A stretch of 64,000 bases of DNA, taken from a virus. Shown here piece after piece: positions 1 to 64,000 of the stretch. The notes under the pieces are model-generated. The model made no database searches and was not told where the DNA came from. It saw only the letters and a list, made by a program, of their open reading frames with translations. Position numbers and translations under genes: made by a program. The stretch covers positions 32,001-96,000 of the IMG/VR virus record IMGVR_UViG_3300037487_001316; one strand, 5' to 3'. Within the stretch, counting starts at the first letter, position 1, and every line of letters starts with the position of its first letter.

Positions 1-3
1 ATT

Positions 4-114
4 ATGATTAATTTAGTAATTGGTATTGCAATTGGTGCGGCATTTGCACCGTTCTGGATGATGGTGTGGGGCCAGATTAAGGCATGGTGGGCAGCGTTCA
101 ACGCTAAGAGGTAG
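4..114 (+). CDS. small membrane protein (36 aa)
   Basis: ATG at 4; MINLVIGIAIGAAFAPFWMMVWGQIKAWWAAFNAKR; hydrophobic; upstream context lies outside the window. Confidence 0.5.
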   Translation: MINLVIGIAIGAAFAPFWMMVWGQIKAWWAAFNAKR

Positions 115-121
115 AGAATTT

Positions 122-195
122 GTCGGCGTAATTCAATGGTAGAATAGGCTCCTTATAAGGGCTCAAATCAGGTCCGATTCCTGACGTCGATACCA
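122..195 (+). tRNA. tRNA-Ile(TAT)
   Basis: Cloverleaf: acceptor GTCGGCG/CGTCGAT, D arm ATTC-AATGGTA-GAAT, anticodon loop CTTATAA, T arm TCAGG-TCCGATT-CCTGA, encoded CCA. Confidence 0.88.
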
Positions 196-203
196 ACTTT
201 TAA

Positions 204-315
204 AGTATAGTTTCAGCAAAATAAAATCTTATCATAAAAGACCGGACGTGGTTCGATTCCACGGTTCTTCGAAAGAGGAATTATTGTAATGGTAGCATGT
301 TAAAAAACTATACTG
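204..315 (+). ncRNA. circularly permuted tRNA-like RNA (YrlA/Y-RNA-like architecture)
   Basis: Outer 10-bp stem AGTATAGTTT/AAACTATACT encloses TCTT-ATCATAA-AAGA, T arm CGTGG-TTCGATT-CCACG, acceptor-like GTTCTTC-GAAA-GAGGAAT and D arm TTGT-AATGGTA-GCAT. Confidence 0.75.
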
Positions 316-385
316 AATATATAATCGTGATTTAATACAAAATATTTTAAACTAGATAAATAGTTTAGATATAAGGTGCTAAATT

Positions 386-805
386 ATGGGTAAGAAAGGC
401 GTATATAGTGATCCTCTGTGCAAAACATGTGGAGACACTGATCCTTCACATTTCTTCAGAAGAATGAAATCGATGTGTGGAAAGTGCCATTCGAAGGACA
501 TAGGAAGAAGGTTAATAAATTCGAGAGAAAAGGCAATAGAATATAAAGGTGGAAAATGCGAAAGTTGTGGGTATGATAGGTACCGTGGAGCATTAGAATT
601 TCATCATAAGGACCCTGCTGAAAAGGATCCTTTAGGATTAAGAGCGTATAAACTTGAGAGACTGTATGCTGAGGTTGATAAGTGTATTTTACTTTGTGCA
701 AACTGCCATAGAGAGGAACACGGGAGACTCCGGCTAGAAGAAAAGGAAGATAGGCTGCATGGCGCGGAAACGGTCTTGAAAACCGTCCCATTTAGTAATA
801 GGTGA
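386..805 (+). CDS. HNH endonuclease with Zn-finger N-terminus
   Basis: CxxC pairs, GGKCESCGY...LEFHH.D...LLCANCHREEH; sits in tRNA array; 3' end overlaps tRNA-Ser. Confidence 0.85.
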   Translation: MGKKGVYSDPLCKTCGDTDPSHFFRRMKSMCGKCHSKDIGRRLINSREKAIEYKGGKCESCGYDRYRGALEFHHKDPAEKDPLGLRAYKLERLYAEVDKCILLCANCHREEHGRLRLEEKEDRLHGAETVLKTVPFSNR

Positions 806-831
806 CAGTTCGATTCTGTTATCTTCCTCCA
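745..831 (+). tRNA. tRNA-Ser(TGA)
   Basis: GGAAGAT/ATCTTCC acceptor, ACGGT-CTTGAAA-ACCGT anticodon arm, long variable arm, TTCGATT T loop, CCA. Confidence 0.88.
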
Positions 832-864
832 CATTTTCCTCCATCTGTTATGATAAATATGCTA

Positions 865-1095
865 ATGAAAGCATCAGAAATATTATGTGAGAAGCCAGTT
901 GAATCAAGTTGGATTACTGACTTGGTATATAACAGGCCGAATAAGACTCTCACTATGAGATTATCAAATGGTATGTCTTACTCGATCCCGGGTATTACAA
1001 GGACAACATTTGAGAGATGGGTTAAATCACCATCAAAGGGTAGATATTTCCAAGAGAAGATTAGAGATACCTATCAAGTAAGTAGATTAAAATAG
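865..1095 (+). CDS. KTSC domain protein
   Basis: VESSWITDLVYN...LTMRLSNG.SY...W.KSPSKGRYF...IRD; start moved to ATG 865 because the longer ORF start lies within the tRNA. Confidence 0.8.
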   Translation: MKASEILCEKPVESSWITDLVYNRPNKTLTMRLSNGMSYSIPGITRTTFERWVKSPSKGRYFQEKIRDTYQVSRLK

Positions 1096-1169
1096 CATCT
1101 GTAACTCAATGGTAGAGTCCTACATTGACATTGTAGTGGTAGAAGGTCCGATTCCTTCCAGATGCACCA
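1095..1169 (+). tRNA. tRNA-Val(GAC)
   Basis: GCATCTG/CAGATGC acceptor, CTACA-TTGACAT-TGTAG anticodon arm, T loop TCCGATT, CCA. Confidence 0.9.
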
Positions 1170-1174
1170 AATAA

Positions 1175-1249
1175 CTGGCGTTCGTATAGTGGAGAATACA
1201 AGAGTCTTCTAAGCTCTTAACAGTGGTTCGATTCCACTACGCCGGACCA
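1175..1249 (+). tRNA. tRNA-Arg(TCT)
   Basis: CTGGCGT/ACGCCGG acceptor, AGAGT-CTTCTAA-GCTCT anticodon arm, AGTGG-TTCGATT-CCACT, CCA. Confidence 0.92.
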
Positions 1250-1269
1250 GTTTTAAATGAAAGAAATAA

Positions 1270-1749
1270 ATGACACACAATTTTACATTTTTTTGGCAAA
1301 ATAGATCACCGTTCTCTAATTGGTATCCTAGTATTTTTACGCATAACGGTATTACCTTTTCACGAGGCGAACAATACATGATGTATCAAAAAGCTATTAT
1401 GTTTGGCGATATTAATACTGCTCATGCCATTTTATTAACAGGTAATCCTAAAGAACAAAAAGATTTAGGCAGAATGGTATCTAATTACAATGATGCTGTC
1501 TGGTCAGCGAAAAGAGTTGAAATAATGGTAGAAGGTTTATTTGAAAAATTTAACCAAAATCCTTTATTGAAAGAAGCATTGTTAAATACAGGCGATACAA
1601 TAATTGTAGAAGCAAGCCCTGTTGATAAGATCTGGGGAATTGGTCTAGCCGAAGATGATCCACGTGCATTAGATCAATCAAAATGGTTAGGCCAGAATCT
1701 ATTAGGCATTACCTTAATGCAGGTTAGAGATGCAATCAGAAAACTTTAA
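1270..1749 (+). CDS. NADAR (YbiA-like) family N-glycosidase
   Basis: FSNWYPS, EQYMMYQKA..FGD, KFNQNP.LKEALLNTGD..IVEASP.DKIWGIG, GQNLLG..LM.VR. Confidence 0.92.
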   Translation: MTHNFTFFWQNRSPFSNWYPSIFTHNGITFSRGEQYMMYQKAIMFGDINTAHAILLTGNPKEQKDLGRMVSNYNDAVWSAKRVEIMVEGLFEKFNQNPLLKEALLNTGDTIIVEASPVDKIWGIGLAEDDPRALDQSKWLGQNLLGITLMQVRDAIRKL

Positions 1750-2203
1750 AGAAAAATTAGATATGGGGATAGACGCAGAAAATCTCGTCTATCCTTACTT
1801 AGTGGCACATAATAGTTATGTAGAAGACTTGCGCCAACAGAAACATGGCGAGTTTGCCGGTCCACGTTTATGTGGCACAGAAGGTAAAGTAGTTCTTCCT
1901 GATTTCCTAGTTTACAATAAAAATCCTTCTAAAGGTACCTTTGCTGTAGATGTTAAATCTAAAAATTCTATCTATACAATAAACGGTAAGAAATGTTTTA
2001 CAGTAGATGACAAATACGAAGATTATAAAAAAGCAGCACAAATCAAACGATTAGATTATCTAGCAATTATCTTTGTCTATGAAGACAGGATGTATATGTA
2101 TAAAGAATCTGATTGCAAAGGCATGCATCAATATACACCTGGCGCATATGGAAATGGCCGTGTATATTATTTCGAATTTGATAAATCCACGATGGTGTAT
2201 TAA
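1730..2203 (+). CDS. putative PD-(D/E)XK nuclease-fold protein
   Basis: G..AE N-terminal helix, LPDFLV...AVDVKSK motif. Confidence 0.5.
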   Translation: MQSENFKEKLDMGIDAENLVYPYLVAHNSYVEDLRQQKHGEFAGPRLCGTEGKVVLPDFLVYNKNPSKGTFAVDVKSKNSIYTINGKKCFTVDDKYEDYKKAAQIKRLDYLAIIFVYEDRMYMYKESDCKGMHQYTPGAYGNGRVYYFEFDKSTMVY

Positions 2204-2204
2204 C

Positions 2205-2471
2205 ATGGAAGGGAGTTATGCGCCTGGCCCCAGAAGCAACAGAGATTCATTCTTTAATAAGATGAAGAAGAAAACAGATGTTCAGGCTGTGCTTGATAAT
2301 CTAGATGGTTATACTGTTGAACAACTTACTAATTTAGAAGGATCTCATTTCCCACAATGGATAAGAGATGCACTAGTAAGAAAGAAAGAAGGTATGACTA
2401 AGGCTGATATACAGGCTCGTGTAGAAGAAATTGCCGCAAGAATGATAGCGGCAAGTAATAAGGATAATTAA
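2205..2471 (+). CDS. hypothetical protein
   Basis: ORF; ATG follows the upstream stop directly. Confidence 0.6.
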   Translation: MEGSYAPGPRSNRDSFFNKMKKKTDVQAVLDNLDGYTVEQLTNLEGSHFPQWIRDALVRKKEGMTKADIQARVEEIAARMIAASNKDN

Positions 2472-2472
2472 G

Positions 2473-2685
2473 ATGGCATCGTTTTTTAAGGAGGGCGATA
2501 AATTGTCCTTCGAGGGTTTTAAAGGTAATATAATTAAGATAACAGAAACATATCGGAAGAATGTTATTGTATTAAAGGTTACAGAATTATCTAGACATAA
2601 ATCGTTTATTGGTAAGAAAATTGAGACAATTGGTTTATTTGAATACCCTGATGGTACATTAGAATTTATGTCTATCATAGATTGA
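2473..2685 (+). CDS. hypothetical protein
   Basis: ORF in tight operon packing with AAGGA SD. Confidence 0.55.
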   Translation: MASFFKEGDKLSFEGFKGNIIKITETYRKNVIVLKVTELSRHKSFIGKKIETIGLFEYPDGTLEFMSIID

Positions 2686-2710
2686 CTTTTATAAACAATA
2701 TCTATATAAT
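2682..2710 (+). promoter_or_regulatory. sigma70-like promoter
   Basis: TTGACT-17bp-TATAAT upstream of glutaredoxin. Confidence 0.65.
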
Positions 2711-2755
2711 TATAGTACGGAACAAGATAAGTAATACCGTATAAAGGGATATTAA

Positions 2756-2989
2756 ATGAAGGTAGAAATTTACGGTAAAGATTTATGCACCTATTGCGAT
2801 CAAGCAGTTGCATTATGCGAAAGTAAAGAGATAGAATATAATTATATAGATGTTGCTGTCGGAGAAAATCTAAAATTCTTGACAGAAAGAATGGGTACCA
2901 GGCCACGTACTGTTCCACAGATATTTTTAGACGGAATGTATTTGCCCGGTGGTTTTAGTGGACTTAAACAGGAACTAGCTAAAAGCTAA
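2756..2989 (+). CDS. glutaredoxin
   Basis: IYGKDLCTYC, RTVPQIF.DG..LPGGF. Confidence 0.92.
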   Translation: MKVEIYGKDLCTYCDQAVALCESKEIEYNYIDVAVGENLKFLTERMGTRPRTVPQIFLDGMYLPGGFSGLKQELAKS

Positions 2990-2998
2990 GAAACAGAT

Positions 2999-3172
2999 AT
3001 GCCGAAAAGATCACCGTACGAGGACGATTACGAATACGATGATAACGACGAATACGATGAAAAACATCGTACTCACCGTTATAAGAAAGAAGATAGAGAA
3101 CCCGAAAAGAAAAAGAGATGGGATCGGGAAAATAATTATGATCATGGTAATAATCACAATGATCGTAGGTAA
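2999..3172 (+). CDS. small highly charged hypothetical protein (57 aa)
   Basis: MPKRSPYEDDYEYDDNDEYDEKHRTHRYKKED...; not in the ORF track, co-oriented with neighbours. Confidence 0.55.
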   Translation: MPKRSPYEDDYEYDDNDEYDEKHRTHRYKKEDREPEKKKRWDRENNYDHGNNHNDRR

Positions 3173-3182
3173 ATAGTTTATA

Positions 3183-3271
3183 GGAAGATAGATTGCTTGG
3201 AGCATAAACAGCCTCGAAAACTGCTCCACTTTGAAATATAGGTGATGGTTCGATTCCATTATCTTCCGCCA
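3183..3271 (+). tRNA. tRNA-Ser(CGA), weak anticodon stem
   Basis: GGAAGAT/ATCTTCC acceptor, loop CTCGAAA, long variable arm, GATGG-TTCGATT-CCATT, GCCA end; anticodon stem has mismatches. Confidence 0.75.
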
Positions 3272-3276
3272 AATAA

Positions 3277-3351
3277 CTCGCTATAGTTCAATGGATAGAA
3301 TAGGAGTTTCCTAAACTTTAGATGTAGGTTCGATTCCTACTAGCGGGACCA
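3277..3351 (+). tRNA. tRNA-Arg(CCT)
   Basis: CTCGCTA/TAGCGGG acceptor, loop TTCCTAA, GTAGG-TTCGATT-CCTAC, CCA. Confidence 0.9.
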
Positions 3352-3357
3352 CACATT

Positions 3358-3675
3358 ATGGATACAGTTCTACAAAAAGAAGTTACTATCCCTGCACAGC
3401 AAGTAAATTTTCTTGAGAGGCAGTTGGTTATCAACGGCTTTAAGAATTTCTCAGTATGTGTTTCAAATAATGGAACTACAGCGGTAATATCTTTCGAAGA
3501 TGAAGCGGAATATACAGTTTTCATCCTAAAAGATATACTTAGGAAAGCTAAAGAAGAATCCGGATACTATTTAATAGGTCCGGATTTTGATTTTATGATT
3601 CGTTTAGAAAAGAAATTAAAATCCTATAGTAAATTTGATGAATTCTTTATTAGAAAGAAAACAATAGATTTATAG
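3358..3675 (+). CDS. hypothetical protein with F.DE.e...F.L motif
   Basis: ORF; ISFEDEAEYTVFILK resembles the motif in ORFs 33451 and 33714. Confidence 0.6.
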   Translation: MDTVLQKEVTIPAQQVNFLERQLVINGFKNFSVCVSNNGTTAVISFEDEAEYTVFILKDILRKAKEESGYYLIGPDFDFMIRLEKKLKSYSKFDEFFIRKKTIDL

Positions 3676-3680
3676 ATCAT

Positions 3681-3708
3681 AAAAAAGCCCACATAAAGTG
3701 GGCTTTTT
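3681..3708. terminator. bidirectional intrinsic terminator
   Basis: AAAAAAGCCCAC-ATAAA-GTGGGCTTTTT between convergent genes. Confidence 0.85.
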
Positions 3709-3725
3709 GTTGAGCAAAATTTCTG

Positions 3726-4838
3726 TTAGACAGAGAATGTTGCACTTAGAGTAGCTTGAACAGGTGCCACATCAGGATCGGGGACAGTTACACTAGGTGC
3801 TACAAAATAACCAGTTCCGGCCACACCACCTATTGATGTAACTCTGTTACCGGTAAGCACTGTACTACCAGCGCCGGCTACAGGTGCAGGTGGTGCGTCA
3901 ATAGTAAAGGCAACCGGGGTAGTATATCCTGTACCCGGGGCATCTATCACTATAGATGTAACTCTATTGGCAGTAAGAACAGCGTGTGCAGTAGCATCGC
4001 TATTTCCACCCACTACAGCTACATTAGGTGCAACAGGATAAAAACCATTTGCAGCAGGATTTCCTACTACGACTGCTGCGTCAACAGCACCGGCGGTCGC
4101 GGTACCGGTGGCGGTAGCAGTTACGGCAGCAGGTGGTGGAGTAATTATAAGCGCCGCAGTGCCGGCATAAAAGCCGTTTGTAGCAGCATTGGTAACTGTT
4201 AAACCCAATACACCGTTTGTTAATGTTCTTGCGACAGTGACAGTGACGGGTGCCGGCGGGGCAGTAAGCGACACGCCCGAATACCCCATACCTGCTGAAT
4301 CGATAACAGCAGTAGCCACCGAACCACCTGCAATGGTAGTATGTGCAGCACCACCACCACCACCGCCAGTAAGTGTTACCGCAGGAGCAGTAAAATATCC
4401 TGCACCGGGGTCATTAACAGCAAGTGTTAACAATGCCCCGACAGAACCGGTACCTGTAATTAAATCAGCTTCGCCTAACGCAGCAGCAGGAATTGTCGAC
4501 CAGCTATAACTAGCGACTGAACCATCTGCCTCAAATAGATCTAATCTATACTGTGCAATTTTTGCACACGGACGAGCCGAACCGCCAAATGGTGTAGCAA
4601 GAATGAAACATTCGCCCGGATTTAATGCGCCAACACCGGTTGCATTAACCATAAACACAATCTCTGGTTCGTGTGTTAAAGCAGAGTCTTGAACAACATA
4701 TGCATTAGAACCTGTTTGTTTAATGATAAAATCGCCTGTTGCTGTAGTTCCATCAGCAAATTTAACTCCGCTAACTACAATTTGTGTACCTGGTGTTGTG
4801 GCAGGTCCAAACCACTTTTTCTGTATAGGTCTTCCCAT
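3726..4838 (-). CDS. virion structural protein with G.GY repeat modules
   Basis: MGRPIQKKWFG N-terminus, Ala/Thr/Gly/Pro-rich repeats (PGAGYFTAP, PGTGYTTP, GTGYFVAP); GATAAATA on the minus strand at 4914-4921. Confidence 0.7.
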   Translation of the reverse strand: MGRPIQKKWFGPATTPGTQIVVSGVKFADGTTATGDFIIKQTGSNAYVVQDSALTHEPEIVFMVNATGVGALNPGECFILATPFGGSARPCAKIAQYRLDLFEADGSVASYSWSTIPAAALGEADLITGTGSVGALLTLAVNDPGAGYFTAPAVTLTGGGGGGAAHTTIAGGSVATAVIDSAGMGYSGVSLTAPPAPVTVTVARTLTNGVLGLTVTNAATNGFYAGTAALIITPPPAAVTATATGTATAGAVDAAVVVGNPAANGFYPVAPNVAVVGGNSDATAHAVLTANRVTSIVIDAPGTGYTTPVAFTIDAPPAPVAGAGSTVLTGNRVTSIGGVAGTGYFVAPSVTVPDPDVAPVQATLSATFSV

Positions 4839-4926
4839 AATATTTTCCTTGAATAGGTCCCCTTAAATAAGGATCTCCATTATTCAGTGTGGAACTATTT
4901 CCACAATGTAAACTATTTATCACCAC

Positions 4927-4955
4927 TTGACACAAAATGCGTTTTGTGGCATAAT
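4927..4955 (+). promoter_or_regulatory. sigma70-like promoter for rIIA
   Basis: TTGACA-17bp-CATAAT. Confidence 0.65.
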
Positions 4956-4989
4956 ACAAAGACGTTGTTAAATACAGAAAGAACACACA

Positions 4990-7134
4990 ATGAAGTTAGA
5001 CGTAGCAGTTAACGAAGTAGTCCTATCAAATGTCGGCACTACAGGCGAATTTAGAATCCGTAATTCAGCTAAAGCATTTGCTATTCTGTCAAGCGGGTTA
5101 TACAGCAATAAAATCAAAGCAATTATTCGTGAACTTAGCTGCAACGCGGTTGATAGTCACGTAGGTGCAGGAAAAGCAGAGGTGCCTTTTGAAGTGCATC
5201 TTCCTACATTCCTAGAACCTTGGTTCTCAGTTAAAGATTTTGGACTTGGTTTAGATGGTGACCAGGTTGTAAATATCTATACCACATATTTTGAATCTAC
5301 AAAGACTGATTCTAATGCATTTATTGGTGCATTAGGCCTTGGTTCAAAATCCCCATTCAGCTACACAGAAAACTTTACTGTAACAGCAATCAAGAACGGC
5401 ATTAGACGCATCTATAGTGCGTTTATTAACGAAGTGGGTGTGCCATCTATTGCTGAAATGAGTGAAGAACTTACAGATGAAGGTAATGGAGTTGAAGTAA
5501 AATTTAGTGTTACTGATCGTTATGACTATAATAGTTTCCGTAACGAAGCGCATAATGTGTTCTATTGGTTTGAACATAAGCCAACTATTACAGGTGATAA
5601 TGCTTTCGAACATCGCGGTGTAAAGTATAAAGAACAGAATGTTGTTCCTGGAGTACACGTTCGCAGTGATTCCGAAAGAGAATGCATTGCAATCATGGGT
5701 AATATCGCTTATCCATTAAATAATGTTCCAGAAGCAGAAAAGCACTTTGGTGAATTATCGTCTCTTTTAGATTGCGGACTGGTACTTGAATTTGGAATTG
5801 GTGATCTTGATTTTGCAGCATCTCGTGAACAACTTAGTTATATTCCGCTTACTATCAATAGTATTCGTACCAAACTTGAACAATTAAATGCTAATTTAGC
5901 TGCTCACTTGGCAACCAAAGCTGATGCAATAGTAGATGAATGGGATCGTGCAGAATTTCTGTATACCGAACATCGCACAAGATTGTATGCTTCTGCTGTG
6001 AAGAAGTATGTAATTGATACTAAATTTCCGTTATTTGACCCAGCATCATATCATGGCAAGAAAGATTTTACATTTCAGCTACCGGATCTGGAATCAAGAA
6101 AATTAGATATGAAAGCATTTCATGTGCGTGGTGATCGATCTAGTAAAATAGGTGAAAGTAGTACCTATATTAATAATACCCATGTTAGAACAATGCTTAT
6201 TCCGGTGGATAAGAATGTCGTTATTGTATTAAATGATTTGAAAACAGGGTGCGTAGCCCGTGCCCGATATCACTTTTCAAGTGATAGCAGATATTACGAT
6301 AAAATGGTATATTGTGTATCTCATACAGATACAGATTTAGCAGTTCGTCAGGCAGAATACAATAAGATTATTCAAGAATTGCATAAACCGCCTGTTGTGT
6401 TAAAGGCAAGCGAATTATCGATAAAGGAACGGACAAAACCATTATCTACAAATGGTATCGCAATCGCCGATCTTAAATCAAATGGCCGGCGTGGCTATGC
6501 AGATTCATATACTTGGTCGCCTTATTCGCAGGAGATTGATGAAAACGAAACATATTATTATGTATGTTTATGTAATCACGAATCTATTGACGTTAATGGT
6601 AAACCATTTAATATATTTAAGATTAAATCATTAATGGATGAATGTGGTGTCAAAGAAATTGAAAATATTAAGATCTTTGGTGTTCGTAAGAATCGTATTA
6701 AAGAAATTCAGAAGTTAGATAACTGGATTTGGATTGAAGATATTCTTAAGGAAGAAACAGCAAAAGTAGCTGATTCGCACATTGCATCATTGGTTGCATC
6801 AGAGATGCTTGACGCTTACTACAATAGAGTTTATACTAATACAACTGTCGCAAAACAAGTTGGACCAGACTCGGCCTATGCTAAGTATGTCAAAGAAGTA
6901 GGTAGTATTAAACGTGCATCAGGGAATGTAACTCAACTTGTTCAACTATGCGATATGTATGGTAAGAAGGTTCAGGTTGAAGCAGTTAAGAAAAGAATTC
7001 AAGACGCAAAAGATGAGATGTATACGAAGTATCCTTTAATGAAATATTTCAAAGATGCGTCTGATAAGGCAACCGAAAAAGATGCGATAGAGTATATTAA
7101 AATGGTAGATAAACAGGAGAAAACAAATGAGTAA
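4990..7134 (+). CDS. rIIA: RIIA lysis-inhibition protein (GHKL ATPase N-terminal domain)
   Basis: LYSNKIKAIIRELSCNAVDSH, VKDFGLGL, YFESTK.DSN.FIGALGLGSKSPFSY; followed by rIIB. Confidence 0.92.
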   Translation: MKLDVAVNEVVLSNVGTTGEFRIRNSAKAFAILSSGLYSNKIKAIIRELSCNAVDSHVGAGKAEVPFEVHLPTFLEPWFSVKDFGLGLDGDQVVNIYTTYFESTKTDSNAFIGALGLGSKSPFSYTENFTVTAIKNGIRRIYSAFINEVGVPSIAEMSEELTDEGNGVEVKFSVTDRYDYNSFRNEAHNVFYWFEHKPTITGDNAFEHRGVKYKEQNVVPGVHVRSDSERECIAIMGNIAYPLNNVPEAEKHFGELSSLLDCGLVLEFGIGDLDFAASREQLSYIPLTINSIRTKLEQLNANLAAHLATKADAIVDEWDRAEFLYTEHRTRLYASAVKKYVIDTKFPLFDPASYHGKKDFTFQLPDLESRKLDMKAFHVRGDRSSKIGESSTYINNTHVRTMLIPVDKNVVIVLNDLKTGCVARARYHFSSDSRYYDKMVYCVSHTDTDLAVRQAEYNKIIQELHKPPVVLKASELSIKERTKPLSTNGIAIADLKSNGRRGYADSYTWSPYSQEIDENETYYYVCLCNHESIDVNGKPFNIFKIKSLMDECGVKEIENIKIFGVRKNRIKEIQKLDNWIWIEDILKEETAKVADSHIASLVASEMLDAYYNRVYTNTTVAKQVGPDSAYAKYVKEVGSIKRASGNVTQLVQLCDMYGKKVQVEAVKKRIQDAKDEMYTKYPLMKYFKDASDKATEKDAIEYIKMVDKQEKTNE

Positions 7135-8161
7135 CGCAGTTCCGTATCTAATTCAGGGTAAGAATATTATCCTTGTTATCGATGGCAAAAGCCACACAAT
7201 CAGCAAAGACACACACATTGCCTATGGCAAGATTGTTGATGCGTTAAAAGCCCAAGACTGGGACGCATTGCGCGAACATGTCGAGCCCGCAAAAGCAATT
7301 GTTAACTTTGGCAGAGGTTATGTAGCAATTAATGGTGGTAATGTATCTTGGAAAGGTCAGCCATTCCATAACGCACTTGCAACACGCATGATCGAAATGT
7401 ATCAAGATGGTTTCCCAATTGACCCAATGGTTCGGTTCATGGAAAACCTTATGCAGAATCCATCTAAGCGTTCTGTGGATCAAGTGTATGGCTTCCTGGA
7501 AAAGAATAGTCTCCCGATTACAGAAGACGGTTATTTCCTTGCTTATAAGAAAGTCCGTACAGATTATCTCGATATTTACACAGGCACTGTTGATAACAGC
7601 ATCGGCCAAGTAGTTCAGATGGATCGTAATTTAGTCGATGATAATCCTGAATCGCACTGTTCCACCGGTCTGCATTTCTGTAGTGAAAGCTACCTTAATG
7701 GTTTCGGTGGCGGCGGTGATCCAGTGATGATTCTAAAGATTAACCCGGCTGATGTAGTTAGTATTCCAACCGATTATAATGGTGCTAAAGGTCGCTGTAT
7801 GCGATATGAAGTAGTTGCACAAGTCAATGGTGATCCGAAAGATGCATTCGCTTCAGTAGTAAATGGTGAATATAAATCTACCACTAAGTTAAGTCCTATG
7901 TCATCCTGGCCTTTCCCAACAGACGAAGCCAGAGAAACATGGCCACCAGCAGGTAGTTGTCCAGGTACCTGTACAGATTGTACCTGTGACGAAGAATTCG
8001 AAGATGATGAAGAACTTTATGACTTAGTTCGTGTCTACGGTGGCTGGGTAGAATGTTCTGATTTAACATTAGAAGAAGCACGTAATAAAGTTGCCAGAAA
8101 TATGGCACAGAAGAAAGCAATGTTGAAGATCGTTAAGGCCGGAACCGACGAAGAGATTTAA
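7127..8161 (+). CDS. rIIB: RIIB lysis-inhibition protein
   Basis: LPITEDGYFLAYKKV, CSTGLHFCS..Y, KINPADVVSIPTDYN..KGRCMRYEVV. Confidence 0.92.
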   Translation: MSNAVPYLIQGKNIILVIDGKSHTISKDTHIAYGKIVDALKAQDWDALREHVEPAKAIVNFGRGYVAINGGNVSWKGQPFHNALATRMIEMYQDGFPIDPMVRFMENLMQNPSKRSVDQVYGFLEKNSLPITEDGYFLAYKKVRTDYLDIYTGTVDNSIGQVVQMDRNLVDDNPESHCSTGLHFCSESYLNGFGGGGDPVMILKINPADVVSIPTDYNGAKGRCMRYEVVAQVNGDPKDAFASVVNGEYKSTTKLSPMSSWPFPTDEARETWPPAGSCPGTCTDCTCDEEFEDDEELYDLVRVYGGWVECSDLTLEEARNKVARNMAQKKAMLKIVKAGTDEEI

Positions 8162-8189
8162 GGAAGAAGGGCATTATGCCCTTCCCTTG
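8161..8189 (+). terminator. hairpin after rIIB (terminator-like)
   Basis: GAAGGGCAT-T-ATGCCCTTC inverted repeat with a weak U-tail. Confidence 0.45.
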
Positions 8190-8193
8190 TATA

Positions 8194-8583
8194 ATGAGAA
8201 GAATAATATTTTTTCTTCTATTAATTAGTTCTATAAATCTATTTGCTAAAGGTAACGATATATTACCCGAGTCGGTAACACCGTTGCAAATAAGTCAGCT
8301 ATTTGTAGAACAGAATAAGATAGATATCAAGAATCTTATTGATTTAGTAGATAAAGAAGAAAAGATTGTGTTTTGTATCAACGAATATATACAGAAACAA
8401 TCTAAATCGTATTCGAAAATTGTGCAGAATAACCTATATGATTTGATACATAACTTTGATCGTATAGCTTCGAGAATTTATGGTAAGAAGCAACCGGTAG
8501 ATGAAATACCATATGAGGATAAGATAGAAGCCTTGGCAAGAGTACAATGCGAAGCGTATTATGCGTTAAAGGTGTTAAAGTAG
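8194..8583 (+). CDS. exported hypothetical protein (signal peptide)
   Basis: MRRIIFFLLLISSINLFA signal-peptide-like start at the second ATG. Confidence 0.6.
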   Translation: MRRIIFFLLLISSINLFAKGNDILPESVTPLQISQLFVEQNKIDIKNLIDLVDKEEKIVFCINEYIQKQSKSYSKIVQNNLYDLIHNFDRIASRIYGKKQPVDEIPYEDKIEALARVQCEAYYALKVLK

Positions 8584-8586
8584 TTT

Positions 8587-8776
8587 AAGTATGTGGCTTT
8601 GTAGAGCCGGTCGAGTACCTGCAATCAACAAGTAGCGCCAATGTGAAAAATGCTGTGCATAGCATACATGTGTCTATTAAGGATGGTGCGGCACTTTCTT
8701 CTACAGAAGGAATGTAACCGCGGAGGTTCCGCAATGTAGGACGGGGAACTTAGGTGGGGTGCCTAAGTACATACTT
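8587..8776 (+). ncRNA. structured ncRNA candidate (~190 nt)
   Basis: GC-richer intergenic tract closed by AAGTATGT/ACATACTT, with several internal helices and a terminator immediately downstream. Confidence 0.6.
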
Positions 8777-8778
8777 TG

Positions 8779-8814
8779 ATACGGTGGCAGGGCAACTTGC
8801 CACCGTATTTTTTT
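8779..8814 (+). terminator. intrinsic terminator
   Basis: ATACGGTGGCAGG-GCAA-CTTGCCACCGTAT followed by a T run. Confidence 0.85.
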
Positions 8815-8824
8815 GGAGTAAGAA

Positions 8825-9685
8825 ATGTTAAAAAATATTGCGTTTATAGGTTATGGTTTTGTCGGAAAAGCTTGTCATAAAGCATTTGAACATAATACCG
8901 AAGCTATTATAATTGACCCGAAATATTCAACCACAACAATAAGTGATTTACAGATAAGTAATCCACCGCTTGTTTTTGTATCGATTAATGCTCCAACTTT
9001 AGATGATAGGTCAGTGGATGCATCGGTAATTTACAATATATTTCAACAGTTAGCAGATATAGAATATGCAGGGTTGGTTGTTTTAAAGAGTACTTTGCCG
9101 CCAGCAATAGTAGAAGACTTATACATTAAATTTGGTAAAGATTCGATAATGAATAAGGAAGGCGCCTTGCGGTATATTTATTCACCAGAATTTTTAAGAG
9201 AAAAAGAATGGGAAAAAGATGCTTTAGAACCGGATCAAATAATTATGGCTGGAAATTATCATGATTGTATAGCGTTAGAGATAATATATAGAAATCATTC
9301 TAATATTAATTGTATTGATGTTATATTTAATAAAGTAGATTATAGGGCAGCAGCATTGGCTAAATATGCTATAAATTCCTATCTTGCAAGCAAGGTTGTA
9401 TTTATGAATCAGCTTCAGCAGTTGTATAGAGACACATATGACGAGTATAATCATTTACCGTCAATGGATTGGGCAGAATTTATTAATATGATCGCCTCTG
9501 ATCCAAGGATAGGTGATTCTCATTTAGATGTGCCTGGTCCCGATGGAAACTTTGGTTATGGTGGCACTTGTTTTCCTAAGGATGTAAAAGCAATGATTGG
9601 GTTTGATAAAGAGAATAGATTAACAGTATTAAGAGAAGCTGAATTAGCTAATACAAAGATTAGATTGGTTGGAAATAGTAAATGA
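8825..9685 (+). CDS. UDP-glucose/GDP-mannose dehydrogenase family protein (no C-terminal domain)
   Basis: IGYGFVG, KSTLPP, SPEFLRE, KYAINSYLASKV.F.N, DPRIG, GYGGTCFPKD. Confidence 0.9.
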   Translation: MLKNIAFIGYGFVGKACHKAFEHNTEAIIIDPKYSTTTISDLQISNPPLVFVSINAPTLDDRSVDASVIYNIFQQLADIEYAGLVVLKSTLPPAIVEDLYIKFGKDSIMNKEGALRYIYSPEFLREKEWEKDALEPDQIIMAGNYHDCIALEIIYRNHSNINCIDVIFNKVDYRAAALAKYAINSYLASKVVFMNQLQQLYRDTYDEYNHLPSMDWAEFINMIASDPRIGDSHLDVPGPDGNFGYGGTCFPKDVKAMIGFDKENRLTVLREAELANTKIRLVGNSK

Positions 9686-10050
9686 AATATTTATTTTTAG
9701 ATGACGAAAGAATGCCGAAAGATGTTAAATGGATACTTATCGGTGGTGTCGGTTCTTGGGGAGCAGACTGGCAAATTGTCAGATCTTACGACGAAGCAAT
9801 TAAATGGGTAAAAGACAATGGATTTCCAGATGTCATCTCATTCGACCATGATTTGGGTTTGATGCATTATGCTAATGATTACTCTGATGGAAAGACGGGT
9901 TATGATTTTGCCAAATGGTTGGTCGAATATGATATGGATACAAATAGCATGCCAGAAACTTTTTCATTCACAGTGCATAGTAAGAACCCACAAGGAACAA
10001 TAAATATAGAGTCACTATTAAATAATTACATAAGATATAAGAGGAAATAA
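9682..10050 (+). CDS. cyclic-phosphate-processing receiver-like domain protein
   Basis: LFLDDER, ISFDHDLG, TGYDFAKWL, VHSKNPQG. Confidence 0.8.
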   Translation: MKYLFLDDERMPKDVKWILIGGVGSWGADWQIVRSYDEAIKWVKDNGFPDVISFDHDLGLMHYANDYSDGKTGYDFAKWLVEYDMDTNSMPETFSFTVHSKNPQGTINIESLLNNYIRYKRK

Positions 10051-10051
10051 A

Positions 10052-10216
10052 ATGAGCGCTGGAATAATGAGAAATTGGCAAGTATCTAAACTATTAAAGT
10101 CTAAGAATCCTATCGAATATTTTTTTGCGATGCAAGAATATATGGTATATGAACTTAGTGTTATTAGATTTAATACGAGCGAAAAATTTAAAGAGTTTTT
10201 CGATAAATATAATTAA
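10052..10216 (+). CDS. small hypothetical protein (54 aa)
   Basis: GAGG SD, ATG 1 nt after the upstream stop. Confidence 0.5.
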   Translation: MSAGIMRNWQVSKLLKSKNPIEYFFAMQEYMVYELSVIRFNTSEKFKEFFDKYN

Positions 10217-10293
10217 CAACTACCTTTAGGACCGTTGTGGCTACTGCCGAAATGCAGGCGTCAGGGGCAAATAATTCGCTACTATTTGCCCCT
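10216..10293 (+). ncRNA. small structured RNA candidate downstream of a late promoter
   Basis: ACAAC..GTTGT, CTGC-CGAAAT-GCAG and AGGGGCAAATA-ATTCGCTAC-TATTTGCCCCT hairpins directly after GATAAATA (10202-10209). Confidence 0.5.
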
Positions 10294-10313
10294 AATTTTA
10301 CATCGGATACATT

Positions 10314-10475
10314 ATGAGACTATTTGAATTATTTGAAGCAAAGCCTGCCAAGAAGCCTGTTGTACCATCTACGACACCACGAAACTTTGTTGCCAAGAAT
10401 GCTCCTACATCTGGTGCAGGTCCTCATACAGCCAAAAAATTTACCCGCAAAGAAAAACATAAGAATAAAGTTTAA
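10314..10475 (+). CDS. small basic protein (53 aa) with CTS-like N-terminus
   Basis: MRLFELFEAKPAKK...RNFVAKNAPTSGAGPHTAKKFTRKEKHKNKV; not in the ORF track. Confidence 0.65.
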   Translation: MRLFELFEAKPAKKPVVPSTTPRNFVAKNAPTSGAGPHTAKKFTRKEKHKNKV

Positions 10476-10597
10476 TACTGTTAATTCTTAGAGTTTTTAT
10501 CCTTTCTCACTAAATACCCTCTTAGTAACAACCAAGATTAGTTGCTATTCTGTTTTAGTCTCAGCTAAAATAGTCACATATCACGAGGATAACATTT

Positions 10598-11761
10598 ATG
10601 GCAGTTAATAAGCAGACAGGAAACTTTGAAATGTGGTCTAGACCTACCTTTTCAATCATAACAAAATCTGATAAAAATTTCAAATCAAACTTTCATGGAG
10701 CAATGATGTATGCTCATTATGAGCTATCTGCCGCCCAGTTAAAACAGGAAGTTGTTAAGTATATAAAACACATAGATCCGAAACATCGGTTATTGGCTCG
10801 CATTACAGATATGCATGAAAATAGATTTGTCACGGTCGGTAAGTATATGTATGTATTAAACCATGGTGCTGATATACCAGATGATGTTATGGCTAAATTA
10901 ATGCCGGCACTTGAGAAGGTAATAAATGAGGAAAACGCGAAAATCGCTGAGATCAATAAGGAGGCAAAGTATCTCGCCTCTAAAGAAGACGGCACTAAGA
11001 ACATTAACCCAGTTCCTAAAGTGGTTATCTCTATCCAAGATAGACTCCGCGAAAAGGCACGAGAGGTTTCGGGGGAAGTGGAAGGGTGGATAGATGACTT
11101 CTGTATGGATAAGAAACTTCCAGTGAAGACTGTAGATGATTTTGTAAATCTATTCAAAACATATGATTTGAAGGCACAACATATGCGGCACATAAAGGAA
11201 ATATTTACTCGTCGTAAAAATGAGATTTCTGAAGCTGTAGAAGGTAAAGATAAGGATCTAACAGAAGCATATTCGAATTATACAAAGGCAGAACTTAAGA
11301 AGAGCGATCTGTTTAATAAGAATTTATTTAAAGCCTGTGATATGCTTCAAGAAGTCGCCAAGGTAGAACGAGCACCACGCAAGAAGAAACCTGTTTCTCA
11401 TGATAAAGTTATTTCTAAGCTTAAATTTAAGAAAGATGATTCTTCATTGGGTATTGTGAGTCTTAATCCTGTACATATTATTGGAGCAAAGGAAGTATGG
11501 ACCTATAATGTTAAAACACGCAAATTGTCTCAGTATAAAGCGGTCGAAGGCGTTGGACTAAGTGTTAAAGGGGCTAGTTTGTTGAATTATTCTGCAGATT
11601 CTGTAGAAAAAACACTACGTAAGCCTGTAGAGATGCTCGCAGACTTTAAGAAGGCTAGTAAGGTTAAACTTCGCACTTTTTTAAAGGATCTAAGCACATT
11701 AGATATTCCATGTAGCGGCAAACTAAACGAGCACCATGTTATTCTAAGGATTGACAAATGA
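10598..11761 (+). CDS. conserved phage hypothetical protein
   Basis: 387-aa ORF, GAGG SD; C-terminal LSVKGASL..Y....S..KTLRKP region recalled from T4-related phages. Confidence 0.75.
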   Translation: MAVNKQTGNFEMWSRPTFSIITKSDKNFKSNFHGAMMYAHYELSAAQLKQEVVKYIKHIDPKHRLLARITDMHENRFVTVGKYMYVLNHGADIPDDVMAKLMPALEKVINEENAKIAEINKEAKYLASKEDGTKNINPVPKVVISIQDRLREKAREVSGEVEGWIDDFCMDKKLPVKTVDDFVNLFKTYDLKAQHMRHIKEIFTRRKNEISEAVEGKDKDLTEAYSNYTKAELKKSDLFNKNLFKACDMLQEVAKVERAPRKKKPVSHDKVISKLKFKKDDSSLGIVSLNPVHIIGAKEVWTYNVKTRKLSQYKAVEGVGLSVKGASLLNYSADSVEKTLRKPVEMLADFKKASKVKLRTFLKDLSTLDIPCSGKLNEHHVILRIDK

Positions 11762-12231
11762 TATTATTTCTTGACACAGAGTTTACAGATCTTGTTCCAG
11801 GTAACAAACTTATCAGCATTGCATTAGTTAATGAGTTTGAAGACTTCTTCTATGCCGAATTAACCGATACATATGAGTTGAAAGATTGTTCGGAGTTTGT
11901 CAAGAGTTTTGTATTGCCGTTCCTAAAAGGCGGCGAATATCGTATGTCATCCTATGATTGTGCTTTAAAATTGGGTGCGTGGATAGAGAATCAATCGGGT
12001 CAGTGTATATTAGGATGCGATAATCCTGGGTGGGATACACCACATTTACATCGTTTGCTTGATCCGTTGTGGCCTGCTAATCTACACAGAAATCAATACC
12101 TGCCTGTATGTGTTCCGGCACACATTGAAGAAGATCTTGTGCTAGAAAACAACTATGATATTCATAATGCCCTAGATGATGCTATGGTAATGAAGAAGGC
12201 CACGGACTTGCAGAAGAAGCTCAAGTATTGA
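11758..12231 (+). CDS. DEDDh 3'-5' exonuclease (RNase AS-like)
   Basis: FLDTEFT...LISIALV...FYAE; HNALDDA. Confidence 0.85.
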   Translation: MILFLDTEFTDLVPGNKLISIALVNEFEDFFYAELTDTYELKDCSEFVKSFVLPFLKGGEYRMSSYDCALKLGAWIENQSGQCILGCDNPGWDTPHLHRLLDPLWPANLHRNQYLPVCVPAHIEEDLVLENNYDIHNALDDAMVMKKATDLQKKLKY

Positions 12232-12262
12232 TAAATAGTGTATCACTGGAGTTGATACACAT

Positions 12263-13015
12263 ATGTCCTCACAAATTACGCCGAGAGTTTTGTTAATGAA
12301 GCAAATCGAGCTACAGCTCGGTTCGCAAATGGTTGATGTTGAATTAGATGTCGAGCACTTAAATCTTGCAATTACAATTGGTATCCAGAAATTGCGTCAG
12401 CAATCAGATGGGGCTAATCTTGAGAAGGATATTTTTCTACACATTACACGGGACATAACGGAGTATACTCTTCCAGATGAGGTGCAAGAAGTTAGGCGTC
12501 TATACCGCCGTGGTGTTGGTGCATACACTAATGGTGGGGTAAATTTTGACCCGGTTGATGCTGCATTTTACAATATCTATTTGTTACAACCAAATAGATC
12601 AGGTGGATTAGCAACCTGGGATATGTATAATCAGTTCCTAGAAACCACAGAAAGATTATTTGCAAGTCAATTAAACTTTACATGGGATGTCAATTCACAT
12701 AACCTAACAATTATTCGTCGTCCAACAGCCGATGAAGAAGTTGTAGTTCGTGTGTATGCTAGTAAATCCGAAGATGACATATTGAATGACCCTTATACAG
12801 GTCCTTGGTTGCGTTCCTATTCTACAGCATATTCTAAATATATGCTAGGTGAGGCAAGAGATAAATTTCCGGGAGGATTTCCTGGACCAAACGGTAATGT
12901 TACGTTGAACGGTGCATCTCTTAAACAAGAAGCACAGACAGAGATGGATAAACTTGAATTACAACTTCAGAATCTAGTAACTTCATCGGATGGATATTCA
13001 TTCGTGATAGGTTAA
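12263..13015 (+). CDS. neck / head-tail adaptor protein (gp13-like)
   Basis: LG..MVDVELD, WLRSY..A..K..LGEARDKF...PGP.G..TLNG..LK.EA..E...LE; late promoter upstream. Confidence 0.85.
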   Translation: MSSQITPRVLLMKQIELQLGSQMVDVELDVEHLNLAITIGIQKLRQQSDGANLEKDIFLHITRDITEYTLPDEVQEVRRLYRRGVGAYTNGGVNFDPVDAAFYNIYLLQPNRSGGLATWDMYNQFLETTERLFASQLNFTWDVNSHNLTIIRRPTADEEVVVRVYASKSEDDILNDPYTGPWLRSYSTAYSKYMLGEARDKFPGGFPGPNGNVTLNGASLKQEAQTEMDKLELQLQNLVTSSDGYSFVIG

Positions 13016-13047
13016 ATCCTATCACAAACTATTTGTAATTGGTTAAC

Positions 13048-13206
13048 ATGAAAAATAAAGAGTATCCTACAGATTTAAGGCATTTGCCTATTGAGGAACA
13101 GCGCAGAATTGCTCACGAAATGTTTGATAATATAAAGAGAAAATACGACCAACTTTTGGAAGATTTTCCCGAAATACAAGAAATATTGAGTAAAGAGAAA
13201 CATTAA
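13048..13206 (+). CDS. small hypothetical protein (52 aa)
   Basis: MKNKEYPTDLRHLPIEEQRRIAHEMF...; fills the intergenic gap. Confidence 0.45.
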   Translation: MKNKEYPTDLRHLPIEEQRRIAHEMFDNIKRKYDQLLEDFPEIQEILSKEKH

Positions 13207-13281
13207 AATTCCCTAACAAAATCATTTAACCCCTAAGCTGTCTCTGTATAACTACATAGACTTTAACTTAGGGGTTTTCTT

Positions 13282-13914
13282 ATGATTCTTGGCCTACTTG
13301 GATTTATTAATAGCGGAAAAGGCACGGTTGCATCGCAACTAGTTAGTGGATATAATTTCAGACAAGATAGTTTTGCAGCAGGTTTAAAAGATGCCTGTGC
13401 AGTAATGTTTGATTGGCCACGACATATGCTTGAAGGCGACACAAAAGAATCCCGAGAATGGCGAGAAATCGTTGACCCATGGTGGTCTGAACAATTAGGT
13501 ATGCCCAATTTCAGCCCAAGGCTTGCCTTACAGGTGATCGGGACAGATGTTATGCGTAATAATTTCCATCAAGATATGTGGTTCTTAACACTTCGTAATA
13601 GAATCCGTAAAAATCCTAATCAAAATGTAGTTATTAGCGATGTCAGATTTCCAAATGAAATAAAATTTATACAAGAACAAGGCGGCACTTTGATTAAAGT
13701 AAATCGTGGCCCTGCACCTGTTTGGTATGAAACGGCCATATTAGCGAATAAGGGAAATTCTATTGCTAAGGATGTAATGACTCAGACTTATTCAAATGCC
13801 CATCTTAGTGAATGGGCATGGGTGGGTTCTAAAATAGACTACGAGATAAATAACGACAGTAGTCTAGATTCCCTTGAAGGTCAGGTTCGGGAAGTGTTAT
13901 CCAATATATTGTAA
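13282..13914 (+). CDS. deoxynucleoside monophosphate kinase (gp1-like)
   Basis: GFINSGKGT P-loop, SFAAGLKD, SPRLALQVIGTD..R, VISDVRFPNE, HLSE. Confidence 0.92.
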   Translation: MILGLLGFINSGKGTVASQLVSGYNFRQDSFAAGLKDACAVMFDWPRHMLEGDTKESREWREIVDPWWSEQLGMPNFSPRLALQVIGTDVMRNNFHQDMWFLTLRNRIRKNPNQNVVISDVRFPNEIKFIQEQGGTLIKVNRGPAPVWYETAILANKGNSIAKDVMTQTYSNAHLSEWAWVGSKIDYEINNDSSLDSLEGQVREVLSNIL

Positions 13915-14000
13915 TATTGGTTTTTGTTTGTCGTATATTTAATGGCCTTCTAGATAAATACTAGCAACAAGAAGTAATATCTTCATAGGAGTTAAATTAT

Positions 14001-16763
14001 ATGGCAGTTTTAGTATCCCCAGGCGTAAGCGTATCAGTTATCGATCAGAGCATTAATGTTGGTGCCGGTCCAGGAACAGTTCCGCTAATTTTTATCGCCA
14101 CACAAGAGAATAAATCTACCCCAGACGGATCTGCAGTTGCCGTAGGTACAACCAAGGCAAATGCTGGTGTAGTTTGGTCTATCACTTCTCAGAGAGATTT
14201 GGTACAGACATTCGGCGATCCAACTTTCTATTCAGTAAGTGGCACATCGTTAAATGGTTATCCGTTGAACGAATATGGTCTACTTGCAGCTTATTCATAT
14301 TTAGGTATTTCTAATCTATGTAGAGTTGTTAGAGCAGATGTTAATACAGCACAATTAGAACCAACACCTATTGAGCCAACAAGCCCTGCAGCAACAGGTA
14401 CATATTGGCTCGATGAATCCTCGAGTGGTTCTTCATATGGCTTGTTTGTTCGTTCTGGTATATTCCCTAATGAAATATGGACTACCATAACACCGACATT
14501 TGTATTATCAAGCGCGCCGACAGCAGGTACAGGTGTTGTGGGTGATTATGCAGTAGTATTTCTAACAGCAACCGGCGCATTATCGTATTGGGTAAAGGTT
14601 TCGAGTACGGTATGGGCACAGCTAGGTGATAATACTTATACGTCTGTAGCAGGCGCAATTTCTTCAGGCACCACTGTGACAGTAAGTACAACTGCTGGAT
14701 TAAAAGTAGGTATGGTTCCGGAAGTTACTGCAGGTACAGGCATATTTGCTGCAGGTACAACTATCACAAATGTTTCTTTAGATGGTATGACATTTACTGT
14801 ATCGGCAACACCTTCTGTTGCTTTATCGGGCGGTGGATCAATAATTAAAGCAGGATTTGGGGTTGCTATTCAATCTGTATGGCCTGATTTAACAAGTGCT
14901 TCATTAACTGAAGAGTTTTGGGTTAAAACAACATCAGCAGCACAAGGTGCAAATCTTGTATTAAGAAAGATGAGCGCATCAACTGAATCGTTTATTCAAG
15001 TTGAAGCACCGATTTTAGCGGATGATGCAGCGGCTAATACATATTACGGTGCGAATGCAGCTGGTTCAGCAGGTCAGATTTATATCGAACCTGTGTCAAC
15101 AGGTGCTGATCCGATATCACTAACTGACTCATTAAGATTTAACTTAGGTGCGACTGCAACTACCTGGGCACCATTAGAAACTATCATAGATTCGGCTTCT
15201 GTTCCAACTCAAGGTCCTGATAACGGTCAACTATGGTTTAATGCCTTACTAGGTTTAAATGATAATGCTGAATCTACTATAGATATTTTAATTGCAGACG
15301 GTATCGGTGCTTGGCAGAATATTAATCTTCCTGGATTTACTTATACAGTATTACCGGGATCGCCTACATTGTATCCACAACCAGCTGATCCACAAGATAA
15401 CGTTCCTGCCCCTTCATTGGCAACGGGCGATATCTGGGTAAACACTGACGCTGCTCCATATCCGGTTATTAGCCGTTGGAATGGCGCTGTTTGGGTTCTG
15501 GTAGATAATACAGATGAAACAACACCAAACGGTATTGTATTCCAGGATGCTCGTCCAAACCCAATGTACCATGATGGTACATATTCCGGTGAAAATAACG
15601 AAGGTGGATCAAATCCTGACTTAGATCCTGATGCTCCACAGGCTGCATTGTATCCTAAGGGATTCTTATTGTGGAATACACGTTACTCAACTAACAATGT
15701 TAAGGTATGGGAAGCACCGTATGTATTTGATGGTGTAACTGCAGAACCAGATGATACAAACAATGGTTCAACAGGCCGTTGGTCATCAACATCTGGTAAT
15801 AATCCAGGCGGCGTACCTTACATGGGCGCAGCAGCACAACAAATTGTTATCGTGAAAGGTATTCAATCTGCTATTATTTCTAATGAAGATATTCGCGCAG
15901 AAGACTTGTATTTTAACTTAATTGCTGCTCCAGGTTTTGTTGAAGCAATTGACGAAATGCTTGTACTAAACGACGATCGTAAGGATACAGCGTTTGTGGT
16001 CGGTGATACACCGTTTACATTGAGTTCCACTGGAACATCATTACAGAATTGGGCAACAAATCATAGCTCTGCATTCGGTAATGGTGCTGACGGCCTTACA
16101 TCAGCAAGTAAGTATTTTAGTGCTTGGTATCCAAGTGGTTTAAGTACTAACGTTGATGGAACTGACGTAGTTGTTCCACCATCACATATGGCATTACGCA
16201 CTATCGCTTATAATGATCAAGTTGCTTATCCTTGGTTCGCTCCAGCAGGTTTACAACGTGGTGTTGTTAATAATGCGGCAGCAGTTGGATATGTTAACGC
16301 ATCTGGACAGTTTGTTTCAGTTAAATTGAATGAAGGCCAGCGCGATATCTTATATCAAAACGGTATTAATCCGATTCGCGTTATGCCACAAGGCGGTATT
16401 GTAGTGTTTGGACAAAAGACACGTCAGCCTTACGCAAGCGCAACAGATCGTATCAATGTAGTTCGTTTAGAAAACTATCTACGTTATATGTTAAACAACT
16501 TAGCACAACCGTTCTTGTTTGAGCCTAATGATACAACAACACGTAAATCAGTGAAAGACGCATTTGATAGAGCTCTATCGGAACTTATCACATTACGCGG
16601 TTTATATGACTTCTTGGTTGTTTGCGATTTAAGCAACAATACACCGGCTCGTATCGACAGAAACGAACTATGGATTGATGTAGCAATTCAACCAGTTAAG
16701 GCAATCGAATTCATCTATATTCCAATCAGAATTAAGAATACAGGTGCAAGTTTATCAGCTTAA
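14001..16763 (+). CDS. contractile tail sheath protein (gp18-like)
   Basis: LVSPGVSVSVID, FGDP, WFAPAG.QRG, LYQNGINPI, FGQKT, RINVVRL, FEPND, ID.AIQPVKAIEFIYI. Confidence 0.95.
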   Translation: MAVLVSPGVSVSVIDQSINVGAGPGTVPLIFIATQENKSTPDGSAVAVGTTKANAGVVWSITSQRDLVQTFGDPTFYSVSGTSLNGYPLNEYGLLAAYSYLGISNLCRVVRADVNTAQLEPTPIEPTSPAATGTYWLDESSSGSSYGLFVRSGIFPNEIWTTITPTFVLSSAPTAGTGVVGDYAVVFLTATGALSYWVKVSSTVWAQLGDNTYTSVAGAISSGTTVTVSTTAGLKVGMVPEVTAGTGIFAAGTTITNVSLDGMTFTVSATPSVALSGGGSIIKAGFGVAIQSVWPDLTSASLTEEFWVKTTSAAQGANLVLRKMSASTESFIQVEAPILADDAAANTYYGANAAGSAGQIYIEPVSTGADPISLTDSLRFNLGATATTWAPLETIIDSASVPTQGPDNGQLWFNALLGLNDNAESTIDILIADGIGAWQNINLPGFTYTVLPGSPTLYPQPADPQDNVPAPSLATGDIWVNTDAAPYPVISRWNGAVWVLVDNTDETTPNGIVFQDARPNPMYHDGTYSGENNEGGSNPDLDPDAPQAALYPKGFLLWNTRYSTNNVKVWEAPYVFDGVTAEPDDTNNGSTGRWSSTSGNNPGGVPYMGAAAQQIVIVKGIQSAIISNEDIRAEDLYFNLIAAPGFVEAIDEMLVLNDDRKDTAFVVGDTPFTLSSTGTSLQNWATNHSSAFGNGADGLTSASKYFSAWYPSGLSTNVDGTDVVVPPSHMALRTIAYNDQVAYPWFAPAGLQRGVVNNAAAVGYVNASGQFVSVKLNEGQRDILYQNGINPIRVMPQGGIVVFGQKTRQPYASATDRINVVRLENYLRYMLNNLAQPFLFEPNDTTTRKSVKDAFDRALSELITLRGLYDFLVVCDLSNNTPARIDRNELWIDVAIQPVKAIEFIYIPIRIKNTGASLSA

Positions 16764-16780
16764 TAACAGCTTAATAGAAG

Positions 16781-16809
16781 ATACCGGGTTAATTGCCCGG
16801 TATTTTTTT
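16781..16809 (+). terminator. intrinsic terminator
   Basis: ATACCGGGT-TAATT-GCCCGGTAT followed by a T run. Confidence 0.85.
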
Positions 16810-16826
16810 GGCGATAAATATCCCAT

Positions 16827-17498
16827 ATGACTATATTACCATCTGCCGTCTCATTAAGAAAATACATAGATTATGTTCAACCTCAAGAAAATGTAGGATG
16901 CTGTACATCATGTGCTGTCTTATTAGCCGCAGAAATTATATCAGCAATAGCAGGTCATAAGATAAATTTTTCCAGATTATACCTATATTATATGACTCGA
17001 AAAGCGCAGAATAGATTAGGTCAGCATGGTGCAGAATTAAAAGAGACATTAAATGCATTGGTAGAGAACGGAGTACCGTTAGATAAATCCTGGCCGTTTA
17101 CTTTGCATAGAGTCGATATAAGGCCGTCTCGAGCAGCCATGGAAGAGGCGATTTCGTATAGACAATTTTCCTATCAGATATTAACACCTGGTGATTATAA
17201 AAATTATCTGAATCTAGGTATTCCCATAATAATCGGGTTAAAGACAGGTAAACTTTTCTGGGAATTAAGTGGTGAACTTAGCGAGCAAGCATATAAACCG
17301 ATAAATAATAAAGATAACAGGGAATCTAATGGTCATGCTGTGACTATTATAGGGTATGATGATACTCTGAATGGCGGATCTTGGATTATAGCAAATTCTT
17401 TAGGATTAAGATGGGGTAGTCAAGGTTTCGGGGCTATACCTTATATATGCAACAATGATATATGTGAATCTTATGCTATTACCTATTTGCCAAAATAA
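16827..17498 (+). CDS. papain-like (C1A) cysteine peptidase
   Basis: Q..VGCCT, FSRLYLYY, GHAVTIIGYDD, IANSLG.RWG.QG. Confidence 0.88.
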   Translation: MTILPSAVSLRKYIDYVQPQENVGCCTSCAVLLAAEIISAIAGHKINFSRLYLYYMTRKAQNRLGQHGAELKETLNALVENGVPLDKSWPFTLHRVDIRPSRAAMEEAISYRQFSYQILTPGDYKNYLNLGIPIIIGLKTGKLFWELSGELSEQAYKPINNKDNRESNGHAVTIIGYDDTLNGGSWIIANSLGLRWGSQGFGAIPYICNNDICESYAITYLPK

Positions 17499-17561
17499 CC
17501 GCCGATAAAAAATTTCGGAAATTTGATAAATAGTATTAGCTTTTATAGCAGGAGAAAAAAG

Positions 17562-18179
17562 ATGGCAAATGCACAACCAACAATAGCCAAATTCGGTATA
17601 CCGTTAAATGGTAACAAACTTGGTATTTTACAACCTAAACAGAAATATCGTTTTAGAGTGATTTGGACAAATTTCGGTGAAAATAGAGACCCTAACCAAA
17701 TGACAGCCAGTGTAATGACTTGTACCCGTCCTAAAATTACATATGACGAAGTTAAATTAGATTCATATAATTCTGTAGCATGGATTCAGGGTAAACACAG
17801 TTTTGAAACAATTGAAATTAAATTACGTGACGATATTACAAACTCAGTAGTTTCCTCGGTCGGTGCTCAAGTTCAGAAACAAATGAATCACTTTGAACAG
17901 ACAAGCGCATCAGCAGGTATTAATTACAAGTTTAGTATGGAAATTCATTCGTTGGATGGTACAAATAACGAAGAACTAGAATCATGGTTCCTAGAAGGTT
18001 GCTGGATTAATTCGGCAGCATACAGCGATGGTGATTACGCTAGTGGAGATCCTCAAGAAGTTACATTAACAATTCGTTATGATAATGCAACAAATATTGC
18101 AGGTACTGATCAAGCATACGGTGGTACTGATCCATACCCAAGTACACCAAGCCCAACTGGTGGTACTACTTTCGCTTAA
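17562..18179 (+). CDS. tail tube protein (gp19-like)
   Basis: LQPKQKYRFRV, RPKITY, GKHSFETI.I.LRDD, W.LEGCW, LTIRYDNA; AGGAG SD before ATG 17562. Confidence 0.9.
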   Translation: MANAQPTIAKFGIPLNGNKLGILQPKQKYRFRVIWTNFGENRDPNQMTASVMTCTRPKITYDEVKLDSYNSVAWIQGKHSFETIEIKLRDDITNSVVSSVGAQVQKQMNHFEQTSASAGINYKFSMEIHSLDGTNNEELESWFLEGCWINSAAYSDGDYASGDPQEVTLTIRYDNATNIAGTDQAYGGTDPYPSTPSPTGGTTFA

Positions 18180-18202
18180 TTTCGAAAGTTTGGAGGTGGC
18201 TT

Positions 18203-19432
18203 ATGGCTAACTCGAGCGCAAATAATGGCGGGAAATTCTATTATGAAAAGAGTTCCCGCCATGCTTCTTATAATTTCAATCAATCAGGGCAATCTTTATT
18301 TGTAAATCAGCCTCGGTTTCCGTTTGAGTATTATATCAATATTAATTTGAATAATGTTACAACAGCAACTACGTTTATTTCTGAATTTTTTCTTCCTGAT
18401 GATCTAAAACAAATCATGCCACTTGTTAAGACTGTCGACATGCCAGCCTTTAAGATTGAAACTACGCCATTAAATCAGTATAACAGAAAACGATTGAGTC
18501 AGACAAAGATAGCATTTGAACCAGTTAAAATGGTATTTCATGATGTTGCCGATGGTAAGACCTTAAAATTCTGGGATATGTATTATAGATACTATTTTGC
18601 CGATGGTATTGAACCGGGTATGAATTACGATAAGCCGATTCCGCAAATTGGTGGAACTTACTATACAGAACCAACGGGTGCGGCCGGCGGCCAGAGTACA
18701 GCAGATTTTGCTGCTACAGACCCTAGAAGATTAGATCTAGCAAGTGGATCAGCGACAAATACAAACGGTGATAAGAAAGCACTTCAAAATATTGTATCAG
18801 ATACACTGGATAATCATAATTTTGGTTTTAATTTACCCACTGTGCAGAATGTAAGAAATTTAATTCAATCCATAGACATATATCAGGTACATGGCGGCCG
18901 TTTCAACCAAGTTACATTAGTAAATCCCAGAATCTCAGCATTCACACATGATGTATTAAATTATGCATCAAGTGATAAGACTCTTGAAATGACATTTGTG
19001 TTTGAATATGAATATGCATTTTATACAATACAAAATATGGAATTAGGTAATCCGGGTAATCAGTCAAATAACAATTCGACTATAGAGCAATTTGAGCATG
19101 GTAATTTTTTAGAATTACCCACACTTTCGTTTAAAAGATTTGATCCGGCTTATGTTGAATCAAAAAATCCTTCCCCAGCTTTTACTGCTAATTCTGGTTC
19201 ACAAAACATAGGAAATAATACGCAAGCTTCATTAAGTTCGGTGAAGAGTCAGTATGTAGATACAAATGTGCCAGTAAGAACAAGTTCTAGTTCGTTAGGT
19301 GGGATGGTAGATGTAACACCTGGCCCGGCTAACATACCGTTTACTCCTAATATACAGACTAGACCATTTAACTCTGAAGCAACACCTAATACAACAATGT
19401 ACCCCGATATGAATCGTATAGGCGGTGTATAA
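18203..19432 (+). CDS. tail tube-like / baseplate-tube junction protein
   Basis: VKTVDMP.F.IET..LNQYNRKR..QTKI.FEPV...FHD, LVNPRI..F.HD.L.Y; adjacent to the tube gene. Confidence 0.7.
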   Translation: MANSSANNGGKFYYEKSSRHASYNFNQSGQSLFVNQPRFPFEYYININLNNVTTATTFISEFFLPDDLKQIMPLVKTVDMPAFKIETTPLNQYNRKRLSQTKIAFEPVKMVFHDVADGKTLKFWDMYYRYYFADGIEPGMNYDKPIPQIGGTYYTEPTGAAGGQSTADFAATDPRRLDLASGSATNTNGDKKALQNIVSDTLDNHNFGFNLPTVQNVRNLIQSIDIYQVHGGRFNQVTLVNPRISAFTHDVLNYASSDKTLEMTFVFEYEYAFYTIQNMELGNPGNQSNNNSTIEQFEHGNFLELPTLSFKRFDPAYVESKNPSPAFTANSGSQNIGNNTQASLSSVKSQYVDTNVPVRTSSSSLGGMVDVTPGPANIPFTPNIQTRPFNSEATPNTTMYPDMNRIGGV

Positions 19433-19902
19433 TGGCTAATTCACTTTCGTCAATTGGCCGATTTAGTTCTCAGATGCTTACCTATCTGGGTACGCAAAGA
19501 ACTGTTAAGATAGTACCGGGCAGTATAGATAATACATTTAAGTATGCTACAGGAACCACTGTATTTCCTAACCCGGGTTCCATATCTCAAGCAGCATTAG
19601 GTGCAGGCGTTGTTGGCAATTATTCAGCGGCAACATATAATTCAACCAAGTGCTATTTTTTATCACGTGGTGCGACGCAGGTATATGCTGATACAATGAC
19701 CGGCTTAACAATAGATATAGCAAACATGTTGGGTATATCTACAGCAAATTTATTAGTACAATCCGAAGTTAATGGTGTAACGACATTGACACCCGATGCA
19801 TACAGATCTTTTAACATGCTCAGAGATACCGGTAATCAGGTAGGCACAGCTACTAGTGTTAATAATAGATACAGTCTCCAGTCTAGGCAAATAAGGTCTT
19901 AA
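19432..19902 (+). CDS. putative virion protein
   Basis: ORF translationally coupled within the structural operon. Confidence 0.6.
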   Translation: MANSLSSIGRFSSQMLTYLGTQRTVKIVPGSIDNTFKYATGTTVFPNPGSISQAALGAGVVGNYSAATYNSTKCYFLSRGATQVYADTMTGLTIDIANMLGISTANLLVQSEVNGVTTLTPDAYRSFNMLRDTGNQVGTATSVNNRYSLQSRQIRS

Positions 19903-20340
19903 ATGAGATCCTATGTACAAGGCCAGTATAAACCTATAAATCCTAACAAATATGTAGGGACTTATCCTATAATCTTTCGTTCTTCGTGGGAACATAAAGT
20001 TATGGTAATGTTTGATACAAACCCAAATATATCGAGTTGGGCAAGTGAATCCTTAAAAATCCCCTATCAAAATCCATTCACTGGTAAGTATACTGTGTAT
20101 GTGCCTGATTTTGTAGTTACTTATGTGGATGCTAAAGGTAATCAAAAAGCAGAGATTATTGAAGTAAAGCCAGCCAAGGAGACTTTCTTAGAACAAGCAA
20201 AGTCCCAACAGGCTAAGGCAGCGGTCGCATTGAATACTTTCAAGTGGGCAGCAGCACAAGCATTTGCGAAGCATCAGGGCATGACGTTCAGGGTTATGAA
20301 CGAAGGTAATATTTTTAATAACCCGAAAGGTAGAGCCTGA
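19903..20340 (+). CDS. head completion nuclease (gp4-like, TnsA fold)
   Basis: QGQYKP.NP.KY.G, FRSSWE, WASE...IPY, YVPDF, IEVKP, KW.AA. Confidence 0.92.
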   Translation: MRSYVQGQYKPINPNKYVGTYPIIFRSSWEHKVMVMFDTNPNISSWASESLKIPYQNPFTGKYTVYVPDFVVTYVDAKGNQKAEIIEVKPAKETFLEQAKSQQAKAAVALNTFKWAAAQAFAKHQGMTFRVMNEGNIFNNPKGRA

Positions 20341-20846
20341 TGACTAAGAAAATGGAAGATTTTTTCAACTTACCTCCCACTGAAAAGCCGGCGGTGGAAG
20401 AAGAGTTGCCTACAAAATCTAGAGAGCAACTAATGATCGAAGCTACTGAAATTAATAACGCACTTACTACTGCAGAAAAGATAGATTTCGCATTACCCGT
20501 GGTTGTCGGCCTCGAATCGCACGATAACGAGATGGATGAAGTTGCTAAACGTGCGATGGCAAAATTTGAGGATCTTTGCGATTTAGGCGGTAATGTACCT
20601 GACATGCACGCTGGGAAGATCTTTGAAGTAGCGGCACAATTTCTTAAGATAGCAGCAGATTCTAAGATATCTAAAGCAGATAAGAAATTAAAGATGATTG
20701 ATCTTCAACTCAAGAAAGTTCGTTCAGAACAAATAGATTTAGAACAGGGCAACGGTGATAAACGTCAACTAGGTGGCGGAGAATTCGATAGAAACGAACT
20801 TCTAAAATATATAGTGTCCAGTAAATCAGAAAACTCTGATAAATAG
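20340..20846 (+). CDS. hypothetical protein, possible terminase small subunit
   Basis: Helical/coiled-coil 168 aa with IFEVA..FLK.A and DRNELLK; position near the terminase; function inferred only. Confidence 0.45.
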   Translation: MTKKMEDFFNLPPTEKPAVEEELPTKSREQLMIEATEINNALTTAEKIDFALPVVVGLESHDNEMDEVAKRAMAKFEDLCDLGGNVPDMHAGKIFEVAAQFLKIAADSKISKADKKLKMIDLQLKKVRSEQIDLEQGNGDKRQLGGGEFDRNELLKYIVSSKSENSDK

Positions 20847-20867
20847 TCGTAACACTGGAGTCACTAT

Positions 20868-21533
20868 ATGGCAGAAAAGAAATCATTTACCTCATATGTT
20901 GCAGATGCAAAGACAGACTATAATTATGTCTTGAAATTTGCAGTGCATGAAATGACCGACGACATGATTGATATGCTCGAATCGTGCTTAAAGAAATACG
21001 ATCTAAAATCAGCATCCTCGTTTAGAAAAACACCTATACAAGAAAGTCCGCTAGATTTTCCTAATATAAAAAATACAGCCGTATTTATTTGTGATTTAAA
21101 GCTTGGCTATCCCGGCTCACTAGATTTCCTTAGAACTTATATCTGTAATAATTTGGGAATTTCCCCACAGCAATTAGCTGTATATTCTGAAAACGATCCA
21201 CGTCAAATTGAGACAGATTTATACCTAGATAGAAATTCTCCAGAATACAAGAAGAAATATAAAACACGCCTTGGCAGCGATCCAGATGATACTGAAACAG
21301 TACCATATGGTGCAGCATATAACACTGATTTCCTAAAGGCTCTTGATAAAGTTAGCAAGGAACGTCAGTCCACAATAGTAATAAATCCGTTAAGTCCAGC
21401 AGAGACAATCGATCATACTACCTTAACAAAGGGGTATGATAGTTTCAATGATCCTAAGAATTTAAAGAAAGACGATTTAGGACTGTTCGGCCGTGTTAAA
21501 AAGCCTAGTCTAACTAGAGCAGGAGTCCTATAA
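20868..21533 (+). CDS. putative virion/head protein
   Basis: Late promoter at 20838, GGAG SD; KTPIQESPLDFP. Confidence 0.65.
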   Translation: MAEKKSFTSYVADAKTDYNYVLKFAVHEMTDDMIDMLESCLKKYDLKSASSFRKTPIQESPLDFPNIKNTAVFICDLKLGYPGSLDFLRTYICNNLGISPQQLAVYSENDPRQIETDLYLDRNSPEYKKKYKTRLGSDPDDTETVPYGAAYNTDFLKALDKVSKERQSTIVINPLSPAETIDHTTLTKGYDSFNDPKNLKKDDLGLFGRVKKPSLTRAGVL

Positions 21534-23107
21534 TGAATTTACAAAGAATGAAACAATTAGCCGGTATTAAGCTTAACGAAGGTGTTGTAGCTATTCCCGG
21601 CGTCGGTCAAGGCAGTGAGTCTAACATGCAAACCGCTGGGACAGTGGGGCGCAATCAAGCTTATGCAGCATACGATGCATCACAGCAACTTGATGAGCTA
21701 GTACGAGTAGGCTCAAATATAGATCCGAAGTCCGGTCGAGTTGCCCCCGACAATGCTGAAGGAAATCCTGATCTGTATAGAAAAAGTAAAGGAACTCAAG
21801 ACTCCAGGACTTGGCGCGATTCTACAGCAAGTGCTATGCGGGCCGCCCGAAAAAATCCTGCAAATAAAGGGGTAAAAGCAGATCAAGAAGGCTATACTTC
21901 TATGAAGTCGGGACAGGATGCTCTAGGAAATTCAAGGAAATTTTCTGACCGGCCTGAAGTACAACTGTCGGTACATCGACGCCCGAGTATGGAGAGTAAA
22001 ACACTAGATGAAAAATCTACCTCTGAAAAACAAGCAAGATTTATGGCTGCCGCAGCACATAATCCTGCATTTGCTAAAAGAGCAGGAATAGATGCAGGCG
22101 TAGCAAAAGAATTCAACAAGGCCGATACTGGCACCTCACAACTTAGTAATGCTATGAAACATAAGACAGAAGAGGGTCTAGGACAGTGGGTTAAAGATAA
22201 GGCTCGTGAAGTATTTAATACTCCTGATAAAAATGGAAATGTAAATTGGTCTAACGGTATGGGTAAGACTACTAAAGCACCTGGAGTAACTCAAGATAAA
22301 TTATCAAAGAATCCTATTAGTCCTGATAGAATGAGCGAAGAAGTAAAGAAGAGCGAGATTCCTGCAGTTCAGCGAAAGGCTGCACAACCGCAGGGGAATT
22401 GGAATATGTCGACTGCTGATTTGAAGCAAGAAAATCCATCAAATAAAGAATGGATGGATCAACGTGCTCAGCAAGTTGGTATTAAACCACGTACTCAAGC
22501 AGATGAGGGTGAAATGTTTCACCCAGATCATGATGCTGTGCATGGTGCAATGTCTGATTCGGATTATAATCAACATCAAGAAATGCAGCAGGATGCACGT
22601 GATGCATTTAACGACTATGTAAGAGGATATCTAACACAGCATTATTCAGCTGATTCTAGATTTTCCGATGACGAAGTTAGCGAGGTGGCCGCTGCTATGG
22701 GTTGTGATGAAGGCGAAGTATGGCAGGCTATGGAAGATATGGGCTTATTAGATGGCAGTGATAGCGAACCCGGTGAAGGCGGCCCTGACAATTATATGGA
22801 TGATGCCGAAGCCTTAGCAAGTGCTGGTCATGGATCTGATGAAGATTACGGCGATTACGGCAATGATGAATTTGAAGAAGCATTAGATTTAAATAATGGC
22901 TACGGTGGCACTAAAGCTGATGGTGAAGATTTCTTCCCTGATGGTGCAGATAGTCCTGTTGTAGATAATGTTGGACCGTCAGGTTCCCGTCAGGGCGATA
23001 ATCCAGAGCAGAAGAAGATGCAGGTTGCAGAAGTTCATAAAGAATTAGTCTATGGTTACAGAAATTATCTAAAAGAATCGGCCTTAACAGCCAAAAAAAA
23101 AAGTTAA
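21533..23107 (+). CDS. modular acidic head-internal/prohead-core-like protein
   Basis: RMKQLAGI motif and repeated [LMT]xE sites (LNE, LDE, SME, MSE); ends in an A10 run. Confidence 0.7.
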   Translation: MNLQRMKQLAGIKLNEGVVAIPGVGQGSESNMQTAGTVGRNQAYAAYDASQQLDELVRVGSNIDPKSGRVAPDNAEGNPDLYRKSKGTQDSRTWRDSTASAMRAARKNPANKGVKADQEGYTSMKSGQDALGNSRKFSDRPEVQLSVHRRPSMESKTLDEKSTSEKQARFMAAAAHNPAFAKRAGIDAGVAKEFNKADTGTSQLSNAMKHKTEEGLGQWVKDKAREVFNTPDKNGNVNWSNGMGKTTKAPGVTQDKLSKNPISPDRMSEEVKKSEIPAVQRKAAQPQGNWNMSTADLKQENPSNKEWMDQRAQQVGIKPRTQADEGEMFHPDHDAVHGAMSDSDYNQHQEMQQDARDAFNDYVRGYLTQHYSADSRFSDDEVSEVAAAMGCDEGEVWQAMEDMGLLDGSDSEPGEGGPDNYMDDAEALASAGHGSDEDYGDYGNDEFEEALDLNNGYGGTKADGEDFFPDGADSPVVDNVGPSGSRQGDNPEQKKMQVAEVHKELVYGYRNYLKESALTAKKKS

Positions 23108-23604
23108 ATGAAAATCAACAGGTCTCTGATATATCTATAAACGATTATTACGGAGACTTTAATGTTTCTACTGACAGTATTGACTACGATAGTACTATTA
23201 GCGTGGCAGGAAAAGCATTAGATAGGGAAGGTAATGTTGCAGAGATCGGGTTTGATCTTGATATTGTAGCATCAGCAGGTTGGGAATGGGAACAAGACGA
23301 AAGTCCTACAGGATGGAATTATAAGTCCGATTCTCCAACATATACCACTACTACTTTTGCGTCAGTTAATACACCTGTGGTAAGTTCAGTATCATTCTCC
23401 CCAGAACAAGATTTCACTATAAACGGCGAATCTCATTCTATTCGCAATGCACAGAAGTATATAGATCCTACTGTTCTTAAACAATTACTAAATCCTGTAT
23501 TATATGCGAAGCTAATGGGTTCTGCATTTGAAAAAGAAGCCGAGAATATGGAACAGCCGGAACCAGATTTTGATGAGCCGGATTATAGTAGGGATGAATA
23601 TTAA
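23101..23604 (+). CDS. probable -1 frameshift extension of the 21533 ORF (ORF track starts it at GTG 23203)
   Basis: -1 frame is open through the A10 run (KLNENQQVSDIS...); no SD before GTG 23203. Confidence 0.55.
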   Translation, partial: KLNENQQVSDISINDYYGDFNVSTDSIDYDSTISVAGKALDREGNVAEIGFDLDIVASAGWEWEQDESPTGWNYKSDSPTYTTTTFASVNTPVVSSVSFSPEQDFTINGESHSIRNAQKYIDPTVLKQLLNPVLYAKLMGSAFEKEAENMEQPEPDFDEPDYSRDEY

Positions 23605-23606
23605 TC

Positions 23607-25181
23607 ATGGCAATATATCAAGATGATACGCTTGTAAAGCGTGCTCATAAGAAACTTCATTATACAAAAGAACAAACAGATGAATTAAGACGTTGTCTTG
23701 ATCCTATCTCTGGACCCGAATATTTCATAACAAATTTTATGTATATTCAGCATCCGACACAAGGTAGACAAAAATTAGCATTATATCCGTTCCAGATAGA
23801 ACTGATTCATACATACCATACATATAGAAAATCTGTAAACATGGTTAGTCGTCAGATGGGTAAAACCACTGTAGCTGCAGGATATCTTCTATGGTTTGCT
23901 ATGTTTAATGAAGATTCGACTATCCTTATCGCATCTAACAAATATGATGGTGCCCAAGAAATTATGCACAGAGTTCGTTATGCGTATGAATCTATACCAG
24001 ACCATATTCGTGCAGGTGTAAAGACTTATAATAAACGCTCTATTGACTTTGACAATAATTCTCGTATTGTAGCAACGACTACCACAGAAAATACAGGTCG
24101 AGGCATGTCCTTATCGCTTGTTTATCTAGATGAGTTTGCATTCGTTGAACCAAATATAGCGAAAGAATTCTGGACTTCTTTATCTCCTACATTATCAACA
24201 GGTGGTAAATGTATTATCACATCAACACCTAACACTGACGAAGATCAGTTTGCTGATATATGGTTTGGGGCGAATAAGCTAGTTGATGCAAATGGAAACG
24301 AAACAATAATCGGTGTGAACGGTTTTAGACCGTACATGTCAACATGGGAAGCTCACCCAGATCGTGATCAAGCATGGGCAGATTCAGAATTTGCAGCACT
24401 AGGCGAAGATAGATTCCTACGAGAACATAAGTGTCAATTCATTACATTTGAAGAAACCCTTATTAATCCTGTTAAACTTGCTCAACTTGAACCATCTCAA
24501 CCTATAAGAAAATCGGGTCAAGTTCGTTGGTATTCTGATATTCGCCCTCATATGACCTATGTTGTTTCTTTAGATCCTTCTATGGGTACCGGCGGCGATA
24601 ACTCTGCAATTCAGGTATTGGAATTACCTTCATTGGTACAGGTAGCCGAATGGAGCAGTAATAAGACTCCTATTGAAGAACAAGTAAGAACAATGAAGCG
24701 TATCTTAGAAGAATTATATGAAGCAGGTAAACCCGAAATATACTGGTCTGTTGAAAGTAATTCTTTAGGTGAAGCCGCCCTGGTTGTTATTCGAGATACA
24801 GGTGAAGAAAACTTCCCCGGTACTATGTTGCACGATCCTAAGAATAGATTGCAAGGTAGAACAGGTCGTAGAGCAGGGTTTGTTACAACAAATAAATCAA
24901 AATTAGAAGCATGTGCTAAATTAAAATTCCTTATAGAATCTAACAAAATGAAAATAAATTCGAGAGGGTTACTATCAGAACTTAAGGTATTTGTTTCTAG
25001 GGGAAACACCTTTGAGGCTAGAATTGGCCAGACAGATGATTTAATTATGGCAATGATATTAGCGATAAGAATGACAGATTATATTTCGACCTGGGATGAT
25101 AAATCGCAGGCAGCAATTAATAGTAATGTTGGTTCGAATAATGATTCTAGTTTCTTATCACCCATGCCGATATGCATCTAA
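23607..25181 (+). CDS. terminase large subunit (gp17-like)
   Basis: LYPFQ, SRQMGKTT, VYLDEFAFV, ITSTPN, SLDPSMGTGGD, DDLIMA. Confidence 0.95.
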   Translation: MAIYQDDTLVKRAHKKLHYTKEQTDELRRCLDPISGPEYFITNFMYIQHPTQGRQKLALYPFQIELIHTYHTYRKSVNMVSRQMGKTTVAAGYLLWFAMFNEDSTILIASNKYDGAQEIMHRVRYAYESIPDHIRAGVKTYNKRSIDFDNNSRIVATTTTENTGRGMSLSLVYLDEFAFVEPNIAKEFWTSLSPTLSTGGKCIITSTPNTDEDQFADIWFGANKLVDANGNETIIGVNGFRPYMSTWEAHPDRDQAWADSEFAALGEDRFLREHKCQFITFEETLINPVKLAQLEPSQPIRKSGQVRWYSDIRPHMTYVVSLDPSMGTGGDNSAIQVLELPSLVQVAEWSSNKTPIEEQVRTMKRILEELYEAGKPEIYWSVESNSLGEAALVVIRDTGEENFPGTMLHDPKNRLQGRTGRRAGFVTTNKSKLEACAKLKFLIESNKMKINSRGLLSELKVFVSRGNTFEARIGQTDDLIMAMILAIRMTDYISTWDDKSQAAINSNVGSNNDSSFLSPMPICI

Positions 25182-25220
25182 CGGACAGATAAGATAAATA
25201 AGAGAAACAAGGATTTGTAT

Positions 25221-26510
25221 ATGGTAGAGATGGATGATATGGCAGGGAAGATATTTGCATTGCTAAAAGGTAATAATTTTCAAATTAAAATCTTTGATGG
25301 CGAAGGTGCAGAAACTACAGACCCAAAAACTGGTCGTCGATTCTTTGTGGTCGATCCCAACATAATGGTAACCATTAACGAACCATCAGACGAGAACAGC
25401 GGTAATATAGAGTTCAGCAAAGGGTCTTCTGTGGATGATTCTGTGGATTCATTACAAGATAATATTCGTAAGATAGCAGACGAATTCCAATTAAATGCAA
25501 ATATTAAAGTCTTTGGTAAAACTATTCAACCAAGAGATTATGCCTATCAGGCGAAGATGAAAAAGGAAACTAACATGAATACACTGGCCGAAAGTTTAAG
25601 CAGGATGTTTGGCTCTGCAAGAACATCACAACAGACTCTTGAGAATGTTAGAATTCTGGTGAAGCATAAAACAGCAGTTGACGAAAATGTTCGCGGATCT
25701 CGTTCACGCCATATAAGCGCAATTTTCCTAGAATGCAATGGTGAACGTATTCGTTTCCCACATAACTATCTACCCGGCGCAAGAGCAGGGGCACAACATA
25801 TGGCACACGGTGGATCCATGAGCGATAAAGTTGGTGCATATATAATTGAAAGCACAGGTCAACTTCTAACACTTCAGTCGTTTAATCGTTATGTGACTAC
25901 AAACAAACTTATTAACGAAGATAGTTCGAGTATTGTTGATACAGTTAAAGAAAATATCGAAACACTTCGTACTGAATTAAAGAAACTCACAGGTTCGAAG
26001 ACCTATGAAACAGTTAAGGCACGCTTAGAAACATTTGAGCGTGAACCACTTGCTGAAGATGATACAAGTCAATTAAAGGAACTTTTTACTATTCGTCGCT
26101 TCGATGAAAAGTTTGAAGGAGTATTACCTATCATTAAACAACTTGTTCAAGAGAAAGATACCTTCCATAAACGCATTGAAGAAGCTGCCGGGAATATTAT
26201 CTTGCTTCGTCGTGAGGCACTAAGTACAACACCGATGTTTGAGTTCGCGAGCGATAATGCTCGTATTGGATTTAAACTAAATGAATTTGCATTGCGTATT
26301 ATAGAAAATGATGAGCTATCTAGTTTTGTTAATAAGATTGGTACAAAATTATGTAAAGAGGGTATGGTAAACGATTTCGAACGTGCTGTACTTAAACAAG
26401 TTTTAGAAAATGCTAAGATAGTGGAAAAGGCTGTCGAAGCTAGGAAAGATATCAAAGAAACAACCGACCTGACTGCTTACTTTGATAAATATGATTACAA
26501 CTTCTTTTAA
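25221..26510 (+). CDS. putative virion protein
   Basis: Late promoter at 25193; internal LAE/INE/IKE sites. Confidence 0.65.
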   Translation: MVEMDDMAGKIFALLKGNNFQIKIFDGEGAETTDPKTGRRFFVVDPNIMVTINEPSDENSGNIEFSKGSSVDDSVDSLQDNIRKIADEFQLNANIKVFGKTIQPRDYAYQAKMKKETNMNTLAESLSRMFGSARTSQQTLENVRILVKHKTAVDENVRGSRSRHISAIFLECNGERIRFPHNYLPGARAGAQHMAHGGSMSDKVGAYIIESTGQLLTLQSFNRYVTTNKLINEDSSSIVDTVKENIETLRTELKKLTGSKTYETVKARLETFEREPLAEDDTSQLKELFTIRRFDEKFEGVLPIIKQLVQEKDTFHKRIEEAAGNIILLRREALSTTPMFEFASDNARIGFKLNEFALRIIENDELSSFVNKIGTKLCKEGMVNDFERAVLKQVLENAKIVEKAVEARKDIKETTDLTAYFDKYDYNFF

Positions 26511-26517
26511 GAAGTTC

Positions 26518-26546
26518 TTGACAAACACACAAGGTTTTCGTACACT
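26518..26546 (+). promoter_or_regulatory. sigma70-like promoter for the replication operon
   Basis: TTGACA-17bp-TACACT. Confidence 0.65.
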
Positions 26547-26661
26547 AACTACATACGAAGACCTTAGCAGGTAAGATGCGAAAGGGCCTAACGTGACCCG
26601 AGTAGATCGTAGTTCAAATAAAAGCGTTTAAATTTTAACCAAAGCATAGGAAATAAAAATC

Positions 26662-27714
26662 ATGTCAAAAACACTCGAAGAAATCCGTAAGAAATTACAA
26701 GCATTAGATACACGCAAGAGCGGTGGTGGCCAAGGTGGTGGCGATAAGGCAACTTACGCACACTGGAATATCCCAGAAGGCACATCCGCAACACTTAGAT
26801 TCCTCCCTGACGCAAATGAAGATAATACATTCTTCTGGGTTGAACGTCAACTTATTAAACTCCCATTCCCGGGTATCAAAGGACAAGACGAAAACAAGCC
26901 TGTTGTAGTTCAAGTTCCTTGTATCGAAATGTGGGATGGTAAGATGACTTGCCCGATCTTGAATGAAGTCCGCCCGTGGTGGAAAGATAAGACATTAGAA
27001 GACACAGCACGTAAATACTGGTGCAAGCGCACATATTACATGCAAGGTTTTGTTAAGCAAGATCCGTTGAACGAAACCGACTCTCCAGAAAATCCAATCC
27101 GCAAGTTTATTATTGGACCACAAATTTTTGCAATCATTAAGGCTGCATTAATGGATCCCGATATGGCATATAGTCCTGTTGATTTTATCAACGGTACTGA
27201 CTTTATTACTTCTAAGACAAGTAAGGGTGGTTATGCAGATTATGGTACTTCTAAGTGGGCTAGAAAAGAATCTAGTCTTACAGAAGACCAACAGGCAGCA
27301 ATTGCTCAGTTTGGTACTGTTGATCTAGCAACATATTTGCCAAAGCGTCCAACACCAGAACAATTAGCAATTATGTTCGAAATGTTCCAGGAATCATTAG
27401 ATGGCGAATTATATGATCCAGCACGTTGGAGCCAGCATTACAAGCCGTTTGGTTTCGAATCAGCAGCACCGACCGATGATGCCGAAGGTGGCGAAGGTAA
27501 GAAAGTTACACGCACTACTTTCACTCAACGCCCAGCAGCACCGGCTGTGACACCAAAGGCAGCGCCCATCGTTGTGCCCGAAGACAACGAAGAAGACTTT
27601 GAAGCAGATCCTCCAAAGGCCGAAGTCAAAGAAACCGTTTCTGCTACAGCGGCACCTACAGCCGGCAAATCTCCTCAAGAAATCTTAGCAATGCTAAGAA
27701 ATCGCAACAAGTAA
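26662..27714 (+). CDS. single-stranded DNA-binding protein (gp32-like)
   Basis: A.LRFLPD, VPC.E....CPI, F.NG.DF, YADY.TSKW, acidic tail ending ILAMLRNR. Confidence 0.88.
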   Translation: MSKTLEEIRKKLQALDTRKSGGGQGGGDKATYAHWNIPEGTSATLRFLPDANEDNTFFWVERQLIKLPFPGIKGQDENKPVVVQVPCIEMWDGKMTCPILNEVRPWWKDKTLEDTARKYWCKRTYYMQGFVKQDPLNETDSPENPIRKFIIGPQIFAIIKAALMDPDMAYSPVDFINGTDFITSKTSKGGYADYGTSKWARKESSLTEDQQAAIAQFGTVDLATYLPKRPTPEQLAIMFEMFQESLDGELYDPARWSQHYKPFGFESAAPTDDAEGGEGKKVTRTTFTQRPAAPAVTPKAAPIVVPEDNEEDFEADPPKAEVKETVSATAAPTAGKSPQEILAMLRNRNK

Positions 27715-27775
27715 TATAACACGGCCCGGACCTCTACAGTTTTCTGTACGTTCGGGTTATCTTTAAGGAGAAGCC

Positions 27776-28867
27776 ATGACTCGGCCATTCGATATATCAA
27801 AGTTTCGTAAAAACTTAACAAAAAACATTACAGGTATTTCTACAGGATTCAATGATCCAGACACATGGATCAGCACAGGATCTTATGGATTAAATTATCT
27901 TATTAGTGGAGATTTCTATAAAGGAGTCCCGATGGGTAAGGTAACGGTATTTGCAGGTGAATCAGGTGCAGGTAAATCTTATGTTGTTTCCGGGAATATT
28001 GCTAAAGCAGCACAGGAACAAGGTATTTTTGTTGTTATGATTGACACAGAAAATGCACTAGATGAGAAGTGGTTGTTACCGCTAGGTGTAGATACAAGTG
28101 AAGAAAAGATGTTGCGTATCAGCGCATCTATGATTGACGAAGTTGCAAAGATTGTACATGATTTTGTAACTGATTACAAGGCAAATCATTTAGATTTGCC
28201 AAAAGATCAACGTCCCAAGATTCTGTTTATTATTGACTCTATCGGTATGTTATTAACACCTACTGAAGTAAATCAATTCCAGGCAGGCGATATGAAGGGC
28301 GATATGGGTCGCAAGGCTAAACAACTTAAAGCATTCGTATCTAACTGCGTGAATATGTTCGGTGATTTAAATATAGGTATGGTTGTTACAAATCACACCT
28401 ATGCAAGTCAGGATATGTTTGATCCCGATGATAAAATTTCCGGTGGTTCAGGTTTTATGTTTGCTTCGAGCATTATTGTTGCTATGAAGAAATATAAGTT
28501 AAAGGAAGACGAAGAAGGCAACAAAGTTGCTGAAGTTACTGGAATTCGTGCAACCTGCAAGGTTGTAAAGACTCGATACTCTAAACCGTTTGAATCAATT
28601 AAACTTAACATTCCTTGGGAGACAGGCATGAATCCAGTATCAGGATTGTTTGATCTGTTTGAAAAATCGGGAGTATTAATAAAAGAGGGTAATCGTTATA
28701 AATACGTTTCCAAGAAAACAGGTGAAGAAATGAAGTATTTCCGCAAGGATTGGAATGACTTCAGCAAGATGAAAGTTATTATGGATGAATTCACCCAGGA
28801 TGATTTAAAAGTTGTTATAGCAGATTCACCAGACGAAAAAATTATATTAGAGGTACAAAATGGTTAA
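27776..28867 (+). CDS. uvsX: RecA-like recombinase
   Basis: ISTGS..LN..ISG, FAGESGAGKS, IDTENA, IDSIGML, DMGRKAK, NHTY, ISGG.G. Confidence 0.93.
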   Translation: MTRPFDISKFRKNLTKNITGISTGFNDPDTWISTGSYGLNYLISGDFYKGVPMGKVTVFAGESGAGKSYVVSGNIAKAAQEQGIFVVMIDTENALDEKWLLPLGVDTSEEKMLRISASMIDEVAKIVHDFVTDYKANHLDLPKDQRPKILFIIDSIGMLLTPTEVNQFQAGDMKGDMGRKAKQLKAFVSNCVNMFGDLNIGMVVTNHTYASQDMFDPDDKISGGSGFMFASSIIVAMKKYKLKEDEEGNKVAEVTGIRATCKVVKTRYSKPFESIKLNIPWETGMNPVSGLFDLFEKSGVLIKEGNRYKYVSKKTGEEMKYFRKDWNDFSKMKVIMDEFTQDDLKVVIADSPDEKIILEVQNG

Positions 28868-29096
28868 CGAAAATCATGAATTGTTAATGGAACTATGGGC
28901 ACGTATAAAATCCCATATTCAACCTAAAGAACGATTAGAAGTGGCAGATATTCTTGTTGTGGTCTTTGATGAGTTTAGTCTAGTAGATGAAGAACTACTG
29001 GATGAAGATCTTGATAAAGAACTTAGGGCTGCTGCAAGGAGTCATCTATCAGAACTAATAGAAGACGAAGACGAAGAAGGATATGATGACGAATAA
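28860..29096 (+). CDS. acidic hypothetical protein
   Basis: ORF overlapping the uvsX stop, GAGG SD. Confidence 0.65.
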   Translation: MVNENHELLMELWARIKSHIQPKERLEVADILVVVFDEFSLVDEELLDEDLDKELRAAARSHLSELIEDEDEEGYDDE

Positions 29097-29400
29097 ACAA
29101 TCTGCTGCCGAATTCGGCGAAGCATTAATTCTAACAATCAATAGCAAGGATGCATTGAAATCCATGACGCAAGTCCAGCAGTTCAAAGAAAATATGAAAG
29201 ATGTGACTGTGGGTGCCGACTACGTAATTTGGATTTCAGAGCCAGCAAATCTGACTAGGGTACATAAGGCCCTGGCGGATGACCTAGACGTCCCTCCGCG
29301 AGCTATGGCGATTAAAAGAATATTAATGTCTAGAACCCAGCGGGCAGTATTGTTAATACAGGCAATGGAAATTGCAATTAGGCGGGTACATCAATTGTGA
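29083..29400 (+). CDS. hypothetical protein
   Basis: ORF in coupled operon. Confidence 0.6.
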   Translation: MMTNKQSAAEFGEALILTINSKDALKSMTQVQQFKENMKDVTVGADYVIWISEPANLTRVHKALADDLDVPPRAMAIKRILMSRTQRAVLLIQAMEIAIRRVHQL

Positions 29401-29858
29401 GCAGTTGGTATTATAAGGTTACTGCTGATCTATCTAACGTGGGTGGCTTCTTAGATCATTTTGAACTAGAATTAGAAAAAGCTAGATTAGAATTATCTTT
29501 GAAGGGTAAATCACTGGAACGACATGCCGCGGAATTACCCGGTCTAGTCGAACAAAGATTTGCCCAACTACAAGAGATAGAAGCAGTCCTTGAATACCTT
29601 AATATCAAACTTAGACAGGAACGATCGGCAGAATTTAAGAAGTTTCTGGAAGCATATAATAAAACTCTGAGTTCTAGAGATGCAGAAAAGTATGTCGATG
29701 GTGTACAGAGCATTGTAGATACTACCTTACTCGTTAATGAAATTGCATTACTTAGGAATAAGTTCTTAGGAATTAGCAAAGGATTTGAAGCAAAGAACTT
29801 CATGACTGGGCATATTATAAAATTACGAGTCGCAGGACTTGATGACGCGAGTGTTTAA
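29397..29858 (+). CDS. uvsY: recombination mediator (UvsY-like)
   Basis: Coiled-coil, LSSRDAEKYVDG, IIKLRVAG C-terminus; lies between uvsX and uvsW. Confidence 0.75.
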   Translation: MSSWYYKVTADLSNVGGFLDHFELELEKARLELSLKGKSLERHAAELPGLVEQRFAQLQEIEAVLEYLNIKLRQERSAEFKKFLEAYNKTLSSRDAEKYVDGVQSIVDTTLLVNEIALLRNKFLGISKGFEAKNFMTGHIIKLRVAGLDDASV

Positions 29859-31318
29859 TGGCAACAACAACCTTACAGATATTAGATGAAGTAAACATTC
29901 GATTTACGGACTTAGATGTTGTTTGTCGTCGCAAGATGGTACAGGCATTAGAGTTTATACTGCCTTATGCTCGTCATACACCTGCATACAAACTAGGCCG
30001 GTGGGATGGCAAGATGTCATTTTGTGATATAGGTGGAAGATCCTATGTTAATCTATTAGATAAACTATTACCTATTGTTCAACAATATGGTTATGAAGTT
30101 GAAATAGATGACCAACGTATATCCGGTGAGAATTTTGAATTTGAATTGGTTGAAGAAGATAGCTATAGTCATATATGTTGGCCTAAAGGGCATCCATATG
30201 CAGGTGATCCCATCTTAATCAAGGAACATCAACTAGAAGTAATAAACTCCTATCTTGAGAACATAACAGGTATCAATATTGCCCCAACAGGCTCAGGAAA
30301 GACCCTAATTACGGCGATTCTTAGCCACAAAGTTCAACCTTATGGTCGCAGCATAGTGATTGTACCCACTAAGGATTTAGTTACACAAACCGAAGATGAT
30401 TATATTAATATGGGATTAGATGTGGGTGTATTCTTCGGCGACAGGAAAGAGTATAGAAAAACTCACACAATATGCACATGGCAAAGCTTAGAAAGCCTAG
30501 CAAAGAAATCAAAAGAACACGATTTAGAGATCGATATAAATGCTTTCTTCGAGGGAGTGGTCTGCGTTATCGTGGACGAGGTACACAAAGCAAAGGCAGA
30601 TGTATTGAGACGGCTATTATCGACTTATTTGTGCAACGCACCAATTAGATGGGGTCTAACTGGAACAATGCCCGAAGAAGAGGCAGATAAAGTTGGTGTA
30701 GTTGCCTGTATAGGTCCGTTATTGGGCAAAATTAATACAAAAGAATTGCAAGACCTAGGTATACTTGCACAGCTACATGTAAACATCTGGCAGATGCAGG
30801 ATTTAGGTGAAGCAGCATTTACAAATTACCAGGCAGAACTAAAATGGTTAACAACTAGCCAAGCTAGATTAAAATTTCTTGCCAAAGAGATTATTACTAT
30901 GTCTGACAGTGGTAACACACTTATATTGGTTGATCGTGTTCAGACTGGAGAAATGTTACAATCACTTATACCAGATTCGATATTCGTTTCCGGTAAGATG
31001 AAGTCAAAGGCTCGTAAAGAAGAATATAAAGAAGTTCAGGAAGTCGACGGGAAGGTTATTATAGCTACATATGGTGTGGCGTCTACAGGCATTAACATTG
31101 TCCGTATTTTTAATCTTGTCTTATTTGAAGCAGGCAAAAGTTTTGTTCGTGTAATTCAAAGTATCGGTAGAGGTATTAGAGTTGCACCAGATAAAGATTT
31201 TGTTAATGTATATGATGTATGTTCCAACTGTAAATTCTCTAAACGACATTTGACAAAAAGAAAGAAGTTTTATACTGAGGCAGAATACCCGTTTAGCGTT
31301 AAGAAGGTGAACTATTAA
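29858..31318 (+). CDS. uvsW: SF2 DNA helicase (UvsW-like)
   Basis: GRWDGK, APTGSGKT, VDEVH, GLTGT, STGINI, QSIGRGIR. Confidence 0.92.
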   Translation: MATTTLQILDEVNIRFTDLDVVCRRKMVQALEFILPYARHTPAYKLGRWDGKMSFCDIGGRSYVNLLDKLLPIVQQYGYEVEIDDQRISGENFEFELVEEDSYSHICWPKGHPYAGDPILIKEHQLEVINSYLENITGINIAPTGSGKTLITAILSHKVQPYGRSIVIVPTKDLVTQTEDDYINMGLDVGVFFGDRKEYRKTHTICTWQSLESLAKKSKEHDLEIDINAFFEGVVCVIVDEVHKAKADVLRRLLSTYLCNAPIRWGLTGTMPEEEADKVGVVACIGPLLGKINTKELQDLGILAQLHVNIWQMQDLGEAAFTNYQAELKWLTTSQARLKFLAKEIITMSDSGNTLILVDRVQTGEMLQSLIPDSIFVSGKMKSKARKEEYKEVQEVDGKVIIATYGVASTGINIVRIFNLVLFEAGKSFVRVIQSIGRGIRVAPDKDFVNVYDVCSNCKFSKRHLTKRKKFYTEAEYPFSVKKVNY

Positions 31319-31686
31319 TGATAATCAATACACAACTAGATATAGCACATATTGAATTAATAAAGATTTTTATTAAGGCAAATGATTTAGTAGGTATAGT
31401 ACTTAGAGAATACCCTATAGAAGTTAGGGGAAGATTTCATATGTGTTTACAGTTGGAATCAACATTCGAAGATACATCTATTGCTCTTACTTTTATGGGT
31501 GTTATACATTGTGGTGTACTGAATATGCTAGATGACTATCTTATGAAATGCGGAGTAACACCTGACTCATTAAAACCTAAATCTATTCATAGACAATTAC
31601 AAGAAGAACGCGAAGCTAAATTCAATGAAGAATTTATGACACACTTATTGGAGATTAAAGAACAACATGAACATTCTAACAAATGA
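31318..31686 (+). CDS. hypothetical protein
   Basis: Coupled ORF. Confidence 0.55.
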   Translation: MIINTQLDIAHIELIKIFIKANDLVGIVLREYPIEVRGRFHMCLQLESTFEDTSIALTFMGVIHCGVLNMLDDYLMKCGVTPDSLKPKSIHRQLQEEREAKFNEEFMTHLLEIKEQHEHSNK

Positions 31687-32170
31687 TAATCGGGCATATA
31701 ATCTCGACAAGATTCCTAACGAAATAGAGGATATTAGATATTGTGTATTAGATTATTCAGATCCGAAAAATCCTGATTACTTTTTTATACCACTTATCTT
31801 TTTAGAAAGCTTTTATGCTCCGGCGGTGGTATTGCGTATCGGGGAATTTACAGTACAAATGCCGCTTGATTGGTCTATACTGGTATGTGATTCGGATTAT
31901 AGTGACCTAGAGTTGATGCCGTTAACAAGTTTAAATGATCGTGGGTTTCACACAATGGTATATAATCCATTAAGGCATATGGTACCGAGACCACAAGAAG
32001 TAAGTATTACAAATGTGTATGCTGAAGTAAAATGGTTCTTTCCTAAATTAAAGAATGGTAATATTTTAGTTGTACCTGTTGAAGATACACCGTACCCTAA
32101 TTGTGTATTATTTGTTAAAGAGATTAGTAAATTGCCGGATGTTATAGATATTGGAGCACTCTTTGAGTAA
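31667..32170 (+). CDS. conserved phage hypothetical protein
   Basis: GGAG SD; DYFFIPLIFLESF..P, VKWFFPKLKNG. Confidence 0.7.
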   Translation: MNILTNDNRAYNLDKIPNEIEDIRYCVLDYSDPKNPDYFFIPLIFLESFYAPAVVLRIGEFTVQMPLDWSILVCDSDYSDLELMPLTSLNDRGFHTMVYNPLRHMVPRPQEVSITNVYAEVKWFFPKLKNGNILVVPVEDTPYPNCVLFVKEISKLPDVIDIGALFE

Positions 32171-32753
32171 TGAAGTAAGTGATTGGCTAAGTGGGTTCTT
32201 TGAGATGAATCCAGATGCTTTACCTGCCGAAGAAGAGGTAAAGACAAAGGCATACAAGAATGATTTATTTAAGGATATCTTGCCTGCACTTGACCGCCGC
32301 GACATAAAATACTATAGTACTCTAAATGCCGAACAGCAAAAAGATGTATCGATATGGACTTTAACTAGATGGATGAGTTCTACAGCAAGCGGAGCAGCAG
32401 ATCAACTGTATACTGTAAATAAAATTGTCAATGATAGTTCTAATATATTCAGTTCTAAGAAAACTGAAAACTTTTTAGAAACTAATAGACATAAGGAATT
32501 GCAGTGGATGCTTCTTGCTATTTCGGGAACAGGTAAAAGAGAAAAACACGAATGGCCAGGTGCACCAAAGGGTGTAAAGAAAAGTCCGCTCATAGAAGCA
32601 CTTATTAAACATTATCCGTTACTTAAGGACGATGATATAGAATTGCTACTTAAATTAAATACACAACAAGATTTAGAGTTCTTCTTTAAAGAAAACGGAT
32701 ATGATGATAAATCAATCAAAGAATTATTCAAAGGCGAAGCTAAGGGGAAATAA
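32151..32753 (+). CDS. putative clamp-loader small subunit-like protein
   Basis: L.ALDRRD..YY, W.L.RWMS, HKELQW.LL, ALIKHYP; location in the replication block. Confidence 0.5.
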   Translation: MEHSLSNEVSDWLSGFFEMNPDALPAEEEVKTKAYKNDLFKDILPALDRRDIKYYSTLNAEQQKDVSIWTLTRWMSSTASGAADQLYTVNKIVNDSSNIFSSKKTENFLETNRHKELQWMLLAISGTGKREKHEWPGAPKGVKKSPLIEALIKHYPLLKDDDIELLLKLNTQQDLEFFFKENGYDDKSIKELFKGEAKGK

Positions 32754-32755
32754 CC

Positions 32756-33454
32756 TTGTTGGCTAAAAAAGCAATGGACCAAAAATTCGAATGTCGATTT
32801 TGTGGAACAAAATTTCGTAGAGAAAATACATTAACTACCCATATGTGTGTAAAGAAACAACGCCATATGGATATAAACACTGCTGGTTCGCGTTTTGGAT
32901 TTAGGGCATTTCAAAAGTTCTATGAACTCACGATGCAGTCTAAGAAGCCAAAATCTATCGATGAGTTTATTAACAGTCCGTATTATATAGATTTTGCTAA
33001 ATTTGGAAATCATCTAGCATTATTAAAGCCCGTTTATATTGACAAATATATAGATTTTGTTATCATGAATAGCATAAAGCTAAAAGATTGGACAAAAGAC
33101 TTTGTATATGATTATTATATTGAGGATCTAGTAAAGAAGGAACCAGCGGGTAGCGCAACAGAACGAACAATAACAGAGATAATAGATTGGTGTAATAAAA
33201 ATAATACCCCCTTTGGGGATTTCTTTGTTACTATCTCAGTAAACGAAGCTGCACACCTTATTAAGACAGGTAGAATAAGTCCGTGGGTATTATATCTAGC
33301 CGAGTCGGGTGAAAAATTAATGACACGGTTCAATGAAGATCACGCTAAGATAATAGGTTCTATTATAGAGCCGGGTGTATGGATGAAGAAGTTTAAGAAT
33401 TCTGAAGAGGATGTTGATTATATAAAAAACGTATTGACGCAGGCCGGCCTATGA
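32756..33454 (+). CDS. Zn-finger-containing hypothetical protein
   Basis: FECRFCGTKF.RE.TL..HMC; GRISPW. Confidence 0.7.
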   Translation: MLAKKAMDQKFECRFCGTKFRRENTLTTHMCVKKQRHMDINTAGSRFGFRAFQKFYELTMQSKKPKSIDEFINSPYYIDFAKFGNHLALLKPVYIDKYIDFVIMNSIKLKDWTKDFVYDYYIEDLVKKEPAGSATERTITEIIDWCNKNNTPFGDFFVTISVNEAAHLIKTGRISPWVLYLAESGEKLMTRFNEDHAKIIGSIIEPGVWMKKFKNSEEDVDYIKNVLTQAGL

Positions 33455-33717
33455 GAGAAATACAATTAAATCAGTGGAATATAACAAAACTCCAATTTAT
33501 GGAGTGGATAGCAGAGACAGAGGCAGAAGTTTATGCTGTAATCTTCCTTGATACAAAACCTGTGGATAGAGCACCGAGATACAGTTTCGGCAATGATGAA
33601 GATTTCTTAGCATTTAAATTAAAATTTACAGAATATAAACCTGAAATGGTAGGATATAAAGGTAAGACAACGATAGATACCTCTTCTTACTATTGCCCAT
33701 ACATTCCTCCCAAATGA
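33451..33717 (+). CDS. small protein with F.NDED...F.L motif
   Basis: YSFGNDEDFLAFKLKF; C-terminal YYCPYIP. Confidence 0.6.
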   Translation: MREIQLNQWNITKLQFMEWIAETEAEVYAVIFLDTKPVDRAPRYSFGNDEDFLAFKLKFTEYKPEMVGYKGKTTIDTSSYYCPYIPPK

Positions 33718-33932
33718 AAGAAATTCAATTACCGTCGGGTGTTAGTTATCTTAAAGATTTAATGGTTATTCTAAAAGAACAAGGTGTTGAACATACTTAT
33801 TTTTCCGGTAAGAATGTTATTGCTTTTGTCAATGACGAAGATGCATCGATGTTTATGTTGCAACACGGCGGCAATATGAAATCTGCGTTAGAAGAATTCA
33901 GAAAACAATTTAGTAGGATATATGTGCAGTGA
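33714..33932 (+). CDS. small protein with F.NDED...F.L motif
   Basis: IAFVNDEDASMFMLQH; ATGA overlap with the upstream ORF. Confidence 0.6.
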   Translation: MKEIQLPSGVSYLKDLMVILKEQGVEHTYFSGKNVIAFVNDEDASMFMLQHGGNMKSALEEFRKQFSRIYVQ

Positions 33933-34519
33933 AGAAAGTAACAACTGACGTAGATATTGACGTGTTTGGTAGAGATAATATCTTAAAAGGTATTGAATGC
34001 ATCTTTGGACGGATAGATCGTGCAGATAATAAATTTGAAAAACATCCCTCGGGTGTTTATTTTCAGAATATTCCGAGAGATCCGACAACAAACATATCCA
34101 CGATAGATCACCGAATTGCAACCGATTACGGTTATTTTAAGATTGATTTCCTTAATGTTAATATGTATGAAGCTGTCAGGGATGAAGCACATTTGCTCGA
34201 CTTGTTGAATAAGGAACCACCGTGGGATTTCTTTGAATACGAGGAAATTACAGATCAGTTATTTCACATTAAGGGGTATAGTCATCTATTACAGAAATAT
34301 AAACCTCGGTGTGCAGAAGATTTAGCTATGATACTTGCTATGATACGTCCTGCTAAGGCCTACTTGCAAGGAACTGAATGGGATAAGGTTAGGACTGAAA
34401 TATGGGATAAGAGTTTAGATAGGACTGCTTATCATTTTAAGCGTAGCCATTCGATTGCTTACGCTCTTGCTGTGATAATAAATCTAAATTTATTGATTGA
34501 GAAAATGTCGAAAGATTAA
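33929..34519 (+). CDS. miniature DNA polymerase III alpha (DnaE)-like protein
   Basis: TDVDID, KHPSGV, YFKIDFL, LAMIRP, FKRSHSIAYA correspond to DnaE PDIDxD, HAAG, KxDFLG, ALYRPG and FNKSHSAAY motifs. Confidence 0.75.
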   Translation: MKKVTTDVDIDVFGRDNILKGIECIFGRIDRADNKFEKHPSGVYFQNIPRDPTTNISTIDHRIATDYGYFKIDFLNVNMYEAVRDEAHLLDLLNKEPPWDFFEYEEITDQLFHIKGYSHLLQKYKPRCAEDLAMILAMIRPAKAYLQGTEWDKVRTEIWDKSLDRTAYHFKRSHSIAYALAVIINLNLLIEKMSKD

Positions 34520-34887
34520 TCAGCACGTCTAAGAAGTTGTATCTGACGTTTCTTGATGCGTTTCTTCATTATATTATTTAAACTTGTTAGTGACCCGAAC
34601 ATAATTTCTACGTCCTTATTCACTATAGTCTTCATGCAATAACGGAACGGTTGCATTTGTCCCTGTAAGAAAATGTTAATCGGCAGTAATCTATTACTCT
34701 CCGACCACCATACATCACCTAACTCTAGGAACAATAATTTTTCTTCTTTAGAACGTATTACTTCATAATCATAGAAGCTGATAATTTTGTCATCAGAATT
34801 TTGAATGATGCCAATATACTCCTGCGTTTGGCATCGCAGGCCGCTAATAAAAGGGAATTTATCTTTAATTTCTTCAAAATTTATCAT
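34516..34887 (-). CDS. conserved phage hypothetical protein
   Basis: FPFIS, EYIGIIQN, FLELG..WW.ESNR.LPINIFL, basic C-terminus; TATAAATA on the minus strand upstream. Confidence 0.7.
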   Translation of the reverse strand: MINFEEIKDKFPFISGLRCQTQEYIGIIQNSDDKIISFYDYEVIRSKEEKLLFLELGDVWWSESNRLLPINIFLQGQMQPFRYCMKTIVNKDVEIMFGSLTSLNNIMKKRIKKRQIQLLRRAD

Positions 34888-34970
34888 ACGACTTATTTAT
34901 ACATTTTAGAATCAAAGGAAACATTTTTTGATGTTCTTCTTGATAAATATACAAAAGACAAGGCAGCTTG

Positions 34971-35525
34971 ATGAAATTATCAGAATTTATAACCGAGAAA
35001 ATTAAATATAGTGCAACAACACATGATAAAAATCAGCACGATTATGTTCTAGGTAATGAATTAGAGAAGACAGCAGCATTTGGTAAGAAAACTATTGTAG
35101 TGAGTAATATATCGGATTTAGATAAGTTAGATCAACTTCGGACGGAATCTAAGGCAACAGCATTATATTTTTATATGACACAGGCCCTGAATAAATCTAA
35201 GAATCCAGAAAAAACATTCAAAGAATACAAGAAAGCTGTAAAACACTTTTTAGATAAGAAAGTGTTATGCACATTAGATATACCTGTTGAGTTTGCAGAT
35301 AAAATATCAGATCTATCTAAATCGGATTATTTTATTGCTAATATAGTAATTAAACTGCCTAATATAAAGTCGCTTAATTCTAAGGCAGCTATTAAATTAC
35401 AAGGTGATAACTTTGGTGATAGTAATGGTGGCGTCTGGGTCACAAATCTTAAAAATATAATGGTAAAATCTAATTTTACTCCTTGGAGTAAATATAACAA
35501 AGATCACGGAGTAGACTTAGAATAA
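34971..35525 (+). CDS. hypothetical protein with CTS-like N-terminus
   Basis: MKLSEFITE start after GATAAATA at 34942; SNGGVWV, FTPWSKY. Confidence 0.65.
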   Translation: MKLSEFITEKIKYSATTHDKNQHDYVLGNELEKTAAFGKKTIVVSNISDLDKLDQLRTESKATALYFYMTQALNKSKNPEKTFKEYKKAVKHFLDKKVLCTLDIPVEFADKISDLSKSDYFIANIVIKLPNIKSLNSKAAIKLQGDNFGDSNGGVWVTNLKNIMVKSNFTPWSKYNKDHGVDLE

Positions 35526-36394
35526 TGGATATTACTTTTCACAAACTATATCTTTATGATCATGTTAGGCAGCTACTAGCGTATGATAATGTATTCTGCC
35601 CATTAAAGGATAACGGCCCAATGAATAAGAACCCAATACTGGCACATAAAGGAATTGATAATAAAATTATATTTAGAGCTCTAGGCCCTGATAGAATTCC
35701 TGTTGATATTTCGTGTAATCAACAAGTCTATGCAAGAATTATTGATGTAATAAACAATACAGTTGCATTAGAAAAATTATGTAGATTAGGTCCTGCCAAG
35801 GGTCTTATTACATTAGAACTCGATAGTGGCGACATCGTAGATATTGCTCCGGGATTATATCAAATGGTTCTTATTAGAACAGAAGACTTTGTTTCTAATA
35901 TCCCCGGCTATTATATAGAGAAACCATTATACAGTGATATGAATGATAATATCTCTATGGAGATACAAATTACAGAACAAGCGTTTAAGGCACCACTACC
36001 AAGTATTACATTATTACCCGAAGATTGGACACCCGATATTTTAGCACCTACTACTGGCGCACCTCGTCCGTGTTTTTATACAGGACGCATTCCGGGTGGA
36101 CGAGTATTGAATCATAAAGAATCGGTTCAATCATTCTCGACCTATACTGAAAATTTTACAGGTGTGTTAGAGATCTGGGGAACACTAGAAGAGACACCAA
36201 GTCCGTATCTAAATGATGTAAGATGGTTTAAGATTTATCCATCAAGTATGTCAGTAGATATCGAGTATGTCGGATATACAGGAACACAGGCGTGGACGTT
36301 CAGCGCAAACTTTATGTGGTTGAAGTTTAGATACTTTCCGAGTACAGGAGTATTAGACCACGGTCTTATGTCAAAGTTGATTGTTCGAACATAG
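35525..36394 (+). CDS. putative virion structural protein
   Basis: HKGIDNKI.F, FTG.LEIWGTL, WLKFRY; beta-rich composition. Confidence 0.65.
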   Translation: MDITFHKLYLYDHVRQLLAYDNVFCPLKDNGPMNKNPILAHKGIDNKIIFRALGPDRIPVDISCNQQVYARIIDVINNTVALEKLCRLGPAKGLITLELDSGDIVDIAPGLYQMVLIRTEDFVSNIPGYYIEKPLYSDMNDNISMEIQITEQAFKAPLPSITLLPEDWTPDILAPTTGAPRPCFYTGRIPGGRVLNHKESVQSFSTYTENFTGVLEIWGTLEETPSPYLNDVRWFKIYPSSMSVDIEYVGYTGTQAWTFSANFMWLKFRYFPSTGVLDHGLMSKLIVRT

Positions 36395-36423
36395 TTGATT
36401 TTCGCAGAAGAATCTGCTATACT
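36395..36423 (+). promoter_or_regulatory. sigma70-like promoter for primase/helicase
   Basis: TTGATT-17bp-TATACT with extended -10 TG. Confidence 0.55.
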
Positions 36424-36429
36424 TGTTCA

Positions 36430-37491
36430 ATGATCATAGATTCTTTGAAAGATGCGATTCTCGCCAACATAGGACCACTCAAGCAGGCTCCAAAAGGTTG
36501 GAATAAAAGAAATTGTCCCTTATGCCACACGCAAGGCCACGGGCACGATACTCGCCATCGGTTTGGAATACAATTCAATCCACAATCTATAGCAATGAAT
36601 TGCTTTAACTGTGGATTTTCTGCTGGTTATACAGACGGAAAAGAATTATCTAAATCGTTTAAATTCTTCTTAAGTCAATTACATATTGATCACAAATTTA
36701 TTGAACAGATAGAATTTGATATATTCAAACAAAAGAATCAAATTCAAAATGTGAGGGAAGGCGACGAAGATAAGGTTGAGGATAAGGAAAGTAAATACCG
36801 GTCATTATTTCAAAAATGGCATCCTATGGAGTTGCCCGATGATTCGTTCCCCATTATGGAATGGCTCGAAAATGGATTAGCTGATCCTGATTTTCTTCGT
36901 GTGGTAGATTATGCCGTAGATCGGAAGTTATATGATTTAGGCGAATTTTACTGGTCTCCTGTAACATCACATAACATGAATCAGCGAATGATCATCCCTT
37001 ACTATTATAAAGGAAATATAGTAGGTTTTACAGCAAGACTATGCTACGATGTGCCTGACAAAACTATACCAAAATATTATCAGCAAAGTCCAACTGACTT
37101 TGTCTATAACTTGGACCACCAGCAGGGTTGGTCGCGTAAATACGCAATAGTTACAGAAGGCGTATTGGATGCTTATGTGGTAGATGGTATAAGCATATTG
37201 GGCGAGATAGGACAGAGCAAAATAGACATAGTAAATAGATTACAGAAAGATGTCATAGTATGCCCGGACCGAGATAAGAAAGGTTGGGACTTAGTTAATG
37301 TAGCTATAGAAAATGAATGGGCAGTTGCTTTCCCTAAGTGGGATGCTGATATTAAAGATGCAGCAAAGGCAGCAGAGAAATATGGTAGATTATTAACCAC
37401 ACATTCTATTATTTCATCAGCTGTATCGGGCAAAGAAAAAATACAACTAAAATGGCAGATCGAACAGAATGAGCGCCAAAGGAGAATATGA
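36430..37491 (+). CDS. DNA primase (gp61-like)
   Basis: CPLC...CFNCG Zn ribbon, RMIIPY, GFTAR, TOPRIM VTEGVLDA, PDRDKKG, KDAA. Confidence 0.9.
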   Translation: MIIDSLKDAILANIGPLKQAPKGWNKRNCPLCHTQGHGHDTRHRFGIQFNPQSIAMNCFNCGFSAGYTDGKELSKSFKFFLSQLHIDHKFIEQIEFDIFKQKNQIQNVREGDEDKVEDKESKYRSLFQKWHPMELPDDSFPIMEWLENGLADPDFLRVVDYAVDRKLYDLGEFYWSPVTSHNMNQRMIIPYYYKGNIVGFTARLCYDVPDKTIPKYYQQSPTDFVYNLDHQQGWSRKYAIVTEGVLDAYVVDGISILGEIGQSKIDIVNRLQKDVIVCPDRDKKGWDLVNVAIENEWAVAFPKWDADIKDAAKAAEKYGRLLTTHSIISSAVSGKEKIQLKWQIEQNERQRRI

Positions 37492-38930
37492 ACGATAGTA
37501 ACGCAAGCGAAATTAACGACTATAGCAAAGATATTGAGGATTTATTCATTAGCTTTATGATGAGTAACAAGGATTTGTTTGTTCGTTGTAAAGGTATTAT
37601 AAAATCCAACTACTTTGATGATAGGCAGAATCGGGATACGGTTGCATTCATTGAAGGGTATAGCACAGATTTTTCTAAGATACCTTCACTAGAACAAATT
37701 AAAGCAATTACAAAAAAAGACATACTCATTATGGAGACCGATGCCGTTGTGCATGATGGCTGGTTCTTAAGAGAGTTTGAAAAGTTCTGCCAACATAAAG
37801 CATTACGTGATGCGATTTTAGCATCGCCAGAAAGATTGGATGAAGGTAGATATGGAGAGGTATTAGCTGATATTAAGGCAGCAGTTGAAATCGCTCTAGT
37901 TAAGGATTTAGGTCTCGATTACTATGCTGACCCGAAGGCACGATTAGAATCAATGAGAGATAATAAAGGCCAGATATCTACAGGATGGAAATCAATTGAT
38001 TATAAGTTATTCGGTGGATTAAATAGAGGCGAATTAACTATTTTTGCAGGACAATCTGGTGCAGGTAAATCACTATTCTTACAGAATCTTGCAGTAAATT
38101 GGGCCATGGCTGGACTTAATGTAGTCTATCTTTCGCTTGAATTAAGTGAGAAACTGTGTTCGCAGCGTATTGATGCAATGCACACAGGGTATGAAACAAA
38201 AGATGTTATGCGTAATATCGATGATGTGCATATGAAAATACGTGCATCACAACAGAAGAGCCAGGGCTCGATGCGTATTAAACAAATGCCAAATGGTTGC
38301 ACCACGAATGATATTAGGGCATTTATCAAAGAGTATGAAATACATAGCGGCAAGACAGTAGATGCTATTCTGGTAGATTACCTAGATCTTATGTCACCAC
38401 TTAGTAAGAAGATTTCTGCAGAGAATCTGTTCGTTAAGGACAAATATGTGACAGAAGAATTGCGTAATCTAGCAGTGGAATTAAATATGGTAACAGTATC
38501 AGCTTCGCAGTTGAATCGTGGTTCATATGAAGAGATTGAATATGATCCAAGCCATATTGCGGGTGGTATTTCTAAAGTTAATACGGCAGATAATGTTGTA
38601 GGTATTTTTACAAGTGCTGCAATGAAGGAAAGTGGGAGATATCAAATCCAATTCATTAAGACACGTTCGAGTTCTGGCGTAGGATCTAAGGTAGATTTAG
38701 CATTCAACAATAAGAGTCTTAGAATATCCGATCTAGAAGAAGGAGAGGATAATGCAATCATGGCTACCTCAAAAGGTGTTATGGAAGAACTTAAGAAACG
38801 AAGTGTTATAAGATCGGGTGAAAAGATAGATCCTAAGTCCGGCGAGATTACCAAATTTACACAAAATGATTCAAAAGTGAACCCATTAGAGGGTGCAGCA
38901 GCAGTTCGGGCTTTCATCAAGAAAAGGTAA
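37488..38930 (+). CDS. replicative DnaB-like helicase (gp41-like)
   Basis: STGW..ID..L.GG, AGQSGAGKS, SLELSE, VDYLDLM, SASQLNR, KTR. Confidence 0.93.
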   Translation: MNDSNASEINDYSKDIEDLFISFMMSNKDLFVRCKGIIKSNYFDDRQNRDTVAFIEGYSTDFSKIPSLEQIKAITKKDILIMETDAVVHDGWFLREFEKFCQHKALRDAILASPERLDEGRYGEVLADIKAAVEIALVKDLGLDYYADPKARLESMRDNKGQISTGWKSIDYKLFGGLNRGELTIFAGQSGAGKSLFLQNLAVNWAMAGLNVVYLSLELSEKLCSQRIDAMHTGYETKDVMRNIDDVHMKIRASQQKSQGSMRIKQMPNGCTTNDIRAFIKEYEIHSGKTVDAILVDYLDLMSPLSKKISAENLFVKDKYVTEELRNLAVELNMVTVSASQLNRGSYEEIEYDPSHIAGGISKVNTADNVVGIFTSAAMKESGRYQIQFIKTRSSSGVGSKVDLAFNNKSLRISDLEEGEDNAIMATSKGVMEELKKRSVIRSGEKIDPKSGEITKFTQNDSKVNPLEGAAAVRAFIKKR

Positions 38931-38968
38931 AAGCTGATAAATAGTTGAAAGTAATTGGGAGCCTTAAA

Positions 38969-39247
38969 TTGTCTATTAATCGCAGAAGCAGATCTATCTT
39001 AGAAGAAATTAGTTCTTATGTGCCGCAGAAGAGCAAGGAAGAGCTAATTGAGGCACGAGCACAGCATATAATAGTTTCGGCTATAAATTTGTTAGAATCC
39101 ATTGACGAATCATTCTCCCCTGAGGATGCAGAGGCATTAAAGAAACGTTTTGTCTCTAGCATTCGCGGTGCTGATCCTAATCGCTTTACTAGAATGGTAA
39201 AACGTATTAAGACTGGTAGCGAAGAGGATGAAGATTCTAATGGCTGA
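38969..39247 (+). CDS. hypothetical late protein
   Basis: Late promoter at 38936, GGGAG SD, TTG start. Confidence 0.6.
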   Translation: MSINRRSRSILEEISSYVPQKSKEELIEARAQHIIVSAINLLESIDESFSPEDAEALKKRFVSSIRGADPNRFTRMVKRIKTGSEEDEDSNG

Positions 39248-40736
39248 TACAAAACGTCTTACTAGAGATTGGATTCAATTTTTAAAGAGCAACCAGATTG
39301 TTGCTTTAAATTCGGATCCTACTACAGGTAAACTTGCCTATAAGAAAAAGGTAACGGCTGATGATTTATCTCGTTTCTTAGAAACTAAGACTGACTTCGA
39401 CGAAGAGACAATTAATAACGCAATTCAAACGGTGCTTTCTAAGAAAGGCACACCTAGATTACCGGATAAGACAGATGAGCCAAAGCCGGGCAAGGCCCCA
39501 ACACCAAATCCACCGGCACCCGGTACACCACCTAAGTCCGGTGAACCTCCAACACCTGGCACACCTCAATCAAAGAAATATAATACAGATGATGCCACAG
39601 ATGTAGAAGTAAAATCACCCCGTCCGGGTTTACCTGCTCCACAGCCTAAAGAAGATCCTGCAAAAACTGCAAATAAACAGGAAATGATGCAGTTAACCAA
39701 AGGTCAAGGCCTTACAAGAAACGATGATGGCACTTTAGGGGTAACTATAGATGATCCCGAAGATCCTTCAGGTAATACCAGTCTAAATTTAACATATGAT
39801 GACAATTACAACATTGTAGGTAAGAAGAAATATAGAAATGTGCCCGATGAGGATACACCTACTACATCTCACCGTCAACACACAGGTGGTAAACTGGCCG
39901 GCCAGCAAAGTCAGACAAGAAACGCAATCAATAAACGTAATGCAAGAACAAAGCCGGGTGATCAAATGCAGCTGGTTGAAGAATTTACAGATAAACCAAT
40001 TGAGTTAGAAGAGAAGGATGTAGAAGATGTATTTGCATTACTATATCCTACAGAAGCCCCCGAAGATAAAAAACAGGCCGATCTTGATAAACTAAAGGAC
40101 TTGGTTAAGACAAAAATGTCAGCTAGTCAGCGTAAAGAGCTATGGAGGGCATTAAACGAATCTGTATTATTTGAAGAATATGTAGATAAGGATGATGTTA
40201 GGGAACTGTTCAAATACGCGACAAAATTAAAAGGCAATAAGATCGATATTGAGGATCTCCGCCTAGCATGGAAAAAGGCAGGGTATCCCAGCGATACCAA
40301 CGATATTGCTGCTATATTACAGAGAGCTGGTTTTGGTAATAATGAAATAGATCGCGTATTTAATGAAGTATTGGGCGAATATAAAGACGAAGGTGATGAC
40401 GAAGAATATGTAGATGATGAAGAAGATACACCGCCCAGTCCGGCTATTATTAAGATAGCCGAATATGTAAAGAAGAATGGCATTAAAGACGAATTAGTTG
40501 CGTTCTTACAAAAGGAATTCGGCAAAGAATTAAGCGAACCAGAAGAACCTGCACCCGAACCTAAGAAAAGTATGTTTGATCGTGCCAAAGAATTTGGTAA
40601 GAAAATGTTCAGTAGAAAAGCAACAACAGAAGAAGTGAGACAAATTTTTACAAATATACTCAAAGAAGAAAGAACTATGCTGTCAGCTCGTATTAAAGAA
40701 CAAGAGCAGAGATTATTAGGTAGAAGTAGAAAGTAG
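39240..40736 (+). CDS. Pro-rich/acidic putative head-internal protein
   Basis: PTPNPPAPGTPP linker; LVE, LNE, LFE and TTE sites. Confidence 0.65.
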   Translation: MADTKRLTRDWIQFLKSNQIVALNSDPTTGKLAYKKKVTADDLSRFLETKTDFDEETINNAIQTVLSKKGTPRLPDKTDEPKPGKAPTPNPPAPGTPPKSGEPPTPGTPQSKKYNTDDATDVEVKSPRPGLPAPQPKEDPAKTANKQEMMQLTKGQGLTRNDDGTLGVTIDDPEDPSGNTSLNLTYDDNYNIVGKKKYRNVPDEDTPTTSHRQHTGGKLAGQQSQTRNAINKRNARTKPGDQMQLVEEFTDKPIELEEKDVEDVFALLYPTEAPEDKKQADLDKLKDLVKTKMSASQRKELWRALNESVLFEEYVDKDDVRELFKYATKLKGNKIDIEDLRLAWKKAGYPSDTNDIAAILQRAGFGNNEIDRVFNEVLGEYKDEGDDEEYVDDEEDTPPSPAIIKIAEYVKKNGIKDELVAFLQKEFGKELSEPEEPAPEPKKSMFDRAKEFGKKMFSRKATTEEVRQIFTNILKEERTMLSARIKEQEQRLLGRSRK

Positions 40737-40755
40737 TATTAGATAAATATAGAAT

Positions 40756-40977
40756 ATGAGATTAGATGAAATTGTAACATTAAATGATGTGCTGAAAGCA
40801 AATCAGTATATTAAACTTCTACGAAGTTTAAAAGCACACGCTAAAAATGATATTAACATAACTCGTATTAAGAACCGCGTAATTCATTCGTGGAAAAAAG
40901 GAATGAAACATCGTAAGCATTATGATGATCTTCTATCACAAATTAACTTAAATCTTAATAAGTTAATCGAAGATTGA
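40756..40977 (+). CDS. small basic late protein
   Basis: MRLDEI start 6 nt after GATAAATA (40742-40749). Confidence 0.6.
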   Translation: MRLDEIVTLNDVLKANQYIKLLRSLKAHAKNDINITRIKNRVIHSWKKGMKHRKHYDDLLSQINLNLNKLIED

Positions 40978-41051
40978 ACGTTATTTTCGCCTAGATGATA
41001 AATAAGTTTATGAATAGGATTATCCTATCAAAAAATTAAGGAGTTATTATT

Positions 41052-41645
41052 ATGACACAAAAAATTAACGGCGCCGCATACTCTGGTATCTGGGTAGAAA
41101 AACAAGTAGCCTTCATCAAGCTTACATTCAACCACAGTTTGTTGGCTATTCCTGCCGCTAGTATGTTTTTAACTGGTACAGCAACAGCAACAACAACAAC
41201 ATCCGAAGGTGACACTTCTTTTGGTGTAGTTGAGTCTGCAGTAGTGCAAGCTTTGAAGAACTTAGAATTGAAGGCAACAGTATTGGGTATTTCTGCTCTA
41301 AGCGCAGCAGGTACAGTTGTTGACGTGATGGTTGGATGTTCGGAAGGTTACTTCTCGGACAACGTTGGTGTTATTTCTACTGGTAATACAGTGGTTGGCG
41401 CTAAGGCAATTATCACAACAGCAGGCGGCAATACAGTGCTTGGACAACTTGTTGATGTTAGCGATTCGTATTTAACATTTAGCATGTCATTTGCAGCATT
41501 CGATGGTACAATGCCAGTTGCTACATTAGCTCATGGTGATCTAGAAACAGGCGTAGGTTCTACACCAGGTTCTACAGCTACACCAAACGGTGCCCCAATC
41601 GGCTCTGCAAACAGCTATCAGCCAGTCGCACTTATTACAGCTTAA
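41052..41645 (+). CDS. putative virion (capsid decoration-like) protein
   Basis: Late promoter, AGGAG SD, own terminator, Ala/Thr/Gly rich; MTQKINGAA resembles MVQRIHGAA of ORF 43569. Confidence 0.65.
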   Translation: MTQKINGAAYSGIWVEKQVAFIKLTFNHSLLAIPAASMFLTGTATATTTTSEGDTSFGVVESAVVQALKNLELKATVLGISALSAAGTVVDVMVGCSEGYFSDNVGVISTGNTVVGAKAIITTAGGNTVLGQLVDVSDSYLTFSMSFAAFDGTMPVATLAHGDLETGVGSTPGSTATPNGAPIGSANSYQPVALITA

Positions 41646-41661
41646 TTGTTGTATTAAAAAA

Positions 41662-41690
41662 GAAGAGCAGCTTTCGAGCTGCTTTTTTTT
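41662..41690 (+). terminator. intrinsic terminator
   Basis: AGCAGCT-TTCG-AGCTGCT followed by a T run. Confidence 0.9.
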
Positions 41691-41739
41691 GACATAAATT
41701 TCTAAACTTGATAAATAATGTAAATGATAAGGAACAGTA

Positions 41740-42075
41740 ATGTCTACACCCCCACCAGTGCCGCTAGGATATACAAGCTGGAATGTTTACATCGAAGAAC
41801 AAGCAGATGAATCGCCAGACCAGAGTATAGAAGCTCGTAGGCTTATTAAGCGTAATATTAAACTTGAGCAGATCGCTCAAGAAATACGTCAGGCCGGTGG
41901 TGATACAAGCAGCCCTAGTTATCGACCTTATAACATATATGAAACACCAGGCACATTTAGCCCAGCAGAAGGGCATCCTTGGTTGTTGACACCTACCTAT
42001 CCACAGGCTCATATTACTGATCAATTAGGTAATAATTTAATCACTGAGTCTGGTGATATATTAATTACGGAGTAA
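41740..42075 (+). CDS. putative virion protein
   Basis: Late promoter at 41710; GHPW; C-terminal ITDQLGNNLITESGDILITE repeat. Confidence 0.65.
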   Translation: MSTPPPVPLGYTSWNVYIEEQADESPDQSIEARRLIKRNIKLEQIAQEIRQAGGDTSSPSYRPYNIYETPGTFSPAEGHPWLLTPTYPQAHITDQLGNNLITESGDILITE

Positions 42076-42078
42076 GAT

Positions 42079-43506
42079 ATGCCAGATGTAAAAATTTCAG
42101 AATTACCACCATTAGCAATATTGACAGCAGGTTCTTTATTGCCTGTTGTCAATGCAGGTGATACCTATAATGTGACAGGAACAGTGCTTAATGATTTTAT
42201 ATTAGGCGATCTTGTTGTAATAGATGATCAGATAACACTTAACGGTGTTTCAGTGAATGTAGGTATCACAGATATTATATATGCTGATTTATATGCTCTA
42301 TGGTCAGGTGGCACATTGCAGGCAGGCAGATTTTATAGGATTACTGATTTTAGATCAATATATGATCAGCCAGATTATTCTGCTCCATATACACCAAAGG
42401 CGCCAGCAGATATAACCAACCCGGTTAGACCAGTTGAACCATTAGTGGTATTAGCTACAAGCACCTCGTCGTTGGGAAATCAGGCTTGGTCTGCTCAATA
42501 TCCCGAAGATTACATTCAATATAACATTGCGTTTACTCAAACTGAATACAAAGGTACACCTGCAAAAGGTCGTATTGTTTTGCGAGTCGATGATGCCTAT
42601 AATCAAGGACCATATGATATTCGCAACGTTGTATTTAGACGGTATCAGGATGCAGGCGGTTTTTATACAATCGTATACGATAATGCGACTGTACCTAAAA
42701 CAGATATTCCGACATTCGGTGCAGAGTGTGAAAATATTAGAATGGCGCAGCATGATTCAGATGAAGTTGGTATAGATGATCCTCCTTTCTATGCTACAAA
42801 CAATATTTTTGGTGATTATTGCGAATCAACCACTACGTTAGGTGACTTTTATAATAATACAATTGGTACATTTGATCCGGTAGGCGCATATGGTGGAGCA
42901 TGGATGTACGGTGTATCATTTGGTCATAATTGCCACGATAATAGAATTGGCGATGCCTTTACTAATAATATGATAGCCAACGAGTTTAGTAATAATGTTA
43001 TTGGCAATGATTTCAATAATAATACCATCGGAAACGGTTTTTCAAACAATATCATCGGAAATTCCTTTATGTGTAATACTGTTGGTGGTGCACCATCCGG
43101 GAATGGTTTCTTTTCTAATACAATAGGTGATGGATGCATGTATAACAACGTTGGTGCAGACTTTACCAACCCGGGTATTACTATAGGTGCCAATTTCTCA
43201 AATAACATGATTGGCCCACATTTCCGCAACAATGTAGCAATTGGGGTAGATTTCACCAACAATAATATCAGTGGCTTCTTCGAAGGTAATACTGTTGGAG
43301 CAGGTTTCACAATGAACGAAATAAAGTGTGCCGTTAGCGGAAAAGATCTTAACACAGTTCCTATTAGCTTCTTAGGTATTACTGTAGAATATATTATGAC
43401 AGGGAACGGATCTACATTGCCTCCAACGATTGGGCAAATATATGCTGGATATTTCAACGACAGTGCCGTACCAGGCCCGTTCGGTTGGATATACACTGGC
43501 GTATAA
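42079..43506 (+). CDS. tail fibre/spike-like protein with beta-helix repeats
   Basis: DVKISELP N-terminal motif, YRITDF, tandem F.NN.IG repeats. Confidence 0.75.
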   Translation: MPDVKISELPPLAILTAGSLLPVVNAGDTYNVTGTVLNDFILGDLVVIDDQITLNGVSVNVGITDIIYADLYALWSGGTLQAGRFYRITDFRSIYDQPDYSAPYTPKAPADITNPVRPVEPLVVLATSTSSLGNQAWSAQYPEDYIQYNIAFTQTEYKGTPAKGRIVLRVDDAYNQGPYDIRNVVFRRYQDAGGFYTIVYDNATVPKTDIPTFGAECENIRMAQHDSDEVGIDDPPFYATNNIFGDYCESTTTLGDFYNNTIGTFDPVGAYGGAWMYGVSFGHNCHDNRIGDAFTNNMIANEFSNNVIGNDFNNNTIGNGFSNNIIGNSFMCNTVGGAPSGNGFFSNTIGDGCMYNNVGADFTNPGITIGANFSNNMIGPHFRNNVAIGVDFTNNNISGFFEGNTVGAGFTMNEIKCAVSGKDLNTVPISFLGITVEYIMTGNGSTLPPTIGQIYAGYFNDSAVPGPFGWIYTGV

Positions 43507-43568
43507 GATCCACCAGATTGGATCTGTAATATAATAAAACCCTGCTAAATAACAGATAAGGATAAGAA

Positions 43569-44069
43569 ATGGTACAAAGAATACACGGCGCAGCAACAGC
43601 AATGCAGAATCTTACAGCGGATCTAGCATTCTATGTCTGCTATGCGTCTTCTCCAGGGGCATTTACAAATCCTAATCCTAATCCACCACCTGCCGAAGAA
43701 TTAGCACGATTAGTTAATATTCAAGTTACAGGTAGTCCTTTAGATCAGAGCCAAAAGAATTTCGAAGTATTTTTAATGAGTATTGGTTTAAGAGCTATGC
43801 CAGTTGTTTTATCAGATCCAGCGGCAGTATTACAATTAGCAGATTATACATTAGAACTCTCCGGTGAAGGTTTTATTTGGAAATTTGCGGTTGAGAGAGG
43901 TGTTCAATTCTTTAATTTTACACCATATGGAACACCCGGCCCAGTCGGCCTATTAGTAGATGACCTTAACGGGGTTATTTTACCTAGTGGTGTTAGAATT
44001 ACTACAGTCACAGGTAGTCCAAGCGGTTGGGCTAAGAATGTTGCTTTCGCAAGGATGGATACAATATGA
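43569..44069 (+). CDS. putative virion protein
   Basis: CTAAATA promoter variant; QSQKNFE, WKFAVE. Confidence 0.65.
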   Translation: MVQRIHGAATAMQNLTADLAFYVCYASSPGAFTNPNPNPPPAEELARLVNIQVTGSPLDQSQKNFEVFLMSIGLRAMPVVLSDPAAVLQLADYTLELSGEGFIWKFAVERGVQFFNFTPYGTPGPVGLLVDDLNGVILPSGVRITTVTGSPSGWAKNVAFARMDTI

Positions 44070-44719
44070 TTAAGAATGATAGAGTTATTAGTTCACTTAT
44101 ACACGGTGACGCAGTTGAAAAACTTATTAAAGAAAATAACATTGACATTACAGAAGCACGAGCAATGATTTCAGAAATGTCATTCAAAGATTATTGTTCT
44201 TTAGATGAAGCGAGTGCTGATATTCTACCTCCATCGGGTAAACCATTATCGCCTACAGGCCCGGGTGGTGCACCTCCTGCTGCCACTACACCAGGACAAC
44301 AAAGTCAGCCAGCTGCAACTGCTCCAACACCAGTAAAACCAGCCGCCGATCCGCGTGGTGTTCAAGTTAAGAATCCGCAGACAGGCAAAATGGAGTGGAT
44401 GAAACCTTCTGTTGACCAGAATGGAAAACCTGTAGTCGAAGATAAAGAATTAGCAAGAATGAAACAATTAGCAGGAATATCCGAAGACGGTAGTGGAGGC
44501 GCATCTTGTGCGGGTGGTATAGCAATCGCGCCAACATCGCTCGGAATGAAGAAGCGTAATTCAGTTGAAGAAAGTCCTTCATTAGAACATCCTGTTGCAG
44601 GCCGTAAAACTATACAAGGTGCTACAGCAGAAAAGAAACCAAGCGGTAAATTGTCTGCTAACCTTGCGGCCCGTAATATACCTACAGCGAGTAGAATAAA
44701 TAACGGCTTTAAGAAATAA
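44066..44719 (+). CDS. putative head-internal protein
   Basis: ELARMKQLAGISED, GGASCAGGIA, LDE/VVE/VEE sites. Confidence 0.65.
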   Translation: MIKNDRVISSLIHGDAVEKLIKENNIDITEARAMISEMSFKDYCSLDEASADILPPSGKPLSPTGPGGAPPAATTPGQQSQPAATAPTPVKPAADPRGVQVKNPQTGKMEWMKPSVDQNGKPVVEDKELARMKQLAGISEDGSGGASCAGGIAIAPTSLGMKKRNSVEESPSLEHPVAGRKTIQGATAEKKPSGKLSANLAARNIPTASRINNGFKK

Positions 44720-44720
44720 T

Positions 44721-45170
44721 ATGGATAAATCTGCCTTACTTGATAAATTAGACAGGGCAACTTCTCGTGGTGCCCAACTTGCTATTAGTAATGGATATCC
44801 TATTCCACTATCTAAGAAATCTACCTTAATAGGTAATACTTTCGTAGAGAAAAATCCAAACGGTCTTTATAACATATTAACACCTAATAGAACACCTATA
44901 TATGAAAATATATCTGTATTTGATATAGCGGTAATTATTGCTCAGAGATATAATACGGGTGAATTAGGCACTATAAAAAAAGTATTATTGTTAGAAGAAA
45001 GATTTACAAAGTATCATTATGATATGATACATTATTTGAATTGCTTAAAAGGTGCCAGGAAGAAGCACGACATAGAGCGTATGGCAATTTTAGAAGACAA
45101 ATTTCAAGTAGCCGAAACTCTTGCCAAAAGTGCAAGGGATAGTATCTCTATTTTCAAGAGAGTAAAATAG
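44721..45170 (+). CDS. hypothetical protein
   Basis: ORF in operon. Confidence 0.65.
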   Translation: MDKSALLDKLDRATSRGAQLAISNGYPIPLSKKSTLIGNTFVEKNPNGLYNILTPNRTPIYENISVFDIAVIIAQRYNTGELGTIKKVLLLEERFTKYHYDMIHYLNCLKGARKKHDIERMAILEDKFQVAETLAKSARDSISIFKRVK

Positions 45171-45219
45171 TAACTAGAATGATAAATACTAGAAATAACA
45201 CTTAACAGGAACGGTTTAT

Positions 45220-46482
45220 ATGCTTTTACACGATATTGGTAAATCACCAGATGCCACATTTAGAAGGATAAATCAACACCTTGAAACTAATTACGGGTTT
45301 AAAATCTCTGAAGATGTTAGTGATAAAGACTTAGTTGCTATCATGGAACAGATTGAAGAAGAAATTACTGATTTGAAAGTTAAGGGAGATGATGCTAGAG
45401 GTTCTTCGGAAATTTCGAAGAGATTGCTAGTTTTAGAAGGTATTAGAAATCTTAGAGAATTTGCTATCACACAATTCAAGTCGCCAAAACTTGACAGCGT
45501 GGTTAATAACTTAGTTGATTATGTAGTTGATACATTTGAAATAACAGGTAAAGATTCGATAGATTATGAACGGGCGGTAGAAAGAGCAATGGATGAATAT
45601 CGCTCGAGTAGATATCGTTTCCCGGATGATTTTATTGAGCAACGTGTTAGACAAGAATCTATGGCACGTATTCAATCAGAATCGGCATTATCTGATCCAC
45701 ACGGTATGTCAGTAGAAGCCCCATCCCCGATGATGATGGAAGAAACCGATAGCGAAGTAGCTGAAGAAGATAGTGAAATGAGTGGCACAGAATTAAGTGA
45801 AGACGACGAAGAACAAGTATCAATGATCCGTGATAAGAACGGTAATATGGTACCGGACCCATTTGCTGCACAAGCAGCCGCAAGAAGAAAAGGAACAGCA
45901 ATGAAAGAACATGCAAATTTAGTAAAGAACCTACGCCGCCTTCTAGAAACAGAAGTTAGTCAGGCCGAAGTTATGATGGCAGCTAAGGGCTTTGCTCAAG
46001 AGTTGCAAGAAATGGTAGAAAAGATCGGTCGTTTACAAAATGAAGATCTTCCACCTGTAACAGATCAAATGCGCGAGACATACGGTATGGAATCAGCTTC
46101 TGCTTTCCAGACACAGATTTATGGAGCATTACAGAGTGTTATGGATGCACTTTATACCGCTAAGAGTCAAGTTGATGATGCAGTGGGTAATATGGCTGCT
46201 ACCGGCCAAGTTAGTGCCGAAACTGATATGGATAAAGATATCGGAATGGACGATGGCATGGGCGACATGGGTGATGAAATGCCGATGGATGATGAATTTG
46301 CAGATGATGATTTAGATAACATTGGTGCAGATTTAGAAGCTGAACCAGAAGACGAATTCGGCGGCGAAGAAGCACTCGGCCGTTCTAAGAAAATGGAATC
46401 TGTTGCAACATTGCAACGTAAAATTACAGAAATGAAGAAGCTTGTTGCTAAAGCAAAGAAGCTTAAAGAAGCCAAGAAGTAA
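45220..46482 (+). CDS. prohead core/scaffold-like protein
   Basis: Acidic coiled coil; LLETEVSQAEV.MAAK, LGRSKKMES; late promoter at 45181. Confidence 0.65.
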   Translation: MLLHDIGKSPDATFRRINQHLETNYGFKISEDVSDKDLVAIMEQIEEEITDLKVKGDDARGSSEISKRLLVLEGIRNLREFAITQFKSPKLDSVVNNLVDYVVDTFEITGKDSIDYERAVERAMDEYRSSRYRFPDDFIEQRVRQESMARIQSESALSDPHGMSVEAPSPMMMEETDSEVAEEDSEMSGTELSEDDEEQVSMIRDKNGNMVPDPFAAQAAARRKGTAMKEHANLVKNLRRLLETEVSQAEVMMAAKGFAQELQEMVEKIGRLQNEDLPPVTDQMRETYGMESASAFQTQIYGALQSVMDALYTAKSQVDDAVGNMAATGQVSAETDMDKDIGMDDGMGDMGDEMPMDDEFADDDLDNIGADLEAEPEDEFGGEEALGRSKKMESVATLQRKITEMKKLVAKAKKLKEAKK

Positions 46483-46486
46483 TTGA

Positions 46487-46807
46487 ATGAGAGCAAGAGA
46501 AATACTCCAGGAAGATTATAATCAGAGTCTGGAATCAGATCTTACTAATCTTCTAATAGGTGCCAAAGGTTCTGGGTCACAAGAAATCAATACACGAGAT
46601 CTTGTAACACAACTTCGTGGCATGGGTTATGCGGTTGACGAAAATAGTCTAATGCTTTTGCTAAGTCGTAATCCAGCAGTTCTTAATGCTACCCCGACAC
46701 TAGTTCGTATGACTGGTGCCGAAGGGGCAGAGCAAGGTGGTGGTGATCCTGCACAAGATACAGCCGCTCGTGTCGGCGATATGGCGCAGAAGGCCACAAA
46801 GATCTAA
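46487..46807 (+). CDS. putative head protein with CTS-like N-terminus
   Basis: MRAREILQE start. Confidence 0.6.
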   Translation: MRAREILQEDYNQSLESDLTNLLIGAKGSGSQEINTRDLVTQLRGMGYAVDENSLMLLLSRNPAVLNATPTLVRMTGAEGAEQGGGDPAQDTAARVGDMAQKATKI

Positions 46808-46819
46808 TAAGGTAACAAA

Positions 46820-47986
46820 ATGTCCTGTGATTCAACTACTGGTTTTCCAACATCTGCTCAAATGGAGCAACTTGCTACAAATAACTCAGTAGTATGGGAA
46901 GAAATTTGTAAGATTCAGCAGGCCGTTCTTGCTGCATCTAGCCAGTGTCAACCAGGCGGTGGACAGATGTGTACCACTTTAGGCGGCACAACACCGATGA
47001 CCTTTGTTGCAGGTGTTACTTCAGTAACAGTTGTAGACGGCGGAGCAGAATATTATCAAGATTTCCCGGCAGTTGTATTTGTTCCACCAGTTGGAATTAT
47101 ACCTGCAGCAGATGCATCTGCTACTGTGACAACCAACGGTGGAAATATTTTATCTATTGACATGGTAAGTGGTGGCTCAGGCTACCAGCCGGTGGCAGCA
47201 ACAATGGCAGTAAGTTCGTTGACTGGTGCCGCAGCAGATTTGCGTCCTTTGGTTAATGCTGCCGGTCAGATAGTTGGTATAAATGTTGTTAGTGGTGGAT
47301 TCGGTTATACAATAGCTGATTCTATAACAGCCACTCGTGCTGTATTACCTAATTCGGGTTATACCGATGCTATATTTGTTATTACATCGGTTAGTATTAC
47401 CGGTGAGATTATTGGAATAGTTATATTGAATCCAGGCTCAGGTTATCAACCTAGTGTTACAGAAGTGCAAATTGTATCTTCGTTAAATCCTTCATTACCA
47501 TATCCATTGGGTGGCGGATTTATTGGTACAGTAATGACGGATATAACAGGTGTAATTACTCAAGTTATTATTACTAATATAGGTGCAGGTTATGCGGTTT
47601 TCCCGCCATATCTTGTAATTACTGATCCAGGTACAGGTGCTACAACCTCTGTAACACTTAACGCAGATTCTGTTTCTGCTATTGCTGTAACATCTCCAGG
47701 AACACAATATACATCTTCTGCTATAGGCAATGTATTTAATCCTATCACAGCAACGCTGCCAAATCCACCAGTCGCGCCGGCTATAGTTACTATAAATGTG
47801 GCGAATAATACATATGGTACTGATCCTCTGCTATATTGGCAGGTCTGGGCAGGACTAGCAACAAATAAAGCGATACAAATGCAACTTAATACGGTATTGT
47901 CTTACTTCGCCGGTCTTGGATATACAATTATACTCCAAACAAATCCAAATACAGGTTCTACCCTACAGTGGAAAATCTGCTGGTAA
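46820..47986 (+). CDS. virion structural protein with G.GY repeats
   Basis: Repeated GGSGY/GGFGY/PGSGY/GAGY modules. Confidence 0.7.
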   Translation: MSCDSTTGFPTSAQMEQLATNNSVVWEEICKIQQAVLAASSQCQPGGGQMCTTLGGTTPMTFVAGVTSVTVVDGGAEYYQDFPAVVFVPPVGIIPAADASATVTTNGGNILSIDMVSGGSGYQPVAATMAVSSLTGAAADLRPLVNAAGQIVGINVVSGGFGYTIADSITATRAVLPNSGYTDAIFVITSVSITGEIIGIVILNPGSGYQPSVTEVQIVSSLNPSLPYPLGGGFIGTVMTDITGVITQVIITNIGAGYAVFPPYLVITDPGTGATTSVTLNADSVSAIAVTSPGTQYTSSAIGNVFNPITATLPNPPVAPAIVTINVANNTYGTDPLLYWQVWAGLATNKAIQMQLNTVLSYFAGLGYTIILQTNPNTGSTLQWKICW

Positions 47987-48074
47987 AGCGTTGACTTTGT
48001 GATACTCTTTGTGTTACAATTTTATAACGAATAAATTTTAGTCTTGATAAATAACATAGTAACGGAGATTTGCT

Positions 48075-48824
48075 ATGTATTATGTTTATGAATTAAAGTA
48101 TCCCGCATCAAATATTACTTTTTATGTGGGTAAGGGTAAAGGACGTAGGGCCTCTTACCATACGATGAGAAATAAGAAAGGTTGTTGGACAGATAATAGG
48201 TACAAAGATAATGTTATTAGACAAATTCTTAATACGGGCGTCGACCCCTTGATAGAATATGTATTTTATACGGAAGAAGAAAATATAGCATATAACTTCG
48301 AGGAAATGTTGATAAAAAAATATGGAAGACGGTTATTTGACGAAAAAGGAATATTAACAAATATATGTGAATCGAGTAGGCCACCGCATTCTGTATATAG
48401 CACAGAGCGTAAGGAAAAATATAGAAAACGAATGGTTGGGAATACACTTGCATTAGGAAGAATACAGACAACAGAAGAAAAAGCACAGCGTGGTAATACA
48501 TTGGCGGAGTCTTATAAGACAGGCAAGAGGCAGGTTACTGACAAGATGAGAGAAGCATCAAGAATTACTCATACAGGAAAGATAGTTAGCGAAGAAACAC
48601 GAAAGAAACAATCTATAATAGCAAAGAATAGACCGCCATTGTCTAAAGAGAGTATAGAAAAAAGTAAAAAAACAAAGATAGAAAGGGGTGTATTGCCGCC
48701 AAATAGGAAGAAGATTACTATTGACGGTATTACCTATAATTCGATAAGAGAGGCAGCAGTAAGTTTAGTTATCACCGAATATAAAGCAAAGAATTTATCA
48801 GATGAATATAGTAAAAAAATATAA
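48075..48824 (+). mobile_element. free-standing GIY-YIG-type homing endonuclease with NUMOD-like DNA-binding repeats
   Basis: YYVYEL...FYVGKGKGRR, E..LI..YGR...G.LTN, HTGKIVSEETRKKQS, ITIDGITYNSIREAA. Confidence 0.8.
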
Positions 48825-49467
48825 TTACAAACCTATGACTAGACAGGAAGAGAATGGGTTAAGGAAATATAATACACCGGATGGTAAGAGATTAGTATCT
48901 GTCACAACAATCCTAAGCAAAACACAAGATATGACCCACTTATTAGAGTGGCGTGCTAATGTGGGTGAAAAAGAAGCCACAAGAATTACAACAGAAGCAA
49001 GCGGCCTAGGCTCTGGCATGCACAATAATATAGAAAATTATATATTAGATAAACCTATGTCTGGATCTTTTATGGCGAAGACATTGGCAAATTTAATAAT
49101 TAAGAAAGGTTTATCTAAAGTAAGTGAGGTATGGGGAACAGAAATTTCTTTGTATTCAACAGAATTATATGCCGGAACAACAGATCTTATAGGATTGCAT
49201 GATGGTATACCGTCTATTATGGATTATAAGAATAGTCTGAAGGAAAAGAAAAAGGAATGGATTGAGGGGTATTTTATGCAATTATGTGCTTATGCCCTTT
49301 CTCATAATGAAATGTTTGGCACAGATATTCATCGTGGTGTCATAATGATTGCTACAAGAGAGGCTAAATATCAGGAATTTATAATTGAAGGCGCCGAGTT
49401 TACTCACTACGAAACCCTATGGGCAAATAAGGTATGTGATTATTATAAACGCTTCTATATCAGCTAA
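48802..49467 (+). CDS. PD-(D/E)XK exonuclease
   Basis: RKYNTPDG...SVTTIL, G..MH..IE, YAGTTDLI, IMDYKNS, YFMQL.AYA. Confidence 0.88.
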   Translation: MNIVKKYNYKPMTRQEENGLRKYNTPDGKRLVSVTTILSKTQDMTHLLEWRANVGEKEATRITTEASGLGSGMHNNIENYILDKPMSGSFMAKTLANLIIKKGLSKVSEVWGTEISLYSTELYAGTTDLIGLHDGIPSIMDYKNSLKEKKKEWIEGYFMQLCAYALSHNEMFGTDIHRGVIMIATREAKYQEFIIEGAEFTHYETLWANKVCDYYKRFYIS

Positions 49468-49494
49468 ATACATCACAGAAGAGGATTTATAAGA

Positions 49495-50112
49495 ATGGCA
49501 TCACCAGTAGTAGTTTCAAGAATTCAAAATAGACGCGGTACACAAGATCAATTTAATGCATTATATCCTCTCGGATATACAGGTACAGGTGGATGTGATA
49601 TATTATTATACCCTGATATTTTATTACCAGGTGAATTAGCTCTATGTACTGATTCTCGTAGGATATTTTTAGGTAATGAAAATGGTGAATATGTAGAAAT
49701 TCCCATTGTCTTAGGCGATGGCATTTTTTTACATCCATTAAGGCTTACCTTAATCCCTGCAGCATCCTTTACACAGATACCTGAACTCGATTATCTATCT
49801 ACTCCGTTTTTTACATTATTATATGATTTAACTGATGATACCTTAATGGAAGATTGGAATACAGTTGGTACAAATTTCTCTAAGAACGGTGAATTGAAAA
49901 TTACAGCAATTAATAATGAACCAACTGATGCAAGTCTGACTGATACAGGTACAGAGATAAATTTAACTCCATTATATGATATAAGTTTTAAGGCTGTATA
50001 TAATAATGACCCTTTACCAAATAGCCCACATATCGAAATTTGGTATACACATAATTTTCCTACGAATCTAACATTCAGCACAAGTACAATTAGCTGGATA
50101 TCATTCTCTTAA
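49495..50112 (+). CDS. virion protein with Mtd-N-like RIQ.RRG...GEL motif
   Basis: SRIQNRRGT, LLPGELALCTDSRRIFLGN. Confidence 0.65.
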   Translation: MASPVVVSRIQNRRGTQDQFNALYPLGYTGTGGCDILLYPDILLPGELALCTDSRRIFLGNENGEYVEIPIVLGDGIFLHPLRLTLIPAASFTQIPELDYLSTPFFTLLYDLTDDTLMEDWNTVGTNFSKNGELKITAINNEPTDASLTDTGTEINLTPLYDISFKAVYNNDPLPNSPHIEIWYTHNFPTNLTFSTSTISWISFS

Positions 50113-50121
50113 TATAAACAT

Positions 50122-50559
50122 ATGAGTTGGAATACAATTCCTAATGACGAGCGGCTCCACCTCTGGAAAAAATTAAGAGATGATGTTCGCCTACTTCCTT
50201 TGACAGAACAATTAACTGAGATTGCTAAATTCTGTTCTAAAATGCCATTTGGCTCCCGAACCCTAGACTATTATAGTCCCGAAGATTGGCCCACACCGTG
50301 GGAAATATTATTCCACGGTTCTTTCTGCACAAGCTCTATTAGTCTGCTAATATTTTATACATTAACACTTCAAAACCCCTCTACAGACGTAGAATTACAG
50401 CTAGTCGAGGATGATGACGGGCTGTATTTATTGCCGATTATAAATGACCAGTTTGTCTTGAATTATGAGCTGGGCGCGGTAAATAATTACTCAGAAATTC
50501 AAAATAACTTTAAAGTATTACAAAAATATACCAAAGAAGAGATTAAAAATATAACTTAA
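50122..50559 (+). CDS. conserved phage hypothetical protein
   Basis: ERL..WK..R, WPTPWEIL, VLNY. Confidence 0.65.
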   Translation: MSWNTIPNDERLHLWKKLRDDVRLLPLTEQLTEIAKFCSKMPFGSRTLDYYSPEDWPTPWEILFHGSFCTSSISLLIFYTLTLQNPSTDVELQLVEDDDGLYLLPIINDQFVLNYELGAVNNYSEIQNNFKVLQKYTKEEIKNIT

Positions 50560-50613
50560 GAAGATTACATTAACGGCCCGTTCATGGGTCGTTATACATT
50601 TCCCGGAGAAAAA

Positions 50614-52503
50614 ATGCTATACGAAACCTACATCGCTAAATCCAGATATGCCCGCTACATTGATGCTAAGAAGCGTCGAGAGAATTGGGATGAAACTGTT
50701 GAGCGTTATTTTGATTTTTTAGAAAATCATTTACAACAGAAACATAATTACGAATTATCTGAATCGATGAGAGCAGAATTGCAGAGTGCCGTTACAAATT
50801 TCGAAGTTATGCCTTCTATGCGAGCATTAATGACTGCAGGTAGGGCATTAGAACGTGATAATACAGCTGGTTATAATTGTTCTTATTTGCCAATTGATGA
50901 TCCGAAAGCGTTTGATGAAGCAATGTTTATTTTATTGTGTGGCACCGGAGTAGGTTTTAGTGTAGAAAGACAATATATAGCAAAATTACCCGAAGTACCT
51001 GAAAAGATTTTCGATAGTGAATCAACAATTGTTGTATCTGATAGTAAAGAGGGTTGGGCTAAATCGCTGCGCCAGGTTATTGCAATGTTATATTCCGGTG
51101 AAGCACCGAGATGGGACGTAAGCAAGGTTCGTGCAGCAGGCGCTAGACTAAAGACCTTCGGCGGAAGAGCATCGGGCCCTGAACCTTTGGTAGAATTATT
51201 TAAATTTGTGGTAAAAGTATTTAAGAATGCTCAAGGCCGTAAATTAAACAGTATCGAATGTCACGATATTATGTGTAAGGTGGGCGAAGTGGTTGTAGTT
51301 GGTGGAGTTCGTCGTTCCGCTATGATCTCTTTGTCCAACCTTTCTGATGATCGTATGCGTAATGCTAAGACAGGTTCGTGGTGGGAGACACAAGGACAAC
51401 GTGCTTTGGCTAATAATAGTGCATGCCACACAGAAAGACCCGACGTTGGTATCTTTATGAAAGAATGGTCTTCACTTTATGAGTCAAAATCAGGTGAACG
51501 CGGTATCTTTAATAGAGAAGCAGCCAAAAATATTGTTAAGATGAATGGTCGTCGTAGTCCTGACTTTGAATTCGGTACTAATCCTTGTGCAGAAATTATT
51601 TTACGTCCTTATCAATTCTGTAATTTGACTGAAATAATTGTTCGTGCAACAGATACATTAGAAGATTTGCTAAGAAAAGCTCGTATTGCAACAATAATGG
51701 GCACATTTCAGTCAACAATGACACATTTTCCGTATTTACGTAAGATATGGAGAGATAATACAGAGCAAGAACGCTTACTTGGTGTGTCAATGACAGGTAT
51801 TCTTGATAATCACTTACTTAATAACCCCACTGACGACGGATTACCTGCTCGTCTCGAGGCATTAAAGACTCTTACTATAGATACAAATGCAGAATTAGCG
51901 GCTATTTTAGGTATTCCAGCTTCTGCAGCAATTACAGCGGTAAAACCATCCGGTACGGTATCTCAGTTAACAGATACAGCAAGCGGTATTCATCCACGCC
52001 ATGCTGCTTATTACTATAGACGTATCCGTGGTGATATTAAAGATCCACTTACTAAGGCTATGATGGCAGCAGGTGTACCACACGATCCCGATGTTATGAA
52101 ACCCGGTAGCACCATGGTGTTTACCTTCCCAAAGAAGGCACCAGAAGGTGCAGTTCTCCGTTCTCAACTTGATGCTATCAAGCATTTGAATCTATGGCTT
52201 GTTTATCAGCAACATTATTGTGAGCATAAACCATCTGTAACCATCTCGGTAAGTGAAAGAGAATGGCCAGCAGTTGGTGCATTTGTATGGGATCACTTTG
52301 ACGAGATGTCCGGTGTATCATTCTTGCCATACGACGGCGGCAATTATAAGCAAGCACCTTACGAAGATTGCACACAGGCAGAATTTGAAGCATTATCGGC
52401 TAAGATGCCAAAGAGCATTGATTGGGATGCCATAGTTGAGATGGAAGATAATGTGGAAGGCACACAGATGTTAGCTTGTACAGCTGGTGGCTGCGAAATT
52501 TAA
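50614..52503 (+). CDS. nrdJ: class II (B12-dependent) ribonucleotide reductase
   Basis: MPSMRAL, YNCSY, GTGVGFSVE, TNPCAEI.L...QFCNL, VKPSGTVSQL, C-terminal LACTAGGCEI; no beta subunit adjacent; GGAG SD before ATG 50614. Confidence 0.88.
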   Translation: MLYETYIAKSRYARYIDAKKRRENWDETVERYFDFLENHLQQKHNYELSESMRAELQSAVTNFEVMPSMRALMTAGRALERDNTAGYNCSYLPIDDPKAFDEAMFILLCGTGVGFSVERQYIAKLPEVPEKIFDSESTIVVSDSKEGWAKSLRQVIAMLYSGEAPRWDVSKVRAAGARLKTFGGRASGPEPLVELFKFVVKVFKNAQGRKLNSIECHDIMCKVGEVVVVGGVRRSAMISLSNLSDDRMRNAKTGSWWETQGQRALANNSACHTERPDVGIFMKEWSSLYESKSGERGIFNREAAKNIVKMNGRRSPDFEFGTNPCAEIILRPYQFCNLTEIIVRATDTLEDLLRKARIATIMGTFQSTMTHFPYLRKIWRDNTEQERLLGVSMTGILDNHLLNNPTDDGLPARLEALKTLTIDTNAELAAILGIPASAAITAVKPSGTVSQLTDTASGIHPRHAAYYYRRIRGDIKDPLTKAMMAAGVPHDPDVMKPGSTMVFTFPKKAPEGAVLRSQLDAIKHLNLWLVYQQHYCEHKPSVTISVSEREWPAVGAFVWDHFDEMSGVSFLPYDGGNYKQAPYEDCTQAEFEALSAKMPKSIDWDAIVEMEDNVEGTQMLACTAGGCEI

Positions 52504-52571
52504 TTTTGAGTATTTGTGTTCCTAATACTGTATGTGTATAATTACTAAAAACGTTAATAACAAGGATTAAA

Positions 52572-52883
52572 ATGTTAACACAAAAACAGAAAGACACACC
52601 GTATATAGGCGTATTTAAATTATCCACAGGAGAAGAGGTTATAGCTAGTGTTGTTGAAGAAACATCAGCAGGATATGTAATTAAAAATCCATTATGTATG
52701 GTACCTACACAAAAAGGTTATCAATTTGCACCATTATTGATGATGGCTGATCCAAGTAAACCTGTTACATTAAATGGGTCATTGGTTGTAGCAACTACAC
52801 AACCTGTCACAGAATTAGAGGGCCAGTATGAGAGTCTTACAACTGGAATTGCCCTACCGCAGAAGAGCTCAATCATAACTTAA
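52572..52883 (+). CDS. Sm-like fold phage protein
   Basis: FKLSTGEEVIA...IKNP...Y...TTGI.LP. Confidence 0.65.
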   Translation: MLTQKQKDTPYIGVFKLSTGEEVIASVVEETSAGYVIKNPLCMVPTQKGYQFAPLLMMADPSKPVTLNGSLVVATTQPVTELEGQYESLTTGIALPQKSSIIT

Positions 52884-52897
52884 CACACAAGGAATAT

Positions 52898-53095
52898 ATG
52901 TCAACACGAACTGCTCCAAAGACTCCATACGAAATTAGACTTGATCTACTCGAACTTGCTCGCGATATATTACAATCTCAGCATGATGCCAAAGCTGTGC
53001 TGACAGCCGGAAAAACTGCTCCTACTACAGAAGAAGTTATTACCGAAGCTGAAAAGATGAATGCATTTATCTCCAAGGCAAGCCAATCTCATTAA
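52898..53095 (+). CDS. small hypothetical protein
   Basis: KTPYEIRLDLL.LA...PTTEEVI..AE....FIS. Confidence 0.7.
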   Translation: MSTRTAPKTPYEIRLDLLELARDILQSQHDAKAVLTAGKTAPTTEEVITEAEKMNAFISKASQSH

Positions 53096-53097
53096 AC

Positions 53098-53142
53098 TTG
53101 ACAATCCGGTGTTGATACAATAAAATGTGTCAACACCGGATT
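53098..53142 (+). promoter_or_regulatory. sigma70-like promoter overlapped by a 17-bp inverted repeat
   Basis: TTGACA-17bp-TAAAAT; AATCCGGTGTTGATACA-ataaaa-TGTGTCAACACCGGATT. Confidence 0.6.
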
Positions 53143-53147
53143 CTCTT

Positions 53148-53927
53148 ATGTATAAACGTATCAGTAAAACACTAAAAAGATTTAAATCTTGGATGAAATT
53201 TGATCCGCCGGGATCAATGACATCAAAAGGTTGGCGCCTTTTTGACGAAGAATTTAAAGAAAAGGCACCAATTCGACATTGGTTTAAAACAAGTTTTAAG
53301 AGAGCAGTTATATATCCGGTTATGTGGAAATATAAGGATATCAAATATTGGATTCTATATAGAACAACTCGTCAATACCATAAATTAGATTCAGGATTGA
53401 AGCCGGGATACTACGAAATTGATACTTTAATGTTAAATGTTAATTTTAACATGTTAAAAGATTTTGTTGAAGTAGAACAAGCAATACACACATATTGGTG
53501 GTCAGAGGATAGTAAGGCTGCTAGTTGGTGCGAGAAGCATATGCCTTTTTATTTTAAGTTCTACCCGTTTAGACGACCCGACTTAGGTATAAAGCACCTC
53601 GATTGGGCCGCTACCTTAGATGATCCAAAGTTACCTCCACACGAACGAAGTGATAGACAGGCAGCAGATGCAAGGGAAATTAAAATTCTATATAAATGGT
53701 GGGTAGAAGAAAGACCTGCTCGTAAAGAAATAGAACATACCCCTTATGACGATCAAGGAATGGGTTCTCTAGGTTGTTTTGATGATGACTTTGATAGGGA
53801 GGCCGAAGACTTCAAAACTCATATTGCATCTATGGAGCAAGGTAATAAACAAGAAGAAAATTGGCGTGAAGAAGACACAGCAATGTTGATTAGACTCATT
53901 AAAATTCGTCAAAGCCTATGGACCTAA
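53148..53927 (+). CDS. conserved phage hypothetical protein
   Basis: Trp-rich; LKDFVEVE, EIKILYKWW...RP, MLIRLIKIRQSLWT. Confidence 0.7.
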   Translation: MYKRISKTLKRFKSWMKFDPPGSMTSKGWRLFDEEFKEKAPIRHWFKTSFKRAVIYPVMWKYKDIKYWILYRTTRQYHKLDSGLKPGYYEIDTLMLNVNFNMLKDFVEVEQAIHTYWWSEDSKAASWCEKHMPFYFKFYPFRRPDLGIKHLDWAATLDDPKLPPHERSDRQAADAREIKILYKWWVEERPARKEIEHTPYDDQGMGSLGCFDDDFDREAEDFKTHIASMEQGNKQEENWREEDTAMLIRLIKIRQSLWT

Positions 53928-54295
53928 ATATCCCGCCTGATCTCGAACACGAGATGGAACATGATGCTATAGTAATTTCTTACCTTGAAAATATAGATAT
54001 AGCAAGACAATTTTATGCCGCATTATGTAATATGCGATGGAAGAAAGAAGACAATCGCCCCGAAGATCAACAAATTATAGATAAGTTGAAAGGTGTAGAT
54101 TCAACTGTCTGGTCAGTTAGTTGGAGAGGTTCGGGTGGAATCATTGCGGACATTCGTAATAAACACTATAATACAGCAGAAGACTATATGAGTTTTTATT
54201 GTAGCGGAAATGAAGGGTTTGTTTCCGACTTGGTTAATGAGTGTTTTAAACGAATGGGGTGGAAACAATTTCCATGGGACGATGACTTTCTCTAA
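53918..54295 (+). CDS. conserved phage hypothetical protein
   Basis: YAALCN, WSVSWR.SGGIIAD, DYM.FYCSG.EG.V. Confidence 0.7.
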   Translation: MDLNIPPDLEHEMEHDAIVISYLENIDIARQFYAALCNMRWKKEDNRPEDQQIIDKLKGVDSTVWSVSWRGSGGIIADIRNKHYNTAEDYMSFYCSGNEGFVSDLVNECFKRMGWKQFPWDDDFL

Positions 54296-55064
54296 TTTAG
54301 CAAATCATGTAAGGAATAAATTTGATGGGATGCTGGTATTCGGTGATGTTCATGCCGATTACGAATCCTTTAAGCGTGCCTATGAGTATGCAATCGCCCA
54401 TAATTATTTTCTTATGTCAATCGGGGACTTAGTAGATCGCGGTTCGGGCCCATATCAGGTTGTATCTCGTATGGCCGAATTAGCTGAGGTTGGTAAAGCA
54501 GGACTCACTATCGGGAACCACGATGATAAATTCAATCGTTTCTATAAAGGTGCTAAAGTAAGCTTCTCAGTGGATGCTAAGAATACATTAGCTAATGTAG
54601 GAGCAGAAAAACAGTACGATTTTCTGAAAATGTATTCAACTCTTGTTGAAAGGCCTATGTTTTCTTCAATGTTTCATACATTCGATGACATTACATTAGT
54701 TCATGCTGCGAGTCATGCAAGTATGTGGGATTCTACTATAAAGTTTGGCAGTGAAGCACGTTCACGAGCCTTATATGGTGAAGTAAATGGAAAAATGAAT
54801 GAGAGAGGTTTTCCTATGCGATTCTATAATTGGATAGAGGATATTCCTATGGGTAAGACCGTTGTGGTAGGACACGATTGCTCACCGATCTTCAATGTAG
54901 ATATAACAGAACCCATGGTAAAAACAAATAGCAAAGGTGGCCGCGCAGTTTTTATCGATACTGGTTGTGGTAAACGTGGAATCTTAAGCGGCGTAGTCGT
55001 TACTCACGATAAAAAACATTTTAAGATCGGTGATTTTGTTAAATTTAACGAAAACGCAGAATAA
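54210..55064 (+). CDS. calcineurin-like metallophosphoesterase (PrpE/Pnkp phosphatase-like)
   Basis: GDVH, GDLVDRG, GNHDDK, ALYGE, VVVGH, IDTGC; true start probably downstream of 54210. Confidence 0.88.
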   Translation: MKGLFPTWLMSVLNEWGGNNFHGTMTFSNLANHVRNKFDGMLVFGDVHADYESFKRAYEYAIAHNYFLMSIGDLVDRGSGPYQVVSRMAELAEVGKAGLTIGNHDDKFNRFYKGAKVSFSVDAKNTLANVGAEKQYDFLKMYSTLVERPMFSSMFHTFDDITLVHAASHASMWDSTIKFGSEARSRALYGEVNGKMNERGFPMRFYNWIEDIPMGKTVVVGHDCSPIFNVDITEPMVKTNSKGGRAVFIDTGCGKRGILSGVVVTHDKKHFKIGDFVKFNENAE

Positions 55065-55065
55065 T

Positions 55066-55094
55066 TTGACATCTATGCTGTCGAAGTGTATTAT
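55066..55094 (+). promoter_or_regulatory. sigma70-like promoter
   Basis: TTGACA-17bp-TATTAT. Confidence 0.6.
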
Positions 55095-55147
55095 TACAAC
55101 TGTTGCAGCTATTAGGGCAGTAACAAATTTTTAACCCGGAGAAATTT

Positions 55148-55399
55148 ATGACAACAAACACAAAGAAATTGGTAAAGATTGACAAGACCGTTACGTTTAT
55201 TGCTGTACCTAACAGTAGCCTTATCGTGTCTTATGCCCGCGCAGCTGGCGATTTGGCACTGAAGCTGAAGAATGGTTCTACATACATCTACAAGGGTGTT
55301 GATGAAAAGACATTCAAGGGTTTTGTTGATGCCGCATCCAAGGGCAAGTATTTTGGTGCCAGCATCCGTAACAAGTTCGTTGCTGAACAGGCTGAGTAA
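55148..55399 (+). CDS. KTSC domain protein
   Basis: SSLIVSY...L.LKNG..Y.YKGV....F..F..AASKGKYF...IRNKF. Confidence 0.85.
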   Translation: MTTNTKKLVKIDKTVTFIAVPNSSLIVSYARAAGDLALKLKNGSTYIYKGVDEKTFKGFVDAASKGKYFGASIRNKFVAEQAE

Positions 55400-55441
55400 T
55401 TATTTAATGGATTGTATAGGAAACTATACAATCCTTTTATA

Positions 55442-55873
55442 ATGAACAAAGGCATAATTGGCGTAACAGCCGGCAGTTTCGACTTAACACACGCCGGACA
55501 TTTTCTAATGTTTGAAGAATGTAAAGGTAATTGTGATTATCTAATTGTATTACTTCAAACCAATCCCCACACCGATCGACCAGATAAAAATATTCCTGTA
55601 CAAAGTACACATGAACGGTATCTACAGGTTCGTGCTTGCAAATACATCGATGAGGTTGTGGTTTACGAGACAGAACAAGATCTGTATAATTTACTTTGCT
55701 CAATCAAGTTTGATAAACGATTTATTGGATCAGATTGGCAAGGGAAACCATTTACCGGGCATGATATTACCGGTATGATGGAGAAGGTAGTTTTTAATTC
55801 TAGAAATCATGGATTCTCAACTAGCAGTTTACGAAAAAGAGTATATGAAGCAGAAAATAGCAAACTTATCTAA
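55442..55873 (+). CDS. cytidylyltransferase (TagD-like)
   Basis: AGSFDLTHAGH, LQTNP..DRPDKN.PVQS..ER, IGSDW, RNHGFSTS. Confidence 0.88.
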   Translation: MNKGIIGVTAGSFDLTHAGHFLMFEECKGNCDYLIVLLQTNPHTDRPDKNIPVQSTHERYLQVRACKYIDEVVVYETEQDLYNLLCSIKFDKRFIGSDWQGKPFTGHDITGMMEKVVFNSRNHGFSTSSLRKRVYEAENSKLI

Positions 55874-56117
55874 GTGGAACATTAGCATTGAGTATGGTCC
55901 AGTTGCAGCAGATGTTCATCACATCGTGGTTGATGCTGCAAACTCAGAAGAGGCTTTAATTAAGGCCGAAAAATGGGCCAAAGATAACAATGTAAAGAGT
56001 CCTATGTTTAGCGAACCGTATGAAGATTCATACGACGACTTCTTAGAATGGACACCCGAAGAGGAAGAAGAGTTTCTACTTATAGTTAGTAAATCGACTA
56101 ATATTGACGAAAGTTAA
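55809..56117 (+). CDS. hypothetical protein
   Basis: ORF; start uncertain. Confidence 0.5.
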   Translation: MDSQLAVYEKEYMKQKIANLSKWNISIEYGPVAADVHHIVVDAANSEEALIKAEKWAKDNNVKSPMFSEPYEDSYDDFLEWTPEEEEEFLLIVSKSTNIDES

Positions 56118-56119
56118 TT

Positions 56120-56398
56120 ATGGAATTTTTACGTTTTATTAAGTGGCAATGGAATCGTATAAACAGAGATGATAAAGCATTCTATATATTATTGTTAATA
56201 GCTGTTGCATCGATCGGGTATACCTGGTATATTGGTTCCACATTTATAACAATATTATTGACTGCCTTTGGTATATTTATACTCGGGGTAGCAATATGGT
56301 ATCTATTTATTGCAACAGAAAAACAGTGGAATCTGTATAAGAAGATAAAAGAACAAGAAGTCGAAGAGATTGTTCGTAAACTACGTGGCACCTATTGA
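56120..56398 (+). CDS. two-TM membrane protein
   Basis: Two hydrophobic segments with a charged C-terminus. Confidence 0.65.
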   Translation: MEFLRFIKWQWNRINRDDKAFYILLLIAVASIGYTWYIGSTFITILLTAFGIFILGVAIWYLFIATEKQWNLYKKIKEQEVEEIVRKLRGTY

Positions 56399-56462
56399 CC
56401 TAAACAGTGCCTTTAATTTATAATAAAGGCTAAATAACAATAGTAGAGATAGACTTTACTAT
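56395..56462 (+). promoter_or_regulatory. sigma70-like promoter plus GATAGA-loop leader hairpin
   Basis: TTGACC-18bp-TATAAT; ATAGTAGAG-ATAGA-CTTTACTAT. Confidence 0.55.
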
Positions 56463-56489
56463 ATCATTAAACAACATAGGATTTATGTT

Positions 56490-57518
56490 ATGACAAAACA
56501 GTATCATACACTTGTATTCATCGGCCGCTTTCAACCGGTCCACAACGCTCATACAGAAATTATCCGTAGAGCAAGCAAACTCTCCAAACAAATTATTATC
56601 ATTGTCGGTAGTGCCAATCAACCACGGACTTATAAGAATCCGTGGACAAGCAAAGACCGCCAAAACATGCTCGAAAATGTTCTGAACTATATAGTTCCGG
56701 AAACCGAATGTGCAGTTCGCATAGAGCATAATGTAGACACAATTTATAACGATACAGCATGGGCTGGTCGCATTCAGTCTATTGTGGCAAAACATACACA
56801 GCCCGGTGATAAAATTGGTGTGATTGGTCACAAGAAAGATAGCACTTGTTTCTATCTTGATATGTTTCCGCAATGGGAACAAGTAGAAGTTCCGTTATTG
56901 GAGCCACTCAATGCTACAAATATCCGTGATCTTTACTTTCGTCGAGATGCTAATATGCACTTTATTCAGGGTGTTGTACCACAACCTGTATTTAGATTGC
57001 TCGAAGGTTGGAAAGATACACCTGAATACGAACAAATTATTCGAGAACGAGAATTTGTTGAAATGTATAAGAAACAATATTCAAGTTTACCATATGCGCC
57101 TGTTTTTGTAACAACAGATGCAGTGGTAATATGCTCCGGGCATATACTAATGATTCGTCGTAAGAGTGAACCCGGTAAGGGGTTGTGGGCATTGCCTGGT
57201 GGGTTTTTAAATGCACAGACTGACCGAAGCATACAAGATGCTATGATTAGGGAATTGCGAGAAGAGACCGGGATTAAAGTACCATCCCCTGTACTGATCG
57301 GTAATATTAATAAAGTCAGGGTGTTTGATGCCATTGATCGAAGTACTCGCGGCCGCACAATAACCCATGTATTTAAAATAGATCTTCCCGACGGAGTATT
57401 ACCGAAAGTGAGGGGAATAGACGACGCTGATAAGGCTCGGTTTATGCCGTTAAGCGAATTGGATTCTGCCGTATGTTTTGAAGATCATTTTGAAATTATT
57501 TCTTCCTTGATTGCATAA
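56490..57518 (+). CDS. nadM: bifunctional NMN adenylyltransferase / Nudix ADP-ribose hydrolase
   Basis: FIGRFQPVHNAH, GSAN, KNPW, NAT.IR; Nudix box WALPGGF...RELREETG; FEDH. Confidence 0.93.
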   Translation: MTKQYHTLVFIGRFQPVHNAHTEIIRRASKLSKQIIIIVGSANQPRTYKNPWTSKDRQNMLENVLNYIVPETECAVRIEHNVDTIYNDTAWAGRIQSIVAKHTQPGDKIGVIGHKKDSTCFYLDMFPQWEQVEVPLLEPLNATNIRDLYFRRDANMHFIQGVVPQPVFRLLEGWKDTPEYEQIIREREFVEMYKKQYSSLPYAPVFVTTDAVVICSGHILMIRRKSEPGKGLWALPGGFLNAQTDRSIQDAMIRELREETGIKVPSPVLIGNINKVRVFDAIDRSTRGRTITHVFKIDLPDGVLPKVRGIDDADKARFMPLSELDSAVCFEDHFEIISSLIA

Positions 57519-57647
57519 TCTATTTACCGTATAAGACGGTAGAGGAATCACTTAAACTGGCAGGCTACGATGTGTTGGTTTTTGTTCCTTCGATGGACGA
57601 GGAACAAGGATTAGTTACGTGCGGGAATTTGGTATTGTCCAAAAAAA

Positions 57648-57714
57648 TTGACTTAAAATAGTAATTCTGCTACAATAAGTCATAGTAAGAAAAGTCCCGA
57701 CGATAGAGTTGGGC
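57648..57714 (+). promoter_or_regulatory. sigma70-like promoter plus GATAGA-loop leader hairpin
   Basis: TTGACT-17bp-TACAAT; CCCGAC-GATAGA-GTTGGG. Confidence 0.55.
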
Positions 57715-57736
57715 ATTTAAATAAAGGAACTTTATT

Positions 57737-59179
57737 ATGAAACTCTCTAAAAACATTATTTTAAATTCTGACTCGTACAAATACAGTCAGTTCAATCAAT
57801 ACCCTAAAAATACCGAATATGTGTATTCTTACATTGAATCGCGTGGCGGTCAGTGGAACAAAACAGTCTTTTTCGGACTGCAGGCATTTATTAAGGAGTA
57901 TTTGACTACTCCAATCACAAAGGAAGATATTGATGTTGCGGAAGCCATTATCACTGCTCACGGTGAACCGTTTTATCGGGAAGGGTGGGAATATATTCTT
58001 ACGGCGCACGAAGGTCGTCTTCCAGTCGTCATTAAAGCGGCCCCAGAAGGTTGTCTCATACCAACTAAGAACGTATTAGCCACAATTGAAAACACTGACC
58101 GCAACTGCGGCTGGCTGACATCGTTTCTTGAGACTGCAATTCTTCGCGCAATTTGGTATCCGACTACTGTAGCAACAAATAGTTACGAATCGAAGAAAAT
58201 TATCCTCAACGCATTGGAGAAAACAGGTGACCCCACTCTTATTGATTTTAAGTTACATGATTTTGGTGCTCGTGGCGTATCGAGCATGGAAAGTGCTGGT
58301 CTCGGGGGAGCAGCTCACCTCATTAACTTCATGGGTACTGACAATATTAGTGCTCTACTCTACGCTCGCGAGTATTATGGTACTGATATGGCAGGATTCT
58401 CCATTCCGGCCATGGAGCATAGTACAGTAACCAGCTGGGGACGCGAAGGAGAAGTAGACTCATACAGGAACATGCTGAAAACACACGGTAAGGCGGGTTC
58501 TCCGATTGCGTTTGTGTCTGACTCATACGACATTTACAATGCCTGCAAGATGTGGGGCACTGAACTGAAACAAGATGTGCTGGATTCCGGTGCAGTCGTT
58601 GTCATTCGTCCTGACTCAGGTGAGCCAAGCGAAGTAGTTACCAAGTGTCTCTACATTCTGGAAAAGTACTACGGTTCTGTGAAGAACGCTAAGGGCTTCC
58701 GAGTGCTGAACAATGTGCGTGTCATTCAAGGTGACGGCATCGATCACGCCACAATTCGCTCAATTCTGTTTGTCATGGAACTTGCAGGCTTCTCTGCTGA
58801 CAACGTGGCATTTGGTCAAGGTGGTGCGCTGCTTCAACAAGTCAACCGTGACACACTACAGTTTGCTATGAAGTGTTCTGCGATCGGTGTTCGTGAGTAT
58901 GTAGAGTTTAGCGATGATCCAACATTTGTCACCCCGTCTCGGGTAGAATGGCGTGATGTGTTCAAGGATCCGATCACTGATCACGGCAAGGTCTCCAAGA
59001 AGGGTCGCGTAACTCTTTGGAACAGCGGTGGCGAGTATGTATCTGCTGTGGATCAACCACGCGGTTGGGCTGACAAGAGTTTCGGACCATGGGTTGAGGC
59101 TCTCTCGGAAGTTTATCGTGACGGTGTGTTGGTGAAAGAAATCACCTTTGAAGAAGTCCGTGCAAACGCTCGGAGGTAA
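57737..59179 (+). CDS. nadV: nicotinamide phosphoribosyltransferase (NAMPT)
   Basis: DSYKYS, LHDFGARGVSS, F.GTD, SIPAMEHS, VSDSYD, IRPDSG, IQGDG, FGQGG.LLQ, K.SKKGR. Confidence 0.95.
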   Translation: MKLSKNIILNSDSYKYSQFNQYPKNTEYVYSYIESRGGQWNKTVFFGLQAFIKEYLTTPITKEDIDVAEAIITAHGEPFYREGWEYILTAHEGRLPVVIKAAPEGCLIPTKNVLATIENTDRNCGWLTSFLETAILRAIWYPTTVATNSYESKKIILNALEKTGDPTLIDFKLHDFGARGVSSMESAGLGGAAHLINFMGTDNISALLYAREYYGTDMAGFSIPAMEHSTVTSWGREGEVDSYRNMLKTHGKAGSPIAFVSDSYDIYNACKMWGTELKQDVLDSGAVVVIRPDSGEPSEVVTKCLYILEKYYGSVKNAKGFRVLNNVRVIQGDGIDHATIRSILFVMELAGFSADNVAFGQGGALLQQVNRDTLQFAMKCSAIGVREYVEFSDDPTFVTPSRVEWRDVFKDPITDHGKVSKKGRVTLWNSGGEYVSAVDQPRGWADKSFGPWVEALSEVYRDGVLVKEITFEEVRANARR

Positions 59180-59180
59180 C

Positions 59181-59477
59181 ATGAACATCTACACCGTCCG
59201 AAACAATCTGAAAAACACAATCGTTGGCAAGGAGGAACACCTTGCCAAACTCATACCTAATGCCCAAGAGGCAGTGACACCATTTGTTGCCGATCGTATT
59301 GCTATAAAAACAGCAATCCAATACCTTTCAGTCAACATTGGCGAACTCAGGCGTATCCTTCGGGATGTGGAACAATGCTGTAAGAAGGCTACCGATCAAT
59401 CCTGGGAGGCTAACCCAGATCGTATGGGCGGTGCCTCCACAGCAGACGAAATTAATGAATCTAGAGCCTGGAGGTAA
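59181..59477 (+). CDS. hypothetical protein
   Basis: GGAGG SD; SWEANPDRMGG motif. Confidence 0.65.
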   Translation: MNIYTVRNNLKNTIVGKEEHLAKLIPNAQEAVTPFVADRIAIKTAIQYLSVNIGELRRILRDVEQCCKKATDQSWEANPDRMGGASTADEINESRAWR

Positions 59478-59499
59478 TTATGTCGAGCCGGGCTCTTTT

Positions 59500-62361
59500 T
59501 TATTCGTCTCTTGATGTAGCTACAGTTAGACCAGCTGTACCTAACTTCATTACATCGCCCTTTCCTAATACGGTGCTTTGATAAATTAATGGAAATATCA
59601 TTATATCATTGTCACCCTCATTAGGTCCTAATACATAACGACCATTTGGTCTTAATCCTGCAGCATTTGCTTCAGCAGCACTTAAAGATATGCAAGGCAG
59701 CTTAGTGGCACCCTCAGTCTGTCTTTCTTTCTGTGTTCTAATATGGCTTGTCTTTAGTCCCGATGACTGTTCAAGTGATATCATTAATGTTGGTCTATTT
59801 TCATCATTACTGATATTCGCATAAAATTGTTTACCGAATTCTTTAGCAAAATCTACATTAAAATCGATAGTGACTGATTTTTTAGATTGAGTATCTGTTC
59901 CACCACCGGAATTGATCCACTCCTGGGCATCACTTACGGCATCTTTATTACTCAGTGATACTCCTCTGTGCTTTTCTTCACCCCTTCTATCTAACACCAT
60001 CCATTCTGTCTTGCCACCATCTGTTGATGGGCGATATCTAATTGTCCAACCATGAAAATCTATATTTACGGGTTTGGCCTTTGGTTTAGCTGCCTGTGCA
60101 TCTGTGTGTTGTTTTCCTAATATATCAGCGAATTGATTCATATCGACTGCTTCCAAGAATTTACTTAATCTACTTTCATACGTTTCAGCTAGACCAGCCG
60201 CCTGCGCTTGCTGATCTAGTTGAGCTTTCTTTCTGACCAACTCCTTTTTCATGACAGGACTCTTAGAAGTATGCGGATCCATTTGTATACGTTGTAATTC
60301 TTTACGGCGAGAGAAATAAGCATCTTTACTTAATGCTGGTGCGGCATCTTCTACTTTTACAGTAGATCCTCTCCACTTATCAGTGACATCATTTAGTACA
60401 TCTTGATAATTTACATCGTTAGATGGAGCACAACGATTGATGCCACCCATACCACCTTCATTTACATCACCAATCATAGTTGCATAGTCATCCATTGTGA
60501 GTGTTCTGCCTTCCTGGCTTAACTCGATTAACTTCTCGGCTGCATTGTGCAAATCTAAGTCGGTTTTTGCGTCTTCTTTGGCGTATTCCATGATCCGAAT
60601 CAATAAAGGTACATCTACTGTTACTGTATCGGCAGGATTATTGATTTCTTCGCCTTCCGCCACACCTTTTCTGCCCATCTCACCTTGACGCATACTGTAG
60701 TCAGTATAATCATCTTCGGAGCCTTGGTCAAATGAACCATCTAAACTAGCATCATTAAACGAAGTCGACCATGCATCTTGATATATAGAATCTTCTGGAT
60801 CGTATCCTAAATGTTTAGCAACACGGGCGCCCATCTGTTGGATTGTCTCTGCATCCTTGCCTTGGTCGTATAGCTTGATCAATACACCGGCAATCTTATC
60901 CTTCATTTGTTCGTATTTGATATAGCCGGGAGTAGAGCCTTCCGCCACACCTTGACCCATTGTCTGAACCATACCTGGCTCGAATTTACGTAGATTGATT
61001 CTGCGTGCTTCTAACCATTTTTGTATATCAGGACGATTAAAATTGAAAATCTTACATTCTGCATCAGCATATTGTTGTTGTAAGTCTCCTAACTGCTCTT
61101 TATCTTTAATTCTGGCATAAACTTTCTGTCCATTAGATAATTTAGCATAGAACAGTATATCCTTTCCAGCGTAACCATATGACTTATCTTTAAGTTTACC
61201 TAATGCACGTGGTAAATCTTGTTGTGTGACTCTTTTGGCCTTATCATAATCTGTTCGAGCTAATTCTTTTGCCTTATCTATTCTTGCCGGTACATATCTT
61301 TTCACAGTTTCGCGATCTAATTCATTAATTTGCTCTTCGTCCACATCTTGTTTTTCTGTTGCTGCCTTCTGTGCTGCCCTTCTTTTATCACTTTCACCTT
61401 GATGAAGTGTTGCTTGGTGAATTTTATGATAAAGTTCATCACCTTTCTTATAATCGCCAGCGTCATCCGCAGCAGTTTTTTGTTTACCTATCGCAGCCTT
61501 ATATTTGGTTATAATGTTGTCCATCTCATTTACTTCGGTAGATTCTTTCATCTGACCTAATAACTCTTGTGCTTTTTCTACACTAATTAGAAATCTACCA
61601 AAACGCTGTGGATCGGCAGCTTTCTCTAGATATTCTTTACTATAACCCGATGAAGGCTTTTCTGCAGACGCAGGCGCAGATGTTTGTTGTTTACCGTTTT
61701 CTCTATCCTGTAATTCTGCCTTGGCATTATCAACACTTACCATAAACCGCCCGAAACGATTAGGATCTGCTGCTTTTTGCAAATATTCGGTACTATAACT
61801 ACTGAGATCCTGCCGATTTTGTTGTTGTTGAACACGTTGATTTAATGTAACTTGATCTTGTGGCTGAAACCCTTGCTCTGGATTAAGAGATACGCCGCCA
61901 GCATGTGCGCCACCCGAGCCTAGCGATCCCAATGCCACGGCACCAGCCGCCACCGCATTTTTCCACCCTGCTTCTGTGATCTCATCATCTCCATCTGCAA
62001 GTTTTTCCACAACAGTAACATTATTAGTTGATGTTTTCATTAGTCTGCCATCAGCTAGACGGAAAAATACCACATTCTGATCAATTCTTTCAACTTTACC
62101 TTCCATGTCTGTCTTATTAGTTCGGATATTATCACCTGGTCTGGGAGTATCAGACATATCTTCGTTGGCTGTGGCACGTTCATCACGTTGTCTTTGTTCC
62201 GAACGATCTTGCTCTCTATGCCATTCATCATTACCGGAGTTTTTTCTGGGTGTAGAAGGAAGAGCCTTTAAATGCTTTCTTGATTGTAGATAATCAGTGA
62301 CTCTTTTAGTAATTTCAGGTCCCGATGGAATATCGGCTTCATTAACTTGTGATAACTTCAT
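59500..62361 (-). CDS. modular head-internal polyprotein-like protein (953 aa)
   Basis: MKLSQVNE start after minus-strand GATAAATA (62384-62391); many [VIL]xE sites; duplicated KAADP.RFGRF module; two GVAEG repeats. Confidence 0.75.
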   Translation of the reverse strand: MKLSQVNEADIPSGPEITKRVTDYLQSRKHLKALPSTPRKNSGNDEWHREQDRSEQRQRDERATANEDMSDTPRPGDNIRTNKTDMEGKVERIDQNVVFFRLADGRLMKTSTNNVTVVEKLADGDDEITEAGWKNAVAAGAVALGSLGSGGAHAGGVSLNPEQGFQPQDQVTLNQRVQQQQNRQDLSSYSTEYLQKAADPNRFGRFMVSVDNAKAELQDRENGKQQTSAPASAEKPSSGYSKEYLEKAADPQRFGRFLISVEKAQELLGQMKESTEVNEMDNIITKYKAAIGKQKTAADDAGDYKKGDELYHKIHQATLHQGESDKRRAAQKAATEKQDVDEEQINELDRETVKRYVPARIDKAKELARTDYDKAKRVTQQDLPRALGKLKDKSYGYAGKDILFYAKLSNGQKVYARIKDKEQLGDLQQQYADAECKIFNFNRPDIQKWLEARRINLRKFEPGMVQTMGQGVAEGSTPGYIKYEQMKDKIAGVLIKLYDQGKDAETIQQMGARVAKHLGYDPEDSIYQDAWSTSFNDASLDGSFDQGSEDDYTDYSMRQGEMGRKGVAEGEEINNPADTVTVDVPLLIRIMEYAKEDAKTDLDLHNAAEKLIELSQEGRTLTMDDYATMIGDVNEGGMGGINRCAPSNDVNYQDVLNDVTDKWRGSTVKVEDAAPALSKDAYFSRRKELQRIQMDPHTSKSPVMKKELVRKKAQLDQQAQAAGLAETYESRLSKFLEAVDMNQFADILGKQHTDAQAAKPKAKPVNIDFHGWTIRYRPSTDGGKTEWMVLDRRGEEKHRGVSLSNKDAVSDAQEWINSGGGTDTQSKKSVTIDFNVDFAKEFGKQFYANISNDENRPTLMISLEQSSGLKTSHIRTQKERQTEGATKLPCISLSAAEANAAGLRPNGRYVLGPNEGDNDIMIFPLIYQSTVLGKGDVMKLGTAGLTVATSRDE
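60652..60953 (-). repeat. 17-bp perfect direct repeats flanking an in-frame 285-bp unit
   Basis: GCCTTCCGCCACACCTT at 60652-60668 and 60937-60953 (minus strand AAGGTGTGGCGGAAGGC, encoding GVAEG). Confidence 0.9.
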
Positions 62362-62492
62362 AAGAAATCCTTTTCGTTTAAGCTATTTATCCATAATTTG
62401 ATCTTTCAGTTCACATTGTGTATAATGACTTATCCCTAGGACTAAATACTAGTCCCTTGTATATCCAAGAAGGGAATTTAGGAGAAAGAAAG

Positions 62493-63035
62493 ATGATAAC
62501 AGCAAAAATTCTCCTTGCATATCTTTTGAGCACAGCCAACTTCGTCGGAATCGACGTTGACACATCAAAGATTGATCCAGAACAAGCGTATTGCTTGGCT
62601 GAGAACATCTATTATGAGGCCAGAAATGAAGATATTCGAGGTCAATTTGCAGTTGCTTCTGTTACCCTAAATCGTGCAAATGATGCACGATTTCCAAATA
62701 CTGTATGTGGTGTGGTTAAATATACTGCTGTATCTCGTATCAGTAAAAAACTTGTCTGCGCGTTTTCCTGGTATTGCGAAAATGACAAGAAGGGTAGAGA
62801 AATACCTGTAAGAAATAAAGACGGAACCGTTAATCAACGAGTAGTTGATCAATTTCAGGTTGCTAGTATTGTAGCGATTACAGCACTTGGCGGAACTGTC
62901 GAAGACAACACAAATGGGGCAACCCATTTTCACAACCCATACACGAGTCAGCCGGCATGGCGTAATGAGTTAAAGAGAACCATAAGATTAGGTAATCACG
63001 ATTTTTATAAGATGCCACCACAGAAAGTAGATTAA
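62493..63035 (+). CDS. SleB-like cell wall hydrolase (Hydrolase_2)
   Basis: CLAENIYYEARNE..GQ.AVA.VTLNR, FP.TVCGVV, FSWYC, GATHFH, GNHDFY; AGGAG SD upstream of ATG 62493. Confidence 0.9.
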   Translation: MITAKILLAYLLSTANFVGIDVDTSKIDPEQAYCLAENIYYEARNEDIRGQFAVASVTLNRANDARFPNTVCGVVKYTAVSRISKKLVCAFSWYCENDKKGREIPVRNKDGTVNQRVVDQFQVASIVAITALGGTVEDNTNGATHFHNPYTSQPAWRNELKRTIRLGNHDFYKMPPQKVD

Positions 63036-63038
63036 ATA

Positions 63039-63061
63039 GCCGGGGCTTCGGCCCCGTTTTT
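63039..63061 (+). terminator. intrinsic terminator
   Basis: CGGGGC-TTCG-GCCCCG followed by TTTTT. Confidence 0.85.
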
Positions 63062-63063
63062 AT

Positions 63064-63345
63064 ATGGGATATATACCACCACAACCACCTAACTGGAGAT
63101 GCGACCCGGGTCTTGTATCTATATACGAATATAAGAGAAAGTTTGCATTATTACCGGTTAAATGTGATGATGGAACAAAAGTATGGTTTAAATTCTATTA
63201 CAAGAAATACGAAATCTGGTCACATGGTAGATTTGGAGTCAAAGGATCTCTCAATTTTGATGAAAATGATTATTTACATACCGACTTTATTGGATGTCTA
63301 ACAGAAGCTGATTATATAGTCTGCCGACTTGTTGAAGGATTTTGA
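63064..63345 (+). CDS. hypothetical protein
   Basis: RKFALLPVKC.DGT.VWFK.YY. Confidence 0.55.
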   Translation: MGYIPPQPPNWRCDPGLVSIYEYKRKFALLPVKCDDGTKVWFKFYYKKYEIWSHGRFGVKGSLNFDENDYLHTDFIGCLTEADYIVCRLVEGF

Positions 63346-63370
63346 CTTTCGTTAGATTTTCGTGTACACT
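63342..63370 (+). promoter_or_regulatory. sigma70-like promoter for thyX
   Basis: TTGACT-17bp-TACACT. Confidence 0.6.
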
Positions 63371-63389
63371 TTGCATATCAGGAGAAGAT

Positions 63390-64000
63390 ATGCAAGATAA
63401 TATTATAAAAGTTTTAGATCATGGCCATGTAAGATTGGTCGAAAGCATGGGTAGCGACTTATCCATTGTGCGTAATGCCAGAGTATCGTATGATGCAGAC
63501 TGGCGTGCAGGTGACGACGATGGCAAAGATGCCAAATTGCTCCATTACCTATTAAAAAATAAACATACAAGCCCGTTTGAATCCTGTGTTTTTACATTTG
63601 ACGTAAAAGCACCTATCTTTGTATTTAGACAGTGGCATAGACATCGTACTTGGAGTTTCAATGAGATTTCTGCTCGTTATGCAGAGCTGCCAGAAGAGTT
63701 TTATGTCCCGGCGTTAGATCAAATCACCACTCAATCGGCATCAAATAAGCAGATGCGTACAGATGAGCAGCACCCGGATGCCGCTGGCGTAGCCGAAATT
63801 ATCAAATCAGCGAGTGAAGCTTCGTTTAATCACTACCATAAGCTAATATTAAATGGTTGTCCGCGTGAGTTGGCACGATCAGTATTACCGGTCGGGACAT
63901 ATAGTCATATGTTTGCTACCTGCGACTTACATAACCTATTCCACTTCCTTAAACTTCGGCTACATTCACATGCTCAATATGAAATTAGAGTATATGCGGA
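63390..64000 (+). CDS. thyX: FAD-dependent thymidylate synthase (runs off the window end)
   Basis: ARVSY, HTSPFE, RQWHRHRTWSFNEISARY motif, ELARSVLP; AGGAG SD; missing from the ORF track because it has no stop in the window. Confidence 0.93.
   Translation, partial: MQDNIIKVLDHGHVRLVESMGSDLSIVRNARVSYDADWRAGDDDGKDAKLLHYLLKNKHTSPFESCVFTFDVKAPIFVFRQWHRHRTWSFNEISARYAELPEEFYVPALDQITTQSASNKQMRTDEQHPDAAGVAEIIKSASEASFNHYHKLILNGCPRELARSVLPVGTYSHMFATCDLHNLFHFLKLRLHSHAQYEIRVYA

Follow-up and report, generated by a model that had tools for sequence, protein, structure and literature searches.

A short word that occurs twice within one late gene of a lake phage is, in our view, probably a codon-locked, in-frame joint between protein modules, in which a patch for recombination and a site for the prohead protease would coincide. 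One part of this reading, that the word is an in-frame site of module insertion, deletion and replacement between phages, is well supported by the sequence comparisons described below. The window, a stretch of 64,000 nucleotides from IMG/VR record IMGVR_UViG_3300037487_001316, is a piece of an uncultured PA5oct-like jumbo phage from a lake; PA5oct is the closest cultured relative both by TerL (62%) and by synteny. In the gene, P0001, a variable chain of modules lies between conserved domains at the N- and C-terminus. Residues 1-130 and 633-952 are common to most of its 83 homologs, and the middle differs. The following features were assigned to it:

59500..62361, minus strand: mosaic late ORF P0001, 953 aa (ORF list, 83 homologs and AF2 model)
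61972..61980, minus strand: I128-T-E130 then A, a non-canonical joint before a Gly-zipper/signal-like segment (comparison with other ORFs)
61333..61350, minus strand: decayed third joint QDVDEE, aa 338-343, CAAGATGTGGACGAAGAG, in frame, 13 of 18 nt identical and 5 of 18 mismatched, in a segment of pLDDT<50 (337-348)
60937..60954, minus strand: joint word copy 1, CAAGGTGTGGCGGAAGGC, encoding Q470-G-V-A-E-G475 (sequence), inside a segment of pLDDT<50 (471-480)
60667..60936, minus strand: cassette module, 90 aa, aa 476-565 (AF2 model, homologs and DNA matches)
60652..60669, minus strand: joint word copy 2, AAAGGTGTGGCGGAAGGC, encoding K565-G-V-A-E-G570 (sequence), inside a segment of pLDDT<50 (538-586)
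60457..60465, minus strand: V633-N-E635 then G, a non-canonical joint before the conserved C-terminal region (homolog comparison), in a segment of pLDDT<50 (631-645)
59503..60336, minus strand: conserved C-terminal alpha/beta domain, aa ~676-953 (AF2 model, pLDDT mostly 75-97)

The 17-mer AAGGTGTGGCGGAAGGC was present in two exact minus-strand copies, at 60652-60668 and 60937-60953, with no further match at up to 3 mismatches. As the earlier note had described, 285 nt (95 codons) separate the starts of the two copies, which keep the reading frame and bracket STPGYIKYEQ...SMRQGEMGRK. Its description of the flanks as unrelated was borne out as well, with no repeat of at least 12 nt besides the word itself linking the neighbourhoods of the two copies. 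The 14-mer core has 2 copies only within the whole record of 134,154 bases, which would suit a chance repeat or the debris of a recent local duplication, and single chance 17-mers do arise in very large collections. However, we find such an origin hardly credible, as the chance expectation is 0.02, at least two matches were obtained in 0 of 100 dinucleotide shuffles, and over 100 phage contigs have this word on either side of unrelated modules.

Searches with P0001 returned no Pfam family and a single weak PHROGs match (E 0.012). The C-terminal alpha/beta domain is found in most P0001 homologs at 31-58% identity; Foldseek against the PDB gave nothing for it at E<=0.001, and its best BFVD matches were uncharacterized rhizobial-phage proteins. 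The ESM Atlas yielded no usable match for this domain or for the cassette. There was no DNA match to the ORF among cultured phages, and at the protein level the only match to P0001 covered aa 577-630 and came from two uncultured records of 735 kb. A tblastn search with the neighbouring virion-like protein P0085 produced no match.

The spelling of the word departs from the codon usage of its surroundings. In the record's own ORFs, GTG accounts for 14.0% of Val codons and GCG for 8.0% of Ala codons, in line with the proposal that both are atypical here; the genome had also been called AT-rich, and a GC content of 37.9% makes the record moderately, not extremely, so. Given the record's codon usage, the probability of the word's spelling for GVAEG is 0.0009, and that of all five codons being the same in two copies is 0.008. 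The 16-mer was found in at least 120 IMG/VR stretches. Among the matches listed, 184 of 189 core 14-mers lay in the GVAEG frame of ORFs of at least 100 aa (median 562 aa), 47 of 132 ORFs carried 2-6 GVAEG, and all 318 distinct matches with up to 3 mismatches were in the GVAEG frame, with 0 in the other two frames. The consensus was CAAGGTGTGGCGGAAGGC, that is, Q-G-V-A-E-G, and conservation was restricted to ~18-20 nt, with unconserved flanks and no conserved arms or pairing partner.

The same spelling was found at sites outside the seed. Among the matches listed, Val was GTG in 21 and Ala was GCG in 19 of 27 non-seed GVAEG sites, and at non-seed xVAEx sites GTG was used for Val in 58/76 (18.8% background, p 2.5e-27) and GCG for Ala in 54/76 (8.0% background, p 7e-42). 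Four distinct loci retrieved by peptide instead of by word had GTG GCG GAA in 6 of 6 distinct G/DVAEG sites. The synonymous sites are thus conserved, as the earlier note had anticipated, and GVAEG is not written in varied codons. In a bacterial-genome control, more than one copy of the 17-mer was found at 1 of 120 loci (median GC 63%), and in 32 of 121 cases the 17-mer did not lie in the frame used by the longest ORF. We take these scattered single copies in GC-rich bacteria as background and not as a sign of hosts. PA5oct contained no exact word, and 2 one-mismatch matches compared to 4 for a reversed control.

Comparison of alleles placed the word at the edges of exchanged material. The cassette, modelled by AF2 as a helical bundle (aa 480-535) with an acidic, low-confidence tail behind it, recurs at 71-98% identity in 14 of 83 homologs of otherwise differing content, and at 53% in one more. 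Its DNA homologs start at ORF nt 1406-1409 and stop at nt 1684-1709, the positions of both words. In the close ortholog P0002 the flanking modules are near-identical to those of P0001 and the cassette is absent, as it is from a lake contig of run X7; P0002 also has an additional ~95-aa module at the aa 338-343 site, between QDVEEG and QGVDEE, and in sequence the QDVDEE of P0001 reads as a possible chimera of these two. A contig of run X13 tracks the window up to copy 1 and then, with a loose end at 60934, goes on into dissimilar sequence. Joints in the X13 and X7 contigs, which were assembled from other lake runs, map to 60651 and 60657, the X7 joint being a single contig of depth 3.7 with one side of 30 nt. 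An X13 contig further has a near-canonical word adjoining position 61360, and an X13 contig omits aa 129-275, beginning at the I128-T-E130 joint. Gaps in the coverage by these contigs were left out of the evidence. Module content therefore differs between orthologs, and the claim of in-frame gain and loss agrees with the missing cassette in P0002 and the X7 contig and with the extra module of P0002. The cassette-less allele carries N-V-T-E-G (AAC GTA ACA GAA GGC), not one canonical word, which indicates that the cassette was not simply gained or lost by crossover between the two copies.

Breakpoints between related contigs also clustered at the word. Internal ends of blastn HSPs lay within 12 nt of a joint in 21% of 1386 cases, compared to 3.7% for random places, and in 47% of 74 cases for HSPs of at least 90% identity, compared to 6.8%; these counts contain both directions per pair and near-duplicate contigs. 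Contigs L007 and L063 differ by a word-flanked insert of 468 nt (156 codons), with 97.5% and 96.5% identity on its two sides, and L121 and L127 have the same two joints with unlike content between them. The 199 internal modules of the motif ORFs in this sample fell into 166 families, of which 25 were present in at least two ORFs, 22 of the 25 with more than one kind of neighbour. Some cassette borders have no motif at all (KGMREG, GMEEVR). The view of the repeat as a mark of recombination at the DNA level is strengthened by the clustered breakpoints and by alleles that differ in word-flanked modules, and the insert in the L007/L063 pair shows the word as a presence/absence boundary in related phages.

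A length of ~18 nt is typical of nuclease or recombinase sites, and the word could be the target of a dedicated factor (a homing-type endonuclease or recombinase acting by cassette conversion) or cause a translational pause at module borders. HNH and homing endonucleases are plentiful in these genomes, the PA5oct annotation included, GTG and GCG are rare codons, and an NVTEG "empty site" fits word-to-word homologous crossover poorly. We nevertheless judge this explanation improbable. Motif genes usually adjoin replication genes and not head genes (DNA polymerase in 47 loci), and the ten largest neighbour clusters, which are DNA polymerase, a mosaic transglycosylase protein, a DNA-binding protein, an ATP-dependent protease, a cytidyltransferase-domain protein and unknowns, contained no integrase or other such enzyme gene travelling with them, consistent with the initial impression that no dedicated recombinase was in sight. 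Whereas a pure DNA site needs no frame, the word was out of frame or intergenic in 0 of 318 matches listed. As to an RNA-level role, nothing is conserved beside the word to pair with, and the rarest Val codon, GTC, is not the one used.

The word had also been suggested to encode a cleavage site, VAE, of the hydrophobic-x-Glu type cut by T4-type prohead proteases. In 178 decayed copies among the matches listed, mismatches at the first, second and third codon bases numbered 19/1/26 for Val, 11/17/28 for Ala, 3/0/15 for Glu and 9/55/98 for the last Gly, indicating that a hydrophobic P3 and Glu at P1 are protected as P2 and P1' drift. Of 5 large related contigs, 3 encode Peptidase_S77 and Gp23, as does PA5oct; neither was found in the window's own record (35% complete). 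Four capsid proteins have [L/I]-x-E at one aligned position ~27 aa before an IRRVMP motif, which may be a protease-related site. Both joint words are located in low-confidence linkers of the AF2 model (pLDDT<50). At the V633-N-E635 border, homologs carry K-I-A-E-G, G-I-A-E-G, D-V-K-E-G or T-T-E-G, and the Gly-zipper/signal-like segment is preceded by LTE, VEE or VAE in other ORFs. According to PMC9026906, T4 gp21 cleaves after L/I-X-E, whereas P3 of the canonical word is Val. The suggestion thus stands with respect to the protected P3 and P1, the protease of the relatives and the linker position of the joints, and falls short of the T4 rule at P3. We regard V-A-E followed by G as a candidate, indirectly supported hydrophobic-x-Glu site of a T4-type prohead protease.

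Alternatively, the word may be a self-propagating in-frame recombination linker only, with uncut "polyvalent" multidomain products, packaged or not, and V-x-E retained for linker structure or another binding partner. Codon lock, breakpoints, the restriction to one frame and allele differences apply to this alternative too. Thr occupies P3 at some homologous borders (T-T-E-G, T-K-E) and the motif is gone from some cassette borders, which means that cleavage cannot be required at all of them, and the 343-kb contig G002 (99% complete) has 4 words and yielded neither Peptidase_S77 nor Gp23 by HMM or protein search. Pfam matches in 73 motif ORFs were DUF6321 (6), GNAT (4), GP88 (2) and deaminase (1), with cytidylyltransferase domains also present; GNAT, deaminase and cytidylyltransferase domains recall polyvalent proteins as covered in PMC5512222. 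However, a mere linker gives no reason to protect base 2 of Val and bases 1-2 of Glu while P2, P4 and P1' drift. A Tat-type signal that directly follows a joint in the middle of another ORF, of 644 aa, needs a free N-terminus, and the stand-alone proteins P0074 and P0063 begin with a short leader and V-Q-E or V-A-E, followed by the same cassette. Weighing these points, we consider a linker without cleavage unlikely, though worth keeping in view.

Two further features at the start of P0001 bear on the combined recombination and protease reading:

62338..62361, minus strand: 8-residue leader MKLSQVNE then A, at the P0001 N-terminus, resembling a T4 capsid-targeting sequence
62384..62391, minus strand: GATAAATA box, candidate late promoter, 23 nt upstream of the P0001 start codon

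By analogy, MKLSQVNE may be a capsid-targeting leader; [LIVM]-x-E ending at residue 8 is also present in 16 of 84 other listed proteins. In the record, 15 of 43 GATAAATA boxes lie 15-32 nt upstream of ORF starts, and the genes behind them include those for a head-tail adaptor, three "virion structural proteins" and also two homing endonucleases; the box may be a late promoter. The exact T4 late-promoter octamer was under-represented in the window (3 compared to 9.9 expected) and was dropped as the promoter box in favour of the related GATAAATA. Modules in 5 of the 73 motif ORFs matched phrog_13484 ("virion structural protein"). A simple hydrophobicity screen detected signal-like starts in 2 of 263 modules behind joints and 4 matches to the RRxFL pattern, one of them the Tat-like leader; since such starts are rare, export appears to be a side feature and not the rule.

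Among known systems, the T4 internal proteins (IPI-III, Alt) similarly have a short leader ending in hydrophobic-x-Glu and, in the account of PMC9026906, are served by a protease of the gp21/T4-type family; in both cases, diverse fast-changing cargo sits behind a conserved targeting or cleavage element. They differ in having one gene and one leader per cargo, whereas here many cargos would be chained in one ORF and the site is repeated internally, with a fixed DNA spelling and Val, not L/I, at P3. PeSL promoter/stem-loop cassettes drive ORFan shuffling in T4-type phages (Arbiol et al. 2010, PMC2839356; also PMC4122927). Like the joint, they are conserved short elements flanking variable units, with the presence/absence breakpoints of relatives falling in the element, and recombination by the phage itself over short stretches of homology has been proposed for them (PMC2839356). 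In contrast, PeSLs are ~100-bp, intergenic, regulatory and placed around whole genes, and mini-circles were demonstrated for them (PMC2839356); the joint, known here from assembled contigs, is ~18 nt, translated and frame-keeping. It has no intergenic position of the PeSL type and no adjoining conserved promoter, stem-loop terminator or SD, the word being always in an ORF and in frame. Polyvalent proteins are likewise long mosaics of many small domains that are unrelated to one another, GNATs and peptidoglycan hydrolases among them; their predicted fate is delivery together with the DNA and release by proteolysis (Iyer et al. 2017, PMC5512222). About 36% of them have an embedded peptidase hub (MPTase or similar) according to that paper, whereas none of the Pfam matches of the 73 motif ORFs was a peptidase family, zincin-like MPTase included, and only a few of the 166 module families were recognisable. 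The main text of PMC5512222 contains neither "linker" nor "shuffling" (0 occurrences) and uses "recombination" 5 times.

The earlier note had likened the gene to an integron-style array, an analogy that the PeSL authors draw for their own elements (PMC2839356). Integron cassettes are also exchangeable units in an array with a repeated boundary site and one upstream promoter, and to this extent the comparison is apt. An IntI-type integrase and an attC imperfect palindrome, on the other hand, were not found, the former in the 10 neighbour clusters, and the units are modules in one frame and not genes, so the analogy is a loose one. The "His boxes" of T-even tail fibres are conserved in-frame motifs that serve as crossover points for swapping adhesin segments. 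They resemble the joint in this respect, but are confined to homologous tail-fibre genes and receptor specificity; the joint unites unrelated modules in several gene families and resembles a protease site.

We propose that, in uncultured freshwater jumbo phages belonging to the T4 superfamily, the word serves as a joint between small, mostly unrelated modules in long late genes. It would offer ~17-18 bp of identity for exchange without loss of frame, carried out by the phage's general recombination (UvsX-type) or by template switching; modules flanked by intact words would spread, and unused words would decay. This length is short for homologous recombination, for which PMC2839356 gives a T4 figure of "<50 bp". 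The polyprotein would be a late product that a short N-terminal leader, the conserved end domains or both carry into the prohead, and a gp21-like protease would then cut it at V-A-E/G into separate small proteins. Packaging and cleavage of P0001 products are thus predicted from their sequence, and by analogy the released small proteins may be injected. A fuller version, which we put forward only tentatively, is that one 18-nt word is both crossover and protease site and yields capsid-delivered effectors, as an intragenic integron that lacks an integrase. Hundreds of small modules from an open pool would then be recombined into ever-new sets, some effectors would reach the periplasm through signal peptides that they carry themselves, and module circles or a word-specific nuclease may act as intermediates or helpers.

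No description of such in-frame joints was found in the main texts searched, the PA5oct literature included; supplementary PA5oct virion peptides could bear on processing. Literature searches for GVAEG returned unrelated matches only, and those for polyproteins, prohead proteases and ejection proteins of jumbo phages returned SPN3US work only. If the proposal is true, one very short sequence would be read twice, as a homology patch in DNA and as a maturation-protease site in protein, and this dual reading would make exchange safe, as the frame is kept and the modules are freed as independent proteins. It would provide viral evolution with a simple route to in-frame domain shuffling and take the "linker sequence" theory of modular phage evolution beyond intergenic regions into coding sequence. 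The word could be used to find cargo genes in metagenomes and may guide the design of foreign protein cargo for T4-type capsids. The 166 families of this sample would belong to a large and still unexplored reservoir of small phage proteins, which may be delivered into hosts.

The 17-mer AAGGTGTGGCGGAAGGC occurs as two exact minus-strand copies (60652-60668 and 60937-60953), spaced 285 nt apart, and no third match with up to 3 mismatches was detected in the window. The chance expectation was 0.02, and 0 of 100 shuffles contained two or more. Both copies are read in one frame, as a joint encoding G-V-A-E-G:

59500-62361, minus strand: ORF P0001, 953 aa, both words in frame
aa 470-475 of P0001: joint copy, Q-GVAEG
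aa 565-570 of P0001: joint copy, K-GVAEG

A decayed third in-frame copy, QDVDEE (aa 338-343), retains 13 of 18 nt. GTG accounts for 14.0% of Val codons and GCG for 8.0% of Ala codons in the 134,154-base record, and with the record's codon usage the probability that two GVAEG sites match in all five codons is 0.008. The exact copies, their frame, the chance figures, and the codon shares therefore uphold the earlier note's observation of a perfect in-frame 17-bp pair with atypical GTG GCG spelling. The GC content of the 90-aa module between the words, hereafter the cassette, is higher (45%, 60650-60949) than that of the record (37.9%).

A 16-mer of the word was found in at least 120 IMG/VR stretches. 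Among the matches listed, 184 of 189 core 14-mers lay in the GVAEG frame of ORFs of at least 100 aa; the ORFs with the core 14-mer had a median length of 562 aa, and 47 of 132 encoded 2-6 GVAEG. After removal of duplicate contexts, all 318 listed matches to a 15-mer (up to 3 mismatches) were in the GVAEG frame and 0 in the other two; among these matches, the word is always a translated joint. In a logo of 179 distinct contexts, conservation was limited to about (A)nCAAGGTGTGGCGGAAGGC(T), or (K/E)-Q-G-V-A-E-G-(S) in protein, with none on either side of the word. Several word-bearing genes can occur in one genome, with 5 copies in three places on one large contig and 4 copies in two places on another, G002. 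As a control, we scanned bacterial genomes for the 17-mer. It was scattered there (median GC 63%), with more than one copy in 1 of 120 loci, and 32 of 121 cases lay outside the longest ORF's frame.

The earlier note had proposed a check of synonymous-site conservation, for which we used the other GVAEG sites of seed-bearing ORFs, which the search could not have selected. GTG was used at 21/27 of these sites and GCG at 19/27. At non-seed xVAEx sites, a count of 76 that includes duplicates, GTG was used at 58 (18.8% background, p 2.5e-27) and GCG at 54 (8.0% background, p 7e-42), while GAA, at 64, was in line with its 79.7% background. GTG GCG GAA was also present at 6/6 distinct G/DVAEG sites from four distinct loci found by P0001 peptides rather than by the word. 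In the cassette interior of the P0001-peptide loci, synonymous sites varied freely: 0 of 60 conserved-residue columns had one codon in all five rows, a table that is illustrative only, with one row (L007) out of register. The nucleotide spelling of the joint word is locked.

Next to this spelling stands the earlier note's expectation that the word marks boundaries of module presence and absence, which was borne out. We compared 123 motif ORFs by blastn, leaving out HSPs shorter than 60 nt, same-locus pairs, and ends lying 30 nt or less from an ORF terminus, and counting both directions of each pair. Of 1386 internal HSP ends, 21% fell within 12 nt of a joint, versus 3.7% for random places; for HSPs with at least 90% identity, this was 47% of 74 ends versus 6.8%. 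The clearest insertion was between loci L007 and L063, the sides of which are 97.5% and 96.5% identical: L063 has 468 nt (156 codons) extra between two words where L007 has one word. Loci L121 and L127 have unlike content between the same two joints (833 versus 1484 nt). Cutting the ORFs at joints gave 199 internal modules of at least 35 aa in 166 families, and 22 of the 25 families present in at least two ORFs had more than one kind of neighbour. The comparison supports the joint word well as a DNA swap joint, and we consider this reading very probable.

Many motif genes (at L031, L032, L047, L062, L128, and others) have small ORFs of 120-450 aa arranged in tandem beside them. They share a Cys-rich module of ~50 aa, ..CPHC.GPMF....KKDACY.KV.S.YKVWPSAYASG.LV.CRK.GA.NWG.., which is also found within mosaic ORFs; one 1051-aa neighbour adds a transglycosylase domain.

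Among 83 homologs of P0001, aa 1-130 and aa 633-952 were recurrent and the middle was variable. The cassette was present in 14 otherwise different proteins at 71-98% identity, plus one at 53%; the copy with 98% amino-acid identity is in P0052, the product of an unrelated gene. Its DNA homologs start at ORF nt 1406-1409, with the first word beginning at 1411, and stop at nt 1684-1709, with the second word at 1696-1709. In the close ortholog P0002, near-identical flanking modules are joined without the cassette (...MVQTMG-NVTEG-EEINN...), and an additional module of ~95 aa lies between QDVEEG and QGVDEE, at the place of a single QDVDEE in P0001, a junction resembling what crossover between those two would produce. 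A contig from lake metagenome run X7 skips 60658-60954, with nine letters in between encoding N-V-T. One contig from a second lake run, X13, tracks the window to the first word and continues as unlike sequence (loose end 60934); the match of another begins at 60651, immediately behind the second word, and a further one shows, next to 61360, a near-canonical word with GGC in place of GGT. Among metagenome relatives, the range extends from the 528-aa L291, with zero inserted modules, to the 809-aa L288, with five or more joints. Module content is therefore not constant among orthologs; the earlier note had counted constancy as an argument against shuffling.

The cassette-less allele reads AAC GTA ACA GAA GGC and not one canonical word, so this cassette was not gained or lost through simple crossing-over of the word pair in P0001. 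Either cassettes carry both words and enter weaker V-x-E-G joints, or other partners took part. The X13 and X7 variants (window 59000-62900) show further module-sized differences away from canonical words: one wild variant skips aa 129-275, between ITE and VNE, and one has aa ~665-737 replaced. P0001 also contains a 76-nt direct repeat (61571-61646 and 61724-61799, 71% identical, 153 nt apart; aa ~189-264), which encodes a helical unit, YS.EYL.KAADP.RFGRF..SV..A.ELL, twice. Mosaic ORFs from other phages, e.g. in G002, have this unit behind a segment that resembles a Gly-zipper or a signal.

At 17-18 bp, the joint word is short for homologous recombination, for which PMC2839356 gives a T4 figure of '<50 bp'. 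No recombinase or nuclease gene accompanied the motif genes among their 10 largest neighbour clusters, in agreement with the earlier note, which had seen no dedicated recombinase. Its comparison to an integron-style array is loose; the joint system is no integron, with no integrase among these clusters and no attC structure.

We then considered the joint as a protease site. Mismatches per nucleotide in 178 decayed copies were 11, 20, and 15 in the first Gly codon; 19, 1, and 26 in the Val codon; 11, 17, and 28 in the Ala codon; 3, 0, and 15 in the Glu codon; and 9, 55, and 98 in the last Gly codon. Almost no changes hit the T that specifies a hydrophobic residue (V/M/L/I) or the GA of the Glu codon, while P4, P2, and P1' drift. 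According to PMC9026906, T4 gp21 recognizes L/I-X-E and cleaves behind the Glu, with few further determinants, a rule that the decay pattern matches; phiKZ-type proteases are described in PMC5694885 as recognizing S/A/G-X-E. Of 5 large related contigs, 3 carry Peptidase_S77 and Gp23, as does PA5oct, the closest cultured relative by terminase, with the genes in the T4 order protease-scaffold-capsid. Four capsid proteins have [L/I]-x-E (LKE, LSE, IAE, LVE) at one aligned place, ~27 residues before IRRVMP, which we infer to be a putative maturation site. An AF2 model of P0001 has a mean pLDDT of 70.7 and drops below 50 at both joints (segments 471-480 and 538-586), which separate modules folded with confidence; ITE-130, VDE-342, INE-347, and VNE-635 likewise lie in segments of pLDDT <50. 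On the other side, neither HMM nor protein searches detected a T4-type protease or capsid protein in G002 (343 kb, 99% complete, 4 words), P3 of the joint is Val versus L/I in the T4 rule, and at some module borders P3 is Thr or the motif has been lost. On balance, the joint is a plausible candidate protease site, a reading that we favour slightly.

P0001 begins with MKLSQVNE followed by A, and [LIVM]-x-E ends at residue 8 in 16 of 84 other listed proteins. This leader recalls the T4 capsid targeting sequence, which, in PMC9026906, has 10 residues, with processing dependent on residues 8 and 10. In two other listed proteins, P0074 and P0063, the cassette lies directly behind short N-terminal leaders ending in V-Q-E or V-A-E. 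Two signal-like segments were identified:

61900-61980 of the window, aa 128-155 of P0001: segment AGWKNAVAAGAVALGSLGSGGAHA, glycine-zipper- or Sec-signal-like
G002:C1:179108-182118, minus strand, locus L155: textbook-like Tat-type signal ..DRRGFLKGLGAAAV..ADA then QE (RRGFLK...ADA)

The first resembles either a membrane helix of the glycine-zipper kind or a Sec-type signal; ITE, LTE, VEE, or VAE comes just before it in four different proteins, and one motif ORF had a Pfam Gly-zipper_Omp match. The second lies directly behind a GVAEG joint, mid-way in a 644-aa ORF, where such a signal would be sensible only if the joint yields a new N-terminus. Its leader is common to a second module family.

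The record, of which the window covers bases 32001-96000, is rated 35% complete and belongs to a jumbo myovirus, with genes for rIIA, tail sheath, large terminase, NAMPT, ribonucleotide reductase, and thymidylate synthase. Between the record and Pseudomonas phage PA5oct, the terminases share 62% identity, and PA5oct gene order is kept from rIIA via adaptor, dNMP kinase, sheath, and tube to the MS-verified structural proteins that surround the terminase. P0001, in which no Pfam family was detected, is the sole long minus-strand gene of its neighbourhood, with NAD-salvage genes on one side and endolysin on the other, and the gene was seen in freshwater, lake, and sediment run contigs from 11 studies. 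Outside the window, at G000:C1:115619-115759, a 156-aa ORF matching Pfam Gp23 positions 3-31 (E 2.3e-7) has a T4-type capsid N-terminal stretch without the remaining capsid fold. Upstream of P0001 is a late-type box:

62384-62391, minus strand: GATAAATA box, 23 nt upstream of the P0001 start codon

In the record, 15 of 43 occurrences of GATAAATA lie 15-32 nt upstream of ORF starts; the boxes stand in front of the adaptor, of three genes labelled 'virion structural protein', and of two homing-endonuclease genes, and places in the window include 355, 12230, 20838, 25193, and 45181. The exact T4 octamer TATAAATA was under-represented (3 matches versus 9.9 expected). GATAAATA is probably the late promoter of this phage lineage. 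The HNH and homing-endonuclease genes at 386-805 and 48075-48824 lie behind late-type boxes, and in PA5oct the syntenic positions hold Hef-like homing endonucleases.

Our literature search found no published description of the GVAEG joint. The joint system acts like the T4 internal-protein system merged with PeSL-type linker shuffling, and is a member of neither. T4 internal proteins have a conserved targeting and cleavage element ahead of diverse cargo, whereas the joint is internal, repeated within the ORF, and translated; in PeSL, a conserved DNA element flanks exchangeable units, whereas the joint is ~18 nt and coding. Unlike polyvalent proteins, the joint ORFs (73 ORFs) have no peptidase hub; the recognisable domains in these 73 ORFs were DUF6321 (6), GNAT (4), GP88 (2), deaminase (1), and cytidylyltransferase (1). 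As a candidate reading, the modules joined by the word may form an array of injected effectors.
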